DNA of 33,255 bases, taken from Deltaproteobacteria bacterium. Its GTDB lineage: Bacteria; JAEEML01. Shown in pieces: positions 1 through 33,255 of this stretch; position 1 is the first letter of the stretch; each line of letters starts with the position of its first letter. The position numbers and the translations under genes were made by a program. The stretch lies in the NCBI GenBank assembly GCA_016283195.1, contig JAEEML010000166.1:1-33255 (forward strand), given 5' to 3'. Below the pieces are notes generated by a model, which was given only the letters and a program-made list of their open reading frames with translations, was not told where the DNA came from and ran no database searches.

Positions 1-103
1 GCCGAAAGCTACCACCAAAGCGCCATCACTCTTTTATCATCTCTGCCAACCTTCTTCGCCACCTCATCCTGCTCCTTACCTTTTCGCTGGTGAGTTTTTT
101 GGC

Positions 104-152
104 AGTTAAGGGGGTAAATTTTGGAATTTTGCTAAAAGTTACCCCCTTAACT
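104..152. repeat. 14-bp perfect inverted repeat with 21-bp spacer; probable orphan operator/promoter related to the element at 26362-26408
   Basis: AGTTAAGGGGGTAA (104-117) / TTACCCCCTTAACT (139-152); the spacer contains TTGCTAAAAG, also found in the 26362-26408 element. Confidence 0.75.
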
Positions 153-268
153 TGCAAATTCGGCCGCTAAATTTTCAAAAAATTTGCTAAGCCGGAGAAG
201 TTTTTAGGGAGAATTTGAAATGATATGGAGCCGCTCTCGTCTATCGGCTATAACAAAACACCAGGCGC

Positions 269-1111
269 TTAAACGAATGCATCAAGCACTTTGCCAATAT
301 CGGCATTGATACAAATAGAACGCCCCAAAAGCGCTTCAGGAACTGTCGCATCCCCTAAATTAATACTGATATAAATAGCATTCGCATTTTGCGCAGTCAT
401 GCGCCAGAACGGGTATTTGATAATTCCCGGTGTATTCGCTCCCACCCCAAGCTCAAGTAATACAATCCTTTTATGCTCCGGCACATGATGTTTTTCCAAA
501 AACTTTTCATACCGTGCAGCTGCCTCATACCAGCCTTCATCCTGCACAAAAGTCTCATCGGCGCGAAGATTCATGCACATCTGCCGACCACATACAGGGC
601 AATGTGGAATCAATTCAGTAGGAATTTTCATCTCCTTTTGTGCTTGATACATAGAGAGAATTTGTAATTCATTGTCATACGTTTTGGAATGACAAGGCAC
701 ACTGCATTGAAACAGACCATAATCCCCCTGAGTATAAAACAAGCGATGCTTGTCAAATCCGGCTTTTTGAAAACAGTGATCGACATTTGTTGTAATAACA
801 AAATATTCTTTTTCTCGTATCAATGATAATAGTTTTTGATAGACAGGTTTTGGTGGATCCATATAGCGATTTATCATAACATAGCGGCTCCAATAGGCCC
901 AATGTTCTTCAGCAGAATCAAATGGATAGAACCCACCTGAATACATATCGTTAAAACCATATTTAACTGCAAAATCGCTAAAGTACCGATCAAATCTTTG
1001 GCCGCTGTAGGTAAACCCAGCCGCCGTCGAAAGGCCTGCTCCTGCCCCCACAATGACAACATCTGTTTCTGATAGAATTGTCTTAATGCGTTCAATCTTG
1101 AGATTGTCCAT
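269..1111 (-). CDS. SirTM-type (class M) sirtuin / NAD-dependent ADP-ribosyltransferase
   Basis: GAGAGLS, ITTNVD, TQGDY (Gln at the position of the catalytic His, typical of SirTM), QCSVPC...CPVC zinc site, LELGVGANTPGIIK; ATG at 1111 lies just after the macrodomain gene stop (1117). Confidence 0.9.
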   Translation of the reverse strand: MDNLKIERIKTILSETDVVIVGAGAGLSTAAGFTYSGQRFDRYFSDFAVKYGFNDMYSGGFYPFDSAEEHWAYWSRYVMINRYMDPPKPVYQKLLSLIREKEYFVITTNVDHCFQKAGFDKHRLFYTQGDYGLFQCSVPCHSKTYDNELQILSMYQAQKEMKIPTELIPHCPVCGRQMCMNLRADETFVQDEGWYEAAARYEKFLEKHHVPEHKRIVLLELGVGANTPGIIKYPFWRMTAQNANAIYISINLGDATVPEALLGRSICINADIGKVLDAFV

Positions 1112-1116
1112 TACTT

Positions 1117-1911
1117 TTATTTTTCCTTGCACAAAATGGATTGATAGATAGTTTCATCTTTCTGGCTAAAAACATTGAATACAACATCCATCAGATAAGA
1201 GGTTCGGTGCTTCCAGTTCATTACAGTTTTAAAGGCAATACTGGCAGCTTCTGCGGCTGGAAAGCGAAATATTCCCGTGGATATACAGCAAAAGGCAATT
1301 GAATGTAAATCGTTCTCAGAGGCCAGATTCAAACAACTTGTATAACACGAGGAAAGTAAATTGCAGTCTTCTTCTGTCAATTCTCCGTTAATGATAGGCC
1401 CTACTGTATGTAATACAAATTTGCACGGCAAATTAAATGCTGGTGTCAATTTTGCACACCCTGTTGGTTCTTCATGTCCCTGTTCCTGCATCATTTTATG
1501 ACATACAGCCCGCAACTGAATTCCGGCAAAGGTATGAATACAATTATCTATACATGCGTGACATGGCTGCCAACACCCAGTCATTCCACTATTGGCCGCA
1601 TTTACAATGCTATCCACACCAAGCGACGTAATATCTCCTCGCCATAAATAGATATTACCATTGTCACATGATATCTTTGCGGACATATCCGACAGTTTGG
1701 TAATACCACGAGATCGATTGATTTCCTGCAAATACATATCCTGAATGGATAGAAATTCATCGCTTGCCGGCAGGGCAGGACGGATATTCATTAATGCTCT
1801 CAGAAGTTGCTTTTGAGACACTTCATCTTTAGGTATTTCTATTGCGGCATATTGTGAGTTTTCTGCCAGCAGGTATTCTATTAAATACTGACGACATTCT
1901 GTCTTGGTCAT
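1117..1911 (-). CDS. Zn-binding macrodomain protein-ADP-ribose hydrolase (SirTM partner)
   Basis: LWRGDIT, IVNAANS, GCWQPCHACIDNCIH (Zn-macro loop), HTVGP, FCCISTGIFRFP; N-terminal LLRALMNIRP helical extension. Confidence 0.92.
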   Translation of the reverse strand: MTKTECRQYLIEYLLAENSQYAAIEIPKDEVSQKQLLRALMNIRPALPASDEFLSIQDMYLQEINRSRGITKLSDMSAKISCDNGNIYLWRGDITSLGVDSIVNAANSGMTGCWQPCHACIDNCIHTFAGIQLRAVCHKMMQEQGHEEPTGCAKLTPAFNLPCKFVLHTVGPIINGELTEEDCNLLSSCYTSCLNLASENDLHSIAFCCISTGIFRFPAAEAASIAFKTVMNWKHRTSYLMDVVFNVFSQKDETIYQSILCKEK

Positions 1912-2363
1912 GTTGCATGACCTTTGTCATCTTCACAGATGATTGCCCGTGTCTCAGCCACCACATCTGCCAGTGTCATACTTCTAAGCTCGTTTTCCAA
2001 CGCCTGTTGAGCGGCGGCAAGCCGTCTGTCCATCACTTTGTGGATATTCCGTCCCACGGGACATTGCGCATTTGGATTCTCATGGAACCGGAACAAGCCA
2101 TTATCATCCAAGGAGTCTACAGCAACGTAAATATCATAGAGCGAGATTTCACCAAGCGGCCTTACAAGATGGGCTCCGCCACTTCCCTGGCGTGTTTCGA
2201 CGATGCCCGCCGTGCGCAATAGCCCCAGTACATTGCGGATGATCACCGCATTGACGCCGGTACTACCCGCCAAAAACTCACTAGTTACCCGCATCTTTTC
2301 GCTAAAAATTTCGATGCAGGTGAGGATATGTACTGCAACTGTAAACCTGCTTGTTATCTGCAC
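1908..2363 (-). CDS. Rrf2-family transcriptional regulator (YwnA/SifR/HypR-like)
   Basis: (M)QITSRFTVAVHIL, TSEFLAGS, GSGGAHL, ISLYDIY, FHENPNAQCPVG motif; GTG start at 2363 with AGGA upstream is preferred to the track start at 2429. Confidence 0.9.
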   Translation of the reverse strand: MQITSRFTVAVHILTCIEIFSEKMRVTSEFLAGSTGVNAVIIRNVLGLLRTAGIVETRQGSGGAHLVRPLGEISLYDIYVAVDSLDDNGLFRFHENPNAQCPVGRNIHKVMDRRLAAAQQALENELRSMTLADVVAETRAIICEDDKGHAT

Positions 2364-2373
2364 AATATCGATC

Positions 2374-3003
2374 CTATTTTCTGACAACGCTGATACGCTG
2401 GCCGATATAATCGCCTTTTTCAATCTCATCGATCATGGCAACTGCAAAATCAGCATAGCCAATAATACTTTCTCCTCTGGCGTTGAGTGTAAGCTCCTCG
2501 CCGCCAACAATATACTCACCTGTACGCGCTTCGTCAGCACGAAAATCAGCCGCCGGGCTGATGTACGTCCATTTTACATCGCCACGTGTACGCAACTCAC
2601 CTAATGCCTTCGCCATTGCAGCCGCTAGTGGCTTGTAGCTGTCGGGAAAATCCGGTCCATCCGATAGGCACATCGTATGCTCTGTGTTCACATACAAACT
2701 CCCTGCACCGCCAACGACAAGGAGCCGCGTTGCACTTCCCGACAGAATATCACACAAATGCTTCAGTGACGAGCTATGCTGCGGTAACATCTCCGGCGTC
2801 CAGGCCCCAAATGCATCGACCACCGCGTCAAATCCGCGTAAATCCTCGGCAGTCAATGCAAACAAGTCTTTCACAAGCACCTTCTTTGCCTCGCTAGCGT
2901 TCTCATTTCTCACCACCGCTGTTACATCCCAACCTCTTGAGACCGCTTCTTTTACAATAAGTTGTCCGGCCTTGCCATTCGCACAAATCACTGCAATCTT
3001 CAT
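2374..3003 (-). CDS. NAD(P)H-binding Rossmann oxidoreductase (YwnB-like)
   Basis: MKIAVICANGKAG, RLLVVGGAGSL, WTYISPAADF, IGYADFAVAMIDE; GAGGAG RBS. Confidence 0.9.
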   Translation of the reverse strand: MKIAVICANGKAGQLIVKEAVSRGWDVTAVVRNENASEAKKVLVKDLFALTAEDLRGFDAVVDAFGAWTPEMLPQHSSSLKHLCDILSGSATRLLVVGGAGSLYVNTEHTMCLSDGPDFPDSYKPLAAAMAKALGELRTRGDVKWTYISPAADFRADEARTGEYIVGGEELTLNARGESIIGYADFAVAMIDEIEKGDYIGQRISVVRK

Positions 3004-3044
3004 AATAACTCTCCTCTTGCTGGCGCGCTGCCAACCAATTGTTT

Positions 3045-3071
3045 AAGTTGTAACTACCATAGTTACAACTT
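3045..3071. promoter_or_regulatory. Rrf2 operator (perfect 12-3-12 palindrome)
   Basis: AAGTTGTAACTA-CCA-TAGTTACAACTT about 40 bp upstream of the operon; TGTAAC...GTTACA core resembles HypR/SifR-type operators; minus-strand TTGACA at 3108-3103. Confidence 0.85.
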
Positions 3072-3371
3072 TTGATATAGCAATAACGCAGTGCAGAATA
3101 GTTGTCAACAACTTTATTACATGTTTTTTTCAAGGCCAGGCTATTGGTCAGCGCTCAATATACCTCGCGATTATTAGCAAATGCTCTTCTCCCTCGGCGT
3201 TTTCCCGTAATAAACCAGATATGCCTTATAAAACAAGAACACGATGATGAATTTTGCTGGCAAGCAAAAGATAGACAAAGCCATCTTCGGCTAATATAGT
3301 GGTTTTTGCTGGCGCCCAAAGCCAGCATTTATTGGGCCTTTTTTACGAGATGTGCTAAAGCTGGCCAGTGT

Positions 3372-3394
3372 GCCAGTCATATTATATAACTGGC
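3372..3394. promoter_or_regulatory. imperfect palindrome upstream of the CDF transporter, candidate metalloregulator operator
   Basis: GCCAGTCATAT-T-ATATAACTGGC (11-bp arms, 1 mismatch), followed by TATAAT at 3398-3403. Confidence 0.45.
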
Positions 3395-3416
3395 TAATAT
3401 AATTCGGAGAATACAG

Positions 3417-4538
3417 ATGCCAAACGCAGACAATATCAATAGAAGCCGGCAAATCGTTAAAGTAAGCACCATCGGTATCATAACTAATGCCCTGCTTGCC
3501 GCCTTTAAGGCCACTATCGGTATTTTGTCAAATTCCATTGCCATCGTGCTAGATGCCGTCAACAATTTGAGCGACGCGCTATCTTCTGTCATAACCATCG
3601 TCGGCACCAAGCTGGCCGGTAAAGCGCCAAACCGCGAGCATCCTTACGGCTATGGCCGCGTAGAATATCTCACCACTGTTGTCATTGCCGTAATGGTATT
3701 AACTGCCGGTGCCACTTCGCTCAAAGAATCAATAGCCCAAATTATCCAGCCCGAAACACCTGATTACAGCCCGCTTTCGCTCATCATCGTCGGCGTGGCG
3801 GTGGTGGTTAAAATTCTACTGGGCACCTATTTCAAAAAGCGCGGAAAAACGCTGGATTCCGCTGCTTTGGTGGCTTCCGGCCAGGATGCCCTGATGGATT
3901 CCATTATTTCCATCTCAACCCTGGTCGCTGCCCTGGTCTTTGTCTTCTTTGGCCTGAGCCTCGAAGCCTGGCTGGGAGTGATTATCTCTATTTTTATTCT
4001 TCGGGCCGGCTATGAAATTATTAAGGATGCAACAGCTAAATTACTGGGCGAACGCGCCGATGGGGAGCTTACCAAAGCTATAAAATCCACAATTAAAGAA
4101 ATTGATGGTGTGCTTGGCGCCTACGATCTCATCTTGAATGACTATGGCCCGCAAAGGCTCTGGGGCAGCATTCATATTGAAGTCGCCGATAATATGCCTG
4201 CTACGCAAATTGATGCCCTCTCCCGGCAAATACAGGAACTGGCTTACAAAAAACATCAGGTTATCCTGCATACTGTTGGCATATATTCACAAAATACCGA
4301 CAAAACTTCGGTAAGTCTTAAGAATGAAATTTATCAGTTTATAAAAAAGCACCAAGAGGTTCTGGAAATACACGGTTTTTATATTAAACCTGATGCCAAT
4401 GATATTACACTTGATATCATTATCGGCTTCGGTAGTAAAAATCGCCAGGAACTTCTTAATACCATCAGCTCGGAACTAATGGCCAAATACCCAGATTACC
4501 ATTTTAACATCACCTTGGATTCGGATATCAGTGACTAA
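3417..4538 (+). CDS. cation diffusion facilitator (FieF-like) transporter
   Basis: Multiple TM segments, DAVNNLSD, HPYGYGRVEYL, DALMD, C-terminal dimerisation domain (NDYGP...SIHIEV). Confidence 0.92.
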   Translation: MPNADNINRSRQIVKVSTIGIITNALLAAFKATIGILSNSIAIVLDAVNNLSDALSSVITIVGTKLAGKAPNREHPYGYGRVEYLTTVVIAVMVLTAGATSLKESIAQIIQPETPDYSPLSLIIVGVAVVVKILLGTYFKKRGKTLDSAALVASGQDALMDSIISISTLVAALVFVFFGLSLEAWLGVIISIFILRAGYEIIKDATAKLLGERADGELTKAIKSTIKEIDGVLGAYDLILNDYGPQRLWGSIHIEVADNMPATQIDALSRQIQELAYKKHQVILHTVGIYSQNTDKTSVSLKNEIYQFIKKHQEVLEIHGFYIKPDANDITLDIIIGFGSKNRQELLNTISSELMAKYPDYHFNITLDSDISD

Positions 4539-4636
4539 TAGCTGAGCTAGTTTGGCTAGCTGGCCGGCAGGGCCAAGAAGGCTAATGCGCCGAAAAAGTA
4601 TGGAGCTAAAAAAGCACCGAATGGAGGAGAACAAAA

Positions 4637-5272
4637 ATGAGTAAAAACATTATTGCCATTAACGCCGGCCCCAGGAAAGGCTGGAACACCGACACTCTAA
4701 TTACCGAAGCTTCCAAAGGCGCAGAATCCGCCGGGGCCACTATAAGGCGCTTTGACCTCTTTAAGCTGGAAAAATATACCGGCTGCGTCTCCTGCTTTGG
4801 CTGCAAAAAAGAAAAATTCAAAGGCCAGTGCATCTGCCGCGACGGCCTAAAGCCGGTTTTGGATGCCATCCGCGAATCTGACGGCCTCATCATCGGCTCG
4901 CCCAATTATCTCAGCGAAATGACGGCCTCTTTTCGCGCTCTTTACGAAAGGCTCATTTTCCAAAATTTAACTTATAATAAAGAGACTCCCTGCTGTAATG
5001 CCCGCCCCATTCCCGTTTTGCTCATTATGACCAGCAATGCTCCAGACACTATGTACCGGCAATTATTACAAAATTATCAGCAAACATTAAGCCACTTTGT
5101 GGGCCCGGCGGAGGTATTTGTCAGCGGCAATACCTTGCAGCTTAAAGATTACAGCAAGACCGATTGGCCGTGGTCCATGTTTGACGCAGAAGACAAAAAA
5201 AGGCGCCACGAAACAGTATTTCCGGAAGAATGCCGAGCGGTTTTTGAAAAAGGGGCAAATCTTGTAAGATAA
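4637..5272 (+). CDS. flavodoxin-fold iron-sulfur flavoprotein / NADPH-dependent FMN reductase family
   Basis: INAGPRKGWNT, GCVSCFGC...C cluster motif, IGSPNY; GGAGGAG RBS. Confidence 0.85.
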   Translation: MSKNIIAINAGPRKGWNTDTLITEASKGAESAGATIRRFDLFKLEKYTGCVSCFGCKKEKFKGQCICRDGLKPVLDAIRESDGLIIGSPNYLSEMTASFRALYERLIFQNLTYNKETPCCNARPIPVLLIMTSNAPDTMYRQLLQNYQQTLSHFVGPAEVFVSGNTLQLKDYSKTDWPWSMFDAEDKKRRHETVFPEECRAVFEKGANLVR

Positions 5273-5379
5273 TGTAAATATTTGCTTTTTGCTGATTACC
5301 GATTGGTGATATGCGCAATTTGCGGCTATTTGCTCGTTAAACAGCTGCCGCTTACCGGCAGCCGGGCCAGGGCACCTGA

Positions 5380-5919
5380 CTATTCCACATTTTTAATAAA
5401 ACGCGCCGGATTCCCCGCTACAATCGTATTCGCCGCCACATCTTTGGTGACAACGGAACCGGCGCCAACCACGGCATTTTCGCCAACAGTCACTCCCGGC
5501 AAAATCGTCGCCCCGGCACCAATCCAGGCCTTTTTGCCAATATGCACCGGCTTGCAGGTTAATATAGCGCGCTCATGTAAATCGTGATTATTGGAAATGA
5601 GCTGCACATTGGCGGCAATCATAGCCCCATCTTCAATGGTGATGCCGCCGCGTGCCATCATCAGGCAATTATTCATGATTACAACATTATTGCCAATGTT
5701 AACCATATCGGCGCAAACACAGGTTAGTGGTGCATTCAGCATAACATTATTGCCAATATGACCTTTAAACAGTTCCTGCACCAGCTCATTATATTTATCA
5801 GTAAAAGGCATGGTGTGGTTGAGCTCAAATACCAACTGGGCCTGGCGCTTGCCCTTTGCAAATTCTTCTGGCGTCGTTTGGCGAGTATCTACGCGAAATT
5901 CCTTAAAATTGTCTGACAT
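5380..5919 (-). CDS. sugar O-acetyltransferase (hexapeptide repeat, Maa/LacA-like)
   Basis: Hexapeptide repeats, AWIGAGATILPGVTVGENAVVGAGSVVTKDV, VAGNPAR. Confidence 0.9.
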   Translation of the reverse strand: MSDNFKEFRVDTRQTTPEEFAKGKRQAQLVFELNHTMPFTDKYNELVQELFKGHIGNNVMLNAPLTCVCADMVNIGNNVVIMNNCLMMARGGITIEDGAMIAANVQLISNNHDLHERAILTCKPVHIGKKAWIGAGATILPGVTVGENAVVGAGSVVTKDVAANTIVAGNPARFIKNVE

Positions 5920-5924
5920 GGCTA

Positions 5925-6653
5925 TTATCCTTTTTGTTTTATTAATTCGGCCGCTTTCTTGGCTACTTCATCCGGCCTGTTTTGGGCTGTCGATCCGCTG
6001 ATGGCCAGGCCCTCGGTCACGGTGGCTTTAGGCAAAACTTGGCGCAGTTTTTGCGGTGTGCCCGAAAGGCCACTGCCCTCGTGGGTGACAAAGGGTATTA
6101 CAGTTTTACCGGCAAAATCCTGGCTTTCAATAAAGGTATAGACGATCATGGGCAAATCGCCCCACCAATTGGGATAACCGAGATAAACCGTACTATACTG
6201 CTCAAAATGCTCAACCGCCACAGCTATCTGCGGACGGGCATTAGCTTCCTTCTCCTGCCTGGCTACTTCGATGCATTCTTTATAATTTGCCGGATAAGCT
6301 TTAACTGGTTTTATTTCAAACAAATCGGCGCCGCTCTGTTTAGCAATCTCCATAGCCACTTTGGCGGTGTTGCCCACTTTTATATTGCCGACGCTGTAAT
6401 TTTCGCCGGTTCTGGAATAATAGACGACGATGGCTTTACCTGTCTGATTTGCAGTTGTGTTCATCTTTATACTCCTCTTTTCGTTATTTGCCCCGGCATT
6501 GTTTAGGGCTTCTTTATCTGTTGTTTGTTCTGCAGCTGACTGGGCCGCCCCAGCGACTTTTGGCGGCGTCTCGGCTTTGGCCGGTGGCGGCGAGCTGCAA
6601 GCGGCAAGGCCAAATATCAGGCCGGATAATAGGATAGTCAGTAGTTTAGGCAT
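5925..6653 (-). CDS. flavodoxin with lipoprotein signal and Ala/Pro-rich linker; second in-frame start at 6464
   Basis: AAAGGAGT RBS + MPKLLTILLSGLIFGLAAC (lipobox); YYSRTGE, GNTAKVA, GYPNWWG, PFVTHEGSG; internal GAGGAG-7nt-ATG at 6464. Confidence 0.85.
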   Translation of the reverse strand: MPKLLTILLSGLIFGLAACSSPPPAKAETPPKVAGAAQSAAEQTTDKEALNNAGANNEKRSIKMNTTANQTGKAIVVYYSRTGENYSVGNIKVGNTAKVAMEIAKQSGADLFEIKPVKAYPANYKECIEVARQEKEANARPQIAVAVEHFEQYSTVYLGYPNWWGDLPMIVYTFIESQDFAGKTVIPFVTHEGSGLSGTPQKLRQVLPKATVTEGLAISGSTAQNRPDEVAKKAAELIKQKG

Positions 6654-6708
6654 TATAAATACTCCTTTGCTAAGAGAAGCCGCCCCTCTATGCGCGGCGC
6701 ATAAATGA

Positions 6709-6774
6709 AGTAGCAAACAAAATCGGGAAAGTACAATGCTATTATCTCATTCACTATGCATAGGGATCATAGTG
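6709..6774 (-). promoter_or_regulatory. promoter/LysR-box block, copy 1 (upstream of flavodoxin)
   Basis: 66 bp, 63/66 identical to 8717-8782; includes CACTATG-N9-CATAGTG dyad with T-N11-A core. Confidence 0.8.
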
Positions 6775-6784
6775 GCAGCCAAGC

Positions 6785-7642
6785 TCACCACGTCCGGCTG
6801 GCCTTGGCAATCCAATTCAAAACATCTGATAATAGCTGCTTATTTTTCTTTAAATAAGCAATCTTATAATGCGCGGTGGCTTCTTCATCAACAATGGGCA
6901 CACTGACGCAGCCTGCCATATCGGCGCGCAGCGTATTGGCTAGCGCAGTGGTAAAAGTGAGCGGTTTTTGCGACATCACCACATTTGTATAAACCATGAT
7001 ATCATCATATTCTATATACTTAGCATCTTTAATACAATCACGGTGCAATTGATGCCAAAAGCCGGTATGAATATATTCGCGAATTTCTTTCCCCCTAAGG
7101 TCAGAAAAATGAATGGCTTTTTTGTGGCTTAGCGGATCCGCTAAAGGTATTTGCATATATAGCTGCTCGTCAATAAACGGCATTGAATCAATGGTTTCGC
7201 TTTTAATCTCCCGGCGGGTAATGGCCAGATTGGCTTTTTCGCTCAAAAGCAGCGGCACAATTTCATCCTCGTCAGGCATAGCGGAGGTAATGTGAATATC
7301 AGGAAATTTATTGGATAATTCAGCAGTTAGCTTCCATAATGGTGCTGGAGCGCAGGTTACAATAAATAGGCTCTGATGACTTTTTTTAAAGGCTTCAAGC
7401 CGCAAAACCAGCGCCTCGGCATCTTTAAGCACATGGTGGGCCTGTTTAACCACCAGCTTGCCCGCCTCATTTAGCTTCATGCTGTTTTTGGTGCGGGTAA
7501 ACAGCTGTACGCCAAGCTCATCTTCCAGCCGCTGAATCGAACGCGTAAGGGCACTTTGCGAGATATGGAGCTTTTCGGCAGCTCGCGAAAGCACGGCTTC
7601 GTCGGCAATAACCACAAGTTGCTTTAACTGATTGAGCTCCAT
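6785..7642 (-). CDS. LysR-family transcriptional regulator
   Basis: LSRAAEKLHISQSALTRSIQRLEDELGVQLFTR HTH; 285 aa; AAAGGAG RBS. Confidence 0.95.
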   Translation of the reverse strand: MELNQLKQLVVIADEAVLSRAAEKLHISQSALTRSIQRLEDELGVQLFTRTKNSMKLNEAGKLVVKQAHHVLKDAEALVLRLEAFKKSHQSLFIVTCAPAPLWKLTAELSNKFPDIHITSAMPDEDEIVPLLLSEKANLAITRREIKSETIDSMPFIDEQLYMQIPLADPLSHKKAIHFSDLRGKEIREYIHTGFWHQLHRDCIKDAKYIEYDDIMVYTNVVMSQKPLTFTTALANTLRADMAGCVSVPIVDEEATAHYKIAYLKKNKQLLSDVLNWIAKASRTW

Positions 7643-7750
7643 GCTATCTCCTTTAGCACCATCAGCCGCTACCTATTTATCAGTAGTTTGTTGCTATCTG
7701 CAAGAAGGCAAAAGGAGAACAAGAGGCGGAAACAGAAAGAGAACGGAATA

Positions 7751-7779
7751 AAAACTCCTGCTATTTGGAGCCCGCAGGA
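7751..7779 (-). terminator. possible weak intrinsic terminator after the aldo/keto reductase
   Basis: Minus strand TCCTGC...GCAGGA stem followed by GTTTTT; short stem, long loop. Confidence 0.3.
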
Positions 7780-7818
7780 AAAATAGAGCAGTTAAGCATA
7801 AAGAGCTCGGCCACTTTC

Positions 7819-8658
7819 TTATCTTTCATACTGCGGCTGCCAGGCAGCAAACTGTTTAAGCTGCTCTTCGGTGCGGTTATAATATCGCCTTTCGCAATCA
7901 AGTTTGGCAATTTCGGCCATTTCTTCATCGGTTAGCTTAAAATCCAATATATTTAAATTCTCACGAATATGATCGGTATTCTTGCTGCCCGGGATCACGA
8001 CAAAGCCCATCTGCGTATGCCAGCGCAAAATCACCTGCGCCGCGCTCTTGCCATATTTTTTGCCCAAGTCCACAAAAACCTGCTCACTAATCAATGACTT
8101 ATCACCATGGCCCAGCGGATACCAGGACATCAGCTTAATGCCATATTTATCTAGGGTTTTTCTAAGCTCGCGCTGGGTAAAATATGGATGCGCCTCCACT
8201 TGAATAAATTGCGGAGCAATTTCCCACTCTTTTTCCAGAGCCGCAATATATTGGCCTTCAAAATTGGAAATGCCGATAGCTTTGGCTAAGCCCGCGCGGT
8301 AAGCTTTTTCCAGCTGCCGATAACCGGCCAGCCAATTACCGGCCGGCTGATGGATATAGAGCAGGTCCACATAATCCACGCCCAAGCGCTCCAGCGTCTC
8401 GCTAACCGCCTGATCATTTTCATATTCCGATGGCCAGAGCTTGGTTGAAAGGTAAATATCTTGGCGCTTTACCCCACTCGCCTTTATTCCGCGCCCGCAG
8501 GCTCTTTCGTTGACATAGGCATTGGCGGTATCAATGAGCGAATAGCCCATTTTTAGAGCTTCGCGCACACTGTTTTCGGCATCTGCCGGGGAAAGCATAT
8601 ATGTGCCAAGGCCAATCAGGGGGCATTTTTCTTGATTATTTAGGGTTATCTTTTCCAT
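7819..8658 (-). CDS. aldo/keto reductase (2,5-DKG reductase-like)
   Basis: IGLGTY, IDTANAYVNE, STKLW, DYVDLLYIHQP, IGISNF, QVILRW, VIPGS. Confidence 0.95.
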   Translation of the reverse strand: MEKITLNNQEKCPLIGLGTYMLSPADAENSVREALKMGYSLIDTANAYVNERACGRGIKASGVKRQDIYLSTKLWPSEYENDQAVSETLERLGVDYVDLLYIHQPAGNWLAGYRQLEKAYRAGLAKAIGISNFEGQYIAALEKEWEIAPQFIQVEAHPYFTQRELRKTLDKYGIKLMSWYPLGHGDKSLISEQVFVDLGKKYGKSAAQVILRWHTQMGFVVIPGSKNTDHIRENLNILDFKLTDEEMAEIAKLDCERRYYNRTEEQLKQFAAWQPQYER

Positions 8659-8716
8659 TTGCCTGCTCCTTTGGTTAAGATGATAGGCTGCCTCTTTACG
8701 CGAGGCGCATCATTGG

Positions 8717-8782
8717 AGTAGCAAACAAAATCGGGAAAGTACAATGCTATTATTTCATTCACTATGCATGGGGAGCATAGTG
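8717..8782 (-). promoter_or_regulatory. promoter/LysR-box block, copy 2 (upstream of aldo/keto reductase)
   Basis: Near-identical to 6709-6774; dyad CACTATG (8760-8766) / CATAGTG (8776-8782). Confidence 0.8.
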
Positions 8783-17116: not shown

Positions 17117-18357
17117 TGAAATTACTAATAATATTCGCGCTTTTTCTCTGCGCCTGCGGTGGTACCAAGCCGCCGGTGGTAGGGCCAACTAACCCCGGCC
17201 CGCATAATCCGCCAGCTGTGAATAATCCGAACTCTATAGAGCCGGTAGATGCGGCGAGTGACGGCGCTTCCGATGCGGCGAGTGAAGCCGTCAGCAAGTA
17301 TCCGCCGGGCCTTGAGCATCTGGAAACTATTGATTCCAGTACCGAGCAGATTGCTGCTATTCAGGAATTTTTGAACACTATCGGCTATGATTGGCACAGT
17401 TTTATTGATAAGCCGGGGCAACTGGCCGATAGAGCTTGCCGCTTTGCCGAAAATTTTGCCACCATCAGCGCGGCCTGCGCTCTCTTAAAGGAGCTGAATG
17501 CCGATGAAGAATGCCTGGATGTCGATGGCCAACTAAATGATATTTTAGAACTTTTTACCAAAAGAAGCAAAGTAGCCATTAAAAACAGGCACCTAAAAAT
17601 GATAAGCGGCCATAAGCCTTACGAAAACCTGGAAGTAACGGTTACCTGGCAGCAGGAAGACGGCTCTTCCCTGGCCTGGCAAGGGGCCAATGTGGTTTTT
17701 GATGCGCCGCAGGGGCTTTTGAATCAGGAAGAGTGGCAAAGCGATAGTAATGGGCATATTGTTAACGAATTTGAGCAGGTGGCCATGGGCGGCCAGGCTA
17801 TCCGCGTCTCGCTGGCTCCCTTTTCCTGCCAAATACTGGCCGATCGCTGGCTGCCGCCTTTTGCCAATATTACCTTGCACGAACTAAAGAGCGAAACCGC
17901 CCATATCGAAATCTTTTTTTATGAAGAAGTGCGCCAGGATCCGGCCATTCACCAGCTTTTTACCGAAACACTTTTGGGGGAATTATTCCGCCTGGGGTTA
18001 AAAGGCGCCCGCACGCTGCGCGAATATGACAGCCTGATGCTCAAGAGCTATCGCAACCCGGATGAAGCGCTGGCTTACTTGCAAGCCCGTGAAAAAAAAG
18101 GCGATATTCTTATCTTCGGCACGGTAAACAGCGATTTTATCTCCCGCGTCGGCGCCCGCAGCATGTGGCATGAGGCGGTAGCTAATTTTAAAATAATCGA
18201 CGAAGCGAATAATGCGGAAATTTATTCCGGCTCATTAAGCGGCCGAGCCACCGGCATCGGCGAACAAGATGCCGCCGATAACGCCATGAGCGCTCTCGCC
18301 AAAAGCATTGCCGAAGATCCCGTTATGGCGGCTATTAAGAATTACCTAATTAAGTAA
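17116..18357 (+). CDS. hypothetical lipoprotein
   Basis: MKLLIIFALFLCAC lipobox, Pro/Asn-rich tether; 413-aa ORF translationally coupled to the previous gene. Confidence 0.8.
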   Translation: MKLLIIFALFLCACGGTKPPVVGPTNPGPHNPPAVNNPNSIEPVDAASDGASDAASEAVSKYPPGLEHLETIDSSTEQIAAIQEFLNTIGYDWHSFIDKPGQLADRACRFAENFATISAACALLKELNADEECLDVDGQLNDILELFTKRSKVAIKNRHLKMISGHKPYENLEVTVTWQQEDGSSLAWQGANVVFDAPQGLLNQEEWQSDSNGHIVNEFEQVAMGGQAIRVSLAPFSCQILADRWLPPFANITLHELKSETAHIEIFFYEEVRQDPAIHQLFTETLLGELFRLGLKGARTLREYDSLMLKSYRNPDEALAYLQAREKKGDILIFGTVNSDFISRVGARSMWHEAVANFKIIDEANNAEIYSGSLSGRATGIGEQDAADNAMSALAKSIAEDPVMAAIKNYLIK

Positions 18358-18411
18358 AAAAGCGGCTATTTTCTAAAAGTTACCTTGCCGAAAAAATGAT
18401 TAAGTAAAAAC

Positions 18412-18428
18412 TTGGCACTATTTTTGCT
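18412..18428 (+). promoter_or_regulatory. sigma54 (-24/-12) promoter
   Basis: TTGGCAC-TATTT-TTGCT with exact GG-N10-GC spacing (GG 18414-15, GC 18426-27), intergenic, ~100 bp before the next ATG; extended -10 TGcTACAAT at 18466-18474 also present. Confidence 0.65.
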
Positions 18429-18523
18429 AAAATGTTTTTGAGTGCTAGCAGAAGTCAAACTTATGTGCTACAATTCTCCCCTGCTTGGCTTGTCAGGCAA
18501 ATAAGATAGCGGAGTGGAAAAAT

Positions 18524-18946
18524 ATGTGGACTAAAAAATTAACCTGTACCTTAGCTGCTCTCTTTATTTTGAGTCTAACGGCTTGTGGCGAGGCGGAGAT
18601 TATCGTGCCGGAAACCTTGCGTGTTGTCTCTACTCAGCCGGCCAGCGGAGCCCTGAATATTTTACCCGGAGAGCCAATCACCATCGTCTTTTCCGCCCCT
18701 ATAATTGCCGAGGAAACTCCCGGCGATTACTTTGCCGTAGCCCAAGCCGACAACAGTATCGGCACCAAAGTGAGCTATAGTCAGGACAACAAAGAAGTTA
18801 CCATAAGGCCCAGCGGTAGCGGCAAATTTGCTCTGGATACCATGTACGAAGTTTCTATAAAAAAAGGCATAAAAAGCAGCGATCCGGATATTAAACCCTT
18901 GCCGGCAAATGTGAAATTCCGTTTTCGCACCTCTTCTGTCGATTAA
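18524..18946 (+). CDS. Ig-like (Big_5-type) domain lipoprotein
   Basis: GGAG RBS, lipobox LTAC, VVSTQPASGA...ITIVFSAPI...YEVSI...FRFRT pattern. Confidence 0.8.
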   Translation: MWTKKLTCTLAALFILSLTACGEAEIIVPETLRVVSTQPASGALNILPGEPITIVFSAPIIAEETPGDYFAVAQADNSIGTKVSYSQDNKEVTIRPSGSGKFALDTMYEVSIKKGIKSSDPDIKPLPANVKFRFRTSSVD

Positions 18947-18985
18947 AAAAACTTTAGCCTAAGCTTCTTAAAACCGGGGTATTAA

Positions 18986-19789
18986 ATGAAAAAATTATTC
19001 ATCAGCGTCTTATTGTTTACTTTAGCCCTGCCGATAAGCGCTAAGGCCGGCTGGCGCGTGGTGCAGCAAGATACCAGCGGCGGCCAAAGCAGCGATTCCA
19101 TCCTTTACATGGAAGGCAAAAAGATGCGGGCCGAAATAGCCGCCCAGAATCAAGTACTTCTAATTGATGCCGGAGCGGATCGCCTGGTAATAATCGATAA
19201 CAAAGCCAAAGAGTATGGCGAGATTCGCCTTAGCGAATTCATCGGCCAAATAAAGAGCGCTTTGGAGGCCGTCAAAGCCATAAAGGCCCAGCTTCCGCCG
19301 GAGCTCGCCAAAGAAATCCCCGATATGTCAATGGATTTTAAAATCAGCTTCGAGCCAACCGGCAAAAAAGAGACTATTAGCGGCTTTGCTGCCAGTGAAT
19401 TTACAGCCAAAGACACCAAGGGCAAGGAAGTGGGTGTGGTCTGGCTTTCCAAAGAGGGAAAAATGGGCAAGCTGCACGCCGATTTAATGGCCTTTTCCAA
19501 ACAACTGGGCCAGGAACTGGCTATTTTGGCGCCCGTGCTCAATATGGCTCAGGAACACGGCTTTCCGGTAAAGATGCACCTTTTGCAACAAAACGATACT
19601 TATAATGACAGCATCGTTAAAACCATAGAGGAAAAGCCGTTAAAAGCCGCAATATTTGCTGTTCCGCCGGCTTATAAGCAAAAAAATATCGAGGAATTTA
19701 TTGCCCCTGTAGCTCCAAACTTGGGCGCCTCCCCCAAAGCTGCTCCGGAGGCCGGAGCACCAAAAGCAGGATCTCCGGCGAAGAAATAG
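18986..19789 (+). CDS. secreted DUF4412-like protein
   Basis: Signal peptide ending AKA; TGKKETISGF, VWLS, GFPVK, IFAVPPAYK motifs; Ala/Pro tail. Confidence 0.7.
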   Translation: MKKLFISVLLFTLALPISAKAGWRVVQQDTSGGQSSDSILYMEGKKMRAEIAAQNQVLLIDAGADRLVIIDNKAKEYGEIRLSEFIGQIKSALEAVKAIKAQLPPELAKEIPDMSMDFKISFEPTGKKETISGFAASEFTAKDTKGKEVGVVWLSKEGKMGKLHADLMAFSKQLGQELAILAPVLNMAQEHGFPVKMHLLQQNDTYNDSIVKTIEEKPLKAAIFAVPPAYKQKNIEEFIAPVAPNLGASPKAAPEAGAPKAGSPAKK

Positions 19790-21481
19790 ATGTTAAAATA
19801 TTTACATATAAAAAATGTGGCCGTTTTAAGCTCTTTAGAGCTCGAATTTGAGCCCGGTTTTACCGTGATTACCGGCGAAACCGGCACCGGTAAAAGTGTG
19901 CTTCTGCGCAGTATCGGCCTTTTGCTTGCCGACCGCGCCAACATGGATATGGTGCGCAGCGGAGCCGATAAAGCCGTCATAGAAGGCGAATTTGATATAA
20001 GTTCTCTTCCGGCAATAAGAGCTATATTGGAAGAAAAGGGCCTTAGCGGCGATGATCAAAATCTGCTTTTGGTGCGCCGCCAGATAAGCTCTCACCCACG
20101 GATATGGATTAATAATATGGTAGCCTCCCTCGCCGATTTGGCAGAAATAACGGCTGGGCTGATGGAGGTTTCCGGGCAACACGAGCATCAGCTACTCACT
20201 AAAAAAGAAAATCATATTGAGCTTTTAGACCGCTATGCCGATTTAACAAACGCAGCTACGCTTTATGCCGAAGAATTTGCTAAATTAAAAGCGCTTTTTA
20301 AGCAAAAGCAGCAATTTACCGCGGCGCTTGAAAAACGGGCCCAGCTTTTGGAAGATATTAATTATTCCATTGATGAAATAGAGGCCGCCGGGCTTAAAGC
20401 AGGTGAAGACGAAAAGCTGGAAGAAGAGCGCAATAAACTTAATAATATTGTGCGCCTTGCTGCTCTTCTCGGCAGTGCCGAAAGTGCCGTTTATTCCGGA
20501 GAAGTGGCCGCTATCGATCGCCTTTCCATTGCTTCTACGGCTCTAAGGCAGGCCGGCGCCCTGGATCAAACCTTAATTCCGCTGGCCGAAACTTTAAACG
20601 GACTCGAAGCTCAGCTTAGCGATGTGGCTCATGACCTGGCTCATTATTTAGCTCATTTGGAGGAAAACCCCGAGCGCCTCGAAGAGCTCGAAGAACGCTT
20701 GGAACTTATCCGCCGCTTAAAGCGCAAATATGGGGCCACCATCCAGGATATTTTGAAAAAACTGGATAATTTGCAGCAAGAACGGGAAAATCTGGAAAAC
20801 AGCGGTACCTCCCTCCTGCACCTTGATGAAGCTATAAGCGCGCAGGGCGAAAAAACACTGGCTTTAGCTAAAAAATTAAGCCAGGCACGCCAGAAAGCCG
20901 CCAAGGAATTAACCAAAGCATTATTAAAAGAACTGGCCGATTTGGGGCTCTCCAAAGCGCGCCTGGAACTGCTTTTTACCCCCTATAGGCTCAGCGATTT
21001 ACCAAAAGAATACGCCATGTTAGGTCCAAAAGGGTTGGAGCAGGCGGAGTTTTTGTTCTCGGCCAACCCCGGGCAGGAATTAAAAGAGCTGGCCAAAATA
21101 GCTTCCGGCGGCGAGCTCTCCAGAGTAATGCTGGCTTTTAAAGTGGTTTTAGCCGATAAAGACGCCGCCGCCGCTTATCTCTTCGATGAAGTGGACACAG
21201 GAGTCGGCGGAGCTTTGGGCGAGGCCATCGGGCGCAAAATTGCCGCTATCTCGGCCCATAAACAGGCGATAACCATCACCCATTTGCCGCAACTGGCCGC
21301 CGCCGCCGGTCAGCACCTATTTTTAATCAAGAAAATAGAGGGCGATACCACCAATACTTATGCTAAAAAGCTCACTTACGAAGAGCGGGTGGGAGAAATA
21401 GCCCGCATGCTGGATGGCGAAAAAGTTACCGAAACCGGGCGCGAGCACGCCAGAACGCTTTTGGCCGCCTGTCGGTCTTAA
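19790..21481 (+). CDS. recN: DNA repair protein RecN
   Basis: ITGETGTGKS Walker A, GQHEHQ, long coiled coil, ASGGELSRVML, FDEVDTGVGG, ITHLPQLAA, EIARML; 563 aa. Confidence 0.97.
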   Translation: MLKYLHIKNVAVLSSLELEFEPGFTVITGETGTGKSVLLRSIGLLLADRANMDMVRSGADKAVIEGEFDISSLPAIRAILEEKGLSGDDQNLLLVRRQISSHPRIWINNMVASLADLAEITAGLMEVSGQHEHQLLTKKENHIELLDRYADLTNAATLYAEEFAKLKALFKQKQQFTAALEKRAQLLEDINYSIDEIEAAGLKAGEDEKLEEERNKLNNIVRLAALLGSAESAVYSGEVAAIDRLSIASTALRQAGALDQTLIPLAETLNGLEAQLSDVAHDLAHYLAHLEENPERLEELEERLELIRRLKRKYGATIQDILKKLDNLQQERENLENSGTSLLHLDEAISAQGEKTLALAKKLSQARQKAAKELTKALLKELADLGLSKARLELLFTPYRLSDLPKEYAMLGPKGLEQAEFLFSANPGQELKELAKIASGGELSRVMLAFKVVLADKDAAAAYLFDEVDTGVGGALGEAIGRKIAAISAHKQAITITHLPQLAAAAGQHLFLIKKIEGDTTNTYAKKLTYEERVGEIARMLDGEKVTETGREHARTLLAACRS

Positions 21482-21626
21482 AGATCTTAAACCGGCACCT
21501 AAAAAAACACACCAAAATGAGTATCCACCTCACCGAAAAGCACCATTCAGGCTGACAATTACTTGTCTTTCATTTTATTTGGCTTATTATGCTTTTTGGG
21601 TCTTTGGGCTTTGAACGAGGTATAGT

Positions 21627-24206
21627 ATGTTTGCAAAGCGTACACCAGGCGCTCATTATTCCTTATTTTTATTTATATTTTCTCTAATTTCACTCTTCTT
21701 CTATCCCAAACTCCTACCGGCCCAAATCATGGGCATTGATTTTACGCCGCCGGAAAGCATCAGCCCGGCCGAGGATTTTATCGTTGGCGGTATTGTCTCC
21801 GGAGCCAAGGATATTGAATCGGTTTACCTTTTTTATCGCTTTGGCGAGGCTAGTGATTACCACCGCAAAGAGATGGAAATAGCCAGCACCGACTATTACC
21901 GGGCCATTATTCCTGAGGCCGAGCTCTCTACTGCAAACAGTGTGGAATATTACATAATGGCGGTGGATTTTTTGGAAAATAAGCAATATTTACTGGGCTT
22001 TCCCAAAAGGCCACTTATTACTGCCATCCGCGCTCCCGAGGCCAAGCCGGCCGATGCCGCAACGGAATCCGCCGCCGATGCCCAAAGCGAAAGCCTTCTG
22101 CCACCGGCAGCCGCTACCATAGACAGTGCCAGCGAAGATGCTGCCCGTGCTCTGTGCCGCGAAGAATACAATGAAAAGCTTAGGGACCACCCGGCAGATT
22201 TAACTGATGATCCTAATGTAATTGTTATAGAAAAGCATGAGATACGGGAGCTTGGCTTTCGCACTCTGGCCGATATTTTAGCTTTTATCCCCGGCCTTTA
22301 TGTGGCCATGGATGAACAAGGGCGCTACCAGGTATATAGCCAGGGTCTGGACGACCGCTCCGCTGTCGCTCTTTATATTAACGGCCAGCTGATAAACACC
22401 CTCTATGACGGTCTCACGCCCTGGAGTTTGCCGGCACAGGCTATTGAAGAAATCACTGTCTATATAGGCCCGGCGGCCCAAAGCGAGGCCCACGGAGCCC
22501 TGGGAGGAGCCATTTATTTGGAACTGGCTTCCGGCGAGCATGGGGTAAATATCAGCGCCAAAGCCGGCACTTCACTCTCCCGCATCGATGATATGACTCT
22601 GACCGGCGACCTACCCCACAGCGGCATTTATCGCCTGGACGGCACCGGCGGCTTTACCATAAAAAATTTTAACCTCACCTTTTTAGGCTCTCTCGCCTAT
22701 GGTAGCGGCATAAACCGCCTCATTATCAGCGATTATTTGACTCCTTCCGGCTATAGCTATGCCCCGGCTTCCACCCGTGACCTGCCCTTCTCTACCATGT
22801 GGGGGCTAACCGGCGCCTATAATGCCGGCACAAGGGGCATCATCTCTTTCGGCACGCAGATTTATTACTTAAAACACGGCCCCTATATTGGCAAGCTTGA
22901 TACCGTGAGCGGCGATGATTCCAACCAGATGGAGCGCCTTTTTACCGTTTATTTTGAGCATGCCATGACTATTCACCCTAAAGTTGATTACACTTTGCAC
23001 TTATCGTTAAAGCAGCAAGCCCACGGCCAGCGCTTCTCCCTGGCGCCGGCAGGCTACAGCACCAGCGATAAAAATAACGATATGGCGCCAGAGGAATTTC
23101 CCAGCGGGCTCATTGAAAATATCTCCCTCTCCGAGCTGGATTTAGGGGCCGGCGTAGCCTTTGATATTAGAATTATACCAAAGAATAAATTGCACATAGC
23201 TTTTGACCTCGGTTTTGCCAAACAACTGGGGCTCTCCGTAGCCAGGAATGCCACTCCGGAGGGAGCAGCTCTTAATGCCATTCAGGATCTTAAAGAATCC
23301 GATTTTCCCGAGAGCACCTTCGGGCGCTTCCGCATTAATTTAAATATTATAGATTATTGGCAATTTAATAATGCGCTCTCTCTGGATTTCGGCGCCCGGC
23401 TGGAATACTTTAACGAAAGCGCCATGAGCGGGCCCATCTTTGGCGGGCGAATGCTCCACCCCTACCTACGCTTTAAATGGCGGCTCAAAAACCATTTGCA
23501 ATTGGCTTTAAGTTACCGCCAGGGCTCCAGAGCCCCCACCTGGCAGGAGCGCTACAGCTTAACCGGCGTCATTGCCGGCTTTAAAGGCTCTACGGAACTC
23601 GCCCCGCCTGTAGCTCGCCAGATTGGCCTCGATGCCACCCATCACGGCCTTTTGGGCAGCGGCTATTATCGCCTAGTGGCTACCTTGGCCTGGCAGTGGC
23701 AGCAAGATGGCATTTACCGCCTCTATAGAGACTCTTTACCCAGTGAATTTACTCAGCTTTCCAGCCATGGTCCCTTGCTGAAACTGCTCCTGCGCCTTGA
23801 TTTTACCAAATATGATTATGTTGAACTCTCCGCCTACTGGTGGCGCCGGCAAATCATAGGCAGCGGTCTTTTGGACACCACTTTGCCGCAGCTAACAGGC
23901 CAGATTAAAGGCCATTTTCTCCTGGGCAAAGCGGTGGAAGTTTCCCTAAAGGGGCTCTATGTCAGCGAGCGCCGCAACGCCGGGCGGAGTGAGCGGGAAA
24001 TTCTCTCTCCCTGGAGCATCGGCTCCTATTTCCGCCTCGATGCCGCCATAAGAACCGTGCCGCTATGGAAGCATCTGCGCTTTGGTATTTATAGTTACAA
24101 CACCTTTGATGTGGATATGCGCGACCCGGCGCCCCGTTCCGGCTGGTTACCCACTAATATTCCGCGCGAAGGGCTCTCTATTCTCTTTGGCCTGGAGGTG
24201 GAATGA
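21627..24206 (+). CDS. TonB-dependent receptor-like outer membrane protein with extra N-terminal domain
   Basis: Signal peptide; plug motifs LGFRTLADILAFIPGL, ALYING, IEEITVYIGP...HGALGGAI; barrel features GARLEY, YRQGSRAPTWQERY, YNTFD; 859 aa. Confidence 0.85.
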   Translation: MFAKRTPGAHYSLFLFIFSLISLFFYPKLLPAQIMGIDFTPPESISPAEDFIVGGIVSGAKDIESVYLFYRFGEASDYHRKEMEIASTDYYRAIIPEAELSTANSVEYYIMAVDFLENKQYLLGFPKRPLITAIRAPEAKPADAATESAADAQSESLLPPAAATIDSASEDAARALCREEYNEKLRDHPADLTDDPNVIVIEKHEIRELGFRTLADILAFIPGLYVAMDEQGRYQVYSQGLDDRSAVALYINGQLINTLYDGLTPWSLPAQAIEEITVYIGPAAQSEAHGALGGAIYLELASGEHGVNISAKAGTSLSRIDDMTLTGDLPHSGIYRLDGTGGFTIKNFNLTFLGSLAYGSGINRLIISDYLTPSGYSYAPASTRDLPFSTMWGLTGAYNAGTRGIISFGTQIYYLKHGPYIGKLDTVSGDDSNQMERLFTVYFEHAMTIHPKVDYTLHLSLKQQAHGQRFSLAPAGYSTSDKNNDMAPEEFPSGLIENISLSELDLGAGVAFDIRIIPKNKLHIAFDLGFAKQLGLSVARNATPEGAALNAIQDLKESDFPESTFGRFRINLNIIDYWQFNNALSLDFGARLEYFNESAMSGPIFGGRMLHPYLRFKWRLKNHLQLALSYRQGSRAPTWQERYSLTGVIAGFKGSTELAPPVARQIGLDATHHGLLGSGYYRLVATLAWQWQQDGIYRLYRDSLPSEFTQLSSHGPLLKLLLRLDFTKYDYVELSAYWWRRQIIGSGLLDTTLPQLTGQIKGHFLLGKAVEVSLKGLYVSERRNAGRSEREILSPWSIGSYFRLDAAIRTVPLWKHLRFGIYSYNTFDVDMRDPAPRSGWLPTNIPREGLSILFGLEVE

Positions 24207-25027
24207 TGAAAAAACTCTTTTTAATACCGCTATTTTGCGTTTATTTAATTGCCGGCTGTGTTAATTATAATAATACTTGTAAGCAAGGCGACAGCACCGT
24301 TATCGGTCATAGCGAAGTACTTTTTGACCTAAGGCCTGAGCTACTTAGAAGCCGTGAAGCACCCATCGGCAATTTGGTGGCCGACAGCCTCTTTTACGCC
24401 GCCAATAATCAGGCGGGAGCCGAAGCCGATTTTGCCATTGTCCCGGCCTCGGTCTTTAAAACCAATGCCGTCTGCGGCACGCGCGATTTTATTGAGCGCG
24501 GCGATATTACCAAAGGCGATTTAGCGGCTCTCTTCGGCAGTGAGAGCATTCCTTTGGTAACTATCGAAACAACAGCCGGCGAGCTCAAAAAGATTTTGGA
24601 GAGCTCCGTTTCGGCCCTCGGCGATCCGCTGGCCGAGCCGGAAGCTATTAATTTTTTACAAGTTTCCTCCCAGTTATCTTTTACTGTTGATTGTAAGCAG
24701 CAAGCCCATTTAGTCGCCGCCGACGGCTCGGAATATGCCGGCATGAGAATAGATAACTCTTTGGTGCTTATTGGTCAAAAAGGCCATGAAATTACACTTG
24801 AAAATTGGAATACATCTACACCGATCTATATTGTTACCACCAAAGCGCTGGCCAATAGCTCCGAGGGCGCTTACTCCCTAGCCACCGCCGCTACCATTGT
24901 GGCCAACTTAGAAGATGATTTAGCCACTGTAGCCGAGAATTATATTACCGACATCTCCCCCATTACCGAAGAAAAGCTGGCAGGGGGCCGCATCCGCCTT
25001 TTGGATAATTGTTACAATATAAAATAG
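24203..25027 (+). CDS. lipoprotein with 5'-nucleotidase C-terminal domain only
   Basis: Lipobox IAGC; RSREAPIGNLVADSL, ADFAI, GDITKGDL, GELKKILESSV, FLQVS, terminal GRI; no metallophosphatase motifs; ATGA overlap with the receptor gene. Confidence 0.8.
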   Translation: MMKKLFLIPLFCVYLIAGCVNYNNTCKQGDSTVIGHSEVLFDLRPELLRSREAPIGNLVADSLFYAANNQAGAEADFAIVPASVFKTNAVCGTRDFIERGDITKGDLAALFGSESIPLVTIETTAGELKKILESSVSALGDPLAEPEAINFLQVSSQLSFTVDCKQQAHLVAADGSEYAGMRIDNSLVLIGQKGHEITLENWNTSTPIYIVTTKALANSSEGAYSLATAATIVANLEDDLATVAENYITDISPITEEKLAGGRIRLLDNCYNIK

Positions 25028-25082
25028 CTTTAATATTCTCAGAAGAATAAACGGCAGCTAGTGAGTAAGAGATATTCACCTT

Positions 25083-26312
25083 TCAAAACAATTGCCCGGT
25101 TTTTATAAAATCAAGCAAATTAGCATGGATAATGCCATTCCGATGTTGCAGCAAATAATCTGTCGTCAGCACATATTTAGGATAATTGTCATTAATCATT
25201 TCCAATGAGCGATATTCACGGTCTTCGGTATCTCGGCTTTGCATGATTGTATAGGCCACCTGAATATAGGCATAATTCATGGATTTGCCACGCACAATAA
25301 AGTCGCATTCCAGTTTACCGATGCGGCCGATGCTGATTTGGTAATCATGCGATCTGGCATAAATGTAAAGCATATTTTCCAGAACAGGCCCATAATTGAT
25401 GCGGTTATCAGTATTATCGGCATAAAAAAAGCTCAAATCAGCAAGGTAATACTTTTTTTCATTTTTTAAGGCCTTTTTTGATTTAATATCAAAGCGCGAA
25501 CATTCATATAAAATTTTTGCATTAACGAGAATCCGAAGATAACGGGCAAGGGTTTCACGGGTGATGGCGATTCCCTGTGCTCTTAGGGCATTGTATATAT
25601 TAGAAATATTTGTCGTTGCTCCAAAATTTGCTATCAAATATTTTCTAACGGCATCAAAAGTTTCCCGGTCGCGGATCTTCATCCTATGGCAGATATCTTT
25701 TTCAAAAATTTCCTGAATAATACTCCCAACATAACGTTGTTTTTCTGTAAGATCGCTATATTGCAATGCTTTTGGAAATCCACCGGACAAGATATATTGA
25801 TTGAGTTCGGCAAGTGGATTTACCTCTATAGCAAGCCCATAGAAGAGCTTCATCTTTTCGTATTCTTCAAAACTGAGCGGAAACATTTCAAATTCGATAT
25901 AGCGGCCCGTGAGTTTTGTAACAAGGGCGCCACTAAGGAGATAGGAGTTTGAGCCGGTGATAAAAATCGACCAACCACCATCAGTTCTAAAACCATTGAT
26001 GACTGGTTCAAAATCGCGCACGTTCTGGATTTCATCAATAAACAGATATTTGCGCCCGGCCCCAGCATCATGCGCTTCAATAAGCTTTTCAAGCGCATCG
26101 GCATTAGTTATCCGGCGGTATTGGCGGGCATCCAAATCGAGATAGACAATCTGATCTGGCTTAACCCCACTAGCTACCAGTTCCTGGGCAATTGTCTGCA
26201 TCAGACTTGATTTACCACAGCGCCGCACACCGGTAATAACTTTAATGATCTCCTCATCATGATAAAATCCGCGTATCTTTTTAAGATATAGTTCCCTAGG
26301 AAAAAGTTCCAT
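25083..26312 (-). CDS. AAA_14 + DUF4143 ATP-binding protein
   Basis: ITGVRRCGKS, FIDEIQ, ITGSNSYLL, LTGRY, GGFP, KYYLAD, LEN, ECDF, YIQV. Confidence 0.92.
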   Translation of the reverse strand: MELFPRELYLKKIRGFYHDEEIIKVITGVRRCGKSSLMQTIAQELVASGVKPDQIVYLDLDARQYRRITNADALEKLIEAHDAGAGRKYLFIDEIQNVRDFEPVINGFRTDGGWSIFITGSNSYLLSGALVTKLTGRYIEFEMFPLSFEEYEKMKLFYGLAIEVNPLAELNQYILSGGFPKALQYSDLTEKQRYVGSIIQEIFEKDICHRMKIRDRETFDAVRKYLIANFGATTNISNIYNALRAQGIAITRETLARYLRILVNAKILYECSRFDIKSKKALKNEKKYYLADLSFFYADNTDNRINYGPVLENMLYIYARSHDYQISIGRIGKLECDFIVRGKSMNYAYIQVAYTIMQSRDTEDREYRSLEMINDNYPKYVLTTDYLLQHRNGIIHANLLDFIKTGQLF

Positions 26313-26361
26313 GCCATACTCCTGACGCTGGCATCATAACAGATGCTCCGGAATAGTATGC

Positions 26362-26408
26362 GTTAAGCCGTCACTTTTAGCAATTTTTTTCAAAACTGAC
26401 GGCTTAAC
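26362..26408. promoter_or_regulatory. inverted-repeat operator overlapping the AAA-DUF4143 promoter
   Basis: GTTAAGCCGTCA / TGACGGCTTAAC with 23-bp spacer; on the minus strand TTGCTA-17-CATACT has one arm between -35 and -10. Confidence 0.7.
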
Positions 26409-26527
26409 TCGCCTTTTTGGGGGGCTTTAGCCGGCGGCCTCTTGAGACTGCGCCTCCATGGCTTAAGCCTCACAGGACAGCTATTACTTACGCTGATAGC
26501 CCATTATCCTGCCTTGGGAGGTTCTAT

Positions 26528-27127
26528 ATGAACAAGCAATACGGATATATCCGAGTCAGCACCAGGGAGCAAAATGAAGACCGCCAGCTCAGCGCACTTC
26601 TTAGCCTAGGCCTTGCGCCTAAGCAGCTTTTTATAGAAAAACAGTCCGGCAAGGATTTTGAGAGGCCGCAATATAAAAAGCTAATTAAAAAGCTTAGTTA
26701 TGGTGATACATTATATATCAAGAGCATCGATCGCCTAGGTAGAAATTATGCCGAAATTCTGGAGCAATGGCGGCTTTTAACCAAAGGCAAAGGTGTGGAA
26801 ATCTGCGTACTAGATATGCCCCTGCTGGATACGCGCCGCGACAAAGATCTCACTGGCACGCTCATTGCCGATATTGTCCTAGAGCTTCTTTCATACGTCG
26901 CCGAAACCGAACGCAATATGATTCGCCAGCGCCAGGCAGAAGGCATTGCCGCCGCCAAAGCGCGCGGTAAAACCTGGGGACGCCCCAAGCGAAAGCTTCA
27001 GCCAAGCTTTTTTGCGGCCTTAAAAGCTTGGAAAAGCGGAGAGATAACCTGTGCTATGGCGGCAAGTAGCTGTGGCATGACTCTGGCGAATTTTAGGTAT
27101 CACGCGGGGCGACAAGCAGGAAATTAG
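26528..27127 (+). CDS. small serine recombinase (resolvase/invertase family)
   Basis: GGGAGG RBS + MNKQYGYIRVSTREQNEDRQ, SGKDFERP, SIDRLGRNY, ERNMIRQRQAEGIAAAKARG..GRP, C-terminal HTH. Confidence 0.95.
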   Translation: MNKQYGYIRVSTREQNEDRQLSALLSLGLAPKQLFIEKQSGKDFERPQYKKLIKKLSYGDTLYIKSIDRLGRNYAEILEQWRLLTKGKGVEICVLDMPLLDTRRDKDLTGTLIADIVLELLSYVAETERNMIRQRQAEGIAAAKARGKTWGRPKRKLQPSFFAALKAWKSGEITCAMAASSCGMTLANFRYHAGRQAGN

Positions 27128-27137
27128 CCAAGATTAT

Positions 27138-27270
27138 GTGCGGGAAAAGTCTACTTTTCCCACACCACGTGCTTGTTAGTCAGTAGATACAGCAAACCCG
27201 CATCAATACTGAGTTTTATGCCTAGCAAATTCTGGCAAAAAGTAAAGTAGGAAAAGTAGACAATTCCTAC
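27138..27270. repeat. two res/hix-like palindromes in mutually inverted orientation
   Basis: GTGCGGGAAAAGT-CT-ACTTTTCCCACAC (27138-27165) and GTAGGAAAAGT-AG-ACAATTCCTAC (27247-27270); 2-bp cores; directly after the recombinase stop. Confidence 0.7.
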
Positions 27271-27354
27271 CACTTAACCATGATTGGGCGAAAAGATGGC
27301 TGAGAGGCAAGCCAAATTGCGTGAACCTGGTGCACAGCATGGAGAAAAACTCCC

Positions 27355-29301
27355 ATGTTAATAGGCATCCAGGATGAAATACTGCGCCTTGCCCAATTAG
27401 GCTTGCTTAACCTGCTACTCAAAGACCAAACAACCGGTCATAACATCCGCTGGGCAACTGATGCCTATGTCCAAATTGGGCATGCTTATGAACGAAATGC
27501 CGAAATTACAGCTGATGTAATTACTGGCGAGCATTCGGGGGTAATCCGCAATCGCGCCCGCAAAGAACTCGAATTACAATCAGGCCGCACCAAATCTCAT
27601 GCAGAGGTATTTACTCCCATTTGGGTATGTAATCGAATGATTGATGAGCTTTTGGCAGATATTAGTACCACTTGTTCTGAATGTGGCAAAGCAAATCCAT
27701 TTATCTATTCAAGATGCCTGGAAATTACCTGCGGTGAAGCTCCATTTTTAGTGCAACGCTATGATGTATTAACCGGCGAGATTATCCCTATTGAGCAGCG
27801 CAAGGGCATATTAGATCGCAAGTTGCAATGTGCCTATTCACTAAAAAAAGATAATATTATCAATGAAAATTGCGAAATTTTAAAGATTATTATCTGTGCT
27901 TTTCAATCAGTTTACGGCTACGAATTGCAAGGTGACAATCTGCTTATTGCACGGCTGAATCTCTATATGACATTTGAAGAGTATCTCCAATATATCTGCG
28001 AGCGAAAGCCAACCTACGAAGAAAGCCTAAAGATGATCGAAATTATCACCTGGAATCTTTGGCAGATGGATGGGCTTACTGGACATACGCCGTGTGGTGA
28101 AAGCGCAGTATCCTCACAGCTTTCGCTCTTTGATTTCATGGAAATAAGCGATAAGCCACAAGAAACACCCAAGCCATGCAAAGTACGTTTTTATATTAGA
28201 CCCCAAAAGTTTAAAACGCTCACTATTCAGCAAATCGCAGAGCAAGGAGGACAGAGTATGAAATTCAATTATATCATAGGAAACCCGCCGTATCAGGAAG
28301 AAACAGCTGACACATCTGATATGCCTATCTACAATAGTTTTATGGATGCTGCGTACAAGGTTGCTGACAAAGTAGAGTTGATTACTCCGGCGCGTTTTTT
28401 GTTTAATGCAGGAAAAACTCCAGAGAATTGGAACGAAAAGATGCTTAATGATGAGCATTTGAAGGTCCTGAAATATACCCAAAAGAGTTCAGATATTTTT
28501 GCCAATACGGACATTAAAGGTGGCATTGCGATAACTTATAGGGATGCAAATAAGTATTTTGGAGCTATTGGAGCATATTCTCAATTTTCTGAATTAAATA
28601 GCATCAGAAATAAAGTTATCAGTAAACCTGATTTTTCTTCGTTATCTGAATGGGTTTATGCACCTGAAAGTTATAAATTTTCAGAAGCACTTCATGCAGA
28701 GAATCCTGAGATTCGGTTTAAGGGGGAAAATGTGGGAATCCTAAGTAAAGGACATGATTATGATGTTGTCACCAATATTTTTTCCAAATTGCCGAACATT
28801 TTCATTGATGAAAAAACAACAGATAATGAAAATTGGCTTGGCTTTGTAGGTCTTATCGGAAATAAACGTTTTACAAAATATATCAAACGAAAATATATTC
28901 GTCCACATGAAAACCTTGATAAATACAAAGTTATTCTTCCAAAATCGAATGGTTCTGGTGCAATAGGAGAAGTTTTATCAACGCCCGTCATCGGGACGCC
29001 CGTCATCGGGCATACCCAATCTTTTATAAGCATTGGTGCATTAGAGACCGAAAGAGAAGCAGAAAACCTACTGAAATACATAAAAAGCAAATTTGCTCGA
29101 ACAATGCTTGGTATCTTGAAAATAACGCAAGATAATAAAAAGAAAACTTGGAAATATGTTCCTCTCCAAGACTTTACCTCTAAATCCGACATTGACTGGA
29201 CCAAATCCATTCCAGACATAGACCAGCAATTATATAAAAAATATGGGCTGGATAAAAGCGAAATCGACTTCATCGAAAGCCATGTAAAGGCAATGGCATA
29301 A
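27355..29301 (+). CDS. Eco57I-like N6-adenine DNA methyltransferase with specificity region; internal in-frame start at 28258
   Basis: AEVFTP (motif X), LEITCGEAPF (motif I variant), YGYELQGDN, WQMDGL, IIGNPPYQ (motif IV), ITPARFL; AAGGAGG-7nt-ATG at 28258. Confidence 0.88.
   Translation: MLIGIQDEILRLAQLGLLNLLLKDQTTGHNIRWATDAYVQIGHAYERNAEITADVITGEHSGVIRNRARKELELQSGRTKSHAEVFTPIWVCNRMIDELLADISTTCSECGKANPFIYSRCLEITCGEAPFLVQRYDVLTGEIIPIEQRKGILDRKLQCAYSLKKDNIINENCEILKIIICAFQSVYGYELQGDNLLIARLNLYMTFEEYLQYICERKPTYEESLKMIEIITWNLWQMDGLTGHTPCGESAVSSQLSLFDFMEISDKPQETPKPCKVRFYIRPQKFKTLTIQQIAEQGGQSMKFNYIIGNPPYQEETADTSDMPIYNSFMDAAYKVADKVELITPARFLFNAGKTPENWNEKMLNDEHLKVLKYTQKSSDIFANTDIKGGIAITYRDANKYFGAIGAYSQFSELNSIRNKVISKPDFSSLSEWVYAPESYKFSEALHAENPEIRFKGENVGILSKGHDYDVVTNIFSKLPNIFIDEKTTDNENWLGFVGLIGNKRFTKYIKRKYIRPHENLDKYKVILPKSNGSGAIGEVLSTPVIGTPVIGHTQSFISIGALETEREAENLLKYIKSKFARTMLGILKITQDNKKKTWKYVPLQDFTSKSDIDWTKSIPDIDQQLYKKYGLDKSEIDFIESHVKAMA
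28981..29010 (+). repeat. perfect 15-bp in-frame tandem repeat (TPVIG x2)
   Basis: ACGCCCGTCATCGGG twice. Confidence 0.95.
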
Positions 29302-29327
29302 GACTATCAAAAGATTGGAGAGCCACA

Positions 29328-32300
29328 ATGGGAACCACCATACAAATAGAAACCATTAAAGAAATCCGCCCTATGATCTATGCCTACAATACCCCCGGAG
29401 TGAGCTACCACGATGGGTGGACCAAAATCGGCTATACTGAGATGCAAACCGTCGAAAACCGCATCGACCAACAAACTAAAACCGCCGATATTCAATGGAC
29501 TCTTGCGTGGAAACACATCGCTTTATACAACGACGAGAGTTTTGAAGCTTTCACAGATAATGATTTCCATAATTATCTGGAAATTTTTAAACATATCGAA
29601 CGTAAAAATGACGAAAATGGCCGCAGAGAATGGTTCCACATTGACGGCGAAACATCAAAAGCCTATTTTGATGAGTTTTCTGCACGTGAATGGCAAAATG
29701 ATATAAAAACCGATTATACACTACGCGATGAGCAAAATCGCGCCGTTGAAATGACCAAAACCTATTTTGAAAATGGCGGCAGCGAATTTTTGTGGAACGC
29801 CAAACCCAGATTTGGCAAATGTTTGGCGGCCTATGATTTAATCCGCCGCATGAAAATGAAAAATGTTCTTATCGTAACAAACAGGCCAAGTGTGGCTAAT
29901 TCATGGCTGGATGATTTCGTTAAATTCATCCATTGGCGCAATGAATACCGTTTTGTGACAGAGAATGACTCACTCAAAAAAAGTGCCAACAATTGTTTTG
30001 TGATGTCGCGCCAACAGTTCGTTGATTATAAATTTGATAATAACCTACCAAATATTGGCATGATTGCCTTTGAGTCGTTGCAAAGTCTAAAAGGCTCTGT
30101 TTATCACGGCGGAAAATATGACAAGCTGGATTGGATTCATGAATTAAAGTTTGATCTACTCATAGTCGATGAATCGCATGAAGGTGTGGACACACGCAAA
30201 ACTGACTGGGCCTTTGAAAATATTACGAAAAAACATACGCTATATTTGTCTGGTACACCATTCAAAGCAATCGCTAATGAGGATTTTGGTGCAGATCAGG
30301 TTTTTAATTGGTCTTATGCCGATGAACAAGCAGCAAAAGAACAATATTACCTGGCCGGTGTCTCTAATCCCTATGAACGACTGCCACGGATGTCGATGTT
30401 TACTTATCAGCTTTCGGCAATGATTCGCGACGAGCTGGAAAAAGGCTGCATGATTACAGAAGATGAAACTGTCGATTATACGTTCGATTTAAATGAATTT
30501 TTCAAAACAAATAGTAAAGGTGAATTTATCCATTTATCGGAAATAAAAAAATTTCTAAATACTTTGACAGTAAATGAAAAATATCCTTTTTCGACGCCAG
30601 AACTGCGCAATGAACTATGCCATACGCTATGGATACTGGATCGCGTAAGTAGTGCCAAAGCGCTGGCTAATCTTTTAAAATCGCACCCTGTTTTTGAAAA
30701 TTATGAGATTATACTCGCTGCTGGTGACGGTATTATCGATGAAAATGAAAAGCGAGAACGCGCTTTTGACAAGGTAACAAATGCTATCAGAAAACACAAT
30801 AAAACCATCACCTTAAGTGTGGGGCAATTAACTGTTGGCGTAACTATTCCTGAGTGGAGTGGCGTATTAATGCTGTGCAATATGACAAGCCCTGCCGCCT
30901 ATATACAGGCGGCATTCAGAGCACAAAATCCTTATACATTTAAACGCTCGGGTACTACAAGGCCACAGTACTTCCGCAAAGAAAATGCTTATATCTTTGA
31001 CTTTGATCCCGCGCGGACACTCATTATTTTCGACGAATTTGCCAATAATCTTTCGCTTTCTACGAGTGAAGGGCGGGGGACAACAATTAACCGCGAGGAA
31101 AATATCCGCCGTCTCTTAAATTTCTTCCCGGTATTAGGCGAAGATAACGACGGCAAAATGATTGAACTAGATGCAGCAAAAGTGCTAACAATTCCAAGAC
31201 GGATTAAAAGTCTGGAAGTTGTCAGACGCGGCTTTATGTCAAACTTTTTGTTCCAGAATATTTCTAATATCTTTGGTGCACCTGGCATTGTAAAAGACAT
31301 TCTCAGCAAGCTATCTCCAGCCATTAGCAATGGCAGCTCAAGAGGATCCAAACACGAGGCACCAAAATCATTAGATCATATCGAAGAAATTCCGGTTAAT
31401 GAACAAGGCGAAGTTGATATTTCCAATGAAATCGTAATTGGAACAGCAAAGGAACTTCTGGGTGAAAAACGCTGGGAAATACTTGCTGATGATGCTCAAA
31501 AAGCTGTAAATGATATAAAAATCGAACTACCAACAGCAGAAGGTAGTATTTCTGAAAACACGGCAAAAACCATCGCTACTACTCAAAAGGCAGTAGAAGA
31601 GCTAAAAAAGAACATTGCGGCTAATATTAAGAAAAATGTTGTTACAACGATCGCAGAAAACTATGGCGCAAAATCTAGCCAAAAAATGAAAATGGATTCG
31701 CAAGTTGAAGCCGCAATTGATTCTAAATTTAATAAGCGAAGGTCGGAATATGAACAAAAACTGCGCATTGCTCAGATTGAACTCGAGCGGAGGAGCGAAG
31801 AAGCGGACTCAAGCGGAAATAGCGCAATTCTTGATGAGGGAATGTCTAATTATTTGGCAGATGTCTATAAAACCACAAGAGAATTGACCGAAGGATTACA
31901 AAAAGATGTTGCTGAGATTGCCCAATCTGTTCCCCAAGAACTCGTCGAGAAGCAAGAGCATCTAAAGGCCGAAGCAGCCAAGAAAACGATAGAAGACGAT
32001 GTGCGCGCGCTGCTGCGCGGATTTTCGCGTTCGATACCAAGCTTTCTCATGGCCTATGGTGATGACGATCTGCGATTAAGCAATTTTGATACATACACCG
32101 AGCCAGAAGTATTTAGCGAGGTCACAGGTATTACTCTTGAGAATTTTATCTTTTTGCGCGATGGCGGTGATCATACCGATGAAACAACCGGTAAAACAGA
32201 GCACTTTAAGGGGCAGTTATTTGATGAAATAGTCTTTAATGATTCCGTTAAAGAATTTATGAATAAGCGACGTACTTTAGCCAATTACTTTGATGAATCC

Positions 32301-32732
32301 CTGGATGAGGATATCTTTGATTATATTCCGCCCCAAAAAACAAACCAGATATTTACACCCAAATGGGTCGTAAAAAAAATGGTCGGTGAGTTAGAAGCGG
32401 AAAACCCAGGTTGTTTTGACAATCCCGAAAACACCTTTGCTGATTTATATATGAAATCAGGACTTTACATTACAGAAATAGTCAAACGCCTCTTTAACAG
32501 TGATGGGCTAAAAGCCACCTACCCTGATGAAAAGAAACGAATCAGTCATATTATCAAGCATCAGGTGTATGGTATGGCACCAACCCGGATTATTTATTTG
32601 ATTGCGACAAATTATATATTAGGATTTGATGAAACACTAAAAAAAGAATCTACACATTTTGTGCAGGCAGATGCTGCTGAAGCTGCCAAATCAGGTAAAT
32701 TGCAACAACTGGTTGATGCCTGCTTTGGGTAA
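29328..32732 (+). CDS. restriction-type protein: GIY-YIG-like nuclease + SF2 helicase/ATPase + coiled coil + partial MTase domain
   Basis: IYAY...TKIGYT...REWF; AKPRFGK, VDESH, LSGTP, QAAFRAQNP; helical region; C-terminal DYIPPQKTNQIFTP and FADLYMKSGLY with no NPPY. Confidence 0.85.
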   Translation: MGTTIQIETIKEIRPMIYAYNTPGVSYHDGWTKIGYTEMQTVENRIDQQTKTADIQWTLAWKHIALYNDESFEAFTDNDFHNYLEIFKHIERKNDENGRREWFHIDGETSKAYFDEFSAREWQNDIKTDYTLRDEQNRAVEMTKTYFENGGSEFLWNAKPRFGKCLAAYDLIRRMKMKNVLIVTNRPSVANSWLDDFVKFIHWRNEYRFVTENDSLKKSANNCFVMSRQQFVDYKFDNNLPNIGMIAFESLQSLKGSVYHGGKYDKLDWIHELKFDLLIVDESHEGVDTRKTDWAFENITKKHTLYLSGTPFKAIANEDFGADQVFNWSYADEQAAKEQYYLAGVSNPYERLPRMSMFTYQLSAMIRDELEKGCMITEDETVDYTFDLNEFFKTNSKGEFIHLSEIKKFLNTLTVNEKYPFSTPELRNELCHTLWILDRVSSAKALANLLKSHPVFENYEIILAAGDGIIDENEKRERAFDKVTNAIRKHNKTITLSVGQLTVGVTIPEWSGVLMLCNMTSPAAYIQAAFRAQNPYTFKRSGTTRPQYFRKENAYIFDFDPARTLIIFDEFANNLSLSTSEGRGTTINREENIRRLLNFFPVLGEDNDGKMIELDAAKVLTIPRRIKSLEVVRRGFMSNFLFQNISNIFGAPGIVKDILSKLSPAISNGSSRGSKHEAPKSLDHIEEIPVNEQGEVDISNEIVIGTAKELLGEKRWEILADDAQKAVNDIKIELPTAEGSISENTAKTIATTQKAVEELKKNIAANIKKNVVTTIAENYGAKSSQKMKMDSQVEAAIDSKFNKRRSEYEQKLRIAQIELERRSEEADSSGNSAILDEGMSNYLADVYKTTRELTEGLQKDVAEIAQSVPQELVEKQEHLKAEAAKKTIEDDVRALLRGFSRSIPSFLMAYGDDDLRLSNFDTYTEPEVFSEVTGITLENFIFLRDGGDHTDETTGKTEHFKGQLFDEIVFNDSVKEFMNKRRTLANYFDESLDEDIFDYIPPQKTNQIFTPKWVVKKMVGELEAENPGCFDNPENTFADLYMKSGLYITEIVKRLFNSDGLKATYPDEKKRISHIIKHQVYGMAPTRIIYLIATNYILGFDETLKKESTHFVQADAAEAAKSGKLQQLVDACFG

Positions 32733-33024
32733 TTATCACTCTATCCATACCCGCCGGCCATCTTTCCCATATTACTGCATATAAAGTGCTCGCACAACAC
32801 ATCTCCCAGCACACACATTGCGCTAATATACAAGCACAAGCATATTGCCGAAAAATCTAACCGTCCTGCCTTTATCTCAAAATATGCCCCGCACGGAAAA
32901 AACTTTCCCGCAGTCAAGAGCCCCAAAAAGAACTATTGCAATGAGTGAGCAAAATGATTATTCTGCGCCAGAGCTAAAAAATGGTTGCTTTGGGGGTAAC
33001 GCCCTAAACGATGGCAGGTAAAAA

Positions 33025-33255
33025 ATGAATAAGGAAATTACCGCTAAGAAGATAGAAGCCAGGATTCTCACCATCAGAAATCAGCAGGTAATGATTGACC
33101 GCGACCTAGCGGAGCTTTACGGAGTGGAGACCAAGCGACTTAATGAACAGGTAAAGCGCAATATTGAACGGTTTCCTGAAAACTTTATGTTTCAATTGAA
33201 TAATGAAGAATTTGCCCATTGGAAGTCGCAATTTGCGACCTCCAATGCCGATAAA
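33025..33255 (+). CDS. ORF6N (KilA-N-related) DNA-binding domain protein, runs off the window end
   Basis: Not in the ORF track; translates MNKEITAKKIEARILTIRNQQVMIDRDLAELYGVETKRLNEQVKRNIERFPENFMFQL. Confidence 0.9.
   Translation, partial: MNKEITAKKIEARILTIRNQQVMIDRDLAELYGVETKRLNEQVKRNIERFPENFMFQLNNEEFAHWKSQFATSNADK

Follow-up and report, generated by a model that had tools for sequence, protein, structure and literature searches.

Restriction systems must aim cutting and protection at the same sequence, and the known solutions are a specificity subunit common to both activities (Type I), a single chain that performs both (Type ISP and Type IIG) and two readers that evolved separately (Type II). 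In Type I systems, HsdS belongs to M2S, the methylase, as well as to R2M2S, the nuclease, with an ATP-driven motor as restriction enzyme, and in Eco57I-type systems two enzymes read one site, each with a complete methyltransferase and reader and without an ATP motor. The closest known systems to the locus described here are the Type ISP enzymes LlaGI and LlaBIII (PDB 5ffj, 4xqk), which are single polypeptides (PMC3553950). Further points of comparison are McrBC of E. coli, where an in-frame internal start yields, besides McrB-L, the shorter C-terminal product McrB-S that affects assembly (PMC12707154), and the dnmA-yeeB-yeeC locus of B. subtilis with its homologues in Vibrio crassostreae. This operon brings together an SF2 helicase, a T5orf172 protein and a gamma-class adenine methyltransferase resembling MmeI, and the B. 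subtilis locus did not restrict in the reported tests (PMC9973331).

The locus is located in a window of 33,255 nucleotides, the entire stretch of DNA that was analysed (Deltaproteobacteria bacterium, contig JAEEML010000166.1). It probably encodes a two-gene ATP-dependent restriction-modification system that resembles a Type ISP enzyme taken apart, in which a free methyltransferase back half (MC), translated from an internal start, would be shared between two front halves, MN and MN'. Its features and the neighbouring gene on its left are as follows:

26417..27127, + strand: serine recombinase of the resolvase/invertase type, left neighbour, context and not part of the system (Pfam Resolvase, E 1.4e-30)
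27355..29301, + strand: M gene (648 aa) for a complete N6-adenine DNA methyltransferase of the gamma class, consisting of MN, linker and MC (ORF, Pfam, fold)
27355..28257, + strand: MN, residues 1-301 of M, the front half with motifs X, I and II
27604-27618, + strand: motif X, EVFTP, in MN (M 84-88)
27718-27747, + strand: motif I, LEITCGEAPF, in MN (M 122-131)
27910-27924, + strand: motif II, VYGYE, in MN (M 186-190)
28244..28250, + strand: internal Shine-Dalgarno (SD) sequence AAGGAGG, separated by 7 nt from the ATG at the junction, read directly
28258..28260, + strand: in-frame ATG at the MN/MC junction, proposed internal start, conserved in fused homologues
28258..29301, + strand: MC, back half, a nested 347-aa frame comprising strand beta4, NPPY and what remains of the methyltransferase fold, together with the target-recognition domain and a helical tail at the C-terminus
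28282-28293, + strand: NPPY in MC (M 310-313)
29328..32732, + strand: R gene, nuclease-motor subunit, 1134 aa, starting 26 nt downstream of M (ORF)
29376..29663, + strand: T5orf172 (GIY-YIG-superfamily-like) domain, presumed nuclease, R 17-112 (weak Pfam match)
29715..30263, + strand: first RecA lobe (ResIII) of an SF2 helicase-like ATPase, R 130-312 (Pfam PF04851, E 1.6e-12)
32010..32729, + strand: C-terminal module of R, residues 895-1134, a helical fore-domain followed by MN' (~985-1134), from its predicted fold
32346-32360, + strand: QIFTP in MN' (R 1007-1011)
32436-32468, + strand: FADLYMKSGLY in MN' (R 1037-1047)
32565-32582, + strand: VYGMAP in MN', with Ala at the position of the motif II Glu of MN

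The assignment of M as methyltransferase is based on its match to the Pfam family Eco57I (PF07669, E 2.2e-19) and on its AF2 model (pLDDT 81.4), which in VIA-align superimposes with CamA (7lt5_B) over residues 66-632 at a Z-score of 17.6, with MmeI at 16.8 and with LlaGI at 15.8. The gamma-class order of motifs X, I, II, III and IV (NPPY) followed by the target-recognition domain, from which the first-pass annotation had argued, is found in M with EVFTP at 84-88, EITCGEAPF at 123-131, VYGYE at 186-190 and NPPY at 310-313. Within MN, the residues E84, V85, F86, P88, E123, C126-P130 and E190 are invariant in an alignment of 42 sequences (A1), and the region is detected by the PADLOC profile MTase_II PDLC03390 (327 positions, E 1.2e-65). 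In the AF2 model MN ends in a disordered linker (M 240-271, pLDDT <50) and a small beta-hairpin. The nested frame behind it encodes a product of 347 aa with the N-terminus MKFNYIIGNPPYQ that matches the 348-position PADLOC profile MTase_II PDLC03375. This half with NPPY and target-recognition domain, said at first pass to exist once, is single-copy in the entire 3.2-Mb, 190-contig assembly. Neither M nor R is assigned to a family in NCBIfam, the families HsdS, HsdM and HsdR were not found in either protein in Pfam and NCBIfam, and sequence comparison of M, R and profiles of MN and the R tail with solved structures returned only chance matches to cyclophilin with an E-value around 1.

In R, a nuclease-like domain precedes the ATPase, although its assignment is weak: residues 17-112 match PF10544 with E 7.3e-4 (20.4 bits at a cut-off of 20) and MUG113 with E 2.6e-3. 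The Pfam family Mrr was not found in the protein. The ATPase carries a DESH motif at about residue 291 and is followed by a gamma-class methyltransferase region, the former assigned by the ResIII match and the latter by fold. The order of nuclease, SF2 motor, helical coupler, gamma-class adenine methyltransferase and target-recognition domain is that of Type ISP enzymes, and in structural alignments the methyltransferase region of LlaGI and LlaBIII is matched by the R tail as well as by M. There are also differences in composition. The nuclease is T5orf172/GIY-YIG-like by its weak match and not an Mrr domain of the PD-(D/E)xK type, R ends after the front half with MC residing in the upstream gene, whereas single-chain relatives exist elsewhere, and the methyltransferase is split before motif IV with a second front half, MN, always encoded. 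In its likeness to Type IIG enzymes of the Eco57I type, M belongs to the Eco57I methylase family match, and the PADLOC profile REase_MTase_IIG PDLC03626 covers R and MC. Of its 1359 positions, 335-627 match R 297-570 and 964-1359 match MC in M, so that it is not matched end to end but is split over two genes, and in contrast to Eco57I-type systems there is only one MC.

The first-pass annotation had proposed that the front half of a methyltransferase occurs twice, at the beginning of M and at the end of R, where it would stop before any NPPY. The latter is borne out in R, which lacks a [NDS]PP[YFW] motif over its entire length. The duplication of the front half is evident from sequence for the helix of motif X, and for the remainder it is suggested by the predicted fold. 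In BLASTP, the similarity between MN and MN' is restricted to 19 residues of the motif X helix (E 0.001), and since a comparison of profiles of the R tail and MN aligns only 21 columns (probability 90.8%, E 1.2e-6), homology beyond motif X is not shown by sequence. The AF2 model of the C-terminal module of R (pLDDT 89.2), by comparison, displays the same succession of X helix, beta1, beta2 and beta3 as MN. Its residues 91-240 align with residues 5-158 of CamA (7lt5_A; Z 11.3, rmsd 3.2, 128 aligned residues, VIA-align), and the entire 240-aa module with the region preceding the methyltransferase of LlaGI and LlaBIII, for LlaGI over residues 726-1009 at a Z-score of 7.2, which falls into the range that the tool calls common. 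LlaBIII and LlaGI are also the top Foldseek matches of the R tail, at an E-value of only ~2e-3. The assignment of the R tail as methyltransferase front half, as initially suspected, is thus supported by its predicted fold and not by its sequence.

If both front halves share the same architecture, MC might complete either of them, which we investigated by predicting the complex of the R tail with the 347-aa chain, a check that had been suggested together with the initial proposal. The prediction yields a reconstituted methyltransferase sheet with complex scores of 0.85, 0.84 and 0.86 in three runs, compared to 0.01 for the best of three controls. Of 80 solved complexes 58 attain this mark, as do 2 of 110 mismatched pairs. 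The score expresses the confidence of a model on alignments made by the authors, and some of it may stem from intact methyltransferase folds that the model has learnt. The runs share at least 95% of contacts, with a pLDDT of 86 or higher for the partner. The tightest contacts are formed between residues 141-147 of the R tail (NTFADLY, beta1) and residues 3-7 of MC (FNYII, beta4), and residue 1 of MC is contacted by the last residues of R. A Type III-like arrangement of Mod and Res was rejected as reading of this interface, since what is predicted at the contact is the sheet of one methyltransferase put together from both chains. It is nevertheless conceivable, although unlikely, that there is no internal start and that R uses full-length M, either with MN' displacing the tethered MN from MC or with R binding to M by another surface in the manner of Res and Mod in Type III systems. 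The predicted disorder of the linker at M 240-271 would allow MN to swing away, but the complex model suggests that the tethered MN should outcompete MN' for the shared edge of beta4.

A means to provide free MC is suggested by the junction between both halves of M, where the ideal ribosome-binding site described in the initial annotation, AAGGAGG followed after 7 nt by an in-frame ATG, is read at 28244-28260. Its duplex with the anti-SD sequence has a predicted energy of -11.2 kcal/mol and is stronger than the duplex at any of the 31 other in-frame ATGs in M and R of the window. Across 16 unique fused junctions that made up a first set, this energy averages -8.4 kcal/mol compared to -1.8 kcal/mol for 490 further in-frame ATGs in these genes, and a strong SD, defined by a duplex of -6 kcal/mol or stronger, is found in 14 of the 16 junctions but only at 7% of the other ATGs (Mann-Whitney p 3e-11, a value which, like those reported below, overstates independence because the loci are related). 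All 64 non-redundant MN-MC fusions retain the junction ATG, and outside Bacteroidota 43 of 49 fusions also retain a strong SD, so that the signal is conserved in fused homologues and the junction carries a conserved in-frame start codon with a ribosome-binding site. The 15 fusions from Bacteroidota are without SD and contain an A-rich leader instead, which is the usual start context in this phylum. For comparison, 21 of 28 loci with MC as true separate gene upstream of R have a strong SD, and wherever MC is a separate gene, the Met found at the junction of the window is its annotated-type start. The linker peptides vary between lineages (with EQGGQS, NEGEIGN, QEGSTS and EKGAKR among others), whereas the purine motif is kept and its codon phase varies. 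Upon synonymous reshuffling, the energy at the junction weakens from -7.8 to -6.1 kcal/mol in one set (n=49, p 3e-7) and from -7.8 to -5.4 kcal/mol in another (n=21, p 3e-6); the codons actually used in these sequences give a stronger SD than synonymous ones. The predicted RNA structure near the internal start resembles that of shuffled sequences (z 0.29), and a search for an internal promoter of an MC transcript detected 23 promoter-like sites compared to 17.3 +/- 3.6 in shuffles, none of them well placed before 28258. Among public sequencing runs no RNA run is listed, and six DNA runs share at most 0.14 of sampled words.

Relatives of the C-terminal 255 aa of R number at least 6989 in the database and span Firmicutes, Bacteroidota, Proteobacteria, candidate phyla and methanogenic archaea, with nearly all of the 120 relatives listed having a length of ~1100 aa. 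No member of the family is covered by a curated NCBIfam model. In a census of 126 non-redundant related junctions, we found four arrangements, with MN-MC fusions next to R in 64 cases, three genes in the order MN, MC and R in 28, MN next to an R-MC fusion in 24 and MN, R and MC in 7, besides 3 others. MC is thus fused to MN in 64 cases, encoded by its own gene in 35 and fused to the end of R in 24, the two latter being the separate and R-fused homologues that the first-pass annotation had proposed to look for. Fused loci are present, for example, in Faecalibacterium prausnitzii ATCC 27768 (L026/L158) and Streptococcus mitis (L111). All loci that were read individually contain one MC and two front halves. 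Among the 150 best representatives of the R-tail profile, 36 extend more than 350 aa beyond the motif-I-like loop, 33 of which run into GNPP[YF], and single-chain relatives of R that carry MC comprise about 1300-1530 aa. In the 24 R-MC fusions, the codon at the junction is ATG in 19 cases, GTG in 3, TTG in 1 and ATT in 1, and a strong SD is found in 18 of 21 outside Bacteroidota. If R relied on full-length M, the 64 of 64 conserved ATGs and 43 of 49 strong SDs in fusions of MN to MC would be left unexplained, as would the fact that all five non-ATG codons are usable starts. Conversely, a free MN next to an R-MC fusion faces the mirror image of the problem that an internal start would solve for R, and Met is located at or adjoining the junction in about 22 of 33 R-MC fusion proteins, with Leu, Val and other residues in about a third (at the level of protein junctions).

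The same signals might be left over from recent gene fusions, in which case the fused M would only be a methyltransferase and R readerless, decaying or working otherwise, a scenario that we regard as unlikely. A tree of 61 labelled loci shows at least nine switches between the fused and the split state, so that many fusions may be young, with start signals that could have been carried over from earlier states and not selected. Several split loci are also only one substitution away from fusion because MN terminates no more than a few bases from the MC start, and decay is evident in three loci, with a truncated MC in L073, an internal deletion in M of L031 and a truncated R in L048. Against such an origin, the complete fused loci that were tabulated have an uninterrupted R of full length, whose tail shows the highest conservation in the system, with a mean column identity of 62% (A2) compared to 52% for MC (A3, 55 sequences) and 47% for MN (A1). 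Similarly, the window and the homologous locus L004, which are separated by a path of 0.88 changes per site in R, have no linker sequence in common but both contain SD and ATG, and the described preference of codons for the SD also counts against a relic.

The gene anatomy, the four arrangements of the family and the conservation of the start signal are observed directly, and the sharing of the half with NPPY and target-recognition domain between modification and restriction, as initially interpreted, is supported by sequence and structural models. In the mechanism that we favour, the three methyltransferase pieces would be MN as cofactor-binding front, MN' as its diverged counterpart on R and MC as single back half. 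As MC is fused behind MN in this locus, the full-length product would act as protective methyltransferase. Ribosomes would also initiate at the internal ATG at 28258 to release free MC, which is predicted to dock on MN' by the same pairing of beta4 with beta1 as in its interaction with MN. R would thereby read DNA with the identical sequence reader that the methyltransferase uses, the MN'-MC module would recognise unmethylated sites, and R would translocate on ATP and cut with its T5orf172 nuclease in a mode resembling Type ISP enzymes, which move away from their site in an ATP-driven manner and cleave when they collide.

In this mechanism, the MN'-MC pair presumably does not methylate, since Ala replaces the ribose-binding Glu of motif II in MN'. 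In this fold an acidic residue at the end of beta2 in motif II binds the ribose of the cofactor, and the Glu190 that is invariant in MN is replaced by an equally invariant Ala-Pro (A190 and P191 in VYGxAP) in 58 of 58 MN' sequences (A2). It is rather unlikely, but the least remote of the alternatives, that MN' is active and that R together with MC forms a complete Type ISP-like enzyme that methylates and cuts, with MN-MC as second, maintenance methyltransferase, comparable to the pair of Eco57I and M.Eco57I. MN' has preserved D145 and G151 at a spacing resembling motif I and an invariant D221 after beta3 (A2), and Type ISP enzymes do methylate (PMC3553950). Yet Ala-Pro is also found in the five R-MC fusions that were read, and a separate MN, which would then be superfluous, is kept in every arrangement. 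An active MN' alters only one step of the favoured mechanism and leaves the sharing of MC unaffected. Whether the entire large family operates by the alternation of one half-enzyme between a cofactor-binding front half for methylation and a cofactor-blind front half on a nuclease-motor for restriction, with a nested start releasing MC where it is fused and initiation setting the ratio between protection and attack, appears to us evenly balanced.

Compared to Type ISP enzymes, MC is thus joined to MN instead of R and, judging from the start signal, apparently freed by an internal start. As in Type I systems, one specificity-bearing chain would serve modification and restriction with an ATP motor, but here this chain would consist of half a catalytic domain and the reader and complete two alternative front halves. 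With McrB, the locus shares a nested in-frame start in a restriction gene, which here is predicted. However, McrB-S is without DNA-binding domain and titrates McrC, whereas the short product of M would carry the DNA reader and be passed to another protein. In dnmA-yeeB-yeeC, the methyltransferase is one intact chain, helicase and T5orf172 are two proteins and a half-methyltransferase tail is not described (PMC9973331). That this operon of similar composition did not restrict in the reported tests counts against our reading. A literature search found no description of a helicase-nuclease with half a methyltransferase at its end, or of an internal start freeing an NPPY-target-recognition chain, in agreement with the first-pass annotation, which knew of none. 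The searched features are not mentioned in the main text of a paper on defence in Dolosigranulum pigrum (PMC8547433), whose supplements may list the related locus of strain ATCC 51524 (L100). If our interpretation is correct, the novelty would lie in the shared piece being half a catalytic domain that is passed between two complements and freed by a nested start, thus providing a clean natural case of protein-fragment complementation. Self and non-self would be read by the same polypeptide, the swap of one 347-aa module would retarget both activities together, and automatic annotation would miss one protein product in about half of the loci.

The GC content of the window drops from ~0.48-0.53 to 0.38-0.43 from 25 kb on, with the exception of the bin at 26001-27000 that contains the recombinase gene, where it amounts to 0.479.

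The locus consists of M, encoding a gamma-class adenine methyltransferase, and R, a nuclease-motor gene located 3' of it. M is composed of a front half (MN) with motifs X, I and II and a back half (MC) with the NPPY motif and the target-recognition domain, and the boundary between both, termed junction, carries an in-frame ATG as proposed internal start. Open reading frames and direct reading of the sequence confirm this anatomy as described in the first-pass annotation, including the nested AAGGAGG-7nt-ATG at 28244-28260 (coordinates refer to the forward strand):

27355-29301: M, open reading frame of 648 aa
28244-28250: internal Shine-Dalgarno (SD) motif AAGGAGG, 7-nt spacer to ATG
28258: junction ATG, in frame with M, opening a nested frame of 347 aa with the N-terminus MKFNYIIGNPPYQ
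29328-32732: R, open reading frame of 1134 aa, 26 nt 3' of M, with its own ribosome-binding motif GGAGAG 5 nt ahead of its ATG

The claims that the NPPY-containing half exists once and that R lacks this motif both hold, with the 347-aa part being a single copy in the 3.2-Mb assembly and no NPPY-like motif found in all of R. The gene pair resides in a stretch of low GC content (mostly about 0.38-0.43 from 25 kb onward, compared to 0.48-0.53 earlier in the window), between genes at 25083-27127 and 33025-33255 that encode a DUF4143 AAA ATPase (minus strand), a serine recombinase and an ORF6N-domain protein. Owing to this composition and these neighbours, the stretch looks like an acquired or mobile island.

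In Pfam, a match to the Eco57I methylase family spans the junction of M (residues 185-382, E 2.2e-19), and PADLOC assigns each half of the protein its own 'Type II methyltransferase' profile (327 and 348 positions). A PADLOC Type IIG profile of 1359 positions matches MC with its end and the R motor with its middle, and NCBIfam holds no model for M or for R. The AF2 model of M (pLDDT 81.4) superimposes in VIA-align on CamA (Z 17.6, residues 66-632), MmeI (Z 16.8) and the Type ISP enzyme LlaGI (Z 15.8), and its predicted fold identifies M as a gamma-class adenine methyltransferase with recognition domain that resembles these proteins. Residues 240-271, located between MN and the junction, are predicted to be disordered.

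R contains a weak Pfam match to T5orf172 (residues 17-112) and a ResIII helicase lobe (residues 130-312), and a long Glu/Lys-rich, presumably helical stretch (residues ~690-890, about 31400-32000) lies between the motor and the C-terminal module. This tail had been claimed to repeat the methyltransferase front half, for which sequence alone provides thin evidence, as the likeness is confined to 19-21 positions around FTP (19 residues in BLASTP, E 0.001; 21 columns in a profile-profile comparison, probability 90.8%). By predicted structure, the claim is borne out. The AF2 model of the last 240 residues of R (pLDDT 89.2) aligns in its residues 91-240 with CamA 5-158 (Z 11.3, rmsd 3.2, 128 aligned residues) and as whole module with LlaGI 726-1009 and LlaBIII 815-1009 (Z 7.2), with further VIA-align matches to BsaXI, MmeI, DrdV, BrxX and HsdM. 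In Foldseek, both Type ISP enzymes occupy the top three rows, at E values of only ~2e-3. The models of MN and the R tail share an identical order of elements, consisting of the motif X helix, beta1, helices, beta2, a helix and beta3, and the tail can be regarded as a predicted second half-methyltransferase, MN'. Its mean column identity (62% in 58 sequences) is the highest of the three parts, compared to 47% in MN and 52% in MC. In the methyltransferase fold, a Glu following beta2 holds the cofactor ribose. This residue is invariant in MN (VYGYE) and replaced by an invariant Ala-Pro in the R tail (VYGxAP), which suggests that the latter is a cofactor-blind copy of the front half.

When the R tail and MC were submitted to complex prediction, using their respective alignments A2 and A3, three runs yielded scores of 0.85, 0.84 and 0.86, compared to 0.01 for the best of three controls. 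This mark is attained by 58 of the 80 solved complexes and by 2 of the 110 mismatched pairs. The score expresses the confidence of a model, as opposed to a measurement, and may partly echo whole methyltransferases known to the predictor. Between runs, contacts agree to at least 95%, with a partner pLDDT of at least 86. The tightest predicted contacts connect NTFADLY of the R tail (beta1) to FNYII of MC (beta4, directly ahead of NPPY), which in the model reproduces how these strands pair when a methyltransferase sheet is intact, as anticipated for the pairing of the R C-terminus with the 347-aa chain. The final residues of R are predicted to contact residue 1 of MC; in agreement with this geometry, 3-8 residues link both parts in natural R-MC fusions.

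Relatives of the R tail are numerous (at least 6989 among 7997 candidates scored), and of the 120 listed nearly all have a length of ~1100 aa. Contigs of one genome per species were scanned twice, which identified 160 loci in Firmicutes, Bacteroidota, Myxococcota, Proteobacteria, Planctomycetota, candidate phyla and methanogenic archaea; removal of repeated junction sequences left 126 junctions. The survey recovered the predicted loci where the NPPY-containing part is a separate gene or fused to R:

Gene arrangements at 126 junctions
MN-MC fused, then R (window type): 64
MN, MC and R as separate genes in this order: 28
MN followed by an R-MC fusion: 24
MN, R and MC as separate genes in this order: 7
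Unclear: 3

Each of the loci read contains a single MC alongside two front halves. An R-tail profile run against 1.8 billion representatives returned 1172 matches; in the best 150 of these, 36 extend more than 350 aa past the motif-I-like loop, 33 of which continue into GNPP[YF]. Six such long proteins were read, and five are nuclease-motor-MN'-MC chains, which are Type ISP-like single polypeptides. The sixth (P0137, 1381 aa) carries a different ~280-aa domain in place of MC, which ends in a D...DFKVSK-like sequence and is possibly a PD-(D/E)xK nuclease.

The signals of the proposed internal start are conserved in fused homologues. The junction ATG is kept in 64/64 MN-MC fusions and, outside Bacteroidota, 43/49 carry a strong SD, defined by an anti-SD duplex of -6 kcal/mol or stronger, as do 21/28 loci with MC as real separate gene upstream of R and 18/21 R-MC fusions outside Bacteroidota. 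The junction codons of 24 R-MC fusions comprise 19 ATG, 3 GTG, 1 TTG and 1 ATT, with each non-ATG codon being usable as start. Across an initial set of 16 unique fused junctions, duplex energy averages -8.4 kcal/mol. The remaining in-frame ATGs of these M and R genes (490 in total) average -1.8, and 7% of them reach the threshold against 14/16 of the junctions (p 3e-11). Of 32 in-frame ATGs tested in the window, none has a stronger SD than that at the junction. Reshuffling of synonymous codons weakens the junction SD from -7.8 to -6.1 (n=49, p 3e-7) and, in a second set, from -7.8 to -5.4 (n=21, p 3e-6). Linker peptides vary between lineages, and a GGAG-type motif is kept in differing codon phases. 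Fifteen Bacteroidota fusions show an A-rich leader without SD, as is typical for starts in this phylum.

Such signals would also persist through inheritance alone if the fusions were young. The loci are related, with at least nine changes between fused and split state among 61 labelled loci in a quick tree of R, the MN stop codon of several split loci is only a few bases from the MC start, and about 11 of 33 R-MC fusion proteins of the representative set lack a Met at the junction or adjacent to it, as judged from printed protein junctions. Yet the window and locus L004, which are both fused and separated in R by 0.88 changes per site, have unalignable linkers and both retain SD and ATG, the fusions in Bacteroidota group as a deep clade with 18 rows, and R is intact in fused loci with its tail conserved, which argues against inheritance being the whole story.

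Comparative sequence analysis and predicted structures support, short of proof, the assignment of the locus as ATP-dependent, Type ISP-like restriction-modification system and, likewise, the sharing of MC between M and R. In the most likely mode of action, full-length M methylates the target adenine, and ribosomes initiating at 28258 would produce free MC. This chain could complete the R tail, its sole unpaired partner in the window arrangement, into a methyltransferase-like reader of the same specificity, which probably does not transfer methyl groups. R would then recognise the unmethylated site, translocate on ATP in Type ISP-like manner and cut via its T5orf172 domain. Where MN is followed by R-MC, the mirror image of the window arrangement, the nested start would release MC to serve the orphan MN.

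The Type ISP enzymes LlaGI and LlaBIII are the closest known systems in module order and fold, but differ from the window locus in being single polypeptides and in carrying an Mrr nuclease. The proposed logic is also that of Type I systems, in which restriction and modification rely on a single specificity chain, but the subunit shared there is devoid of a catalytic part. McrB-S offers a precedent for an internal start within a restriction gene (PMC12707154). The B. subtilis dnmA-yeeB-yeeC locus contains the same ingredients, but its methyltransferase is intact, and no restriction was observed in the published tests of this locus (PMC9973331). Full-text literature searches found no description of the split, shared-MC arrangement, and this Type ISP-like system is widespread and uncharacterised.

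Copies in Methanocorpusculum, Methanomethylophilaceae, Methanosphaera and Methanofrustulum (L065, L071-L073, L101) share ~48-50% identity with the R of the window, and their presence in methanogens suggests cross-domain transfer in gut habitats. Certain loci are decaying, with an internal deletion in M that leaves the front half directly followed by the final ~30 residues of MC (L031), an R shortened to 442 aa (L048) or an MC truncated past ~170 aa (L073). In a split clade of lactobacilli and relatives (L005-L007, L010, L011, L039, L078), MN is only ~250 aa long and ~30% identical to its counterpart in the window, and MC starts 4-7 codons earlier (MSGEDKKFKFD...), an extended start that fused genes of the L042 clade keep inside them. 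Finally, MC contains a perfect in-frame tandem duplication of 2 x 15 nt at 28981-29010 (ACGCCCGTCATCGGG), encoding TPVIG TPVIG. Representative P0175 has three such units (PLIGE PLIGE PLIG), and the family consensus contains two PxxG units. The repeat possibly forms a loop that is prone to slippage, close to where the recognition domain ends.
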